Part shown: piece by piece, positions 1-64,000 of the stretch
Layout: each line of letters opens with the position of its first letter
Numbering within the stretch: the stretch's first letter is position 1
Notes under the pieces: model-generated
Databases searched by the model: none
Told to the model about the DNA's origin: nothing
What the model saw: only the letters and a program-made list of their open reading frames with translations
NCBI RefSeq assembly: GCF_020745735.1
Contig: NC_083404.1
Location: 13,020,001 to 13,084,000, forward strand
DNA length: 64,000 nucleotides
Reading direction: 5' to 3'
DNA from: Hemiscyllium ocellatum
Taxonomy: Eukaryota
Position numbers and translations under genes: made by a program

Positions 1-830
1 GCATTTACCTTCATTCACAAATCAAATACATTGATTTAATGATCTTGCTCTTAACTCAAGTGCTTTATTTCAGAATGAACAGAATAATATTTTATTTTTG
101 ATGGTGAAACATTAAAACATTTTTATTATATAGCTACAAAGGTCGATGCATGTGTCTGAGCTGCAGTGAACACCATAGTTTTTTTTGACATTCCAAGTTG
201 AGAATCGTTGAAAAGCCAAGATGCTGCAAATGAGTAGAGACGAATGCATGCAGTGAGCTTATTACAGGCAATGCATGCAGATCAAGCAGTGGTTCTTATA
301 GGGACTGCACCCTGTATGCATGTGGACAGATGGATGTTAAAGGTAGGGAGATGATGAATAGTTCCTCTGATGTGGTATTGAACAAGCAGGCTGTGGATAG
401 AATAAGGGAGATCACTCTCAGGGGCAGGAAATCCTCCAGGCAACATCTTTCCCTTTAGCCTGAAGATGTTGTCAAGGAGATCACTGACAGCAGCAAAATT
501 CCTAAGGACAGGGACAAGGTGATTCAGCAAATAATTCAATTACTTTACCATAACTTTCCAGTTAAGAATTATCTTCTCATGTTAATGATTCTCTTACATT
601 TACACCACCTGCAGCCACAGTCCTCACAAAACTGCTTTTCTTCATTATACCATAATCATTACACTTTACTCCTGCTGCTCACACAATCCAGACTTCCGAT
701 TCTCAACACAATTGCAATCCCTGCTTGCTCCTGTCTCCCACACGTGTTCAGGCAAGTTTAAAGAGTTGTTAAGACAACTTATCGGATCTTTGGATTTATA
801 AATGGAAGCAATGTGTAGAAAAGGAAGGAA

Positions 831-910
831 ATATCTGGTCGGCATGGACAGGTTGGACGGAAGGGTCTGTTTCTATGCTGTACATCTCTATGTCTCTATG
901 ACTCTATGAC
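831..910 (+). mobile_element. HER1/CR1 LINE 3' tail fragment
   Basis: GGTCGGCATGGAC...GAAGGGTCTGTTTC..TGCTGTAC followed by (TCTATGAC)n-like terminal repeat, as at other HER1 ends in the window. Confidence 0.8.
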
Positions 911-917
911 AACCTGT

Positions 918-1231
918 GGGCAACACGGTGGCACAGTGGTTAGCACTGCTGCCTCTTAGCGCCAGAGACCCGGGTTCAATTCCCGCCTCATATGACTGAC
1001 TGTGTGGAGATTGCATATTCTCCCCGTGCCTGCGTGGGTTTCCTCCAGGTGCTCTGTTTTCCTCCCACAGTCCAAATGCAGGTTAGGTGAATTGGCCATG
1101 CTAAATTGCCTGTAGTGTTAGGTAAGGAGGTAAATGTAGGGGAATGGGCCTGGGTGGGTTGTGCTTCGGCAGGTCGGTGTGGACTTGTTGGGCCGAAGGG
1201 CCTGTTTCCACACTGTAGTTAATCTAATCTA
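918..1231 (+). mobile_element. HE1 SINE (tRNA-derived V-SINE), full length
   Basis: A box TGGCACAGTGG, B box GGTTCAATTCC, V-domain GTGGGTTTCCTCC..TTTCCTCCCACAGTCC, CR1-like tail GGGCCGAAGGGCCTGTTTCC, (AATCT)n end. Confidence 0.92.
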
Positions 1232-1410
1232 AAAAACAACATACAAACTGCCAAGGTATTTGTCAAAATATATGATTGTCACAGCTGGCACTTCAAATGG
1301 TTTGCCTCTTACATGGGATTGGGTGAGGGGTTTGCTGCCACCGCATTTTGTGTATGCTGTGTTTAGGACATGTCTAGTGCGTTTATGGTCTGCATAAAGG
1401 AATGAGTTTT

Positions 1411-2200
1411 AGAGTCAGAGTCATAGAGACGTACAGCTCGGAAACAGACCCTTCGGTCCAACTGGTCCCTGCTGACCAGATATCCCAACCCAATCTAGTC
1501 CCACCTGCCAGCATCTATCTCTCCAAACTCTTCCTATTCATATACCCATCCAAACTTTAAATGTTGTAACTGTACCAGCCTCCACCACTTCCTCTGGCAG
1601 CTCATTCCATATGCGTACCACCCTCTGCATGAAAAAAATTGCCCCTTAGGTCTCTTTTATATTTTTCCCCTCTCACCCTAAACCTACACCCTCTAGTTCT
1701 GGACTCCCCCCCGCGCCCCCACCAGGGAAAAGACTTTGTCTATTTATCCTATCCAAGCCCCTCATGGTTTTATAAACCTCTGTATGGTCACCCCTTAGCC
1801 TCCGATGCTCCAGGGAAAACAGCCCCAGCCTATTCAATCTCTCGCTATAGCTCAGATCCTCCAACCCTGGCATCGTCTTTGTAAATCTTTTCTGAACTCT
1901 TTCAAGTTTCACAACATCTCTGATAGGAAGGAGACCAGAATTGCATGCAATATTCCAACTGTGGCCTAACCAATGTCCTGTATAGCTACAACTTGACCTC
2001 CCAACTCCTGTACTCAATACTCTGACCAATAAAGGAAGGCATACCAAACACCTTCTTCACTATCCTATCTACCTGCGACTCTACTTTCAAGGAGCTATGA
2101 ACCTGCACTCCAAGGTCTCTTTGTTCAGCAACACTCCCGAGGACCTTACCATTAAGTGTATAAGTCCTGCCAAGATTTGCTTTTCCAAAATGCAGCACCT
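1411..2200 (-). mobile_element. HER1/CR1 LINE, 5'-truncated
   Basis: ORFs 1986-2198 and 1673-2047 give the CR1 ORF2 C-terminus (LHFGKAN..., LERVQKRFT..LGLFSLE.RRLRGD); 3' UTR and terminal repeat present. Confidence 0.92.
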
Positions 2201-2377
2201 GATACTATGGTTTATTACTTGCTAGCAATAAGTCCAATTTACTTTACTAATCAGGCGTAACTATTAGGGACTCTCAGGAGCCATACAGAATACATGTGTT
2301 CCTGCAAAAGTTAGTGTCAAACCCACCTCTACCTGAAGGCTTTGTATGTGCGATTTTCAGGTAGGGTGAAGCTAGTA

Positions 2378-2715
2378 CAGGTACACAATCTTTTATCTGA
2401 AATCCTTGGAGTAAGTTGTTTTTCGGATTTTAGAACTTTTCAGATTTCAGAATAAATGGCATTTTCACAGTGAAACATTAAAAATGTTACCGAACAGCTG
2501 ATCCATGTGTGACTAGTACGAGCGCTGAGATACCTGCCAGTGCTGGGCCACGCCGCCACATCACGTCTGAGTGATGTAGGTCAAGTGGGTGTGAAGTTGG
2601 GTCACCTGTTCACACACCAAACAAACTTGTTATGCAGAAAAAGACTTCATGAGAAAACCTTCGGACTTCGGAGCTTTTCGGATTTCGGAATTTCGGATAA
2701 AGGGTTATGTACCTG
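2378..2715. mobile_element. Tigger/pogo-like MITE
   Basis: Imperfect TIRs CAGGTACACAATCTTTTATCTGAAAT / ATTTCGGATAAAGGGTTATGTACCTG, flanked by TA on both sides. Confidence 0.8.
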
Positions 2716-2723
2716 TACAATAC

Positions 2724-3056
2724 AGTCATAGAGTCATAAGGTTGTCCAGCACAGAAACAGACTATTCGGTCCAACTCGTCCATGCTGACCCCTTATCCTA
2801 AATTCACCTAATCTCATTTGGCAACACTTGGCCCATATCCCTCGAAACCCTTCCTATTGATGCACCATTCAGATGTCCTTTAAATGCTGTAATTGTACCA
2901 ACCTCCACCATTTCCCCTGGCAGCTCATTCTATACACACACCAACCTCTGTGTGAAACAGTTGCCCCTTAGGTCCCTTTTATATCTTTCCTCTCTCACCT
3001 TAAACCTACGCCCGGTGGTTTTGGACTCTCCTAAGCTGGGATGAAGACCTTGGCTA
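2724..3056 (-). mobile_element. HER1/CR1 LINE 3' end
   Basis: Homologous to 1411-1740 and other HER1 3' UTRs. Confidence 0.88.
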
Positions 3057-3402
3057 CAATTTCAACATTACATTTTTCAGAATCATTACCCTTTTAATAT
3101 ATCACTTCCTAAGCTTTTCCCCAATAGTTAAGCCAGTATACAATCATGTGTGCATGAAGATACACACATACATGATTGTAAACTGGATTATATAATATGG
3201 CTATATATAGTATATAAAATTATATTAACTTTACCACTACTCCATTTGCCTGAAATATCTGGGGCTTCACAAATGTAGGCAGTGTGGATAGTTCACCATT
3301 TTCACAGGAGGCATTCTATTTGGCCTCGGAACAGTTGGTAACTGTTCACCTGGTTCCAATCCTTGGATCATTTCTCTGCTGGAGGATCCTTTATCTCTTG
3401 GG

Positions 3403-6040
3403 TAACATAGAACATAGAAAGGTACAGCACAGTACAGGCACCCCAGCCTACAATGTTGTGCCGAGGATTAATCTGAATCTAAACTAAAATAACCTAATCT
3501 ATGCTCCCCTCAACTCACTGTGCATGTCCAGCAGTCACTTAAGTGTCCCTAATGACTCTGCTTCCACCACCACCATTGGCAACACATTCACAACTCTCTG
3601 CATAAAGAACTTCCTCTGACATCTCCTCTATACCTTCCTCCTTACACCTTAAAACTATAACCCCTCGTGGCAGTCAATCCTGCCTTGGGAAAAAGTCTCT
3701 GGCTATCGACTCTATCCATGCCTCTCATTACCTTGTGTACCTCGATCAGGTCACCTCTTTTCCTCCTTCTCACCAGAAAGAAAAGTCCAAGCTCAATCAA
3801 CCCCTCCTCGTAAGACCAGCCTTCCAATCCAGGCAGCATCCTGGACTCCTTTGCATCCTCTCCAAAGCCTCCACAACTTTCCTATAATAGGGCGACCAGA
3901 ACTGATAAAATATTCCAAGTGTGGTCTCACCAGGGTTTTGTACAGCTGCAGCAAAACCTTGTGGCTCTTAAACTCGATCCCCCTGTTAATGAAAGCCAGA
4001 ACACCATATGCTTTCTTAACAACCCTATCCACTTGGGTGGTAACTTTGAGGGATCTATGCACTTGAACACCAAGATCCCACTGTTCCTCCACACTGCCAA
4101 GAATCCTGTCTTTAATCCTATATTCAGCATTCAAGTTCAACCTTCCAAAAAGCATCACTTTGCATTTATCCAGGTTGAATTCCATCTGCCATTTCTCAGC
4201 CCAGCTCTGCATCCTGTCTATGTCACGCTGCAGCCTGCAATAGCCCTCATTACTATCAATGGCACCTCCAACCTTTGTGTCATCGACAAACTTACTAATC
4301 CACCCCTCAACCTCCTCAACTAAGTCATTTATAAAAACTACAAAGAGCAGAGGCCCAAGAACAGAGCTCTGCAGGACCCCACTCAACACTGTTCTCCAGG
4401 CAGAATACGTTCCATCTACAACCATTCTGCCTTCTGTCATCCAACCAATTCTGAATCCAGATAGCCAAATCTCCCCGTATCCCGTACTTCCTGACTTTAT
4501 GAACGGGCCTACCATTGGGTAGGCTTTATCAAATGCCTTACCGAAGTCCATGTACACCACATCCACTGCTCAACCTTTGTCAACCTGTCTCGTCACCTCC
4601 TCAAAGAACTCAATAAGATTTGTGAGGCATGACCTGCCCCTCGCAAAGCCATGCTGACTGTCTTTAATCACGCTATGCTTTTCCAAATAGTCATAAATCC
4701 TATCCCTCAGAATTCTTTCCAAAACCTTGCTGACCACAGACATAAGACTGACTAGTCTGTAATTGCCAGGGATTTCCTTATTCCCCTTCTTGAACAGAGG
4801 AACAACATTTACCTCCCTTCAATCCTCTGGTACAATTCCGCAGAGAGTGAGGAAGCAAAGAGCTTTGCCAGTGGCTTAGCAACCTCCTTTCTCATTTCAC
4901 TAAGCAACCTAGGATAAATCTGGTCTGGCCCTGGGGACTTATCAATCCTAATGTTTGCCAAAATTTCCAGCACATCAATCTGGATCTGTTCAAGCCTGTT
5001 TCCCTGTTCCTCAAAGTTCTCATTCACAATAAGGTCCCTGTCCTTAGTGAAAACCAAAACAAAAACTCATTTAGAGCTTTCACTATCTGCTCAGACTCCA
5101 AGCACAAGTTCCCTACGCTATCCCTGGTCGGCCTTACCTTCTCCCTGTTCATTCTCCTATTCCTCATGTATGAGTAAAACGCCTTTGGATTCTCCCTAAA
5201 CCTTCTTGCCAAGCCTTCTTCATGCTCCCTCCTGGCTCTCCTCAGTCCATTTCTGAGCTCCTTTTTAGCAAGCCTGTAATCCTCTAAAGCTATGCTAGAT
5301 TCTTGCTTCCTCCACCTTACGTAAGCTGCCTTCTTTCTTCTGACGAGAAGCTCCTCTGTTCTTGTCATCCAAGGCTCCTTAATCTTACCCCTTCTTACCT
5401 GTCTCTGAGAAATAAATTTATGCATCACTTGCAACAACTGCTCCTTAAACAGTCTCCACATGTCTGTGGTGCCCTTTCTGTGGAACAATTGCTCCCAATC
5501 AGTATTTCCCATATCCTTTTGATAGCATCATAATTTCTTTTGCCCCAATTAAATATTTTCCCATAATAACTGCTACTTTCCCTCTCCAATGCAATGGTAA
5601 GCGCGAGGCAGTTGTAGTTACTGTCACCAAAGTGTTCTCCCACTGCGAGATCTGACACCTGTCCTGGCTCATTGCCAAGCACTAAAATCCAAAATGGCCT
5701 CTCCCCTCATCAGCCTGTCTACATAGTGAGTAGGGAAACCCTCGAGAACACATCTGACTAAAAGCAGCTCCATCCAAATCATCTGCACTGAGGAGGTCCC
5801 AATCAAGATTGGGAAAGTTGAAATCACCCATAACAACAACCTTGTTGCGTCTGCACGTTTCCAAAATCTGCCAGCCTGTGAGTTCTTTTATCTCCCTCCT
5901 GCTATTAGGGGATCTGTAGAAAACCCCCATTGAGGTGACTGCTCCCTTGCTGTTCCTAACTTCCACCCACACTGACTCAGGAGAGAAACCTTTCTCGATA
6001 ACCTTCATTTCTCTAGCTGTGCTGCCCTCTCTGATTAGCA
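3403..6040 (-). mobile_element. CR1 LINE (second subfamily), degraded ORF2 with endonuclease and RT
   Basis: Frameshifted ORFs: ESVWVE..GVFYRSPN..VVMGDFNFP (APE), KSPGPDQIYPR, DVVYMDFGKAFDK..SVLGPLLF..ISKFVDDTK (RT); (TTCTATG)n-type tail. Confidence 0.93.
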
Positions 6041-6591
6041 TGCTTAGGATTGATCAGTCGATATACAATGGCGGGCATTTAAGGGGATGCTTTGGAACAT
6101 ACAGAATAGATATGCCCTAATAAGGAAGAAAGTTCCGAGGATTAGACCCACGATTCATGGTTAATTAATAAGTGAAGGATACCAACAAATTCTTAAAATA
6201 GCACATATTTTTGCAAAGATGGGGGACATGTGAGAAAATTAAACCAAATAAGCAGGAAGCTGCATATTTCTGTTGAACTTTGCTCATCTAAGTGTTCTTT
6301 TCTTTTCCCCGAATCAAGTCATTTATTATTTTTTATTAATGTACTGTAATCTGCTGTTCTTTAATTCTTTAAAGCTTGCTTTCATCAATGCTGTTTCAAT
6401 TTCAATTACTGTAGAGTTTGCTTAACTATGAACTTTATTTTCTACATTTTCCACTGCCTTTGCACTTTGGATTGATGTAGCTGTCCTAAAATTCTTCAAT
6501 CAAACTTTAAATTGCATTACTGACTGTTCTGTAGTGATTTACCTCTTTCAAGATTTCAAAATTCTGTTTCCTTCTTTAATATCTATATCTA

Positions 6592-6828
6592 TTTGGAGTG
6601 TGCAGTTTGCACATTCTCCCCGTGACTGCATGGGTTTTCTCCCACAATCCAAAGGTGTGCAGGTAGGGTGGATTGGCCATGGAGAATTATCCCATGGTGT
6701 CCAGGGATGTGGGTTCACCATGGGAAATGGATGGTTACAAGGATAGGTTTGGGTCTGGTTGGGATAGTCTTTGGTTGGGCGGTGTGGACTCAATGGGCCA
6801 AACGGCCAGGTCCCAGGGATTCTATGAA
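6592..6828 (+). mobile_element. V-SINE (HE1-related), partial
   Basis: V-domain (GTTTGCACATTCTCCCCGTG..CTCCCACAATCCAAAG) and GGGATTCTATG end; similar to 54107-54466 and 56955-57260. Confidence 0.75.
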
Positions 6829-7904
6829 TCGAAGAAAAATCAAAACACTTGTCTGAGTTAACATGATGGTTTATTGTTTGCTAGTAACAGGTACGCTCAC
6901 ATTATAGGACAGGTAACATTACTGGGGACTCTTGGGTGTTACACAGCACACACTTGCTCGCACCTATACTCGCAACAAACATTTCAAACATATTTGAATA
7001 AGGAGTGATAAACACCAAACAAACACGTAAAAATTCTAAAAAAAGATAATGAAAGAAGATATCAGTGAAGAGAAAAATGTGGTCAACAAATTAGAATACT
7101 TCTAAATTTTTAAAAGTTGGCTTTATATTGTGCAAGTGTATGTGCAGTTTAAAAAATCAGAGGGGAGCACTTGCAGTTGTAAACTTCAGCTCTGATGAAG
7201 GATCATCCCGACTCCATGTCTAATCAGCTGGCAATTCGAGCATTTGCTTGTTTGCATGTGCGGTTGGTATTCATTATAGGATTGTGGGTGTCAGCTGACA
7301 TATTGGTAGGACCCACTCTCTCCTTCCAAAGGTTGTTTGTGATATCATCACATTGGGTCCAGCTTCAATTTTAACTCTTTCAGAGCTGTTACCTGGTACA
7401 ACAACACTGGCCTTGGAAAGCACATAGGGTAATGTATTCTGTGACTCCTCTGATCTTGGGAAAGTGGATGAAGTCTGGTGTTCTCCCACCCACTTTGCTT
7501 TGTGTCTTGGGAGTGTCATTTACATGTTGCACCTGCAGTTTCAGCAAATTCTCTGATATAGCGTGAACAAAATTTGCTGGGGAATATTGTAGATTGCATC
7601 ACCTGCACCCAGGAAGAGGCCTTTTTCAATTAAAGGACATCGTACTTTTGCCAGAGGCTTCAATTATGACTGTAACAGGTGACGTGGCAAAGGCAATAAT
7701 CCTTGTGGAGATTGGGAACCACGTCAAACATTGCTGCTTTGTGAAATTAATTTAAGGTAATGCTCCCTAAAGACCTGCTGCTCGGTGCCCTCCCTCTTCA
7801 TCTAACTACTGTCACCTGTTTTTCTTTACTGTATCCAATGTCCCGAAGGCAACAAGGCAAATTGGCAAATAAATGATGTGGAATGAATGTGTTCTTTGAA
7901 TAGT

Positions 7905-8117
7905 CATGATTTGGAGATGCCGGTGTTGGACTGGGGTGTACACAGTTAAAAATCACACAACACCAGGTTATGGTCCAACAGGTTTCATTGGAAGCACACT
8001 AGCTTTCGGAGCGACGATCCTTCATCAGGTGAAGGAGCAAGGAGCGTCGCTCCGAAAGCTAGTGTGCTTCCAATTAAACCTGTTGGACTATAACCTGGTG
8101 TTGTGTGAGTTTTAACT
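7905..8117. mobile_element. Fold-back PLE end (family B) with hammerhead motif
   Basis: Inverted arms 7944-8027 and ~8040-8117; unpaired tail 7905-7943; minus-strand CTGATGA-stem-GAAAGCTA at 7997-8031. Confidence 0.78.
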
Positions 8118-9551
8118 AATTCTTAAAATAGAACTGCACAATTCGTACTGTCTTCCTCTGCTAGGCAATTTTGTCGTGTGGTTTAGGCGCTCAGGGAAAA
8201 CTTATTTCACAAAATGGTCCTATGAGAGGCTAAGAGTCTTTAATATAATTTGTAGATGCTACTTATACACCAATAACATAACTGCAGCTTGTCCAGCTTC
8301 TAAGCCCTTAACCAAGGATCTATTAAGATGCCATTGGTTTTCAGCTGAAGTCACTGGGGCAAGAAACCTCACGCAAACACAAGAAATTTAGGCTATTGCC
8401 TTGAAGAGGTGGGGTGGGGTGGGGTGGGGGAGGGTTGCAGTAAGCTTGGTATATATGGCACTATGATTAAGAACTTTCCATAATTTCTCCAGGTATCAGT
8501 GGAGAAGCTCATGATTTATAGATAATTATGGCGTAACATGATTATTATCATAAGTCACATCATAACGTCCTGTTCAACTCACCAAGAAATTCTGTGCCTT
8601 TGATTCACTGTTGAAAATGCCAGATTTATTCAGGTTAAGTTGGTTACTCTACTGATGAGTGTAGAATACCACTTGTTGGCTTAGGGTTTCATTATCACTT
8701 TTGCACTTGACAATATTGAATTTGAGGTCCATCGTTTTTTAAAAGAAAAGTAAGGTACTTCATCATACACGTTGTGGCTTGACATTTCCTTTCATCTGAA
8801 ATTCAGTATTTTCATTTTGTGATTAGAAATGATGCACAAACAACAGAAAGTCAATTTCCTTTGAAGGCAGATTTGGGAAAGATATTTGTTAGTCTGGTTT
8901 GGAGAAATGAGATCACATATGGCTGATGTCATTTAGTGGCTCAGTTCCTGCTCTGTTGTGTGCACTCCTTTCGACTACAATCCATCAAGACAATGTCAAG
9001 TGCCAAGTATAAGGCTGGACTGCTAGCACTTGCTTTATTGCAGGATTCATAATTTATTGCCTCGGGCAGAAGTTGATGAAATAGCTAAAACTGGCAATGG
9101 TCACTAACTTGTTTATACTGTAATTGTATTTGCCAAGGGAACAGTTTTCCATTAGCAATTACAGGTTGGTGAGCAGCCCATTTGAATGAAACAAAAAAAC
9201 TGTTAAACGCCATTACAGCTAGCCAAAAGCCATACAGATTATACCAGTTCCCTGGCAGATGCAATTAGTTGCCCAAAGGTCACCACACAGATGGTTTCTG
9301 GAAGGAACTATACAACCACCAGCAGGACGTAACATGGGCAGCACTTTTGTGAAGGGTCATCTAGTTAGTTCCAATCTACTGCTCTTTCCAATAAACCAAT
9401 CCGCCATCACTTCATTCCGTTTGAATGTTACTATATCCACCACGTCACCAACCGAAATTCAGATATGTTCCTGAGCTTACTCAGTTAAAAAACGCCTTTC
9501 CTCAAGGTGTCTCTAATTGTTTTGCCAATCGTTATAAATTTGTGATGGACA

Positions 9552-11010
9552 GTCACAGAAACATAAAGGTTTACAGCACAGAAGAAGGCTCATTGAGTCT
9601 GCGCTGGTCACCTCACTATTCTAATCCCACTTACCAGCACTTGGCCCATAGCCTGGTATACCTTGGGTGGACACCTAAATGTTAGTTCTTAAATGTTATG
9701 AGGGTTTCTGCCTAAACCATTCTTGCAGGCAATCAGTTACAGATTCCCATTGCCCTCTGGGTAAAAAAACATCTTCCCTCATGGCTCCCCTAAACCTCTT
9801 GTTTTTGAGTTAAATATATGTCCTTTGGCCATTAATCCCTCAATCAAGGGAAAAGTCTCTTCCTGTCTACGCTGTCTATTTCCCTCATGATTTTAACTGT
9901 TTCAGTAATGTCCCCCTTCCAATTCCTCTTCTCCAAGGAAAATAACCCAACCTGTCTAACCTCTTGTCATAACTAAACTCCCAGCCCACACAACATTCAG
10001 GTAAATCTCCTTCGCACCCTCAGCAGTGCAATTGCATCCCTTCTATAGTGTGGATTCTCGATTTCACACAGTACTCTAGTTGTGGCCCAACCAACATTTT
10101 ATACCGTCCCGGCATAACCTCCCTGCTGTTAAACTTTATGCCTTGATTAATTGAGGTGAGTATTCCATATGCCTATCTATCTGCCCTGCTGCCTAAAGGG
10201 ACTGGTGGACATGCCTTGTTTATTCTGCCCAAGTGTATTGCTTCCCATTTATCTCAATTGAATTCCATTTGCCCCTGTTCAACTCATCTCACCAGTCAAC
10301 CTATATCCTTTTGTGATCTAAAACTATCCTCACTTTTTACCACCTAATCAATTTTCGTATCATTTGCAAACTCGGTGATTATTCCTCCTACATTCAAGTC
10401 CAAATCATTTATGCATACCACAAACACCGATCCCTGTGGGACTCCACTGGACACAGACTTCCAATTGCAAAAACACTGCTCAACCATCACCGTCTGCTTC
10501 CTGTCATTCAACCAATTCTGGATCCAATTAGCTAAATGTCTTTGGACCCCTTGGTTCTTATGTTTACTGTCCCTCTCCCGTGCAGGACCTTATCTAAAGC
10601 CTTGCTGGCATCCAAGTAGACTACATCAAATGTATTGCCCTCATGTGCACGCCTGGTTACCTCTTTGAAAAATTCAGTTAAGTTAGTCAGATTTGACCTC
10701 CCCTTAACAAAACTCCACTGACTGTTCTTGATTAATCTCCACCTCTCCAAGTGAAGATTACTTCTGTCCTAGAGAATTACTTCTAATATTTTTCCCAGCA
10801 CTGAAGTTAAATGGGCTGACCTGTAGTTTCCTAGTTTATCCCTTACACCCCTCTTGAATAATGGTACTACAGTCCTCTGGCATCTGAGCTGTGATCAGGA
10901 AAGAATTGGAAATTATTGCCCAATAGTTAAAATTATAACAAATACTATCCCCACTATTCCCTCCTTTATCACCCAATAGCCTGGAATACATTTCATCCTG
11001 GCCTGAAGAT
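9552..11010 (-). mobile_element. Old CR1 LINE, internally deleted
   Basis: ORF 10532-10750 (SQWSFVKGRSNLTNLTEFF..DVVYLDASKALDKV), CR1 RT and 3' UTR similarity. Confidence 0.85.
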
Positions 11011-11842
11011 TATACACTTTTATTTATTTTTACTTCAATTTATCCCATTTCTGACTCCAGCCCCTGGTCAGTTGAAGCTAAAGAATATAGCCTTGCAAAC
11101 TATAAAGTGCTCCAAATTACTAGATACACACAATCACACAAGGTGTGCCCCCTTCCAACTGCTCATGTGAGCTCTTTTTTATTTCCTTCTTTTAAACCAT
11201 CAACAATTAAAACAAAAACACTATAAATCTCCTCTTAGCTTTCTGTGCTCTAACACTACCAGCCTCTCAAATCTATCCACATAACCATATTCCTAATAAC
11301 CGGAACCAGTCTAGTCATTCACTTCTGCCTGCTTTCCAAAGTCTTCACCTCCTTCCTTAAGTGTGGTGCCTGGAAGTGTTGAGGTGTTTAAATCCACAAG
11401 ATAATATTCAGTTCATTATTTCTAATAAGTTGCAACGTTAACAAAAGGTTAACTGGCACAACGATTTTTCATGAACGCTAAAACTTTAAGGAACATTTGA
11501 GGCAAAGATGATGTGCAGCAAATAGGTTTTGTACAAAACTCTGTTTTGCCTGACCAGTGTGTCAGTGTTACTGAACACAACTGACCACCATCATTCTGAC
11601 CTTAGTCTTCAGCCAGTTTTGTTATTTAATATTCAAGAACAAACATCAGAAGGGTATCTCAGTGGCATCAGTAATAATACAATGATGCACTAGATTTACA
11701 TCGCAGTCTTCCTAAGGGAAAATTCAATCCTCTTTTAAGTTTTAGCACAGCACTTTGTGAACCTTCCTAGTTGAATTATAATAATGAAAGTTAATTCTGT
11801 AAAAGATGGATCTGTAAAATCTTCCATATTGTGTTGTAAAAT

Positions 11843-12180
11843 TTATTCATGGGACGTGGACTTCACTGGCTGGCCAGTGTTTCTTACTTATCTCTGGTTA
11901 CCCTTGAGAAAGTGGTGTTGAGCTGTCTTCTTGAAACTTTGCATTAGATATACTCCAGGCAGATCTACAACACTCTTAAAGAGAGAGCACCATTATTTTG
12001 ACCCCATGACAGTGAAGGCACAGCAATATATTTCCAAGTTAGGATGGTGAGTGGCTCAGAGTGGGAACTTGCAGGTGGAAGTATTCCCAATAATTTGCTG
12101 CCCATGTCCTTCTATATGGCAATGATTGGGAGCTTGCAAAATAATGTCTGAAGAGCCTTGGTGAATTTCTGCTATGCAAC
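11843..12180 (-). mobile_element. LINE family 2 (CR1/L2-like) 3' end
   Basis: Homologous to 35098-35420 (CCCTTGAGAA.GTGGTG.TGAGCTGTCTTCTTGAA). Confidence 0.72.
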
Positions 12181-13983
12181 ACAGGACAACAGATTTTTCT
12201 ATCAGTGACCTTATCTTGGCAAGTTACACTTGTGTTTCACAGCTTATTGCATGATAGCAACAGGAACAGCTTATGTCAACTTGCAAGGCATAATTACTTT
12301 GGAATATCAGAGCTCCACAGAAGACGTTTTCCACCTCTCAGGAGGTCATGTAGATCTCCAGCTGTATCCAGCCAAAGACTGTGTGGCATTTTGATATTGT
12401 GTGGAGCTTACTGCTTCATCAATATCATTACACTCTGTCACACTACCCACTGAGCTATGGGGTTGACACATTTGAACTAAGGTTAAATAAGGAATTGGGT
12501 ACCTCGAGGATTAGAAATCTCAAAGACCATAGCTATGGATCCTATTTGAAAGCTAAGAAAATCAGGAGGAAATGATGTACATTTAGAAGATAGGGTATGG
12601 CCAGGAGGAAATGATGTAAATTTCCCCTTAGAAGATGGGGTCTGGCATATGAATACTGTTCCCCCCACCCCCATCGCGAATTTGAAAACAGATATGGTGG
12701 AAAGGTAAACTTACAGTGCTTGAAGTTGGATATTGTGCTGGTTGACTCCATGAGCAGTGATCTCAGTGATTGTCTTCGCCTCTAGGGTGATTCCTACCAG
12801 CATTTTTGAGGTCATTTGAAAAGCAATGCAGCTGCAAGCAGGAATCTGGTCCAAGTGCTAGATTGGGTGCTTCATGCACACTGAAGCTAGACTAGCTGCT
12901 GACTCTCAGTGGGGTGTAGGTGATCCTACCTCTATTTTAATCAACACCTGAACCCAATCTTTGAAATCCCTTTTTAAAGTTTGTCCTTTGGCGTAGTTCA
13001 GGCCATTTGTGGACCTCATATACTCCCATCTGGAAGACAATATACTTTGCTTTGCCAGAACTACTGATAAACCAGTTCCATTTCATGACGAGAACATGAA
13101 ATCTCAGCAAAGGAGAACTCTCATCCTGACCTGTCAGTAATCAGGCATCTGCCTTAGAAATGGGGAATGGAAATGTGGCCTTTTCATATCAGAATACAAA
13201 CTAACAGAAATGATGAGTATAAGTTGTAACTGGATCTTTCCCAGTTCCCAAACAAAGGATTGTAATCAGACAAAATTACTGAAGAAAGTGATATTTGGAA
13301 GATTAACTAAAGGTTTGTGGACAGGAAACAATTATGCAGCAGGAGTTCTGCTCTGAATCACATAGCTGTGCCCTATCCATTATGACAACGAAAACCTGCC
13401 TAAATTGCTTGCCAATGTCCTTTCTGGCAGATGCATGTACCTTATTGATTCAGATTGAGGACCTTGTCTCCCATTCTATTGTCTTCTCTGAATAAAGGAA
13501 TGTGTTTGGAGTTTCCTACAAATACTGCACCTTGGCAACTTTCTGCATCTTGGCTGCAGCTGATGATGGATAATTTAAGCATTTATATTATACCTTTTTA
13601 TTAATCACGGGATGTGAGCATCACTGGAAAGGTCAGCATTTATTGTCCATCCCTAGTTGTCATGAAAGATGGCGTAATGAGTTATCTTCTTAAGCTGCTG
13701 AAAAACTCACACCTAGTGGAAGCTGAAAATTCAGTCCATGTGTCTCAGGCTGATGTCCTTTCACTGGAGTTGTGCATTCTCAGAAATGCAATAGATTGTA
13801 ACAAGTGGAAATCAGGTTAGGGGGAGAAGTGTGGAAAAAGAAACGAAAGGGCCAGGGTGAATGATTGAGTTAGAAGAGATTGAAAGACAGAGGAGTTGGT
13901 CAAAGAGAAAGTGAAAGGAAGACCTTACAAGCCAAACATCAGTGTTGGACCTATATTGTGTACAGCAAATTTTTCATTTTTAT

Positions 13984-14232
13984 TACAGTGACATAGTTTT
14001 AAAATCACCAGGCAAGTTGCGTCCAGATTGTGAATGGGTTTTGATCTGGGGTCGATGCATGAGTTGATTTGTACACAAGATGGAACACAATGTAGGACGA
14101 TGTAAAATAGCTGTTTGTAAGTACAGGAAATGCTCAGACGTCCGGTCTTTAAAATGACACCCTGGTACGGAATTGCATTCCTATGTGCAAGTGTTTGTAA
14201 ATTGGACGCTCCTAAATTGGGACTCCCCTGTA
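13984..14232. mobile_element. Tigger-like DNA transposon fragment
   Basis: Right end AATTGGGACTCCCCTG-TA resembles a Tigger TIR with TA; left TIR not recognisable. Confidence 0.4.
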
Positions 14233-14261
14233 TTTCTAATTAGCTAGCAGCGTAGGCCAAG

Positions 14262-14893
14262 TCTGATGAAGCTGCTCCTTTAACAAGGTTATGTTGATCT
14301 TTTCTTTTTCAGAGAAGTTGTAAAAGCATTGTATCTAAAACGTCTGGGTTGGAAGGGGTTTAGGGCCAACTTGACAGCAGCTAACAGATACTGCCTTAGG
14401 CAAAAGGCTTTCAAATAATAAAAAACACTCGCACAATGAAAAAGGAGTAGCCAGTTCTGCCAGCTCAGCCTTTCTCTCATCTGGCTCTTCACTGAAGACA
14501 GTCAGGCAGTTTGAGGCTATTCGTCCAGGAAACAGCTACATGAAAGAAGCAGGCACATCCTGATCCTGCTCTCTCTCTGATATCTCTCCTGTAAGACCCT
14601 GTGTTTGATTTTACCTTTTGCGCCAAGGGGTGTTTCTGGGGACTGTTGCAAGTATTTGGAACAGCATCATTAAGTTAGGAAAGTTTATTGGATTCTATGT
14701 CAAGTTATTCAGTATTCTGTTCTCTTTTGTCTGTAATCTTGTAAATAAATCTTGTTTTGCTAAAACTAAGTGGTTTGACTAACTGCATCATTGCTGGAAT
14801 ATTTGCATTACACCTGCTTAAAACAGCGAGCAAAGTTAGGGTCTGGGCTACTTTCTTGAAATGTTTCGAAGGGGCCTGGCCTGGTCCATAACA
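14262..14893 (+). mobile_element. Solo LTR (probably Gypsy)
   Basis: ~630 bp ending CATAACA, with internal AATAAA; homologous throughout to the reverse complement of 27685-28316. Confidence 0.7.
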
Positions 14894-16121
14894 AAAAGTT
14901 TCATATCACTCTGTTTTGCAGTTTGTTGTTCACTAGTAAAGAATCCAAGTACTTTATGTCTTTCTTCAAGAAATAATTGACGTGTCTGTGTTAAATACAA
15001 CATAGACATGACTCCGTCATCTTCTGTCAGTGCAGAGAGCCACAGCTCTTCACCTCACTCTCAATATTCTGTTGATGGATTCGAGAGTGATATCCTGTGA
15101 AGACATGCTCACACCTTTAACAGAGCCAACGGCGGTGACACAGAAGTTATGCAACTGAAGGACACACCTCGAGGCAGGTGTGATGACTGGATCAGTCACT
15201 GCGGTAGTCTGCTACTCTCTCTATAATGTGGCACTCAGAGAGATGTGAGACTTAAAGACAGTGAGATCCTGGAGGACAGGAATCATGGGTGGACAAGAAG
15301 GGAGAAGTAAAAGATGATGCCAAAGACTGAGTTGCTTGGTTGTATGGTGAGATAATCAGGCATGGCATCGAGGGCCAAGGGTCTCATCAGGATGGCATTA
15401 CACCAGGAATCATCTGATTCAGGGATGTTTCAGCTGAGCCAGGAGATTGGTGTGTTCTGGAACTCACGTTGAGCTGCCTGTAATTGAAGGATCTATTCAG
15501 TGGTGTCACTTTTGATGAACCCTTGCCTCCCCTTCAACATTTAATACCCCTTTTCTTGTCCTGCCATCGGTTTAAGGATACTGAAATGTCCGGCCTCATT
15601 TGTCAATGTTTGCGTGCTGCTATGAAAGGAAATCATTGCCCATGAAGGAGTGCACGTGAAGACAATGAACCGCACAGTGTACAATGGCCTCCACCGTCAT
15701 CCATTTCTAACTGGCATTCCCATGAGGTGGAGGCAGCTTGCTCAGCTTGTAGCTGAAGGATCCTTGTCATGGAGTTACCCCGTGTGGGGGTATCTGCAGA
15801 AGCTCCTGCAACAGAGTTAATGCAGGTACAGTCTCTGTCTCTGCTTTGTTACACAGAGCTTTGGCTGAGAGTGGCCAGGCAGGCCCATGATCATCATGAC
15901 ACCCTTCTATGAGAGCTGGCACCCTTTTGCTCCATGGTGATAGCCTCAGCCCTTGCCTGCTCCTTTGGTTGGGTAGACAGCAGTCTCAGTTGGGCCATAA
16001 CTGACGTAGCAAACCCTCCAAACATTCCTACAGCAACAGCAATGCAACTGATTGGTGCAGACTACACAAAGCAGCATGTACCCTGTTGGGGACCAGTTGA
16101 CTGAGGCAGCTATCTGTAGCC

Positions 16122-16495
16122 GAGAGTGTGGTGCTGGAAAAGCACAGCAGGCCAGGCACCATCCGAGGAGCAGGAGAATCGACGTTTCGGGCATAAGCCC
16201 TTCATCAGGAAGGAGATTTGTGGACTGGGGTGGCTGAGAGGTAAATGGGAGGGGGTGGGGTTGCGGGCAAGGTAGCTGAGATTTATCACATTCTTAGCTA
16301 CCTTCCCCCCAACCCCACTCCCAGTCCGTCCCATTTACCTCTCAGCACCTCAGCCACAAACCTCATTCCTGATGAAGAACTTATGCCCGAAACATCGATT
16401 CTCCTGCTCCTTGGATGCTGCCTGACCGGCTGTGCTTTTCCAGCACCACACTCTCGACTCTGATCTCCAGCATCTGCAGTCCTCACTTTCTCCTT
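16122..16495. mobile_element. Fold-back PLE end (family A) with hammerhead
   Basis: 13-bp TSD GCTATCTGTAGCC (16109-16121 / 16496-16508); inverted arms; intact minus-strand CTGATGAAGGGCTTATGCCCGAAACGTC within 16177-16211. Confidence 0.85.
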
Positions 16496-16900
16496 GCTAT
16501 CTGTAGCCACTTAGTACGTTGTATATTCCAAAATAGAGTAGAACTGACTAGCTGTGAGGCGTTGTGGAACTTGATTCACAGCACATTCCCTGAGGATATC
16601 CAGTTACTGCAGCTAGACACTGATGCTTACTGAGTGGGGTCCCTCTTATCAGCATATCTGAGTTTGGAAAGCTAACTGCCAGGAGAAAGGAGCTCGGGAT
16701 GTGGTGGGGGGGTAAAGGTATTTGGAACACTGGGCTTCACTGGGAAGGTCTAGGGTTGTTAAGGTGTCTGGTGAACATCATGAGATAATCCACAAGCTGA
16801 TGCTGCAGCCGCATGATGTTAAATGAATGATCTGATTGGATATGTGTTTAATCAATTAGTATTGTGATTGGCCAGGATGGGTTGAAGTAAGAGTATAAAT

Positions 16901-17093
16901 AGGAGAAAGTAAGGGCTGCAGATCAGAATTGAGAGTGTGTGATTTTGGAAAAGCGCAACAGGTCATGCAGCATCAAGGAACAGGAGCCCTTCATGGACCA
17001 CCTGATGAAGGAGCGTTGCTCCAAAAGTTAGTGTGTTTCTAATTAAACCTGTTGGACTATAACCTGGTGTTGTGTGATTTTTAACTTCATCAG
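16901..17093. mobile_element. PLE family A end (-) with nested family B end (+)
   Basis: Outer duplication AGTATAA (16892-16898 / 17092-17098); inner duplication CTTCAT (16989-16994 / 17085-17090). Confidence 0.7.
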
Positions 17094-17677
17094 TATAAGT
17101 GTCTGATTTCCTTTGTTTGATAGAGAGGTGGATAGTGAGCCCAAAGTAAAATAAACCATTTGATGATTGAAATGGACTTGAGCATTGAGTGATGTTGTCT
17201 TAATTTATTCCACTTGAGCACATTCTGTGAAGATTAGGTGCACATTTCTAATATGCACTCGTATGGATGTCATGAGTTACATGATTCTCTCAGAGAGCAA
17301 CTCAAAGCCATGGTAGTGTTTATGAGCGGCTGAAACTCTCTGATCATGAGCCCACACTGCCTCATGGAGGAACATTTCTCTTGGTGCTGGTCTGAGTGGA
17401 CCTTCCTTTCCCATGGCTTCTCAGACCCAGTTGAACACGGCTTTGCCCATGTCCCCTTCCTCCTCCAAAGAGAATTGTCCACAGCTGCTTCTGATTCTGA
17501 CATCTTTCCCTATGCAGGAGGGCCATTCTCATTACCTAGTGCCACTTTATCTAACTACAGTCATAAGGTCTCACCAGGGTAACTGTATCTGATCTGATAG
17601 AGGGTGTATTTGTAAGGTTTTGCAATGCCTCTCTAGTGCTCTGGCAATGCATCCCCTTGAGGAAGTTGGTTTAATTA

Positions 17678-17790
17678 AAATCAAAAGAACTGGAGATGCT
17701 GTAAATCAGGAACAAAAAGAGAAATTGCTGAAAAAGCTCAGCAGGTCTGGCAGTATCTGTGAGAGAAATCAGAGTTAACGTTTCGGCTTC
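17678..17790 (-). mobile_element. PLE 3' end fragment (family C)
   Basis: AAAGCTCAGCAGGTCTGGCAGTATCTGTG..GTTAACGTTTCGG; reverse complement resembles 32690-32790. Confidence 0.6.
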
Positions 17791-19626
17791 ATGAGAACCA
17801 GTCTTGTAAAAGAGAAGCCTCAACAGAATCGAACCGTCCCATTTGCCGCACAGGGTTCAGTGTCCTGTTGATTGAGTGTAATGCAACACACATCCTGAAT
17901 GAACACATTGTACGCTCTCATCACCATCTCCACCAAGCATGCCCATTTTGCTTTGTCAGACTTGTATCCTTAGCAACATTCATGGATCCCTCCTCCGTGA
18001 GTGTGATCACCTGGAGACATTCCAGGGGATTCTTCTTTCCACCTGGACCTTCCACTGGGCACTTTGAGCATATTTCTCCTGCAAGGGCAAAAGAGAGTGG
18101 GTTCAAGCACATCTGACCTTGGTACTCACTATTACATGTCAGAAGTTGCATGTTTCAGTGCAGGCATGCTCACAGTAGCACTCTGGCTCTGAGGAGTCAG
18201 GAAGTGCTCTGGTCTCAGACTCCTCTAGTGCTGAGAAGCTCTATATGGTCTCAAAGCCCTCAGCTGGTGTAGCTGTTGGAGGCTGAATACCCAGAGATCT
18301 GCCATGAGGGCTGAAGGTAGCATTCACCTTGCCAGTGTATGTCGAGGTATTGAACAAAATTCTGACACAATGCCCATTACTACATTCCATCTGCTGACTC
18401 TTTCATTTCTCTCCATGCTGGCCTGTTTGTGGGTGGAAGGATTCTTCCAATGATCCTCTTTGCTTGACTAAAACTAAAGGCCTTTTTGGTTTATTATGAT
18501 AGAGGAAAAACCACTGATGAGTTTAATGAACAAATGGTTTTGTGTGAAAGGATATAGTTTATTGCGCAATAGCAATATGGGAAAACAGACTTAAGGACAT
18601 CTGGGAAACACTGGAAGATTTTGAACTATTAGAACACTCTCTGGATGGAAAAATGTATGACTATGTGATTTGTTGGACTAAAGTCAGTTGTTTAAACTGA
18701 GCTGTAAACCACCTACATTTTGCTAGAAATAAAATGACATTGAGAAAACAGCTGAGCAAAATTTTCAGGGAGTTACCAGGTGCAGTTTCCTACCTAATTT
18801 ACTGAAAACAAAACTGGCTTTGAGAGGACGAGGGGACCCCCATGCTTCTAGCAACTCTCTCTATACTTAGAGAGTTCGAATCCACAGGCCCAGTACAAAA
18901 TAAAGAAGAAGAAACTCCTGAAGCGATACAATTTTTTCCTGAAATCCTGTTATCAACAGAAGTTTCTGACAGTCTGATAGAGTTTCTACGTACCAGTATT
19001 TCTGATTGTCTGGGAAAATCTGAAGAACAGGGCTGCAACCAGTTTTCAGAAACTCAAGCCCAATTTGGTTGGAATCAGAATTAGACATCAGCTACCAATC
19101 TGCAGCGGTCGCAATTCAACTTCATCAACAGGAAAGTCAGCGGACTTGAGAAGCAATCAACATTTTACTGTTTGCTTCCAGATTCCTGGCCCATAGAAAT
19201 TGTTTCTTCCCTTTCTGCTTTTTTAAAAGACTCCCTCATTTCTTCACAGTCTTATTTGGTTTATGATGTGCGTATGTCTACACATGAGTATAATTGTAGT
19301 CATAGTTTAAATATTCATCAGTGTGTATCACTCACTTTAAAAATAAGTTTTGTTCATCATCATCATATAGTCGCTTCAGCTACAATGTGAATTTCTTCAA
19401 CATGAATTGGTTTAACCATGATTGAAGAATTTAGACCATTATTTGCAGAACACAAACTTTCCTTACCTGTATTGACTATAACATGAATCCAGCCCCATTA
19501 AATGGGTGGCTATTGAGCGATTTTCCTATAATGCAAGATTATACAAGAACGGAACAATCACATTATATTAGGTTCATGTCACACTACAGGCGACCACCAT
19601 TACACTTTACACACACAAAGACGCTC

Positions 19627-19628
<2 letters not shown>

Positions 19629-19666
<38 letters not shown>

Positions 19667-19995
19667 CTATACACACACATACACACGGAAACACATATAC
19701 ACAGACACACACAGACACTCACACACTCCACACTCACACATGCATCCTCTCACAGACTTAGACCACTCTACACTCACGCACACACATATACACTCTCTCA
19801 CACAGACACTCACACACACACTCCCACACTCACACATGCACCTCCTCACAGACTTAAGAAGCTCTACACTCACACACACACATATACACTCTCTCTGACA
19901 CTGACAAGCCCCCACCCCAGACAGGCATATACACACACACAGACACACAGACACACACACACACACATACACACACACAAAGACCCACATGCACA
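19629..19995. repeat. (CA)n microsatellite and cryptic CA-rich tract inside the PLE
   Basis: Pure (AC)n at ~19629-19663, then degenerate CA repeats with an internal duplication. Confidence 0.9.
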
Positions 19996-20381
19996 CATAT
20001 AGCTATACGTCTGTGGGGTGAATTTGTACTTGCAGAGTTACATTGTACTTTGCTCAAACACTCCATGAATTTATGTAAGACTCTGTTATCTCACTTTTTA
20101 GATTAGAATCAGTCTAAACATTATGGCACAGACAGGGAACACAGGGGCCTAACACCTTCAACATATTATCTGGCTAACACCAATTGTTACAGTTAACCTG
20201 AGAATGTAACTTTTTAAAAAAAGTTTTGTGATTTACACATGAAAGAAGTGAAACTATCATGGTATTTGAACAGATGGAAGACTCAACAAACAATCAAGGT
20301 ATTTTTCAATGTATCATTTCAATTGCATCACACTGTAAACTTTTGCTATAAATTCTGTGTTACGATCGAGCCCTCCACTAT

Positions 20382-20416
20382 CACCTGATGAAGGAGCATC
20401 GCTCCGAAAGCTAGTG
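20382..20416 (+). ncRNA. Minimal type I hammerhead ribozyme motif
   Basis: CAC-CTGATGA-A-GGAGC-ATC-GCTCC-GAA-AGCT-A-GTG: stem I CAC/GTG, stem II, palindromic AGCT in place of helix III. Confidence 0.75.
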
Positions 20417-20636
20417 TGCTTCCAATTAAACCTGTTGGACTATAACCTGGTGTTGTGTGATTTTTAACTTTTTACACTCCAGTCCAACACCGCCATCTCC
20501 AAATCATATATTAGAACCGACTGTATTTTGAGTTAATTTAATGAGCGTGATGGACATTTCTTTTGTTTTTGATAGTTGTATTATAAAGGAGCAATTGGCC
20601 ATTTTGGTAGCTGGATCAACTAATCTATACTAACTT

Positions 20637-20709
20637 CACCTCAGATGGGGCTTGAACCCACAATTCCTGGCTGAGGAAACCAGAGCCTTATCCATTAGGC
20701 CACTGGGGC
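20637..20709 (-). tRNA. tRNA-Arg(CCT) pseudogene
   Basis: Reverse complement GCCCCAGTGGCCTAATGGATAAGGCTCTGGTTTCCTCAGCCAGGAATTGTGGGTTCAAGCCCCATCTGAGGTG (73 nt) resembles vertebrate Arg-CCT, with a C-A acceptor-stem mismatch and a pyrimidine at position 37. Confidence 0.85.
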
Positions 20710-20989
20710 CACGAAACTAATAGAAAGGCTGTTGAGGTAATGGGACGTGATTGAGTGCAGTTCTCCTGTGACAGTCATGACATTATCTACAATTGAAATG
20801 AGCAACCTAACTTTGGGTGGAATCTTCGACAGATCTGAGCAATACAGATTATTGCGAGATTAGTGGCAGAATCAGATAACAAGTCCAGTGAGGCCTCTCT
20901 AAGAAATCTTCATAGTGTCTTTTATGTATTGGTCAAGCAGTTGAGGTGGGTTTCTCACCAGGCAGCAGTGAGTTACCAAATAATGCCTA

Positions 20990-22280
20990 CCCCACCAATT
21001 TTTGTATCATCTTCGAACTTATTAATCAACTCTCTACACTCAAGTCAAAATCATTTATATGAACTACAAATTGCATGGGGTCCAAAACTGACCCCTGTGT
21101 AACCTCACTGGAAATATGCTTCCAATCACAAAACCACCCCTTGACCATCACCCTCTGCTTCCTACTACACCAAGTTCCCAAATTTCCTTGGAACCCATTG
21201 GCTCTTACCTTCACTATCAGTCTCCCATGTGGGATCTTATGAAAAGCCTTGCTGAAGTCCAGGTAGACTCCATCAAACACATTGCCACCATCTACACACT
21301 CTTTGAACAATTCAATCAGTTTGGTCAGAAACAATCTCCCCTTAACAACAGCTCTTGACTCATCCTTGTCTTTGCAACGTTTGTGAAGGTTTGTAGCTCA
21401 GATTGAGGTTTAGGGTGTAGGTTTGCTCACTGAGTTGTAGGTTTGATATCCAGACATTTCATTACCTCGCTAGGTAACACCCCTGCTATTTCCTCCCTTG
21501 TCCCACTCAATGTATATACTTCATCCAGCATTGCAGATTCACCTACTTTGAAGCCTGCCTCACCACTCAGAATCTGCTCTCTACCTATACTAATTTCTTT
21601 AAGTATATCACAGTCCTTCTCCCTAATTTCGATACACACATCATTCGTTCCATTCCTGATAAAAATTATTCATTTCGAACTCTGCCTATGTCCTTCGGGC
21701 TCTGTGAACAAATTACCACCATGCCCTTTGAAGGGGCCTACTATTTCCTTAGTTATCCTTTTGCCTTTAATGTGCTTGTAAAATAACTTCCCTTTATTTT
21801 ACTTGCCATTACTCTTTCATGCCCCCTTTTTGCTCTCCTACTTTTCTTTTTAACTTTCTGCTTGCACATTTTGCACTGCTCCAGGACTTCTGCTGTTTTA
21901 CAAGCTCAGTATTTGCCATAAGCCTTCCTTTTTCTCTTTATCCCATCTGGTATACCCACTAATATCCAGAGTTCATTTGTTGAGGATGTGTTGGTCCCAC
22001 TCTTTATCTTTATTGGAATATGTACTCTCCCGATTTCCTTCTTGAATACATTCTGCTAATTTGACACAGATCTACCTAAAATTATCTGCTCACAGACCAC
22101 TCTGGCCAAATCATACTTGATCTTATTAAGATCGCCCTGCTCCAGTTTAGAACTTTGATTTCAGCTCCATCTTCATCCCTTCCCATAGTAATTGTGAATC
22201 TAACAGAGTTATGATCACTGTCTGCAAAATGCGTCCCCACTGATATTTCAACATCTGCTCGGCTACATTATCTAAAATTA
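20990..22280 (-). mobile_element. Old CR1 LINE ORF2 fragments
   Basis: ORF 21026-21334 (DGVYLDFSKAFHKIPHGRL..QGSVLDP); PLE family D fragment nested at ~21378-21480. Confidence 0.82.
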
Positions 22281-22284
22281 AACT

Positions 22285-24285
22285 ATTGGACCAGGAGTAG
22301 GCCAATCAGCTCCACCATCCAGTAAGATCATGGCTGATATGTGCTTACACATGCTCTAGGCCCATATCACTTGATACCATTGCTTAATAAAAAATATTCT
22401 AACTCTGATTTAAATTTAACAATTGAATTAGCATCAGTGGCCATTTGAGGAAGACAGTTCCAAAACTTCAATATTCTTCTAGAAGTGCTTTCTAACATCT
22501 GTCCTGAATGGTCTGGCCCTAACTCTTAGACTATGCTCCCTTTTTCTTGAATGTTCTATTGCAAATAGAATAGGAAGGGAGGGATATGGGCCAAATGCTG
22601 GCAAATGGGACTAGATTACTTCAGGATATTTGGTCAGCATGGATGAGTTGGACTGAAGGGTCTGTTTCCATACTGTACAAGTCTGTGACTCTGTGCTTTC
22701 TTTCCCTCTCAATATCCTGAAAACATCAATTCAATCACCCCTAAACCTTCCCAATGTTAGAGAATAAAGGCCTTATCTCTCCTCATACTGTAAGCCCTGA
22801 AGACCCAGCATCTTTCTTGTAAACGTCTATTGAACTTCCCCCAGTGACAAAACCTCCTTCCTGATGTGTGGTGCTCAGATATACTTGCAGTGCTGTAAAT
22901 GGGGTCCTACCGTATAACTGCAGCATAACATCCCTATATTCCAGCCCTTTTGATATGAAAGTAAAAAGTGAGGTCTGCAGATGCTGGAGATCAGAGCTGA
23001 AAATGTGTTGTTGGTTAAAGCGCAGCAGGTCAGGCAGCATCCAAGGAACAGGAAATTCGACGTTTCAGGCACATGCCCTGATGATTCCTGATGAAGGGCA
23101 TGTTCCCGAAACGTCGAATTTCCTGTTCCTTGGATGCTGCCTGACCTGCTGCGCTTTAACCAGCAACACATTTTCAGCTTTTGATATGAAAGCCAGCATG
23201 TCATTAGATGTCTTGATTATTTTCTGCAACTATTGTGGCATTTTAAAGAGCATAATGGAATCCCCCCACCCCCCCCCCCCCCTCAAATATTGTTGGACAT
23301 TCACTGTACATGGAAATATCCTGATCTATCCTTTCTCAGTGTGAAGTGGACAACTCGCACTTACTTATATTGACGAGTATCTGCCACAGCTTTGCACATT
23401 CACCTAATCTATAAATATCCTGTTGTAATTTTATACTGTTGTCAATAGTGTTCACAATGCTGCCCAATTTTGTGTTGTCAGCAAATATGGATATTTGACT
23501 TTCCCCGCCATTGTCCATGTGAATGAACATTGTGAACAGTTGAGGCCCTCACACAGATCCCTGTGAGACACAACTGCTCAGGTCCTGCCAATTTGAGTAC
23601 TTATCCATTATTCCAACTCTCTGTTTCCTGCCATTCAACCATATCAGTAATTTGTCCTTAATTCTGTGGGCATCCACCTTAGCAAACAGCCTCTTGTTTC
23701 GGACTTTATCAAAAGCCTTCTTGAAGTCCATATCAACAACATCCATCAACTTACCTCTGTCCACCACCTTTGATATATCTTCAAAAAACTCTCTGAGGTT
23801 TGTCAGGCATGACCTCCCCTTTGTGAACCCACACTGATTCTCCCTGAATAACTGAATTTTTTGGAGGTGATTAGTTCCTCTATCCTAGAGGCTCCAACAA
23901 TTTCAACACCACAGATGTCAAGCTAAATGGCCTGTAAATTCCTGGTTTCCCTCTATAACCTTTCTTAAAGAGCAGTGTGACATGATCAAATTTCCAATCC
24001 AGAGGTATTGGATCTAGGGAACTCTGAAAGACTACAGTTCAGGCATCGGCAATGTGCTCTCCTACCTCCTTTAACAACCATGGATGGAAACCACGGTCCT
24101 GTGGATTTGTCACTTTTCAGTTCCATTGATTTCCAAATTGTTGATGATTTACTTAAACTGATTTCATTTAGACCCTGTCTCCAATCCTCTGTTAATTTCT
24201 TTGGGACTTCCAACAAGCTATTCTCCATTTCTGCTGTGAAGTAGAATAATGGTTTAGCATACCTGCCATTTCCCCATGGTCACTG
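22285..24285 (-). mobile_element. CR1 LINE (third subfamily), degraded, with nested inserts
   Basis: ORFs 23549-23767 (DVVDMDFKKAFDKV) and 23336-23530 (ISIFADNTKLG); HER1 tail (+) at ~22570-22695 and a PLE at 22962-23177 are nested. Confidence 0.85.
22962..23177. mobile_element. Fold-back PLE end (family A)
   Basis: 15-bp TSD CTTTTGATATGAAAG (22947-22961 / 23178-23192); near-perfect ~85-bp inverted arms; plus-strand CTGATGA..GAAACGTC. Confidence 0.88.
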
Positions 24286-24934
24286 TGCTCACTCACTCTA
24301 AGTCTACCTGGATTCTCTCGGCATCCCTGCCATGCATTGCCTTTTTGCACATTAGCACCTCAGTCAGTGACACCAGGCTCATTTTGGACTAGCATCTGAC
24401 TTGTTCAAACATAGTATCAGCTAGGATCATACTGTCATGAATACCAAAGTTGAAGCAGAGAAATGGAAGCCACTGTAATATCTGCTATGGGGGCTGTTTA
24501 TATTGGGCTCAGTTTAAACTGCCCCACCTCCATTTTGTCACCACAACTACCAAGTAGCCTCTTAACTTCTCTTGGGCCACTTAAGTCAACTCTCCCGACC
24601 CAACACCACCCTCTCCAGAAATTGGGACAGATGGTGCGATCCCCCTGGGTTTGGGATCCAGATACCATTCTGCTTTCCCAAATGGAAGGGGGAGTCCAGC
24701 GTGCTAACGTTTGGCTTTTTTCCCATGCGCCTTGTGTGACCTGCTCATTATTTTCAGAACCTTCTGTTTTTATTGCTGATTTCCAGCATCTGCGGCATTT
24801 TATTTTTATGTTACCTGATGATTCAACCCTGTTTCATTTTGTCCCATGTGGAAAATGCAGCTGTTAAAAATTGTGCCAAACTTAACATCTTGCTGTCAGC
24901 AGTAAGTCAATACTACATTAGTGTGAATCAAAAT

Positions 24935-25555
24935 GCCTGTATTGGTCAATGCATTGAGTATAAGAGTTGGGAAGTCATGTTGCTGCAGTGTAGGACACTG
25001 TTGGGTGACTTAAGGAATACTACGTGCAATTCTGGACTCCCTGCTATAGGAAAGATATTGTTAAACTTGAAAGGGCTCAGAAAGATGTTGCGAGGATTGG
25101 AGGGATTGAGCTATGGGGGGAGGCTGAATGGGCTGGGGCTGTTTTCCCTGGAGCGTCACAGGCTGAGGGGAAACCTTAAAGAGGTTTATAAAATCATGAG
25201 GAGCATGGATAGTGTAGGCAAACAAGGTCTTTTTCCCTGGATACAGGAGGAGTCCAAAACTAGAGGCCGTAGATTTAAGGTGTGAAAGATTTAAGGGGAA
25301 AGATTTAAAAGGGACCTAAAAGGCACTTTTTTCACGCAGAGGGTGGGGCGTGTATGGAATAAGCTTCCAGAGAAAGTGGGGGAGGCTGGTATAATTGCAA
25401 CATTTAAAGTGCATCTGGAAGGATACATGATAGGACAGTTTAGAGGGATAAGGGTCAAATTCTGGCAAATGGGATTAAATTAATTTAGGATATCTGGTTG
25501 GCATGGATGGGTTGGATCTGAGGGCCTGTTTCCATGCAGTATAACTCTATGACCC
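24935..25555 (+). mobile_element. HER1/CR1 LINE 3' end
   Basis: IGQCIEYKSWEVML..LGLFSLE..RLRGNL in ORF 24773-25285, plus 3' UTR. Confidence 0.9.
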
Positions 25556-27440
25556 GATAAAAATATTCAGCAATCTATCTCTATCATGTCTTTCACCATC
25601 CAAAATTGCTCTTGTGAAAGAAAAGCTACACTGATGTGTTGGGTTGGATTAGATTTGATTTGATTGTTCATGTCTGTGGAATGGGCTTGAGGTAACCAAG
25701 ACAGAAACTAGGAGCTCCGCACTGAGCCATGGGTGACCACACATCAATTACATGATGATTCAAGACAAGAGTTCACAATCCTGAACAAATGTTATCATTG
25801 GACTGAAGGACAATGGATGATGTTATAGTGGGGGAACTATGAGAGTTTTGTTTCTCCTACTATTTAGTAACCACAAACCTTTTACCAAAAGCTGTTGGAT
25901 CTCTCAGCATATTGTGGAGAAAGTGGTGAAAATCATATGTTTCTTATTAGTCACTGTCACTTCAATAGCTTTCAATGCCACAATAACTTGTAGGAAATGT
26001 GTCAACCTAGTTATTCATCCAAAGATAATGATCCAGTTGCGTCAGAGAAACCCACTTCTCTTCTTTTTAAAAGAGGAATAATGAAGATTTGAACGTTGCA
26101 CAAGCGATTACCACACACAGGCTTCCTTAACATATGCACCACTAAAGAGAATGTGTTTCACATAAGGCTGCATGTTGAAAGGGGTCAATTCATTTACATC
26201 CTGCACTTTGTGATTGAAGCCATAGGAGGGACACTGTCTGAAGTTGATGACAAAGCTTCTCACTGTTCCCTCATCAGAAGAAATTGCAGAAGCTCAACCC
26301 TAACAATTTTAAATACTTAGTAGTACTTAATGAGAAATTTAAGTTAAACAAATGTTCTAAACAAGTTTACTGCAAAGTAAGTAAACTTACATAAGTGTCA
26401 TGGTGTTTTTACTTATGACCATAATGTTTGTTTTACTTCCAAAAAACGTTTAAGGAAAATTGCAAAGAAAATTATTGTTTGCATGCTTTGCATTGGATGA
26501 CTTTCAAGAAATAAATATTTCATCAGATCACGTTCTAGATAAGGCATGTCAGAGATCTGTAGATTCAGTTATCTTAAAAATGATGCGTGTAGTAATATCT
26601 AAAAGTTTAAATTCAGTTTAGTCCAGCATTAATCCCAAGTAGCATCATTGTGATCCTGGATTTCTGCCATTTTCCATAAAACTGGATAACATACTCTTCT
26701 TTCTCATGCCAGAGAACATATTAATTAAGGCTCAGCAATTTAGTCATGTAGTTATTTGAATGTCTACGGCTGATTATGAATAATTTCAAGGTGGTTCTCT
26801 TTTATGAACATCACGATAAATATTCAGTGCTTGGGTGGTTATTTAACAGAGTGCATTGTCCATCAATCTAACTGATTTTCACAAAGATGGTTTATAAGAT
26901 GGAAAAACAATTTCATTAGTGAAATTTTAAATTACTTTTATTTTAAAAGAGCCCCTTTATGAACTGAAAAATCTATTGTATATAATTATATGTATATATA
27001 GTCTATTTTATATCAAAAATATATTCAAAATTTGATCAAACTCCTCTTGACTTTCTCCTCTTCATCCTTTTATCTTCTGAAGGGAATGGCTGATTTTCTA
27101 GTTTGGTTTCATTTTGGAACATTTACCCTCCAGCTTCTTCATAGTTCTTTTTGCAAGCATCAGTCTGAGCACACTATCCAACTGTCAAGGACATAAGCTG
27201 ACCTGATTCTGTCTGATGCAGCATTGGCAGTGATAGCATCCTATGCTTTGTTGCTAACTTTCCAAATGATGGAGAAATTGTCTTGTTGCTCCTTCTAAAT
27301 TAAAATAAGTCAGTGCAAATAATAGATACATGAAAAAGAACATGGTAGCTCTTGGAAATACCTGGCAGCTTCTGCTTGAAGATGTTTATTGCATAATACC
27401 TTGTGTATGTTTTTCTATGAATCTTTGTGCACATATTATA

Positions 27441-27498
27441 CATGATTTAGCTGCTAAAAGCAGGACATTAAAAAAGTTAATTTGCATTCATATACTAC
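27441..27498 (-). repeat. 58-bp inverted copy of 28857-28914
   Basis: 56/58 identical to the reverse complement; flanked by direct repeat TTTGTGCACAyATTA (27424-27438 / 27500-27514). Confidence 0.9.
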
Positions 27499-27684
27499 GT
27501 TTGTGCACACATTAATTATATACTGAATTTAATCAAAAGTTAAACCAGGTGTAGATATCTTAAACCTTCCTTACCCAAGTGACTCTGTTGATGTGTCTCT
27601 TCTGCCTCTCTCGAACTGGCTTTGGATGTGCCACTGCGAGTGATCCTGGGATTATTAGTTTGAATGTCATTCATGGCTCAGTAG

Positions 27685-28316
27685 TGTTATGGACCAGGCC
27701 AGATCCCCCTCAAAACATTTCAAGAAAATAGCCTGAACCCTAACTTTGCTAATTGTTTTAAGCAGGTGTAGAGTTGATATTCGAGGTGGGATGCAGCTGG
27801 CAAAAACCACATTGTTTTAAACAAATCAGAATTTATTTGCAAGATTACTGAATGAAACACAAACAAAAGAAAACACAATATAGAATAACGTAACCTATCC
27901 AAAAACGTACCAGACTAGCCCAACTTAATGATGCTGTTCCAATAACTTGCAACAATACCCATAAATACCCCTTTTCAAAAAAAAGAGGAAATTCCAACAC
28001 AGTTTCTTACAGGAGAGATGTCAGACAGAGGAAGGATCAGCATGGACCTGCTTCTTTAGGTCCAGTAGCTTCACAATTCACTGCCTGCTAAAACCAAACC
28101 AGAGATAAGCTGAGCTGGGAGAACTGTCCACACCCCTTTCATTGTACAAGTGTTTTTAAACTTGAAAGCCTTTTGCCTGAGGCAGTATCAGTTAACTATA
28201 ACCACATTGGCCCTGGATCTTCAAACCTAGATCTCGTAGAGTCTCTAGGTTTATGGCCCTGCTGAATAAAAAAGCCAAGGACAACACAACATTGCTAAAG
28301 GAGCATCATCATCACT
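27685..28316 (-). mobile_element. Solo LTR, same family as 14262-14893
   Basis: Starts TGTTATGGACCAGGCCAG, the reverse complement of the 14893 end; colinear homology. Confidence 0.7.
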
Positions 28317-28424
28317 GAAATGACACGTGTACCTATATGTGTAAGGAAGTCATGAAACTTGGTCTTGTTACAAAGGTTTTAAGCATAGTCTAGGCTACTG
28401 CTTAAGTGTACCACAGGAGTGGCA

Positions 28425-28880
28425 AAACATTAAACGGAAGCCTTTATGCTCTCTCGGATGGGTACAAAAGATCCCATTGACTCTCTTTTAAGAAAGGGGT
28501 GAGAAGGTGGCAATGGGAAAGTACAGCAGGTTAGGCAGCATCCGAGGAGCAGGAGAGTCGATGTTTTGGACATAAGTGTTTCATCAGGAAGCCACGTCCT
28601 GAAGCAGACGAACCTCCAGCATCTGCAGTCCTCACTTTCCCCTCTCTATTTTAAGAAAGCCAGGGCTTTACTCCTTCAATTGTCTTGACTTATTTTCATT
28701 CTTTGACCAGCATCACTTCGGACAGGTTATCTGCTCATTATCTGGTTGTTGCTTGTTTAACATTAATGTCCACAAATTAGTGATTGCATTTTTTAGGATG
28801 GCAACTACGTTCCAAAGCGACTTGGTTGATCGTGAGATAATCTGAGGTCGTGAAAGGTAGTATGTGAATGCAAATGAACT
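28425..28880 (+). mobile_element. DeuSINE (SacSINE1/AmnSINE1-like) remnant
   Basis: AAAAGATCCCAT (Deu domain)..CAGGTTATCTGCTCATTATC..TGAGGTCGTGAAAGG..AATGCAA tail; recalled consensus. Confidence 0.65.
28497..28643. mobile_element. Collapsed fold-back PLE end (family A)
   Basis: Minus arm joined to plus-strand terminus; TSD CTCTmTTTTAAGAAAG (28481-28496 / 28644-28659, 15/16). Confidence 0.75.
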
Positions 28881-29300
28881 TTTTTAATGTCCTGCTTTTA
28901 GCAGCTAAATCATGAAACTCATTTCACAAGACTTCAGTGTTTTTCTCTTTCTGATTCTAGCATGTCTTTGTCATCAGAAATCACTCACTGGTGAGTAGGT
29001 TAACTTTACCTTTTAGAATGAACCATAGTATTAGAATCCATTCTAACTAACATATGTCTTCTAACAGCATTTTCACTTTTCACTTGATGAGTTGATTATC
29101 TTTGAGATTACCTTTCTCACCTTTGTGTGAGATAGATAACCAGCATTGTTTATGTTACAGACAATTCCAATACTTGAAACACTAGACCTTCTCTTCTTGG
29201 GCTGGAAGGTGGCCATGTGCGACTTGTAACAGCTGAACCATGTAAGTTTGGTCACATGGAACTAATCCAGGAGTTGAAGTAGTGGCTGAGGACTTTCTAT

Positions 29301-29545
29301 TAGATTACTTACAGTGTGGAAACAGGCCCTTCGGCCCAACGAGTCCACACCGACCCACCGAAGCGCACCCACCCAGACCCATTCCCCTACAGTTACCCCC
29401 GCACCTAACACTACAGGCAATTTAGCTTGGCCAATTCACCTAACCTGCACATCTTTGGACTGTGGGAGGAAACCGGGGCACTCGGAGGAAACCCACGCAG
29501 ACACGGGGAGAATGTGCAAACTCCACACAGTCAGTCGCCTGAGGC
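29301..29545 (-). mobile_element. HE1 SINE, 5'-truncated
   Basis: V-domain and tail; TSD TTCTAT (29295-29300 / 29546-29551). Confidence 0.9.
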
Positions 29546-30794
29546 TTCTATGGTGATGTATGACATAGAAGGATGGACAACAAATAATACTTTAAAGTAT
29601 GGATACAGTGACCATGGTGAAGATTGGAATGTATTCATGTCTGAGTTCAAAGTTAGGAACTGTTATGCATTTAAGAAGTGTGAAAGGGAAACGCATTATG
29701 AGGACACAGTGGCGGTTGGAAAGGATGAGGCTCCAGCTTAATAGAACAGGCATTAATTAATTAGTGAACAGCCCTTTGAGCATAACAATAACTTTCATCA
29801 CAGCACAAAGTGTAGCTTCAGTGCTGAAATGTGCGAACGGAATCTTATTTCTTAATGTCTGCTCAGATTTTTACAAACCTCATCATGAGCTTGCAAAAAG
29901 TCTTTCAGAATTATTCAAATCAAGTCCATTGAAGAAATTTAGTCATGGTTCACATTCAGACCTCTGAGCTAGCAGTACCAAAATAAGCAAGGATGAGACT
30001 TTGCAGAGTTTTTTGTCACCACTTTTACATTGACCTCTGCATTTATGAATCACCTCAGGGATGTTTCTCACGGCCCAGAGATCTTGATTTGAGTGTCAAT
30101 AAAGTCTACTGAAAATATTTACCTTTATGGAACTACTGTTTATGTTGTTTAGTTGTGTCTAACAACTGTTTAAGACTAGGTTGGTGTGCACTGGAACGAA
30201 AGAAGCTTCCTTTTGTAGAATATTGAAGGAATAACAGACCACAGCGTAGGTTCCAAAAACCATAATTTTATTTAGTGAATAAGTGATCATGGTGTTCCAT
30301 TGCATGTGGTGTGAGTTCTCATTGAGGTTTACTACAGTGATTTAAAATGTCCCTTGTGGTTCATGAGTGTCTGTGTATTGCTCCCTCATACCTAAATGTT
30401 CCCCTGGTTGAAGATTAACACTGAGGATTAGTGGGTAAGCCAACTGGTGAGCTGCCTCGTGTTTTGATGACCTGTGATCTGAATGTGTAAATCAAGTTAT
30501 GTTGCTACATCTGCAGTGCTGTATTGTTAAACCTGACTCTGGCCACAAACAATGTGATTATGTGGCTGGACACACTGAATGTGCTGATCAGGTGGTTGGA
30601 GAGCAGAGCAATGGACAAGCCAGCCTTAGGTGCTGCTTTTTGTCCAGGTCGCATTTTAAAAACAAAACGTGATCAGCTTTCTTCATGCGACATCTTATTT
30701 AAGGCAATTGTTCTGATAGCTTAGGTCTGCTACTCTCCGTGCTCAGTTCTGGAATGATGACTATGTATTTTTATTGTACGAAAGGGACTGGGGA

Positions 30795-31015
30795 AGTTTG
30801 TTTAACTCAGTTGGCTGGATCATTGGCTTACAGAGCCATATGACACCAATAACATGGGTTCAATTCCCATCACTGGTTTGAGGTTACTGTGAAGGACTCC
30901 CCTTCTCAACCTTTTCCCTCACCTGAGGTCCGGTGGTCCTCAGGTTAAATCACCACCAGTTGCTCTTGCTCTCATGAGAGAGCAGCTCCTATGGTCTGTT
31001 AAGACTATGGCAACA
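30795..31015 (+). mobile_element. tRNA-derived SINE (third family)
   Basis: TAACTCAGTTGG..GGTTCAATTCC boxes, CCTGAGG..CCTCAGG hairpin; homologous to 34300-34502. Confidence 0.65.
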
Positions 31016-31158
31016 CAACAACAAAGACCCTTTCAATGATGCTAATCACAAAAATGATGCCATTATTAAATGCAGGAATTTCATTTCCCTGCAGTACACT
31101 TTTGCTCATTCTATTTGGACTGCTTTCATTTCATTTTATTATTGCTTTATTCACCTTG

Positions 31159-31375
31159 TCAGAAGTCACACAAAACCAGGTTATAGTCCAACAGGTTTAT
31201 TGAAATCAAAGCTTTCAGAGCATTGCTCCTTTGTCAGCTGAAGTCCACTTCACCTGACGCAGGAGCAGCGCTCCGAAAGCTCGTGATTTCAATAAACCTG
31301 TTGGACTATAACCTGGTTTTGTGTGACTTCTGACTTTGTCCACTCCAGTCCAACACCGGCACCTCCACATCATTC
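31159..31375. mobile_element. Fold-back PLE end (family B variant)
   Basis: 10-bp TSD ATTCACCTTG (31149-31158 / 31376-31385); inverted arms; ~42-nt tail. Confidence 0.82.
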
Positions 31376-31506
31376 ATTCACCTTGAATGGGATTTAGAGT
31401 CACTGAGTCATTGAGATGTACAGCACAGAAACTGTCTCTTTGTCCAAAATGCTTGGAAATATTTTATTACATACATCAGAAAAGGAATCAAATTCACATT
31501 ATTTAC

Positions 31507-32310
31507 AGAGTCATAGAGTCACAGAATCAAAGAGTTGTACAGCACAGTAAAAGACACTTTGGTCCAAGTTTTCCATGCCATCCAGATATTCTAAATTAAT
31601 CTAGTCTCATTTGCCAGCATTTAGCCCATATCCTTCTAAACCCTTCCTATTCGGCATGGTGGCTCAGTGGTTAGCACTGCTGCCTCACAGCAGCAGGGTC
31701 CCAGGTTTGATTCCATCCTCAGGTGACTGTGTGGAGTTTGCACATTCTCCTCGTGTCTGTGTGGGTTTCCTCCCACAGTCCAAAGATGTGCAGGGTCAGG
31801 TGAATTGGCCATGCTAAATTGCCCATAGTGTTAGGTGCATTAGTCAGAGGGAAATGGGTCTGGGTGGGTTACTCTTCGGAGGGTCAATTGAGCTGAAGGG
31901 CTTGTTTCCACACTGTTGGGAATATAATCGTGTACCCTTGTAGATGCCTCTTAAATTCTTTAATTGTACCAGCCTCCACCACTTCCAATGGCAGCTCATT
32001 CCATACACGTACCACCCTCTGTGTGCAAAGGTTATCTATTCAAGCCTCTGTTAAATCTTTCACTTCTCACCTTAAACGTATGCTCTCTAGTTTTGGACTG
32101 CATTACCCTGGGGAAAAGACTTTGTCTATTTACCCTACCCATAGCCCTCGTGATCTTGTAAACCTCTATAAGGTCACCCCTCAGCCTCTGACGCTCCAGG
32201 GAAAACAGCCCCAGCCTGTTCAGCCTCTCCCGAAAACTGAAACCCTCCAACCCTGGCAACATCCTTGTAAATCTTTTCTGAAATCTTCCAAGTTTCACAA
32301 CATCTTTTCC
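31507..32310 (-). mobile_element. HER1/CR1 3' end interrupted by HE1
   Basis: ORF 32032-32463 (KDVVKLGRFQKRFTRMLPGL...) and 3' UTR. Confidence 0.88.
31653..31929 (+). mobile_element. HE1 SINE nested in HER1
   Basis: A and B boxes, V-domain and tail. Confidence 0.88.
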
Positions 32311-33085
32311 ATAACTCTGGATTTGTTTCCAAATATCAGCCATGGCACGTGGGCTATAGTAATTTAAGTTGTCACAAATATAATTCTGCAGATGGGCTTG
32401 CTGTCGGATATACCTCTGCGTTTGCTTGTTTTGGAGAATTATGAATAAAATGTGAGGAGGCATGTGAGGAAGATGTGGTTCCTCAAGACAAACCTACTCA
32501 ACCATCTGTATTACAGACTAAGACATAACTATCGAGACATGTCTGAAGAAATCTGTTTCCATTGACTATACTGTGGTGCAAGGCACAGAAATAAGCTGTC
32601 TGCTCAATCCACACCTTCTGCCAAATTTCAGGGTACAGCTAGTTCTGCCAAAGTAACTACACACTGGAACTGGTTCCTTTCCAGCAATGGAGTTCTGAAA
32701 GACTCATTGGACTCAAAACTCAATTCCCTTTCTCTCCCCACAGATGCTGCCAGACCTGTTGAGTTTCTCCAGCATTTTCTGCTTTTATTGCCTTCAAACA
32801 GCAACTGGGGTGCTGTGGCAGATTTTGCAGAACACCAGGTCACTGTTGCATGAAACAAGTGGCAGACACCTTAGTGCCAAACATCTGTGCCCTTTCTGGA
32901 TTGCTGCCATTGTTAGTGCAGCCAAAGGTCCAGATTAGATTGGAACCCAGACCCTTCCCGAGATCCAAGTAAGTAACGCAACATCATGGGGGAGCAGACA
33001 GGGAAAAGGTTCACCCTCTGCTGAGTTCCTTGTTCCTCGTCTGGTGCGAAGTGGCGGGCGCGTACGCTATGTGAAAGCAAGCTAA

Positions 33086-33520
33086 TTTGAGCTACAGGGA
33101 GAGGCTGAACAGGCTGGGGCTGTTTTCCCTGGAGTGTCGGAGGCTGAGGGGTGACCTTATAGAGGTTTACAAAATTATGAGGGGCATGGATAGTGGAAAT
33201 AGGCAAAGTCTTTTCCCTGGGATCGGGGAGGCCAGAACTAGAGTTTAGAGTGAGAGGGGAAAGATATAAAAGAGACCCAAGGGGCAACTTTTTCACACAG
33301 AGGGTGGTACGTGTATGGAATGAGCTGCCAGAGGAAGTGGTGGAGGCTGATACAATTGCAACATTTAAAACGCATTTGGATGGGTATATGAATAGGAAGG
33401 GTTTGGATGGATATGGGCCGGGTGCTGGCAGGTGGGACTAGATTGGGTTGGGATATCTGGTCGGTATGGACGGGTTGGACAGAAGGGTCTGTTTCCATGC
33501 TGTACATCTCTATGACTCTA
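33086..33520 (+). mobile_element. HER1/CR1 3' end
   Basis: FFTQRVVRVWNELPEEVVEA motif and terminal repeat. Confidence 0.92.
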
Positions 33521-33769
33521 ACTGTGACCCAACTGGAGTTCCCGATCCAGTTGATAATCTGAATCCCTGGAGAAGGTCATCAGGCTGTATGACTGTGTCA
33601 TTTGGTGGCTGATTCAAAACCATCCAGAACAACATTTTTCAATGAAATGGATGGTTTTGAATTAAAGTCTGATCAATGAAGTCTTCGCTGGAATTCTTTG
33701 TCCAAAGTATGTCCAATTAACTAGACAGAAACATTAACCACAGTTAACCTCTGATTCACATGAGTTATT

Positions 33770-34295
33770 GTCAGTAACCAAACAACCCCACTGCCCTGTT
33801 CCTGACCACTTCAATTCCCCCTCCCACTCCCCCAAGGACATGCAAGTCGAGGGCCTCCTCCACTGTCAAATTCAAGATACCTGCCTACCAGAGGAACAAT
33901 GCCTCACCTTCCACCTTTGGACCCTTCAACCACACAGCATCAACAACGACCTTTCACATCCCCTCCCCCCCCCACCTCATCCCAGTTGCAACTCTCCAAC
34001 TCAGCACAGCCCTCTTGAACTTTCCTACCCACTTTGCTTCCCAACTATCTGCTCCAACCTCCCCACCAACCTATCAGAATTACCTCCCACCTGCACCCAC
34101 TTATCGCCTTCCCAGCTACCTCCCCCCACAGCCCCATTTCCACCCTCCTATTCACTTCTCAGCCCCCTTACCCCTCCCGACATTCCTGATGAAGGGCTTA
34201 TGCCCGAAAAATCGACTCTCCTGCTTCTCAGATGCTTCCTGACCTGCTGTACTTTTCCAGTCTGATCTCCAGCATCTGCAGTCCTCACTGCCTCC
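33770..34295 (+). mobile_element. PLE 3' end (family A), GIY-YIG C-terminal remnant
   Basis: ORF 33768-34265 PVPDHFNSPSHS..EEQCLTFHLWTLQPHSIN; C-rich UTR; decayed hammerhead at ~34186-34213. Confidence 0.8.
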
Positions 34296-34299
34296 TATT

Positions 34300-34502
34300 G
34301 TCAGTTCATTTGGAAGGTTGGCTTGCAATGCAGGGCAATGCCAACAGCATGAGTTCAATTCCTGCACTGGCTGAGATCACCATGAATGTCTCTGCTTTGC
34401 AATTTGTCCCCTCATCTCAGATGTGTGGTGACCCTCAGGTCAAACCAATCTGTCTCCAATGAGAGAGCATTCCCACGGTCTGGGAAGGCTATGGTGACCT
34501 TA
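34300..34502 (+). mobile_element. tRNA-derived SINE (third family)
   Basis: Homologous to 30795-31015. Confidence 0.6.
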
Positions 34503-35097
34503 TGGGCTCCAAACCAACTCTCTGCGTAGTCCCTTTTGCTGTGTCGTTGGTGAACTCTCAGAATACAATTGAAATAAAACTTGACCATTTTATTCTTCCT
34601 CATGTGAGATGCATTTGTGGTCAGGATATTTTACTTTGGAATTTCCTTTTGCCAAGTTTTATGTTGTCCATCTTCTGCAGAACATGCCCCTCATACAGAG
34701 AAGATAAGTGGTAGTTATGAAGGCTCTGTTCAGAGCACGTTTGATCTGACCTATGGCATCTGACCTTCTCGAGTGGGCAGGTGTAAAGTTCATGTATTGA
34801 AATCTAGGCAATCAGAAATAGGGTCATGCAGATGCTTGCCTAGTGATTCCTACCGTGTCTATGAATAGACCGCATGCACGTTGCTTGTACTGACAGTTTG
34901 CTTGGCATCCCCTGAGCTAGTCAGAGTTGTGTAGAGGTCATTTTTGTGCCAGCAGCAAAGTTTCTTCTGGAGTAAAATGTCTCCAAGAAAAGGCTGAATG
35001 CTTAGCTGAAAGCTGCTTATTTTGCCATTGTGAAAACAGTGCAAGGGTGAGAGTAAAATACTCTCAAATGATTTTAAGTTTGTAAAGAATTTCTTTT

Positions 35098-36530
35098 AAT
35101 ATTCATTCATGGAACATGGGCATCACTCTCTAAATCAACATTTATTACCCATCCTTAGTTGCCCTTGAGAAGGTGGTGGTGAGCTGTCTTCTTGAACCAC
35201 TGCAGTCCATGTGTTGTAGATCGGGGAGGGAGTTCCAGGATTCTGACCCAGTGATATATTTCCAAATCAGGCTGGTGAGTGGCTTGAAGGTAACTTGCAG
35301 ATGGTGGTGTTGCCAAGTGTTTGCTGTCTTTGTCCTTCTCATAACTGTGGGTTTGGGAGGTGCTGTTTGAGGAGTTTCAGTGAATTTCTGCAGTGCACTT
35401 TGTAGATGGTACACACTGCTGCTACTGAGCACCAATGGTGCAAGGAGTGGATGTTTTGGTGTTGTTGATAGATATGGTGCCAATTAAGCAGACTGCTTCA
35501 ATGTGTCAAGTTTCTTGAGTGGTTGAGAACTATACTCATTTTTCACTTCTATCACGTGCCTTGTAGATGGTGGAAAGGTTTTGGGGAGTCAGGAGATGAG
35601 TTGATCATTGCAGCATTCCTTGCTTCTGACCTGCTCTTGTGGCCGTTGTATTTACATGGCTAGTCCAGTTCAGTTTCTGGTCATTGACAATCCCCAAGAT
35701 GCTTATAGTATTAAACTCAGTGAAGTTAATGCCATTGAATGCCAAGGGACAGTTGTTAGATTCTGTCTTGTTGGAGATGGTTATTTTTTCATGTGTGGCA
35801 TGTGGCATTTGTATGATTTGTGTTATTTGTCACCTTTCAACCCAAGCCTAGACATTATCCAGGTCTTGCTGGATTTTCGCGTGGATTAGACCAGAATCTG
35901 AGGAGTTGTGAATGGTGCTGAACATTGTGCAATCATCGGTGAACATCCCCACTTCCGACGTTAAGATCAATGAAACAGCTGAAGATGGTTGGGCCTAGGA
36001 CACTACCCTGAAGAATTCTCACAGTGATGTCCTGGGGAGGAAATGACTGACCTCCAACAACCACAACCATCTTCCTGTGTGCCAGGTATGACTCCAGCCA
36101 GCAGAAAGTCTTCCCAATATTCTCATCGATTCCAGTTTTGTCAGGGTTCCTTGATATCATAGCTGGTGAAATGTGGCCTTGATGTCAAGGGCAATCACTC
36201 TCACCTCACCTCTGGAATTCAGCTCTTTTGACCATGTTGAACCAAAGCTGTAATGGGGTCAGGAATTGAGTGGTCCTGACAGAAACTAACCTGGGTATCA
36301 GTGAGCGGGTTATTATTGAGCAGGTGCTGCTTGATAGCTGTATTAATGACACCTTCCATCACTTTCCTGATGATCGAGGGTAGATTAATGGGACAGTAGT
36401 TGGCCGGGTTGAATTTATTCTGCTTTTTGTGTACAAGATACAGCTGGGCAACTTTCCATATTGTAGGGTAGATGCCAATGTTATAGTTGTACTGGAACAG
36501 CCGAGCTAAATGTAGGGCATGTTTGAGAAC
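35098..36530 (-). mobile_element. LINE family 2 (CR1/L2-like) RT and 3' end
   Basis: ORFs 36219-36551 (YPTIWKVAQ..VHKKQ..NPANYCPI), 35933-36160 (QGSVLGPTIFSCFI), 35605-35808 (ILGI..DQKLNWTSHVN). Confidence 0.88.
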
Positions 36531-36785
36531 TTGCATATTAATAACCTTCATGATTTAAAAGCATATAGTGTTTATCCAATTCTACTGTCAGAAACAGTGT
36601 GTAGCTTTGAGTTTAATTTATACCTTGTATGTTAACAAGTGGAGGGGGGGAGGTGTGGTTTTAAGTTTCATTTTTCCTTAGAGTTATTTCTGTGAGTTTG
36701 GCATCAGGAAACCTGGAGGACTTTTAGCTTGCAACCTTGGAATTGGGATGAGATGTTTAACGCATTTGAAATGTACAACTTATGT

Positions 36786-37113
36786 GGGAGAGGTGATGGC
36801 CTAGTAGTATTATCAATGGACTGTTAATCCAGAGCCCTAGATAATGTTGTGGGGACCTGGTTTCAAATCCATGGCAGATGGTTAAAATTTGAATTCAATG
36901 GAAAACAATTCTGGAATTAAGGGTTTAATGATGATCATGAATGCATTGTCACAATGTCCATTAAGGAAGGAAACTGCCTTCCTTACCTGGTCTGGTCTAC
37001 ATGTGACTCCAGACCCACAGCAATGTGGTTAACTCTTAACTGCCCTCTGACCAAACTAGGGATGGGCAATAAATGCTGCCGAGCCAGGAATGTCCACAAC
37101 CTGTGAATGAATA
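36786..37113 (+). mobile_element. tRNA-derived SINE with the LINE-family-2 tail
   Basis: TGGCCTAGTAGTA..GGTTTCAAATCC head; 3' TAGGGATGGGCAATAAATGCTG..GTGAATGAAT; second copy at 60050-60368 (-). Confidence 0.78.
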
Positions 37114-37429
37114 CATTTTTTAAAAACTGTGAGGTAGTTTGGCAATTGGGATCCAGGGATACATAAAAATCCAGACAGCAGTTAGAGGTCCGTGGGTGTG
37201 TGCTGGAACCTGAGTATAGGAACCTCATGTTTGCTGTGAAGTTGAAACAAAAGTGAGTTTAGTTTACAGTTTGTTTTGGATGTCTCAGGAGAGTTATCCG
37301 CTGAGAGGAAAAGGCATCTCGTGAATTCAGATAAATCCACTGATAAAAAAGTAGGTGCAGCTGTGTAAGGGGTCGTGATATGGTGATAATGGTATCTGTA
37401 AGGATCAACCTGAAAAAGTGCAGAAAAGA

Positions 37430-37895
37430 TTAACAAACATGTTGCCAGGCTTGGATGTGTTTGGCTGTCGGGACAGGATGTATATGCCATGGCTATTTTC
37501 CCTGGTGCGTCAGAGGCTGAGGGGGCGACTTCATAGTTTATAAAATCATAAGGGGCGTGGGTAGTTGAAAAGCCAAGATCTTTTTCCCAAGGAAGGGGAG
37601 TGCAAAATTAGAGGGTTTAAGGTGAAAGGGGAAAGATTTAAAAGGGACCTAAGAGACAACCTTTTCACACAGAGGGTGGTGCGTGTATGGAATGAGCTGC
37701 CAGGGGAAGTGGTGGAGGCTGCTACAATTACAGCATTTAGAAACATATGGATGAGTATATGAATAAGAAGGGTTTAGAGAGATATGGGCTAAGTACTGGA
37801 AAATGGAATTAGATTAATTTAGGATATCTGGTCAACATGGATGAGTTGGACCGAAGGGTCTGCTTCCATTCTGTACAACGCTATGACTATGATTC
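37430..37895 (+). mobile_element. HER1/CR1 3' end
   Basis: FTQRVVRVWNELP motif and 3' UTR. Confidence 0.88.
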
Positions 37896-38412
37896 TAGAA
37901 GTAACGTGAATTTGAATCCTTTTCTGACGCATGTAATTAAATATTTCAAAGCATTTTCTCCGTGTAATATAGACTTTTAAATCAAGGTTTTGCTTTTTGT
38001 GTTAAAGGTATTCTTGCAGATGTGGTCATTTGAAAAAGAGGTTAGGGTCTATCAAGCCAAGTTTCACACAGAGATCTGACTTGCCCAGTGCTAACATTAG
38101 CCATGTTCCTCACATTAGATTCGATGATTGTGGGGGACTGGAGCAATTTTATTCACATTTCGAGCAGTGTTCCAGCTCGGAGAGGTTAACGGCTTAATTC
38201 CAAACAAGGTAAACCCTCCTTTGCAATTGCTGATCAAAGAAGCTCCGTGCACAAAAGAAAACGTTGCCCTGATCCTCCCTGCAGGAATCCTGGAATCAAC
38301 CAGGACTTACATCCGTCAAATTTTGCACTTTGTCTTTATTTCTGCATGGGATGTCAGGATTAGGGCTAGCCAGCAGTTATCGCACATCTCAGTTGCCCTT
38401 GAGAAGCTGGTG

Positions 38413-38512
38413 CTGGAAAAGCGCAGCAGGCCAGGCAGCATCCAAGGAGCAGGAGAGTCGACGTTTCGGGCATGAGCCCTCTGATCTCCAGCATCTGCAG
38501 TCCTCACTTTCT
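38413..38512. mobile_element. Collapsed fold-back PLE end (family A) inside a LINE-2 tail
   Basis: 16-bp TSD CCTTGAGAAGCTGGTG (38397-38412 / 38513-38528). Confidence 0.82.
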
Positions 38513-38884
38513 CCTTGAGAAGCTGGTGGTGAACTGTCGTCTTGTATTGATGCAGACCACCTGCTGTAGGCACACCTATGTGCTGAAAGGAAAGAGTTAC
38601 AGGGAGTTTAGCCCAGAGTGCTATTGAAATAGTTTTGTTTGAATTATGATCACCTTTAGAGCTGCTGAGTTGTTGGATAATGATACAATACACCGAGGGC
38701 TGGATGGTCAGTTAGCAGTTGGAAGTGTATTTCAGGATGGTCCCTGGGAGAATTGAGTCAGGAGTTCCACAAGGGCAGTTCTTTAATTGACAGTGAGATG
38801 TGTTTTCCAGCTAATTTTCAGCCCTAGTTAGGAACAGACATATGTCAAATAAATTCCAGGCTCAATTTAAAATTCCTCGTCCCC

Positions 38885-39116
38885 ATCAGCCAGAGAGTGG
38901 TGAATCTATGGAATTCACTGCCACAGAAGGCTGTGAAGGCCAGGTCATTGAGTGTATTTAAGGTGGAGATAGATAGGTTTTTGATTGCAAAGGGGATCAA
39001 AGGTCATGAGGAGAAAGTGGGAAAGTGGGGTTGAGAAACCTATCAAGCATGATTGAATGGCAGAGCAGGCTTGATGGGCTGAATGGCCTAATTTCTGCTC
39101 CTATGTCTTATGGTCT
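38885..39116 (+). mobile_element. CR1 3' end (third subfamily)
   Basis: CAGAGAGTGGTGAATCTATGGAATTC..GGGCTGAATGGCCTAATTTCTGCTCCTATGTCTTATGG. Confidence 0.8.
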
Positions 39117-39186
39117 ACCATCACAGCAGCTGCCATTTCCTGTTGCAGGAGGACAGCGAAGAATGTCATTGAGCCTTGGGTTGCGG

Positions 39187-39722
39187 CAAGTTTTGAGAAG
39201 ATTTGTAGCTCAGGTTCAGGTTCTGGATGTAGGCTTGCTCATTGAGCTGGGAGGTTCATTTCCAGAAATGTCGTCATCCTACTAGGTAACATCTTCAGGC
39301 GAAGTAGTGTACATGATTCCTGCTTTCTATTTATATGTTTGGGTTTCTTTGGGTTGATGATGTCATTTCCTATGGTGATGTCATTGCCGGTTCCTTTTCT
39401 CAGGGGTTGATAGATGGGGGTCTAACTCGATGTGTTTGTTGATAGAGTTCCGGTTATAATACTATGCTTCTAGAAATTCTCGTGCATGTCTTTGTTTGGC
39501 TTGTCCTAGGATGGATGCATTGTCCCAGTCGAAGTGGTGTCCTTCCTTATCCGTATGTAAGGATACTAGTGAGAGTGGGTCATTTCATTTTGTGGCTAGT
39601 TGGTGTTCATGTATCCCTGGTGGCTAGTTTTCTGCCTGTTTGTCCAATGTCCAGTGTTTGTTACAGTCCTTTCACGGTATTTTGTAAATGACATTAGTTT
39701 TGCTTGTTGTCTGTATAGGGTC
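39187..39722 (-). mobile_element. PLE 3' end (family D, Poseidon-like)
   Basis: Terminus AGAAGATTTGTAGCTC shared with 44640-44660; endonuclease-like region; decayed CTGAAGA..GAcA hammerhead. Confidence 0.72.
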
Positions 39723-40094
39723 TTGGGTTGCAGCTCAGTATCTCATCATTCACAGGAGCAGCAGGGGGCCTGGAGGCCGAAGCAGGGAAGCCCTTGTTTT
39801 TCTTACAATGACTTTGAAGTAATTGGGAAGAAATTCTGGAAAGGGACAGGGGTCCTTTGTCGATAGGAAGAGGCCACCCATACAGGCAAACCAGACTTGG
39901 GTTTAATTATTAACCCTTGTCAGCAGTAGAAGTGTCATTTGATGACGGTGGACTCAATGCAGGCAGAGATTCAATGAACTTTTTCACAAGATCAGTGCCA
40001 TGCTCTGAAACTGTTGTGAACCTCTAAAAGCACTAACCAAGTGAATGCTGAGATAAGGAATAAAGTTAAGGAGGAGATGGGCAGATTTTTCATT

Positions 40095-40302
40095 AGATTC
40101 TGGATCAGTGGTGCTGGAAGAGCACAACAGTTCAGGCAGCATCCAACGAGCAGCGAAGTCGACGTTTCGGGCAAAAGCCCTTCATCTGGAATAAAGGAGT
40201 GAGCCTGATAGCGTGGAGAGATAAAGTAGGGGAGGGTGGGGGTGGGGAGAAAGTAGCATAGAGTACTTGTAGAGAGAGGAGGAAAACTTCTTCAAGGCAG
40301 GC
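40095..40302 (-). mobile_element. PLE family A fragment
   Basis: GTCGACGTTTCGGGCAAAAGCCCTTCATC; homologous to 43760-43940. Confidence 0.75.
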
Positions 40303-40864
40303 AACAGGTTAAAGGGATATGGGCAGGAAAGTGGAGTTGAGGTGGAGATGTGTCAGCCATGATGGTTTTAAATAGCAGAGCAGGCTCAATGGGAGGAATG
40401 GCCTACTCCTGCTCCTGGCTCTTATGATCCATGTCCTAGGACTGACAGAGGCTAGAGGAGAAAATCTTATATTTTCTGTTCATTGATTGTCTTTGTAAGA
40501 ATCAGGTTTCTCCAGATTCTCTGTGATTTCTGGTAAAGTTCCAAAATTCCAGTAAATGATCATGTAACCATGTAGAAAGCAAAGGGTTAACAATGGGAGA
40601 GTAGATTGTACATGTGGTACTTTGTTAGTTACTTGTTGAGTTTAAGTTTAGAAAAAGCTGGCTCGTTGGGAACATCTCCTGCCAGCAGACTCATGGCATC
40701 ATAGAGGTGTACAGCACAGAAATAGACCCTGCCAGCTGAATTCAGTTGAAATTCTTTGGGTTGAATCTTAAATTTTTCTTGGCTAAGTGCAAGTTGATTC
40801 GAACTTTTCTTGAGGGATTCTCACTCGAGATCTAGTGAGATTTCTCACTATATCTTACAAAACG

Positions 40865-41683
40865 GGAGCTTGATCAGACAGGCCGATGGGCCAACAAGTG
40901 GCTAGTGGAGTTTAATTTAGATAAATGTGAGGTGCTGCATTTTGGAAAAGCAAACCGGGGCAGGACTTATACACTCAATCGTACAGTTCTGGGGAGTGTT
41001 ACCAAACAAAATGACCTTGGGGTGCAAGTTCATAGTTCCTTTAAAAGTAGAGTCACAGGTAGACATGGTAGTGAAGAAGGCATTTGGTATGCTTGCCTTT
41101 ATCAGTCAGTGCGTCGAATATAGGAGTTGGGAGGTCATTTTGTAGCTGTACAGGACATTGGTTAAACCACTTTTGGAATACTGCGTTCATTTCTGGTCTC
41201 CTTGCTATAGGAAAGATGTTGTGAAACTTGAAAGGATTCAGAAAAGATGTACAAGGAAGATGCCAGGGTTGGAAGGTTTGAGCTACAGGTAGAGACTGCA
41301 TTGGCTGGGGCTGTTTTCTCTGGAGCATTGGAGGCTGAGGTTATAGAGATTTATAAAATCATGAGGGGCACAGATAGGGTAAATAGTCAAGGTCTTTTCC
41401 CCAGGCAGAGGAAGACCAAGCTAGAAGGTATAGGTTTAAGGTGAGAGGGGAAAGATTTAAAAGGTTCCTAAGGGGTGCCTTTTTCATGTTGAGGGTGGTG
41501 CGTGTATAGAATGAGCTGCTAGAGGAAGTGGTAGAGGCTTAAGAGGTATCTGGATGGGTATATGAATAGGATGGGTTTGGAGCCATAAGGGCCAAAAGCT
41601 GGCAAATGGAACTAGATTAATTTAGGATAACTGGTCAGCAAGCGTCTGCTTCTGTGCTGTACACTTCTATGATGCCATGAGTC
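40865..41683 (+). mobile_element. HER1/CR1 3' portion
   Basis: MEFNLDKCEVLHFGKAN.., KKAFGMLAFISQCVEYRSWEV, 3' UTR. Confidence 0.92.
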
Positions 41684-42745
41684 TAAAACTAATCTCTTTA
41701 CCCATCCACTGCTTCCATATGGTGTCCCCACACATTTAATCCTATCTCCATTTACCGTGCTCTGTTTCTGGAACAACTCACTACCCACCTGCTGAAAGAC
41801 CAGCATTCCTGACAACTGCATCATATTCTGCTGTCAACCTGGATGAGCACTGATGTTACAAATTTGCCCAGCTCGACCAAGGATGGAAACTGCATTGTCT
41901 CAAGCATTGGAAGATGGCACTGCGATGGTATTGACGAGTGTACATCTCCCTAGATGCATTTGCCCAAGCCTCCACACTGGCCATCATTCACTCTGTGAAC
42001 TACAGAGACCAAGAACACCCCAATGAGATACCTAACCATGGTCAATCCCTGGACTGATATTGAAGGCTACCCTTGCCAGATATATCTCTGAGATATCCTT
42101 TAGAGCTGATCCCTGTGCTAGGGTCATTTCTGATGGATATCTCCATGGAGTTGAGTTCTACTTCCCTCAAACTTTGAGAGCTGGATCCCTATTTTCTGCA
42201 AGCACAGTGTGTTTTGCTGTATAAGCTGTTGTCTCACGGTGCAGGTGTGAGATTGATGAGGCACATTGCTGTCCAGCAAGATGTCCACCCTGTTAAGTGA
42301 GGACTGCTGACCAGCAAGGCAAGTTCCATCTCCCTGTGACCCTGCTGTTTGGCATAGCAACACACCACTAGGTGAGGCTTCAATTGTACAGGTGAGCGCT
42401 AAGATAGCAAGTAATCAGCCCTGAGATTTAACCTGGTCCAATCCGTGAGCTGGGTACCTAATCCCATGTGCAAGGTGTCCTTGCAGCAGCTTTTCAATGC
42501 TAGTTGCTGGTGCACCCTGCAATGTAAATCCATGCTTCCTACATGGTGGATCAGAGAGGTACCATGTGGATCTTAGGAGGTTAGTAAATGCTAGATCCCA
42601 ATGTCTGTGGGTGAGGAGTGCCCATGGCTGGTGACCATGGACTGTGCCCATTGAGAACCTGCTTGGTGATGAGCAACATGAAGGTTCCTCACTGCTAACA
42701 GTGAACTGAAGCTGCTAGGAACCCTACCTGATGAAAGGTCTTACG

Positions 42746-42820
42746 CCCAAAACGTTGATTCTCCTGCTCTTGGATGCTGCCTGACCTGCTGTGCTTTTCC
42801 AGCGCCACACCTTTCAACAC
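42746..42820 (+). mobile_element. PLE family A end fragment
   Basis: CCTGATGAAAGGTCTTACGCCCAAAACGTTGATTCTCCTGCTC (decayed hammerhead). Confidence 0.7.
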
Positions 42821-43732
42821 CGCCAGGTACCCGCACTGTAGAGAATTCTCAATGTCTAGACTGCTTAGTGTTTTGGTGATGTTAAAAACTAAATGTCAAT
42901 TCGGAGATTTGTGGCATTAGCAAGCTATAATTCCCCTTCCTGGCAACTCATTGCTGCTTAGAGAGAAACTCATCTCACTGGTCTGCAAAGGCACTGAAGA
43001 TGCAATGAGATGTTCCCAATGTCAAGATTGGGATTTGTGGATTTCTCCCACTAGCCAATGGCCCTCAGAACTCTGTAAAATTCCACCCTTGGCATTTGAT
43101 TAAAGAGTTAAAATGTTTCTTGAGTGATGGACTGTCCTAACAGTGAGCTGTGATTCTGGGATAGTTAAGCTGACGAGGGAAAGAGAGAATGTTAAATGCA
43201 AAACCCTAGAGTTAACGATTAATAAATCCAGGAGAGTTCTGACACAAGCTGACTATGCTTAAGACATTTGTGTTTAATGGGGAATTTACAATCCTGGAAC
43301 TACTTGAGGAGGTTTAAAGGGAAAATCTTGCTGAAGGTAAGCAGAAGCCCCAAAACTCTCAATCCATATGCAAGTCTTCAATATGCTAATCAGGCCCTGG
43401 AGTTAATTTGACAAATACTTGACTTGAGTGCACTGGGGATGTAAGTCAAATGAGTGGAGAAGAAAAGTAGACTTCAGAAATGTGATTCAGTGGATAAGCA
43501 ATTGTATTCCTTTTAGTTTAATATCTTGAACATGACTGACTACTTCAGATTATGTGTGTGATTAGCTTTGTGCTTTGTAGTATTGTGCTTTGATTTTTAT
43601 CCAATAAAATTCTTTGGATTTAAGCCAGAGTTTCTTTGTTTTTATTTAGTAACATGACCTTGAATGATCTAAACAAGGTAGAAATGGATATGATGTTTCT
43701 TATCGTGAGTGAACCCAGAGCTAGGGGGTCAT

Positions 43733-44925
43733 GAGTGCAGATGCTGGAAACCAGAGTTTAGATCAGAGTGATGCTGGAAAAGCACACAGGTCAGGCATCA
43801 TCCAAGGAGCAGGAAAATCGATGTTTTGGGCAAAAGCCGTTCATCAGGAATAGAGGCAGGAAGCCTCCAGGGTGGAGAGATAAATGGGGGGTGGGGAGGG
43901 GGTGGGTGGGTGTGGTGCTGGGGAAAAGGTAGCAAAGAGAACAATAGGTGAATGGGGGTGGGGATGGAGGTGATAGGTCAGAGAGGAGGGTGGGGGAAGG
44001 TAGCAAAGAGTACAATAGGTGAATGGGGGTGGGAATGGGGGTGATAGGTCAGAGGGGAGGGTGGGGATGGAGGTGATAGATCAGAGAGGAGGGTGGGGGA
44101 AGGTAGCAAAGAGTACAGTGGGTGGATGGGGGTGGGGATGGGGGTGATAGGTCAGAGGGGAGGGTGGAGTGGATAGGTGGGAAGGGAGATTGGCAGGTAG
44201 GACAGGTCACGAGGATGGTTGTTGTGGTTCTGTTCGCCAAGCTGGGAGTTTTTGTTGCAAACATTTCGTCCCCTTTCTAGGTGACATCCTCAGTGCTTGG
44301 GAGCCTCCTGTGAAGCGCTTCTGTGCTGATTCCTCCGGCATTTATAGTGGTTTGAATCTGCCGCTTCCAGTTGTCAGTTGCTGTCCGCTGCAGTGGCCGG
44401 TATATAGGGTCTAGGTCGATGTGTTTGTTGCTAGACCCTATATACCGGCCACTGCAGCGGACAGCTGGAACTGACAACTGGAAGCAGCAGATTCAAACCA
44501 CTACAAATGCCGGAGGAATCAGCACAGAAGCGCTTCACAGGAGGCTCCCAAGCACTGAGGATGTCACCTAGAAAGGGGACGAAATGTTTGCAACAAAAAC
44601 TCCCAGCTCGGCGAACAGAACCACAACAACGAGCAACCGAGCTACAAATCTTCTCACAAACTTTGAACCTGAGGATGGTGCTGAGCTGGAAGGTTGGAAC
44701 TGAGGTAGGTGGGGGGAGGGGAAATGATGAAACTGGTGAAGTCCACATTGATGCCCTGGGGTTGAAGTGTTCTGAGGCGGAAGATGAGGCATTCTTTCTC
44801 CAGGCGTCGGGTGGTGAGGGACCATCAGTGGAGGAGACCCAGGACCTGCATGTCCTTGGCAGATTGGGAGGGGGAGTTGAAATGTTGGGCCATGGGGCCG
44901 TGGGGTTGATTGGTGCGGGTGTCCC
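43733..44925 (-). mobile_element. PLE 3' end (family A) hosting a nested PLE
   Basis: Endonuclease C-terminus at ~44720-44925 homologous to 33770-33950; G-rich UTR with tandem duplication; terminus near 43733. Confidence 0.82.
44220..44670. mobile_element. Fold-back PLE end (family D) with two hammerhead motifs
   Basis: ~195-bp near-perfect inverted arms, 16-nt loop, 40-nt tail 44631-44670, TSD GAGGATGGT (44211-44219 / 44671-44679); CTGAGGA-stem-GAAA at 44552-44591 and its mirror. Confidence 0.88.
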
Positions 44926-47012
44926 TGTGATGTACCCTGAAGTCATGATTTTAAAATTAGTGTTTGACCTTTTCGGGCAGAAATTGTCAGTCTTGGAAAC
45001 TCTCTCCTTTAGAGGAGATCCATGAATAATTTAAGGCAGAAGGAAACAGATTCTTGTCAGGCAAAGGAATCAGTGGTGACTGGAATTACAATGTAAAGGA
45101 TAGGGAGAGCAGACATGACCTCATCAAGTAGGTTTGAGGCCCTGAATAGCCTACTCCTAATGAATGTTTGCGTACTTGTAAATTCTAAAAAATAGATAAA
45201 TGTGTCATTTGTCCTGACTGAGATCAATAAATTACACCAGTGACAGATTGAATCAGGAAATAGCCTGGATTAAAAAATAGGAACAGAATGAGAGCACTTG
45301 ACTCTTCAGTCTGCTCTGCCATTCAAGGAGATCATGGCTGGTCTGATCATGGCTCCAACTCCACCCCTCTGCGTGCCTCCGCTATTCCTTGACTCCCTTG
45401 AATAACCACCAGTGCAGATACTGCCTTGGTGGATCCTCATGTACTTTTCCGTGGGATGAAATTGGACGAGGAGGAAATAGTGAGCTGGAAGCAGTGTCAT
45501 AGGCAAAGGCCCCTGCAGTCAGATCCTTCCAGAGAATGGAGAATAGAAACAGCACTGTTCAGGTGGGCTGAGCCTCAGGAGTCACTGGAAATGATGGTAA
45601 ACATGAACAATAGCGGGAGATGGATTTCAACCTGTCTGATTTCCTGAGGCATTGCAGGATCATGGACCAAGAATGGAGGATTCCATTTGGCTCTTGTGCA
45701 CCACCACGGCCCAGAGTTTTGAATATTTCAGCTCCTCCACTGAGTGACACCAACATCATGGAAGCCATGTGTGATCTTTCACGGAGGGCATGCAAGAACT
45801 GTACATTGATATCCGCAGGACGAATACCATGCTATTCAGACCGAGCAATCAGTGATGTCAGTGACACAGATGGGTTTGGAATGAGTAGATACCAGCTTTA
45901 CCCCAGCTGCTGCTCCCTATGGCCATCTAGAGCAGAAAATGGGTCAGTTTTTGGGGATAAGGGTGTATCCATCATGTGCATTGCAAGGTGAAGTGTCACC
46001 ATCATCTCTCTGCTACCTCACACTCACATGGCCACCACTCACTTGAACTCCATCACTGTATATGTTTGTCACCAAGTCTCATGGACTATAACTCCCAGTA
46101 TTATATTCATCTCATCCACTGAACAGCTCTTACCCACATCATCCTCCAAATGACTAACCCTTCCTTCTCTCTGTGGAATGCAAGACACAGAGAGTGGCAG
46201 CTTGCAACTGAGCACTAAGGACCTGTTGTGCTAAGAAAGCAATGTGAAGTAGAGAGACTGGAAGTCTCCAAATAAGTGAAAAATGATCAAATGTTAAATA
46301 AGCAAGTCAAGGACCAAACGATGGATCCTGCATAGATTCACAAGATGCAAGCATGTCTTTGAACGCAAAGTGACATGGCAGAAGCATGCATTCCCTATAG
46401 TATCAATTACTTTTATAGCAAAGTGTTGAATGGCTGATGCGGTGAGGGTGTTTAATTGTAGATCACGGCCAAAGGGTCAAAGAGGATGTTGGTCACTGAG
46501 AAGCAGTTGAGTGGTGAATAGGTCAAACATTCATTGAGCTGTTGCTGCTGAGTAACTGCTGTGTGATCTTCATGTCAGGAATTTACACCACCTAGTTTTC
46601 TTGGGGAAAGAGTGGAGGATTGGTGTTTTATAAATAAAGTGAGTTGGTCTTTAATGAGATGGAAATGCATGGATATTAGGTGGTTGCTGCTCAAGGGCGA
46701 GATTCTGAAGTCATCACTTAAAGCTTGAGCGGAAAATGATAAAAACCTGTTGCCAAGATTCTGATGTTTTTCATTCTTTCTATATTTTCCCATTTTTCCC
46801 GCCAATACTCACACCATACCAGGGAATGAAAAACATCAGGGAAGTTGCTCCATCCCCCACACCAACCATTTTATTTTAGTGTTTAGCTCACTGCCACATC
46901 TTTTCCAGGTATGCCCCCACCTTGAAGAAGCTCTGCTCCTCTCTCCAGCAGACTGGAAGAATATCCCGCTCCTCAAATAATGCCTTGGAATCCTCAATAT
47001 CTTGGTGGATGG

Positions 47013-47440
47013 GAGGGTTTGAGCTAAAGGGCGAGTCTGAATAGGCTGGAGCTGTTTTCCCTGGAGTGACAGAGGCTGAGGGTGACCTTATAGAGGTTTA
47101 TAAAATCATGAGGGGCTTAGATAGGGTGAATAGCCAAGGTCTTTTCCCCAGGATAGGTGAGTCCAAAACTGAGGGCATGGGTTTAAGGTGAGATGGGAAA
47201 GATATGAAAGGGACCTGAGGGGTACCTTTTTCACACAGAATGGACAGTGTATGGGCTGAGCTGCTAGGCGAATTGGTTGAGGAGAGTACAATTACAACAC
47301 TTAAAAGGCATCTGGATGGGTGAATGGTTATGAGGGATATGGGCCAAATGCTGGCAGATGGGACCAGATCAGTTTAGGATATCTGGTTGGCACAAATGAG
47401 TTGGAGGTGAGGGTCTGTTTCTGTGTTGTACAACTCTATG
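47013..47440 (+). mobile_element. HER1/CR1 3' end
   Basis: Homologous to 33086-33520. Confidence 0.88.
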
Positions 47441-48614
47441 GTAATGACTAACAGACAGGCAATTTGGTTTTGCATCTCATCTGAAAGGTCATACTGTCAA
47501 ACTGGGTTGTGTGTTTTCTCCCTGAATCAGGGGTAATTCAGACAGTGTCATTCAAATTGCTGTTATTTTGAGCCTATTCAGTTACTGAGACAATATTATA
47601 TTTAGTCAGAGATTAGTTTATGCTCAAACATATGGATCTTAACAAAATTTATTCTGCTGTAAATTTGCCAGTTACTACATATAAAGTGTTTTCAAGATTG
47701 CAACTATTGTGTGAAAAAGCTGGTTACCTCAGTGTTTAAACCTTTGCCTTTGGTCTTAAGTTTATGGGAAAATAAATCTGGAATGATTGAATTTGACTAG
47801 CAGATTACACAGGTGCAATAACATCTGTGATTTCTGTATTGTTTGCAAAGCCCTCGGTTAAACACTGACGTAGTTGAGTATTTTTCTGAAAGTGAACCCC
47901 TGAGGATAAGGGGAATGTCATACAATCACTTATGTAGACAAGTACAGTTCATCTGAACTAAAACAGCAAAAGCAATCATCTTATCACAGCAGGGAATACT
48001 TCTTTACTGCTTCAGACACTGGCCATATGTGTAACTCCTTCATCTGTCAACCAGCAACTAACGGGAAAGTCAAAGGATTACTTGTGCTTAGGTTAATTAC
48101 ACAGAACTTGGCTGAGTCAAATGAATTGTAATCTCCCTAATGAAATACAACTTCTTTCAGAATACCAAACTTAGTGCTGAAACATCACAAATAATGTTTC
48201 ATCTGGTCAATGTGGAGGTTGTTTGTTATAGCAATGGCCTGTGACTGAAAGCAACTTACATCTAGTGTTCCCATTTAATGGCACAAAATGATCTGGATAT
48301 CTGCCATTTGTGTTTCAGCAGATGGTAATGCTGAATACTCAGTATGTATGGCTCCACTTAGTTTGTCAAATGCCGAATGAGTCAGACCAATCAAGCCTCC
48401 CTTTTTAGGTGCTGTTACACTATCCAGTGTTACTGAACAGAAGGTGAAAGCCAAATACTAGCCTTTTACTTTATATACTCAGTGAACTGAGAGAAAGTGT
48501 TAAATCTTCCAAATTAAATGCAGCAAATTCAGAGCCGGTGAAAAGTTTTCATTTGTAAAGCATTTGTTATGGTTATTCTCTAATGTTTTAGAGAATATGA
48601 GGGATAAAACAATT

Positions 48615-48850
48615 AGAAAGATTTGCATTTGCATAGTGTCTTGGATGTCCCAAAGTACTCTGCAGTCAAAGTATTCCTTTCTGAAATATAGTCAGTGTTG
48701 TACCCTAGGCCACATTTGCATGTTTTTGCAATGTTGATCCTCGTTATACAGGATATCAGGGTTAACACTGGATCTGGGAAGGGATGATTTATATATAAGC
48801 TAAAATCTTCTCTCCATTGCTCCAAACAGTCACTTGGAATTTCTTTAGAT
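48615..48850 (-). mobile_element. DeuSINE-like remnant
   Basis: AGAAAGATTTGCATTTGCATAG..GGATGTCCCAAAGTACTCTGCAGTCAA resembles the reverse complement of the DeuSINE tail. Confidence 0.45.
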
Positions 48851-49319
48851 CTTCCAGCAACTGGCCATTGTGAGATTATTAGTGAAAACCCAGGCCAGGT
48901 GGAGAAAACCAGTGGAAATTGCCAAATTTTGCCTTAATGTCAACCTCAAATACAAAAGTACCAGTCTCACTCTGCCATTTTTTGCAGCATCTAAGTCTGA
49001 TTGTTAATCCAGTCACAAATTGCAAACAGCTTTGTGCTGCGCAATGAAAAATGGAGACTTTCCAAACTCATTTTGCTTCAGGCACTCTGAGGCAGGGGGT
49101 AGGGGGGTGCAGCTGGGGCTGGGGGTCAAATCAGGACCATGTGAGTCTGTTGGGAAGTTGGCTCTAACACGCTGCCTTCTGCACCACACTCAGTTTATAA
49201 GGGTACAGATGTACATCTCCTTAGGGATGGGTATTTTGTTAATTGACATATGCTAATCGCTCAATTAAAGTGACATTGGCAAGAGTTTCACCAGGGGAAA
49301 TAAGGTGAGACATCTGTAA

Positions 49320-49635
49320 TTAGATTAGATTCCCTACAGTGTGGAAACAGGCCATTTGGCTCAACCAGTCCACACCAACCCTCTGGAGAGTAACCCAGCC
49401 AGACCCATTACCCTCTGACTAATGCACCTGATACTATGGGCAATTTCGCATGGCCAATTCACCTGACTTGCACACTTTTGGACTGTAGGAGGAAACTGGA
49501 GCACCCGGAGGAAAACCACACAGACACGGGGAGAATGCGCAAACTCCACACAGGCAGTCACCTGAGGCTGGAATCGAACCCAGGTCCATGGTGCTGTGAG
49601 GCAGCTGTGCTAACCACTGAGCCACCATACGGCCC
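49320..49635 (-). mobile_element. HE1 SINE, full length
   Basis: A and B boxes, V-domain and tail on the minus strand. Confidence 0.92.
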
Positions 49636-49859
49636 CATGTGTAGAATTTGATGGCTGAAACTAGATAAATACACTTATGAGCAATCAGTGTAAAGAGCTG
49701 CTTTCTCACCTAGTTGTGTGAAAGGATTTATTAACAGTATTTGTACCATGATTTTATTTTGCATAGTTTGGAGGCTATTCACCACAGCTTGGTGGCATTT
49801 TCTACACAATGAGATCTGATTTGCCTGTTAGAGCTCTAATCACTGCAATCACGTGGGCA

Positions 49860-50250
49860 CCACACTGGTGAGAAACCACAAGAAGGTCTTTATGCAGCTG
49901 TTCGCACGATCCTCAGGCAGGTGTCTTGATGAATCCTTCCTTATTGGGTGACTGCTCAGAGATAAGGGATACCCAGTTAAACCATAGCTGACGGTGCCTC
50001 TCAGAAGCGCAAAGAGCGAGGGTCCAGAATTGGGACAAGGAGTGAATGTGATCCAGCTGTTTGCCCAGGCATCCTTCACGAACCTTATCCAAAGCTTGTC
50101 TCTTGCTGCACTTTGCAAAACATTACACGGTTGCAATGTTTGAACTTGCAGGAGAAGCAAGGCACAAAGCACGAGAGAAAGGAGGAAACTGAGGACAAGG
50201 AAAGGTGAAGGAAACCAAAAGTGAAATGGACAATGCACCATAAGAGGAGA
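49860..50250 (+). pseudogene. Harbinger/PIF transposase relic
   Basis: Manual translation NHKKVFMQLFAR..G*LLRDKGYPVKP*LTVPLR..SCCTLQNI matches the GWLLGDKGYPL..WLMTP / CC.LHN motifs. Confidence 0.65.
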
Positions 50251-50695
50251 ACAATGCTGCCTGGGCTGCTCACTTCATTGTGAATTCATTTCGATTCCAG
50301 CAGCCCACTGTCACTTTTATCCCTCACTATCCCACCCCTATTTAACACAGTGCTGGAAACAACCAAGCCCCCCACCCCCCCCCCCCCCCTTTCACAGCTC
50401 CCCATTTCTTTGCCTCCCTTTTGTTCTCTCCATTCATCATCACAAAACTGAAAAGATGGTCAAGTGAAACCAAGAATGCGTGAGAGAGGAATATGGAGCA
50501 AAGGAATAATGTTAATGAGGTTCAAAGAGTCAGGTGAATGATAGCATTCTGGCAATGTGTAACACAATCTCACGTTTACTGTCCGACAATGTAAAGTCTC
50601 TGCTCTTGTTTTAGTGAACACTTCCATGTGGTTATAGGCCCTGTGTCCTCGGCAGAGACAGGGGCATCCTGTTTGCATCTCTATTCTGAACATTG

Positions 50696-50923
50696 TTAAA
50701 AACCACATACCACCAGGTTCTAGTCCGACAGGTTTATTTGGAAGCACTAGCTTTCGGAGCGCTGCTCCTTCATCAGCTGGTTGTCCAAAGTTGATGCAGC
50801 GTTGATGAAGGAGCAGCGCTCCGAAAGCTAGTGCTTCCAAATAAACCTGTTGGACCAGAATCTGGTGTTGTGCGATTTTTAACTTTGTCCATCCCAGTCC
50901 AACACTGGCACCTTCAAGTCATG
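50696..50923. mobile_element. Fold-back PLE end (family B)
   Basis: TSD ATTCTGAAyATTG (50683-50695 / 50924-50936); inverted arms; ~40-nt tail; minus-strand hammerhead core at 50745-50776. Confidence 0.85.
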
Positions 50924-51285
50924 ATTCTGAATATTGCGATGCTGTTTTTTTATGGCCAGACTGTGGGTGAGGATCCCCAATTTGTTACAGTTTTGGATGG
51001 GATATCCCAAACTGTTCAGGTCTTGGGTGAGAAGGAGTGAACTAGCTGTCCTCCTGTGATCACAGTACAGCCTCTTTGAAGCTTCTATGTTATGTTCCCT
51101 TTATGTGTTATATCCCACTGACCCCATGCAGAATGTTTAACGCCTGCAGTTATTCTGTTAAAACTTCTCTTTAAGAAAGATGCAGTTTGGAATAAAGAAC
51201 TAAAAAGGCCTGTATTATTTGGGCTTCTGACTTGCCATTGTAATATTTCTCTGACTGGAAGAACGAAATGGAATCCATTCTTATT

Positions 51286-51867
51286 AGATTAGATTACTTA
51301 CAGTGTGGAAACAGGCCCTTCGGCCCAACAAGTCCACACCGACCCGCCGAAGCGAAACCCACCCATACCCCTACATTTACCTCTTACCTAACACTATGGG
51401 CAATTTAGCATGACCAATTCACCTGACCCGCACATCTTTGTGACTGTGGGAGGAAACCGGAGCACCCGGAGGAAACCCACGCAGACACGGGGAGAACGTG
51501 CAAACTCCACACAGTCAGTCACCTGAGTCGGGAACTGAACCCGGGTCTCAGGCGCTGTGAGACAGCAGTGCTAACCACTGTGCCACGGTGGCACAGTGGT
51601 TAGCACTGCTGCCTCACAGTGCCAGGGACCTGGGTTCAATTCCCGCCTCAGGCGACTGACTGTGTGGAGTTTGCACGTTCTCCCCGTGTCTGTGTGGGTT
51701 TTCTCCGGGTGCTCCGGTTTCCTCCCACAGTCAGGTGAATTAGCCATGCTAAATTGCCCGTAGTGTTAGGTAATGGGTAATGTAGGGGTATGGGTGGGTT
51801 GCGCTTTGGTGGGTCGGTGTGGACTTTTTGGGCCGAAGGGCCTGTTTCCACACTGTAAGTAATCTAA
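51286..51867. mobile_element. Head-to-head HE1 SINE dimer
   Basis: Minus copy to 51586 and plus copy from 51588, fused at GTGCCAC-G-GTGGCAC; flanking TCTTATT duplication. Confidence 0.92.
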
Positions 51868-51978
51868 TCTTATTTCATTCCAAAGGGTGAAGAAGAGTTG
51901 AATGTATAAAGCAGACTTTCCTACCAACTTTCTCTCAGCCTCAGTCAATATTATCTTTAGAATTCTAACTGGGTCTCT

Positions 51979-53180
51979 TTACATTCTGGACAGGGTGTCT
52001 ACAATTCAATCAATTTCCCTCTAAGGTAAACGGTTTTTAAGTGTCATGATTGAAAGAACGTGGAATAAACTGGCATTTTTGGGTCTTAAAATTTTCCAGA
52101 AAAGTTGAAGAGTTTTGGTCAAAATAGGCTGCAGTGTCTCTGCATCAACATTGGACATATATCTGAAAATGTTTGACAGCAAATAATAAACCAAACTCTC
52201 CTGTGGAGTGCTGGATCTGACATCTGTTTGGTTTCTTTTTAAGAGAAGTTGGTCTCTCTGTTTCAGATTTGGCTTCCTGAAAACAAAAAAAGGAATCACT
52301 ATCTCATATCCGTCACATTGATATCGTTTTTAAATGGTTGTTTAAAGTTTCAAGCTGCAATCACAGCCTCACTTATTAAACTGACTTTTCAAAAAGCAGT
52401 TTGGCATTTCTCTGTCCATGCTGCTTCTGTTTTTCTCTGTAGTAGTTCAGTCAGCAGGGCAGCTACGGCATTGAAGTTTGAGATGAACCTACAGTAGAGC
52501 CCACACGTATCCTGAAACTTCAAGATGTCTGTATTTTTTGCAGGATTAGGGAACTGTGCCTCTACCTGTGCAGCTCTGGACAACACTTACCACCATGTGA
52601 TCCATATCAGTCAGCTGGGTCTTAGTGAACTCGCTCTTTGTGCTAGATTAGTGATGGTATTTTCTGGAAAGGGACTTCCACTTGCTCTAAGTGCATTTCC
52701 CTAGTGCTCTAAAATGTTACCTCTATACAGTGGCAACTAACTGAACTTGCCAATACAGAGGAACCTCGATTATCCAGCATTCGATTATCCGAATTTTGGA
52801 TTGTCCGGACAAGATCGCACGGTCCATGCTTGGCTAAACTGTGTTATCCGGCATTTGATTATCCGAGCGTTTGATTATCCGAACAAATTTACTCCCCTCT
52901 GAGGCGTTCACATAATCGCGGTTCCTCTGTGTCTGGTTCATCAGACTGAGCCGTTGAAAAGTGACTGGGACATTTTGGAGTCCAATTGGCATGACGTGAC
53001 TGGTTTGGAATTATGAAGACTGAAGATTTCCTTTGTGTAGGCAAGGAAAGGAGCCTGAGTAAATTGGAGGCTGGTTTACCTTACCAGAAATTTCCAGTGG
53101 GTTATTGTCTCTGGTCAATGCATCAACGCAGAGCTTTATGGAGCCATCCAACTTGGGCAAGAGGATAACTGGGGATCTCC
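51979..53180 (-). pseudogene. Gypsy LTR-retrotransposon pol relic (RT-RNase H)
   Basis: WRSPVILLPKLDGSIKLCVD; VMPIGLQNVPVTFQRL; GLYCRFISNFNAVAALLTELL..WTEKCQTAF; NFKQPF; IVDTLSRM*. Confidence 0.82.
52756..52929. mobile_element. Tigger/pogo-like MITE inside the Gypsy relic
   Basis: TIRs CAGAGGAACCTCGATTAT / ATAATCGCGGTTCCTCTG; internal GATTATCCG repeats; TA on the left. Confidence 0.78.
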
Positions 53181-53689
53181 AGCCAGCTATTGTCCCTGAG
53201 TTGGTGTTCCAGCATGCAGTGAGGGGGATGTACGCACCCATTGCCTTATTCTTTTTGTTCTTCTTTGCAGAATTACAAAGCAAGATGTAAAAAAAAACAA
53301 GAGCATCTCACCCCAGCTCAATCAGTAGCACTGAGGCTGAAACCTTAGAGGAAGCACCATCATGGCATTCACTTGTGCCCTCTACTAGCACAGACAGAAC
53401 CATCTCCTGGGTACATATTCTGAATTAAACTCGGGATCACAGTCTGGTAAAGCACATATGCTCATAGTCGATCAGAGATGTAATAATTGAAGTCCCAGGC
53501 ACTAAAACTTCTGCTGGAGACTGAGCCCCATTGAACCGTATATAGAGGATTAGTCATTGGATTTGGCAACAAGAGATTTACTGGAGATGCAAAGGCAGCG
53601 AGAGTACATCAGGCAGAGGTGCTACAGACCGTGAGCTGATCAATGACCGTCCCTCCATAAGGTCAGAAATGGGCATGTACTCCAGTGAT

Positions 53690-54820
53690 TGCATAATGTT
53701 CAGCACCGGTCACAACTCCTCAGATATAGAAGCAGCCCATGTCCATATGGAGTGATGGACATCCAGGCTTAGGTTTATAACTGGCAAATAACATTTGCAC
53801 AGCGCAAGTGGCAGTCAATGACCATCTCCACTAAAAGAGAATCTAACCATTGCCCCTTTGAATTCAATGTCATTACCAGCACTGAATCCCTCACTATTGA
53901 CAGCCTGGGATTACCATTGATCAGAAACTGAACTGGACCAGCCTTATAAATACTGAGCAGGCCAGAGGCTAGGAAAAGTGCAGAGAATAACTCACCTCCT
54001 GACTCCCCAAAGCCTGTCCATAATCTGCAAAGTACAAGTCAGGAGTGTGATGGAATACTCCCCATTTGCCCAGATGGATACAGCTCCAACAACACTCATG
54101 AAGCTTAGGGTGGCACAGTGCTTCAGTGGTTAGCAACGTTGCCTCACAGCATCAGGGGACCAGGTTCGATTCCACCCTTAGGTGACTGTCTGGATGGAGT
54201 TTGCATGTTCTCCCATGTCTGTGTGGGTTTCTTCCGGATGCTCCAGTTACCTCCCACAGCCCAAAGGTGTGCAGGTTAGCTAGACTGGTCATGGGAAATT
54301 GCCGCTAGTGTCCAGGGATGTGTGGGCTAGGTGAATTAGCCATGGGAAATGCACGGTTACAAGGATAGGATAGGGGAATGAGTCTGGGTGGGATGCTCTT
54401 TAGACGGGCAGTGCGGGATCATTGGGCTGAATAGCCTGCTTCTGCACTGTAGGGATTCTATGATTCTACCATCCAGGACAAAACAACTTGAATGACATCA
54501 CATCCACTTCTGTCCACCAATGACACACAGTGGCAGCAGTGAGTGACATGTACAAGATGCACTGTAACTACTCATCAAGATTTCTTAGCACTTCCCAAAC
54601 CCATGACCCGCTAACATCTCGAAGGACAAGGGGGAACTATATTACCATTGTTTTACTGTCACTGGATGAAAAATCCTGAAACTCCCTCCATATCAGCATT
54701 GGATGGAGGAATGGAAGACATGGTTCAAGAGGGCACCTCACCATCATCTTCTCAAGGGCAATTTAGGATGTACAGTAAATGCTCACCAACTAGTGACACC
54801 CACAATCCATGAATGACTGA
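53690..54820 (+). mobile_element. LINE family 2 3' portion
   Basis: Homologous to the reverse complement of 35098-35930. Confidence 0.82.
54107..54466 (+). mobile_element. V-SINE nested in LINE family 2
   Basis: A and B boxes, V-domain, GGGATTCTATGATTCTA end. Confidence 0.85.
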
Positions 54821-55155
54821 AAAAAGAGTGCCTTTGGTGGCATTAAACTCTTCCATAGTCAGCAGTTATTTAGTCTCCATTATGAGAATTGGAGTTTCCT
54901 GGTTATTACTCATGCAGCATAATAAATATCATGTTTGACATATGGATTTTTAACCCAGGTTCTGATAAACCTACAATGACTTTGCTAGCATATGTTGTGC
55001 TTGGATAGGGATTAATCTGGGATCAGTCTTCATAAAACATCGAGAAAAATAATCAGTCGACAGATTTTTTGATGCTCGATGCAGCCAAACTCAGAACTAG
55101 AGCAAGTAAATTGAAATTTCTAAACTATTTTAATTGAAAGAGGCTTTAGTTAAGA

Positions 55156-55867
55156 TTAGATTACTTACAGTGTGGAAACAGGCCCTTCGGCCCAACAAGT
55201 CCACACCGACCCGCCGAAGCGAAACCCACCCATGCCCCTATATTTGCCCCTTACCTAACACTATGGGCAATTTAGCATGGCCAATTCACCTGACCTGCAC
55301 ATCTTTGTGACTGTGGGAGGAAACTGGAGCACCCGGAGGAAACCCACGCAGACACGGGGAGAACGTGCAAACTCCACACAGTCAGTCGCCTGAGGCAGGA
55401 ATTGAACCCAGGTCTCTGGCGCTGTGAGGCAACAGTGCTAACCACTGTACCACTGTGCCACCCAAACCACTGTGCCACCGTGCCACCCAACCACTGTGCC
55501 ACCGTGCCACCCAACCACTGTGCCACCGTGCCACCCAGCCACTGTGCCACCGTGCCACCCATTACACGGCACGGTGGCACAGTGGTTAGCACTGCTGCCT
55601 CACAGCGTCAGAGACCCGGGTTCAATTCCTGCCTCAGGCAACTGACTGTGTGGAGTTTGCACGTTCTCCCCGTGTCTGCGTGGGTTTCCTCCGGGTGCTC
55701 CGGTTTCCTCCCACAGTCACAAAGATGTGCGGGTCAGGTGAATTGGCCATGCTAAATTGCCCGTAGTGTTAGGTAAGGGGTATATGTATGGGTGGGTTGC
55801 GCTTCGGCGGGTCGGTGTGGACTTGTTGGGCCGAAAGGCCTGTTTCCACACTGTAAGTAATCTAATC
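55156..55867. mobile_element. Head-to-head HE1 SINE dimer with reiterated 5' end
   Basis: Minus copy, 24-nt tandem array, ATTACAC filler, plus copy from 55568; flanking TTAAGA duplication. Confidence 0.92.
55440..55560 (-). repeat. Five copies of the 24-nt HE1 5' terminus
   Basis: Unit AACCACTGTGCCACCGTGCCACCC at 55440, 55465, 55489, 55513 and 55537 (first and last with substitutions). Confidence 0.92.
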
Positions 55868-56581
55868 TTAAGAATTGTTTGTAATTTGTGATGCTTTTTC
55901 TGTTCACAGGTGACTCCAACCTATTTCTCAGAATGAATTAATTTCTTTCAGAGAGTAATTATCTTAAAAGGTAATTAGTGTAAATTTGCCTATGTATTTT
56001 GCACAGTTGATTCTCAAAATGTGCTACTGATTTTAGGCAAAATTTGGCACTGGTTAAATCTTAAATGTTAAAAATTGGACAATATATAAGTTTGATTTTT
56101 CCCTCTGTTGTGTCATTTACACACGTGCCTGCAATACACAATGACTTACATCTTTTGACTTTTGGCTTTCTACACACTATCATGAGCTCTCGTCAATTAT
56201 TATAGATAGCAAGCCTTCTCTAGAGAGAGGGTTAGCTCTAGTCAAATTGGGAAAGAGATCAATTTATGAAAGTGAGTGTTGCCAAGAAACATGGATATGT
56301 CCTGGAGAGATGGGGATTTCGAAGCAGTGAAGAACAGGAAATGTGAACTGTGTGAAAAGAATAACGGAAGCATAATGACAGGAGTGGGAGGATGGCTAAT
56401 TCTAGTTGCCAAAAGAGGACCCATAGTAGAGAAGGGGGAAGACAAAGAAGAAGCAAAAGAGAGAAATATAAGGGTAAGTGAACAGTCATCATGGGAAAGA
56501 GCTGATGGAGCAGGTGTAATAGGACAGAAAGAAATGTAGATAAAAATCTGATTCAATGGTCGTAAAGCAGCAGCAGCCATT

Positions 56582-56875
56582 AGGGTGAGAGGGGAAAGAT
56601 ATAAAAGAGACCTAATGGGCAACGTTTTCATACAGAGGGTGGTACGTGTATGGAATGAGCTGCCAGAGGATGTGGTGGAGGCTGGTACAATTGCAACATT
56701 TAAGAGGCATTTGGATGGGTATATGAATAGGAAGGGTTTGGAGGGATATGGGCCGGGTACTGGCAGGTGGGACTAGATTGGGTTGGGATATCTGGTCGGC
56801 ATGGGCGGTATGGACGGGTTGGACTGAAGGGTCTGTTTCCATGCTGTACATCTCTATGACTCTATCACTCTATGA
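56582..56875 (+). mobile_element. HER1/CR1 3' end
   Basis: Near-identical to 33250-33520. Confidence 0.92.
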
Positions 56876-56954
56876 TCCACATTGAAGGATATAAATAGAA
56901 TGAAGAAAGGAACACAGTTAAGCATGACATTTTAAAGGGTGGATGGAGGGTGGA

Positions 56955-57260
56955 CTGGTGGCACTGCTGCCTTGTAGTGTCAGGGACCCAGGTTTGATTC
57001 CAGCCTGTGTGGAGTTTGCATGTTGTCTTTGTGTTTGTGTGTGTTTCTGCTGGGTCCTCTGGTTTCCACACAGAGTCACAAAGGTTAGGTGGGTTGGCCA
57101 TGCTAAATTGCCCATTGTGTGTAGGATTGTGCAGGTTAAGTGGGTTAGCTATGGGAAATGCAGGGTTACAGGGCTAGGATAGGGGTTTGAGTCTGGATGG
57201 GAGAGTTTGTGCAGACTCAATGGTCCAAATGACCTCTATATGCACTGTAGGGATTCTATG
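56955..57260 (+). mobile_element. V-SINE, diverged
   Basis: Homologous to 54107-54466. Confidence 0.75.
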
Positions 57261-57389
57261 AACCAAAATTTATTGGGATAATTAATAGACACGAAAGAAG
57301 GCTTTGGAGGTTTTGACTAGAAATCTCTAAGAACACGCCTGACATCTCAAACAACAGTAAGAGGTTAGGAACATCATCATCATCTGTTC

Positions 57390-57790
57390 CTTGACTGAAG
57401 GATGATGTTTACTGAGGGTTGTGAGTTTCTGCCAAAGATCTTCTAGTGGCTGAACAAGCAAATCCTCAGGCCTTTGGCTACATGGAGCAGGATGCATTGT
57501 CAAGAGTGCAGCATTTACTTCCTTAACTTCCCTTATCTGCTGCTGCTGCTTCATTTCATCATTTAGGCATTTGTACTCAGGACATAATACAGCCCTGATG
57601 GACAAGTTCCCTCCAATTTGAATGATTGGTATCATTCACCTCAACACGTGCTTCATGGAGAGTTTCAGAGAGTCACTGTAGCATTTTCTTAGGTCTCCCC
57701 TGAAATGTTAGCCATTTGAGAGTTGAGAAAACTTGTTAGGCAGACACTTACAGCAATATAGACAATGTCCAATCCACTGTAGTCCCATGG
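57390..57790 (-). mobile_element. RTE-clade LINE 3' remnant
   Basis: Manual minus-strand translation near 57650-57700 RKCYSDSLKLSMK resembles the RTE G.QRKRYKD.LK motif. Confidence 0.45.
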
Positions 57791-57974
57791 TTACACAGTA
57801 AGAGGAATGAATCATTCAGTACCTAGAATCTGTTGTACCACGCTTTTAAGTTATGGCTGATCTCTGCCTCAGCTCCAATTACTCACTCTACTACACACTT
57901 GGAAAATTCTGTCTTAAGATATAGTCATTTAGATATTTAGGGAAAAGTCCAGATGTCTATGAATAGCTGTAAAT

Positions 57975-58575
57975 GGGGACTATCAGGGGCTGGCATGGGT
58001 TGTGCATAATAGCAGACCATGTGATAACAAGACCTGGTGCGCAGGGGTTCAGGTAAGGACATGGGAGAAGGTTCTAAAATCGCTGAATATGATATTGAGT
58101 CCAGAAAGCTATGGGGTTCCCAAGTGGAAAATGAGATGCTGTTGTTCCAGCTTGTGCTGAACTCTGCTGGAACACTGCAGCAAGCCTGAGACTAAGATAT
58201 TGGCCAGGGAACTCTAGAGCCTTCTGGACTCAATATTGAGTTCAATCATTTTCACTCTTGAGGCATCTTCTGCCATATCTTTAGCCCCACACCAGGCATG
58301 GTCTGCTATTATGCACAACCCATTGTTGGCCATTAATTGTCCCCATTATTAGATATTCATTATCCCAGCCTGATTGTTATCCACTCCTTTGGCTGTCCAA
58401 CTGTTTTTCTCTCTCTTTGGGCTCTATCTCTACCTCTCATTTATTTCTTACCTCCTCCCCCCACCTATCTTTTGCATAAAAAACAACTTTTTCCAAACTA
58501 TCATCAGTTCTGAGGAAGGGTCACTGGACCCTGAAATACTACCTCGGATTTTCCAGCGACTTCTGTTTTTGTTCA
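57975..58575. mobile_element. PLE family C 3' end with inverted upstream segment
   Basis: GAATATGATATTGAGTCCAGAAAGCT (58085) mirrors AGCCTTCTGGACTCAATATTGAGTTC (58217); decayed CTGAGGA..GAAA near 58510. Confidence 0.62.
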
Positions 58576-60049
58576 TGCAGGTGCATGCCTACGTTACAGC
58601 CAACTCTATTTTCTTAGGGTGAAAAGATCACTTCCAAGTCTACTTCAACTGGAATGGGGATGAAACTCCATGCAGCTGCCTTACATCTGATCCATACGCC
58701 AGCCATCTAGACATGTGAGCTAACTGCACCCACCCCCACCCCCACCCCCACGCGTCAGCTGTTCTTTGAGATCCTTTGATAAGAATACAGCAACCTGGAT
58801 GGGTCTGAGTATTCCCTTTAGTGCAGTTCGGTAATGCATTGAAGATGCTAGGTGATGGTGTGCTTTCAGTCACATAACAGGAGAGCTACTGCTGCCAACA
58901 GATTGAAAGGACCATCTGCCACATCAGGAGATGAAAGTCGATGAGCCAACGGATACAGCTGCAGTGGGAAGCTTCCAAAATCAGTTTCCAGCAAGAACTA
59001 TACACCAACAACACATTGCTTCTCTGATACAACTCCTTCCCATGACCCGTAACCTTATCCCCTCACTTCCCTCTCAGATCAGCAATTAAACCAGTCCATC
59101 TACTCTCCAGTCAAAGAATTTTCATCCCACTGACCATCGTTCGCCTGGTTTTGGTGGATTCACTGCTACTACCACAGTGCTGTTTGTGAATTGTTCTGAG
59201 AATAACAATTAGGATTGTTTTTCTTTGTTTGAAACCAGTTTTCCCTTATGTCACCAAATCAAAAAAAACAAATGATCGTGAATGGTTGAAGATTTTACAC
59301 CTTAACTGATTTTCTTTCCATTTTGATGTTGATCTGTCGTTCAATGACCAAAGTTAAAATAAACCCATTTGCCTTTTTCAACATCTGGAAACAATAAAGA
59401 TGTAATGAATAAAAGCTAACAGAAACTGGCTGCCTCTATGGTTAAATCAGACACTTCTGCAATCTTTTTTTCATCTAAGGTACATCTCAAGGCATTGAAG
59501 CCAAAAAGGAACCAGTCTATGTACGTATGCGATCATATTCTAAATATAAGCTACATATGACCATACACAGTCTTGAATGGTGTGTTTTCATTGATTCAGT
59601 GGAAACCACTAGCCTATTAACTTATTAAAGTTTGGCTAATTACGTCGCACGTTGTTCATTAGCAACTTCTGGTAGGGTCAGTGACTCACAACACTTGTGT
59701 TCTGTTCTGTGGATTCAAATCTCCTCTGGTAATAATTTGTTGGCCAAAATAATAATAAAGAATTTTATTCAACGACAAGCTTGCCAGTTTATTCATTTGT
59801 TTGTAATCATCGTGTTCGTGTAGTAGTAGCTTCTGTTGTCCACATTCTGTAGGACTATCAAGGTAAAACTTTTCACATTCTGCAAGGTTTTATTCCTCAG
59901 GCAATGTCAGTTGCATTAGCTAACTTGTAAAATCAGCTGGAAGAAGTCTTGAATCTAAGGTTTAAAACTAAGTTAGCCTTGATTGAAAACCTGTTGGGGT
60001 ATGAAAAATAATATAGCAGCAAGAACTAAGACAAGTAGTTTAATTTTAA

Positions 60050-60368
60050 TTCATTCATAGGATGTGGGTATTGCTGACTGCACCAGAGGGCAGGTAAGAG
60101 TCAACCACATTGTTGTGGGTCAGGAATCACATGTGGTCCAGACCAGATGAGATGGTAGTTTCCTTCCCTAAAGGGCATTAGTGAATCAGATGGGTTTTTT
60201 TTCCTAACAATGAGCAACGAATTCATAGTAATCATTAGACCTTTATTTCCAGATTGTGATTTAATTCAAATTCCATCATCTGCTGTGACAGGATTCGGGT
60301 CCCAAGAACATTCGCTGGGTCTCTAGAATAATAGGCTAGCAGTAATACCACTAAGCCATCATCTCCCT
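60050..60368 (-). mobile_element. tRNA SINE with LINE-2 tail
   Basis: Homologous to the reverse complement of 36786-37113. Confidence 0.75.
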
Positions 60369-60751
60369 GAGCTAATTGAGACATTGGTTGGTTATAAATT
60401 GATAATGAGGATGTATTAGAAAAGCTGACTATACTTTAATCACCAAGATGAGATCTGGTGCAGTCAATGGTACCAAATGAAGCCAGAATGAAAATTGCAG
60501 AGGCATTGGAGAGAGTTTTTTGATCGTCCTTCGAAGAAAACATGATGCCTGAGTGTTGGGGAAACTCAAACTTTAGACAATCATTCAAAAGATAAGGCCA
60601 CCTAACAACTGTGTGGTTAAATGCAAGCTGAATCGATAGCCAAATCTTTGTTTTATCAGATAGCCTCATTGTAACTGCTTGACTGAAATCCAAGACTAAC
60701 AAATGGACTCTGCCAGGCAAGGAGGGGAGGGGCTGGGTGGTTAACCAGTTA

Positions 60752-62880
60752 TAGAGTAATAGAGTCATAGAGATATACAGCATGGAAACAGACCCTTCGG
60801 TCCAACCCGTCCACGCCGACCAGATATCTCAACCCCATCTAGTCCCACCTGACACACCCCGCCCATATCCCTCCAAACCCTTCCAATTCATATACCCATC
60901 CAAATGCCTCTTAAATGTTGCAATTGTACCAGCCTCCACCACTTCCTCTGGCAGCTCATTCCATACACGTACCCCCTCTCACCTTAAAACTATGCCCTCT
61001 AGTTCTGCAATCCCTGACCCCAGGGAAAAGACTTTGTCTATTTACCCTATCCATGCCCCTCATAATTTTTTAAACCTCTATAAAGTCACCCCTTAGCCTC
61101 CAATGCTCCAGGGAAAACAGCCCCAGACTGTACAGCCTCTCCCTATAGCTCAAATCCCTCAACCCTGGCAACATCATTGTAAATCGTTTCTGAACCCTTT
61201 CAAGTTTCACAACATCTTTCCGATAGGAAGGAGACCAGAATTGCACGCAATATTCCAACAATGGCCTAACCAATGTCCTGTACAGCCACAACATGACCTC
61301 CCAACTCCTGTACTCAATACTCTGGCTAATAAAGGAAAGCATACCAAACACCTTCTTCATTATTCCATCTACCTGCGATTCCATTTTCAAGGAGCTATGA
61401 ACCTGCACTCCAAGGCGTCTTTGTTCAGCAACGCTCCTTCGGACCTTACCATTAAGTGTATAAGTCCTGCTAAGATTTGCTTTCCCAAAATGCAGCACCT
61501 CGCATTTATCTGAATTAAACTCCATCTGCCACTTCTCAGCCCATTGGCCCATCTGGTCAAGAACCTGTTGTAATCTGAGGTAACCCTCTTCGCTGTCTAC
61601 TACACCTCCAATTTTGGTGTCAGCTGCAAACTTATGAACTGTACCTCTTATGCGTGCATCCAAATCATTTATGTAAATGACAAAAAGTAGACGACCCAGC
61701 ACCGATCCTTGTGGCATTCCACTGGTGACAGGCCTCCAGTCTGAAAAAAAACCCTCCACCACCACCCTCTGTCTTCTACCTTTGAGCCAGTTCTGTATCC
61801 AAATGCCTACTTCTCCCTGTATTCCATGAGATCTAACCTTGCTAACCAGTCTCCCATGGGGAACCTTGTCGAACACCTTACTGAAGTCCTTATAGATCAT
61901 ATCCACCACTTTGCCCTTATCAATCCTCTTTGTTACTTCTTCAAAAAACTGAATCAAGTTTGTGCGATATGATTTCCCACGCACAAAGCCATGTTGACTA
62001 TTCCTAATCAGTCCTTGCCTTTCCAAATACATGTACATCCTGTCCCTCAGGATTCCCTCCAAGAACTTGCCCACCACCAATGTCAGGCTCACTGGTCTTT
62101 AGTTCCCTGGCTTCTGCTTACCACCTTTCTTAAACAATGGCAACACATTAGCCAACCTTCAGTCTTCTGGCACCTCACCTGGGACTATCGATGATATAAA
62201 TATCTCAGTAAGAGGCCCAGCAATCACTTTCCTAGCTTCCCATAGAGTTCTCAGGTACACCTGATCAGGCCCTGGGGATTTATTCACTTTTATGCGTTTC
62301 AAGACATCCAGCACTTCCTCCTCTGTAATATGGACATTTTTCAAGATGTCACCATCTATTTCCCCACATTCTACATCTTCTGTGTCCTTTTCCGCAGTAA
62401 ATACTGATGCAAAATACTCATTTAGTATCTCCCCCATTTTCTGCGGCTTCACACAAAGGCCACCTTCCTGATCTTTGAGGGGGCCTATTCTCTCCCTAGT
62501 TACCCTTTTGTCCTTAACATATTTGTAAAAACCCTTTGGATTCTCCATAATTCTATTTGCCAAAGATATCTCATGTCCCCATTTTGCCCTCCTGATTTCC
62601 CTCTTAAATATACTCCTTTATACTCTTCTAAGGATTCACTCGATCTATCCTGTCTATACCTTACATATGCTTCCTTCTTTTTCTTAACCAAACCCTCAAT
62701 TTCTTTAGTCATCCAACATTCCCTATACCTACCAGCCTTTCCTTTCACCCTGACAGGAATATACTTCCTCTGGATACTTGTTATCTCATTTCTGAAGGCG
62801 TCCCATTTTCCAGCCGTCCCTTTATCTGCGAACATCTGCCTCCAATCAACTTTCAAAAGTTCTTGCCTAATATCATTGAA
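60752..62880 (-). mobile_element. HER1/CR1 LINE, young 2.1-kb 5'-truncated copy
   Basis: ORFs 62500-62856, 62159-62563 and 61070-62092 tile ORF2; 3' UTR and terminal repeat present. Confidence 0.95.
61070..62092 (-). pseudogene. CR1 ORF2 reverse transcriptase fragment (340 aa open)
   Basis: QHGFVRGKS, DFSKVFDKV, GMPQGSVLG; FAAD in place of catalytic FADD, so probably inactive. Confidence 0.9.
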
Positions 62881-63191
62881 AAGGGGCTTGCCAGCTTTGA
62901 GCAGTTTTATCAGCTTCTTATCGTTCCGTTTGTTTGAAATGATTTCTCAATGTCCATGTGCTTATTTAGACAAGATTCAAGGTTTAAAAAAATGCAATTT
63001 TCCGTGTCTGTGATTATTTGTTGGATTTAAGAGAATGCAAGAAGAAAGTTATCTTCATAAGAACGTTATTGTTTATGTCCTGTTGTTTATTTCACAAATA
63101 TTTGAATGAGGGGACAGTGTTGTTATGCTGCTGATTGGTTCTGTGCACGAGTAGATACTGGAAGGATGATTCATGTCTTACCAAATGTCAG

Positions 63192-63302
63192 AGGAGAAAG
63201 TGAGGTCTGCAGATACTGGAGATCAGAGCTGAAAATGTGTTGCTGGAAAAGCGCAGCAGGTCAGGCAGTTTCCAAGGAACAGGAGATTTGACGTTTCGGG
63301 CA
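63192..63302 (-). mobile_element. PLE family A terminus
   Basis: TSD AAATGTCAG (63183-63191 / 63303-63311); homologous to 22962-23070. Confidence 0.8.
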
Positions 63303-64000
63303 AAATGTCAGGTCATTAACACAGTGTGCAAATTAAATTATAGGGCCCTGTACATACATTCGTATCTGATTCCACAATGGAATGCAGAAAAGGACATTAC
63401 CCATCATGGAAAGGGCTCTAATGCAACTGAACAATGTTAGTCGATTTGATGGCGCATTACCTTAACTATGATCAAACACTGCATAGAAAACGTACTTAAG
63501 TCATCACAATCCTCTACCCTGTGATGATTGAATTCAACAAGAGCTTTTAAACTTATCTGTGATAAGGTCCCCAGTTTGAGCTGGCTTCCCCAATCTTCAC
63601 AAATTGACTTAATCAGCACAGTTCCCACAGGCTTCAGAAACCCCTCACTTCACAAAAATAGCAATGTCATGGATACCTGAGTTTGCAGCATGCTTTTAAG
63701 TGCACACAGCATTGTGACATATGAAGCAACAAAAATGGTGGGCAGCAGGAATCGAAGGAGAAGTTTAAAAATGTATTCCTTGTGCCTTCATTTTGATCTC
63801 CCAATGTGGATTTGCTCAGTGTCAGGAGACAGAAAATTCAACCCACTCCATTGGTTGACCCTACATACTTCATTCCTTAGCTATAGTCTCAAACCTTCAC
63901 CCTCACAGGTATCTAGGCTATAGCAGACTACCCACATCCTTCATGGTATATACAATGCAGAGAAAAGCTTCTGAATGCTATTATTACAAAGAAATAAATC

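Follow-up and report, generated by a model that had tools for sequence, protein, structure and literature searches.

Tail-out dimers of the SINE HE1 are a real, recurrent and tidy structure, found at two loci of a 64-kb window, the whole stretch of DNA analysed here. In each dimer, two near-full-length copies lie head-to-head within a single TSD. We propose that a single staggered, CR1-type cut supplied two 3′ ends, that each of them primed reverse transcription on a SINE tail and that the resulting cDNAs were joined head-to-head, a reading to which we assign a probability of about 0.5. This is probably an already known mechanism, priming at both ends of a cut, in a form that is undescribed for SINEs or for CR1-type partners. 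The sample consists of two dimers from a single 64-kb window.

Anatomy of the two dimers

Dimer 1 (55150-55873, see Table 1) is made of two HE1/V-SINE copies of ~300 bp each, with their heads inward and their tails outward. An inverted-repeat search identified an outer pair of 84 nt (55150-55233 and 55788-55871, 98% complementary) and an inner pair of 225 nt (55235-55459 and 55568-55792, 94% complementary). Over 293 sites the arms show 14 differences, i.e. they are 95% alike. The inverted-repeat arms and the letters themselves confirm the preliminary description of this locus, two near-identical head-to-head HE1 copies between TTAAGA repeats. Its caveat, that the TSD is short and overlaps the tail repeat, is also borne out; the TTAA part of TTAAGA is a palindrome that falls within the inverted repeat.

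The junction of dimer 1 contains a stutter of the SINE 5′ end. Tandem Repeats Finder reports 5.0 copies of a 24-nt period at 55440-55561 with 95% matches, and box A (TGGCACAGTGG) lies within each 24-nt unit. With the unit coordinates, this corroborates the earlier account of five tandem copies of the first 24 nt, A box included, and a 7-nt filler. The array runs exactly to the SINE 5′ end. Among the four extra units none of the 88 interior bases varies, and the two differences that do occur, an extra A and a change of AA to AG, both lie at unit junctions; two random changes among 97 nt would both fall there with a probability of ~0.015. Because the array ends at the SINE 5′ end and varies only at unit junctions, the stutter looks enzymatic rather than late, and the same two features support the earlier suggestion that the reverse transcriptase (RT) re-copied the 5′ end of the RNA. 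The variation at the junctions looks like the pattern that would be left if non-templated purines were added and the cDNA then re-annealed at the two U at positions 23-24. All left units begin with GGGT, which is missing from the right arm; there the head leads straight into the body, with no mirror image of the stutter. The native head of the left arm has lost a C of box A and one CpG, and both of these are kept in the four extra units. At the junction, Rfam gave only matches of a generic hairpin kind to miRNA models, with scores far short of the gathering scores.

A pattern search of the 64-kb window for the SINE head and 3′ domain found a second tail-out, head-to-head dimer at 51279-51874, which is 3.3 kb from the first. 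The centre of dimer 2 consists of 146-nt arms that are 93% complementary, with 1 nt between them. Both of its heads are short by ~10 nt, the stutter is absent and the internal junction shows a CAC/GTG microhomology of 3-7 nt. A 17-nt internal deletion at 51733 sets the right arm of dimer 2 apart from the other three arms. A local BLAST comparison of 1 kb of flank on each side found no similarity between dimers 1 and 2, therefore the two are independent insertions. Segmental duplication of one dimer was rejected for the same reason.

Table 1. Positions of the dimer features and of the CR1-type LINE fragment in the 64-kb window.
Feature	Position	Strand	Remarks
Dimer 1, left TSD copy TTAAGA	55150..55155	.	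AGA readable as 3-nt microhomology with the tail repeat
Dimer 1, left HE1 arm	55156..55463	-	full length, tail outward
Dimer 1, native head of left arm	55440-55463	-	box A mutated
Dimer 1, four extra copies of the SINE's first 24 nt	55464..55560	-	box A intact in each
Dimer 1, extra units	55464-55488, 55489-55512, 55513-55536, 55537-55560		25 nt (first unit), 24 nt each (other three)
Dimer 1, filler ATTACAC between heads	55561..55567	.	7 nt
Dimer 1, right HE1 arm	55568..55867	+	begins at tRNA-like +1 (GGCACGG), without the GGGT of the left units; tail outward
Dimer 1, right TSD copy TTAAGA	55868..55873	.	
Dimer 2, left TSD copy TCTTATT	51279..51285	.	
Dimer 2, left HE1 arm	51286..51586	-	5′-truncated by ~10 nt, tail outward
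Dimer 2, centre of palindrome (G)	51587..51587	.	one base
Dimer 2, right HE1 arm	51588..51867	+	17-nt internal deletion, tail outward
Dimer 2, right TSD copy TCTTATT	51868..51874	.	
CR1-type LINE fragment	60740-62563	-	340-aa RVT_1 ORF at 61070-62092

Could arrangements of this kind arise by chance? In trials that scattered 8 copies randomly over 64 kb, two head-to-head pairs no more than 130 bp apart occurred with a probability of ~2e-4. The excess of head-to-head HE1 pairs implied by the preliminary description therefore holds at the scale of this window, where 2 pairs are found among 8 copies. For the flanking repeats, we fixed the tail-derived bases and drew replacements for the true flanks from the window. 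In ~1.5% of the trials for dimer 1 this gave a direct repeat of at least 6 nt, and in 0.3-0.4% of those for dimer 2 one of at least 7 nt, for a joint probability (as the product) of ~5e-5. Each TSD is weak by itself and overlaps the tail repeat, but the two are jointly convincing, and chance is an unlikely cause of the dimers.

Identity and age of the copies

In structure, the copies combine a tRNA-like head, in which A and B boxes are present, with a conserved core and with a 3′ domain that ends in (AATCT)n. In the right arm of dimer 1 the boxes read TGGCACAGTGG (A) and GGTTCAATTCC (B, one mismatch to the consensus). Aragorn did not call the SINE heads in the window as tRNA genes; its sole call in the window is a tRNA-Arg(CCT) at 20637-20709 (-). 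We take the copies to be HE1, a V-SINE, a name that follows the preliminary description and the table in PMC3747384. According to that table, HE1 is a tRNA-derived V-SINE of sharks and rays, and its partner LINE is HER1 (PMC3747384).

The last 46 nt of the HE1 3′ domain before the tail match a LINE 3′ end at 60776-60821 (-) with 82.6% identity. The matched region lies downstream of an RVT_1 ORF, in a stem-loop region that is followed by three 8-nt tail repeats. Judged by this match, the HE1 3′ domain is of the CR1 type. A further LINE fragment with an RVT_1 match, a 257-aa ORF, is located at 3793-4566 (-). Matches to the 3′ domain of 31-46 nt that lack the SINE head and body occur at 33459-33504, 56803-56848 and 22647-22677, and these are probably the 3′ ends of related CR1-type LINEs.

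The four dimer arms belong to a single young subfamily, marked by several shared substitutions as well as a 6-nt deletion and an extra A. No monomer of this young subfamily was seen in the 64-kb window; the monomers at 927-1229, 31653-31929, 49323-49626 and 54112-54460, and others, are of older types. A 5′-truncated HE1 copy at 29299-29466 (-) has a young-type tail without the 6-nt deletion, which places it between the old and young subfamilies. The monomer at 924-1229 directly follows CR1-type 8-nt tail repeats (860-930), so this SINE landed at or beside an older CR1 tail. A search of public sequence collections for the SINE head returned 0, 2 and 0 contigs, both of the contigs having an older-type head without a tail.

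A local MAFFT alignment of the four arms gives pairwise differences of 4.8-6.8%, or 3.3-4.8% outside CpG, and a private change of ~3% per arm. The within-dimer differences (4.8% and 6.8%) are not smaller than those between dimers. The divergence is star-like, and as a consequence models with one RNA and with two RNAs are inseparable by substitutions. Nor do these differences favour descent of both dimers from a master dimer.

Proposed priming at both ends of one cut

We propose that a single retrotransposition event gave rise to each dimer, and that it began with one staggered double-strand cut by the CR1-type LINE partner. The two nicks would leave a 3′ overhang on both DNA ends, and these overhangs would become the TSD. 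Each overhang would then pair over 1-3 nt with the tail, (AAUCU)n, of an HE1 RNA and start a cDNA of its own. The two cDNAs would extend toward each other until their 3′ ends, which are the SINE heads, could be joined. In dimer 2 the join may have been made via the short CAC/GTG microhomology of the heads. In dimer 1 the left cDNA would have reached the 5′ end of the RNA and then been re-primed four times at U23-U24, each time after the addition of one to three non-templated purines, and the join would have been completed with the 7-nt filler. What the sequence shows is the anatomy of the dimers, their recurrence, their flanking repeats and junction details, and the CR1-type 3′ domain; the order of events, the use of two RNA molecules and the acting enzyme are what we infer.

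Several features of the dimers bear on this proposal. There is a single TSD per dimer, with each tail abutting one of its copies and the inserts in opposite orientation. The four arms each have their own complete tail, and within dimer 2 the tail lengths are unequal. Tail-periodic microhomology of 1-3 nt is found at every outer junction, and the internal junctions show microhomology in dimer 2 and the 7-nt filler in dimer 1. An internal TSD is absent from both dimers, and dimer 2 has no room for one. The preliminary description had both strands of one endonuclease cut priming RT on separate SINE RNAs: the single-cut origin is supported by the joint flanking repeats and by the absence of an internal TSD, and separate RNAs are favoured, although unproven.

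In place of a second RNA, the 3′ end of a single cDNA, made from one HE1 RNA in the usual target-primed way, may have folded back and copied itself as far as the tail, after which the upstream overhang would anneal to the new tail-sense end. Such snap-back junctions are known at the 5′ end of insertions driven by the R2 protein in human cells, some of them after full-length cDNA synthesis (PMC11371274, PMC11331408). The outer junctions and the TSD would be identical to those left by priming at both ends, and the TSDs overlap the tail repeat. The internal junctions are harder to account for. The one-base centre of dimer 2 means that there is no hairpin loop, and the sole self-pairing available is CAC/GTG one base apart, which does not form a hairpin (-0.5 kcal/mol); the joining of two cDNA ends at CAC/GTG yields just such a junction. 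Dimer 1 has a possible loop of 11 nt, but no paired 3′ end for priming. Moreover, a copy of its left arm should mirror the stutter, and its right arm cannot supply GGGT. Since GGGT is found on the left only and the stutter is unmirrored, one arm cannot simply have been copied from the other unless the stutter is later. Snap-back would therefore require the stutter to be a later expansion at the DNA level, yet its variation is found only at unit junctions. It would also require that copying stopped 0-4 nt from the cDNA-primer boundary in both dimers. Separate SINE RNAs on the two strands are favoured over snap-back of one cDNA, which we consider unlikely, though it is the strongest rival.

Other routes to an inverted pair fare worse. 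Inverted adjacent copies are a published hallmark of Penelope-like elements (PLEs; PMC8557442), so a PLE might have mobilised HE1 RNA in trans. That said, an Rfam scan of the HE1 3′ part (55706-55900) at E up to 1 found neither a hammerhead nor any other family, the 3′ domain is CR1-type by its sequence, and the arms are near full length rather than 5′-truncated and end symmetrically, without a one-sided extension of 30-70 nt. We regard PLE involvement as improbable. It is if anything less probable that two sequential insertions took place, the second just upstream of the head of the first and in the opposite orientation. Retroelements can prefer local targets, and the age of the arms, each with ~3% private change, may have allowed details to erode. 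However, sequential insertion is unlikely because there is no internal TSD, nor room for one in dimer 2, and because in both dimers the outer flanks make up a single direct repeat. A rare arrangement would also have had to arise twice, with arms of one subfamily and of similar divergence.

A dimer may instead move as a unit, either as a master dimer copied via read-through RNA or in the manner of a MITE, as a DNA element whose terminal inverted repeats are the SINE arms. All four young-subfamily arms in the window sit in dimers, and the left arms differ from the right arms at a CpG site (A versus G) and at a non-CpG site (T versus G). Neither of these sites is diagnostic: one is a CpG and the other is explicable by a chance parallel change (~0.5 expected over six arm pairs), and other sites that split the arms 2 versus 2 contradict the left/right grouping. 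There are four such sites in all, of which three are CpG and mutually conflicting and the fourth is within chance. We have therefore rejected left/right sites as evidence for a master dimer, and explain them by CpG homoplasy and chance. The junctions of dimers 1 and 2 are wholly different, and a DNA transposon is unlikely because the TSDs (6 versus 7 nt) and the tail lengths at the outer ends differ. Movement as a unit is, in our view, very improbable. We give least credence to palindrome formation at the DNA level or to an assembly artefact, even though palindromes are known from long-read assemblies and from fold-back repair. The inverted repeat reaches no further than the SINE tail and leaves out the flanking DNA. 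Of the words sampled from a 5.5-kb region, 77-91% are present in runs that two studies made of the same organism, a figure for the region that is not junction-specific; three related organisms have 12-37% of the region's words. As the arms differ by 4.8-6.8%, a technical palindrome is excluded.

We also considered whether annealing between two SINE heads caused dimerisation. The quasi-palindromic head has a predicted duplex energy of -8.2 kcal/mol, compared with -6.2 (sd 2.2) for shuffles. This is no better than the shuffles, and the pairing is also found in an older monomer, so we rejected the idea.

Related insertions and implications

Among the closest known relatives of the proposed mechanism is twin priming by L1 (Ostertag and Kazazian 2001, cited and revisited in PMC11702581). 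As outlined in that account, the reciprocal 3′ end of the cut primes RT and the TSD is kept, and the cDNAs are joined with microhomology or filler, as in the HE1 dimers. In the same account, the second priming takes place inside the same RNA, which results in a 5′ inversion and a single tail, whereas the HE1 dimers have near-full-length arms, each with its own tail beside the TSD. L1 insertions of two opposite RNAs have also been described, in which opposite DNA ends are ligated after each was extended by RT from a different template (PMC11702581). These too have an internal junction with microhomology or untemplated bases. However, they are rare, were found in human cells that overexpress L1, rely on poly(A) priming and join unlike RNAs (PMC11702581). 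The HE1 dimers, in contrast, are germline and fixed, have a CR1-type partner with a specific tail repeat, and combine two copies of one SINE, twice within 5 kb.

The R2 snap-back junctions place an antisense copy of the insert beside the 5′ end, possibly after full-length cDNA synthesis (PMC11371274, PMC11331408), but they need fold-back self-priming, a poor fit to the loop-less centre of dimer 2 and to the unmirrored stutter of dimer 1. In PLE insertions an inverted adjacent copy produces inverted repeats around the unit within one TSD; these have 5′-truncated arms, a one-sided extension of 30-40 bp and, in canonical clades, a hammerhead, none of which is seen in the HE1 dimers (PMC8557442). 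Closely spaced inverted Alu pairs can likewise give long dsRNA when a read-through transcript includes them, and at the DNA level they are potentially unstable, but they arise from independent insertions with a TSD each, and close inverted pairs are depleted (PMC3215922, PMC5080714). Unlike these, the HE1 dimers would have been born in one event, have spacers of 1-108 bp and have persisted. A literature search, in which few subscription journals were covered, returned no report of full-length tail-out SINE dimers in one TSD.

The dimers may also matter for transcription. The A and B boxes of the dimer 1 arms face outward, so any Pol III transcripts would diverge without overlap; the divergent promoters that had been proposed for this locus stand as anatomy. 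The dsRNA proposed alongside them would not come from the Pol III pair. A hairpin of ~300 bp is predicted only for a transcript that crosses the whole of dimer 1, and read-through RNA would fold into it: the predicted fold of the locus has an energy of -646 kcal/mol, compared with -255 (sd 10) for shuffles. In read-through transcripts, such ~300-bp hairpins are possible substrates of ADAR or Dicer. As DNA, the dimers are potentially fragile palindromes, yet they have persisted to an arm divergence of 5-7%.

A bolder version of the proposal is that concerted two-ended priming, with a SINE RNP at each of the two nicks of one cut, is a frequent and subfamily-specific insertion mode of young HE1 and its CR1-type enzyme. 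We consider this unlikely. If it were correct, the stutter would be the result of repeated non-templated addition and re-priming at U23-U24 in the D-loop, or alternatively of the copying of tRNA-fragment-like, 24-nt pieces from the 5′ end of SINE RNA. The HE1 dimers would then be a natural record of the second-strand step in non-L1 LINEs.

The handling of the second DNA end in LINE and SINE insertion is still debated, and the data come nearly all from human L1 and R2. If priming at both ends of one cut is the true origin of the tail-out dimers, then they are fossil evidence that the reciprocal end of a CR1-type cut is free and can start RT on the tail of a second RNA. The stutter of dimer 1 would in turn offer a rare natural view of how the enzyme behaves at the 5′ end of its RNA.
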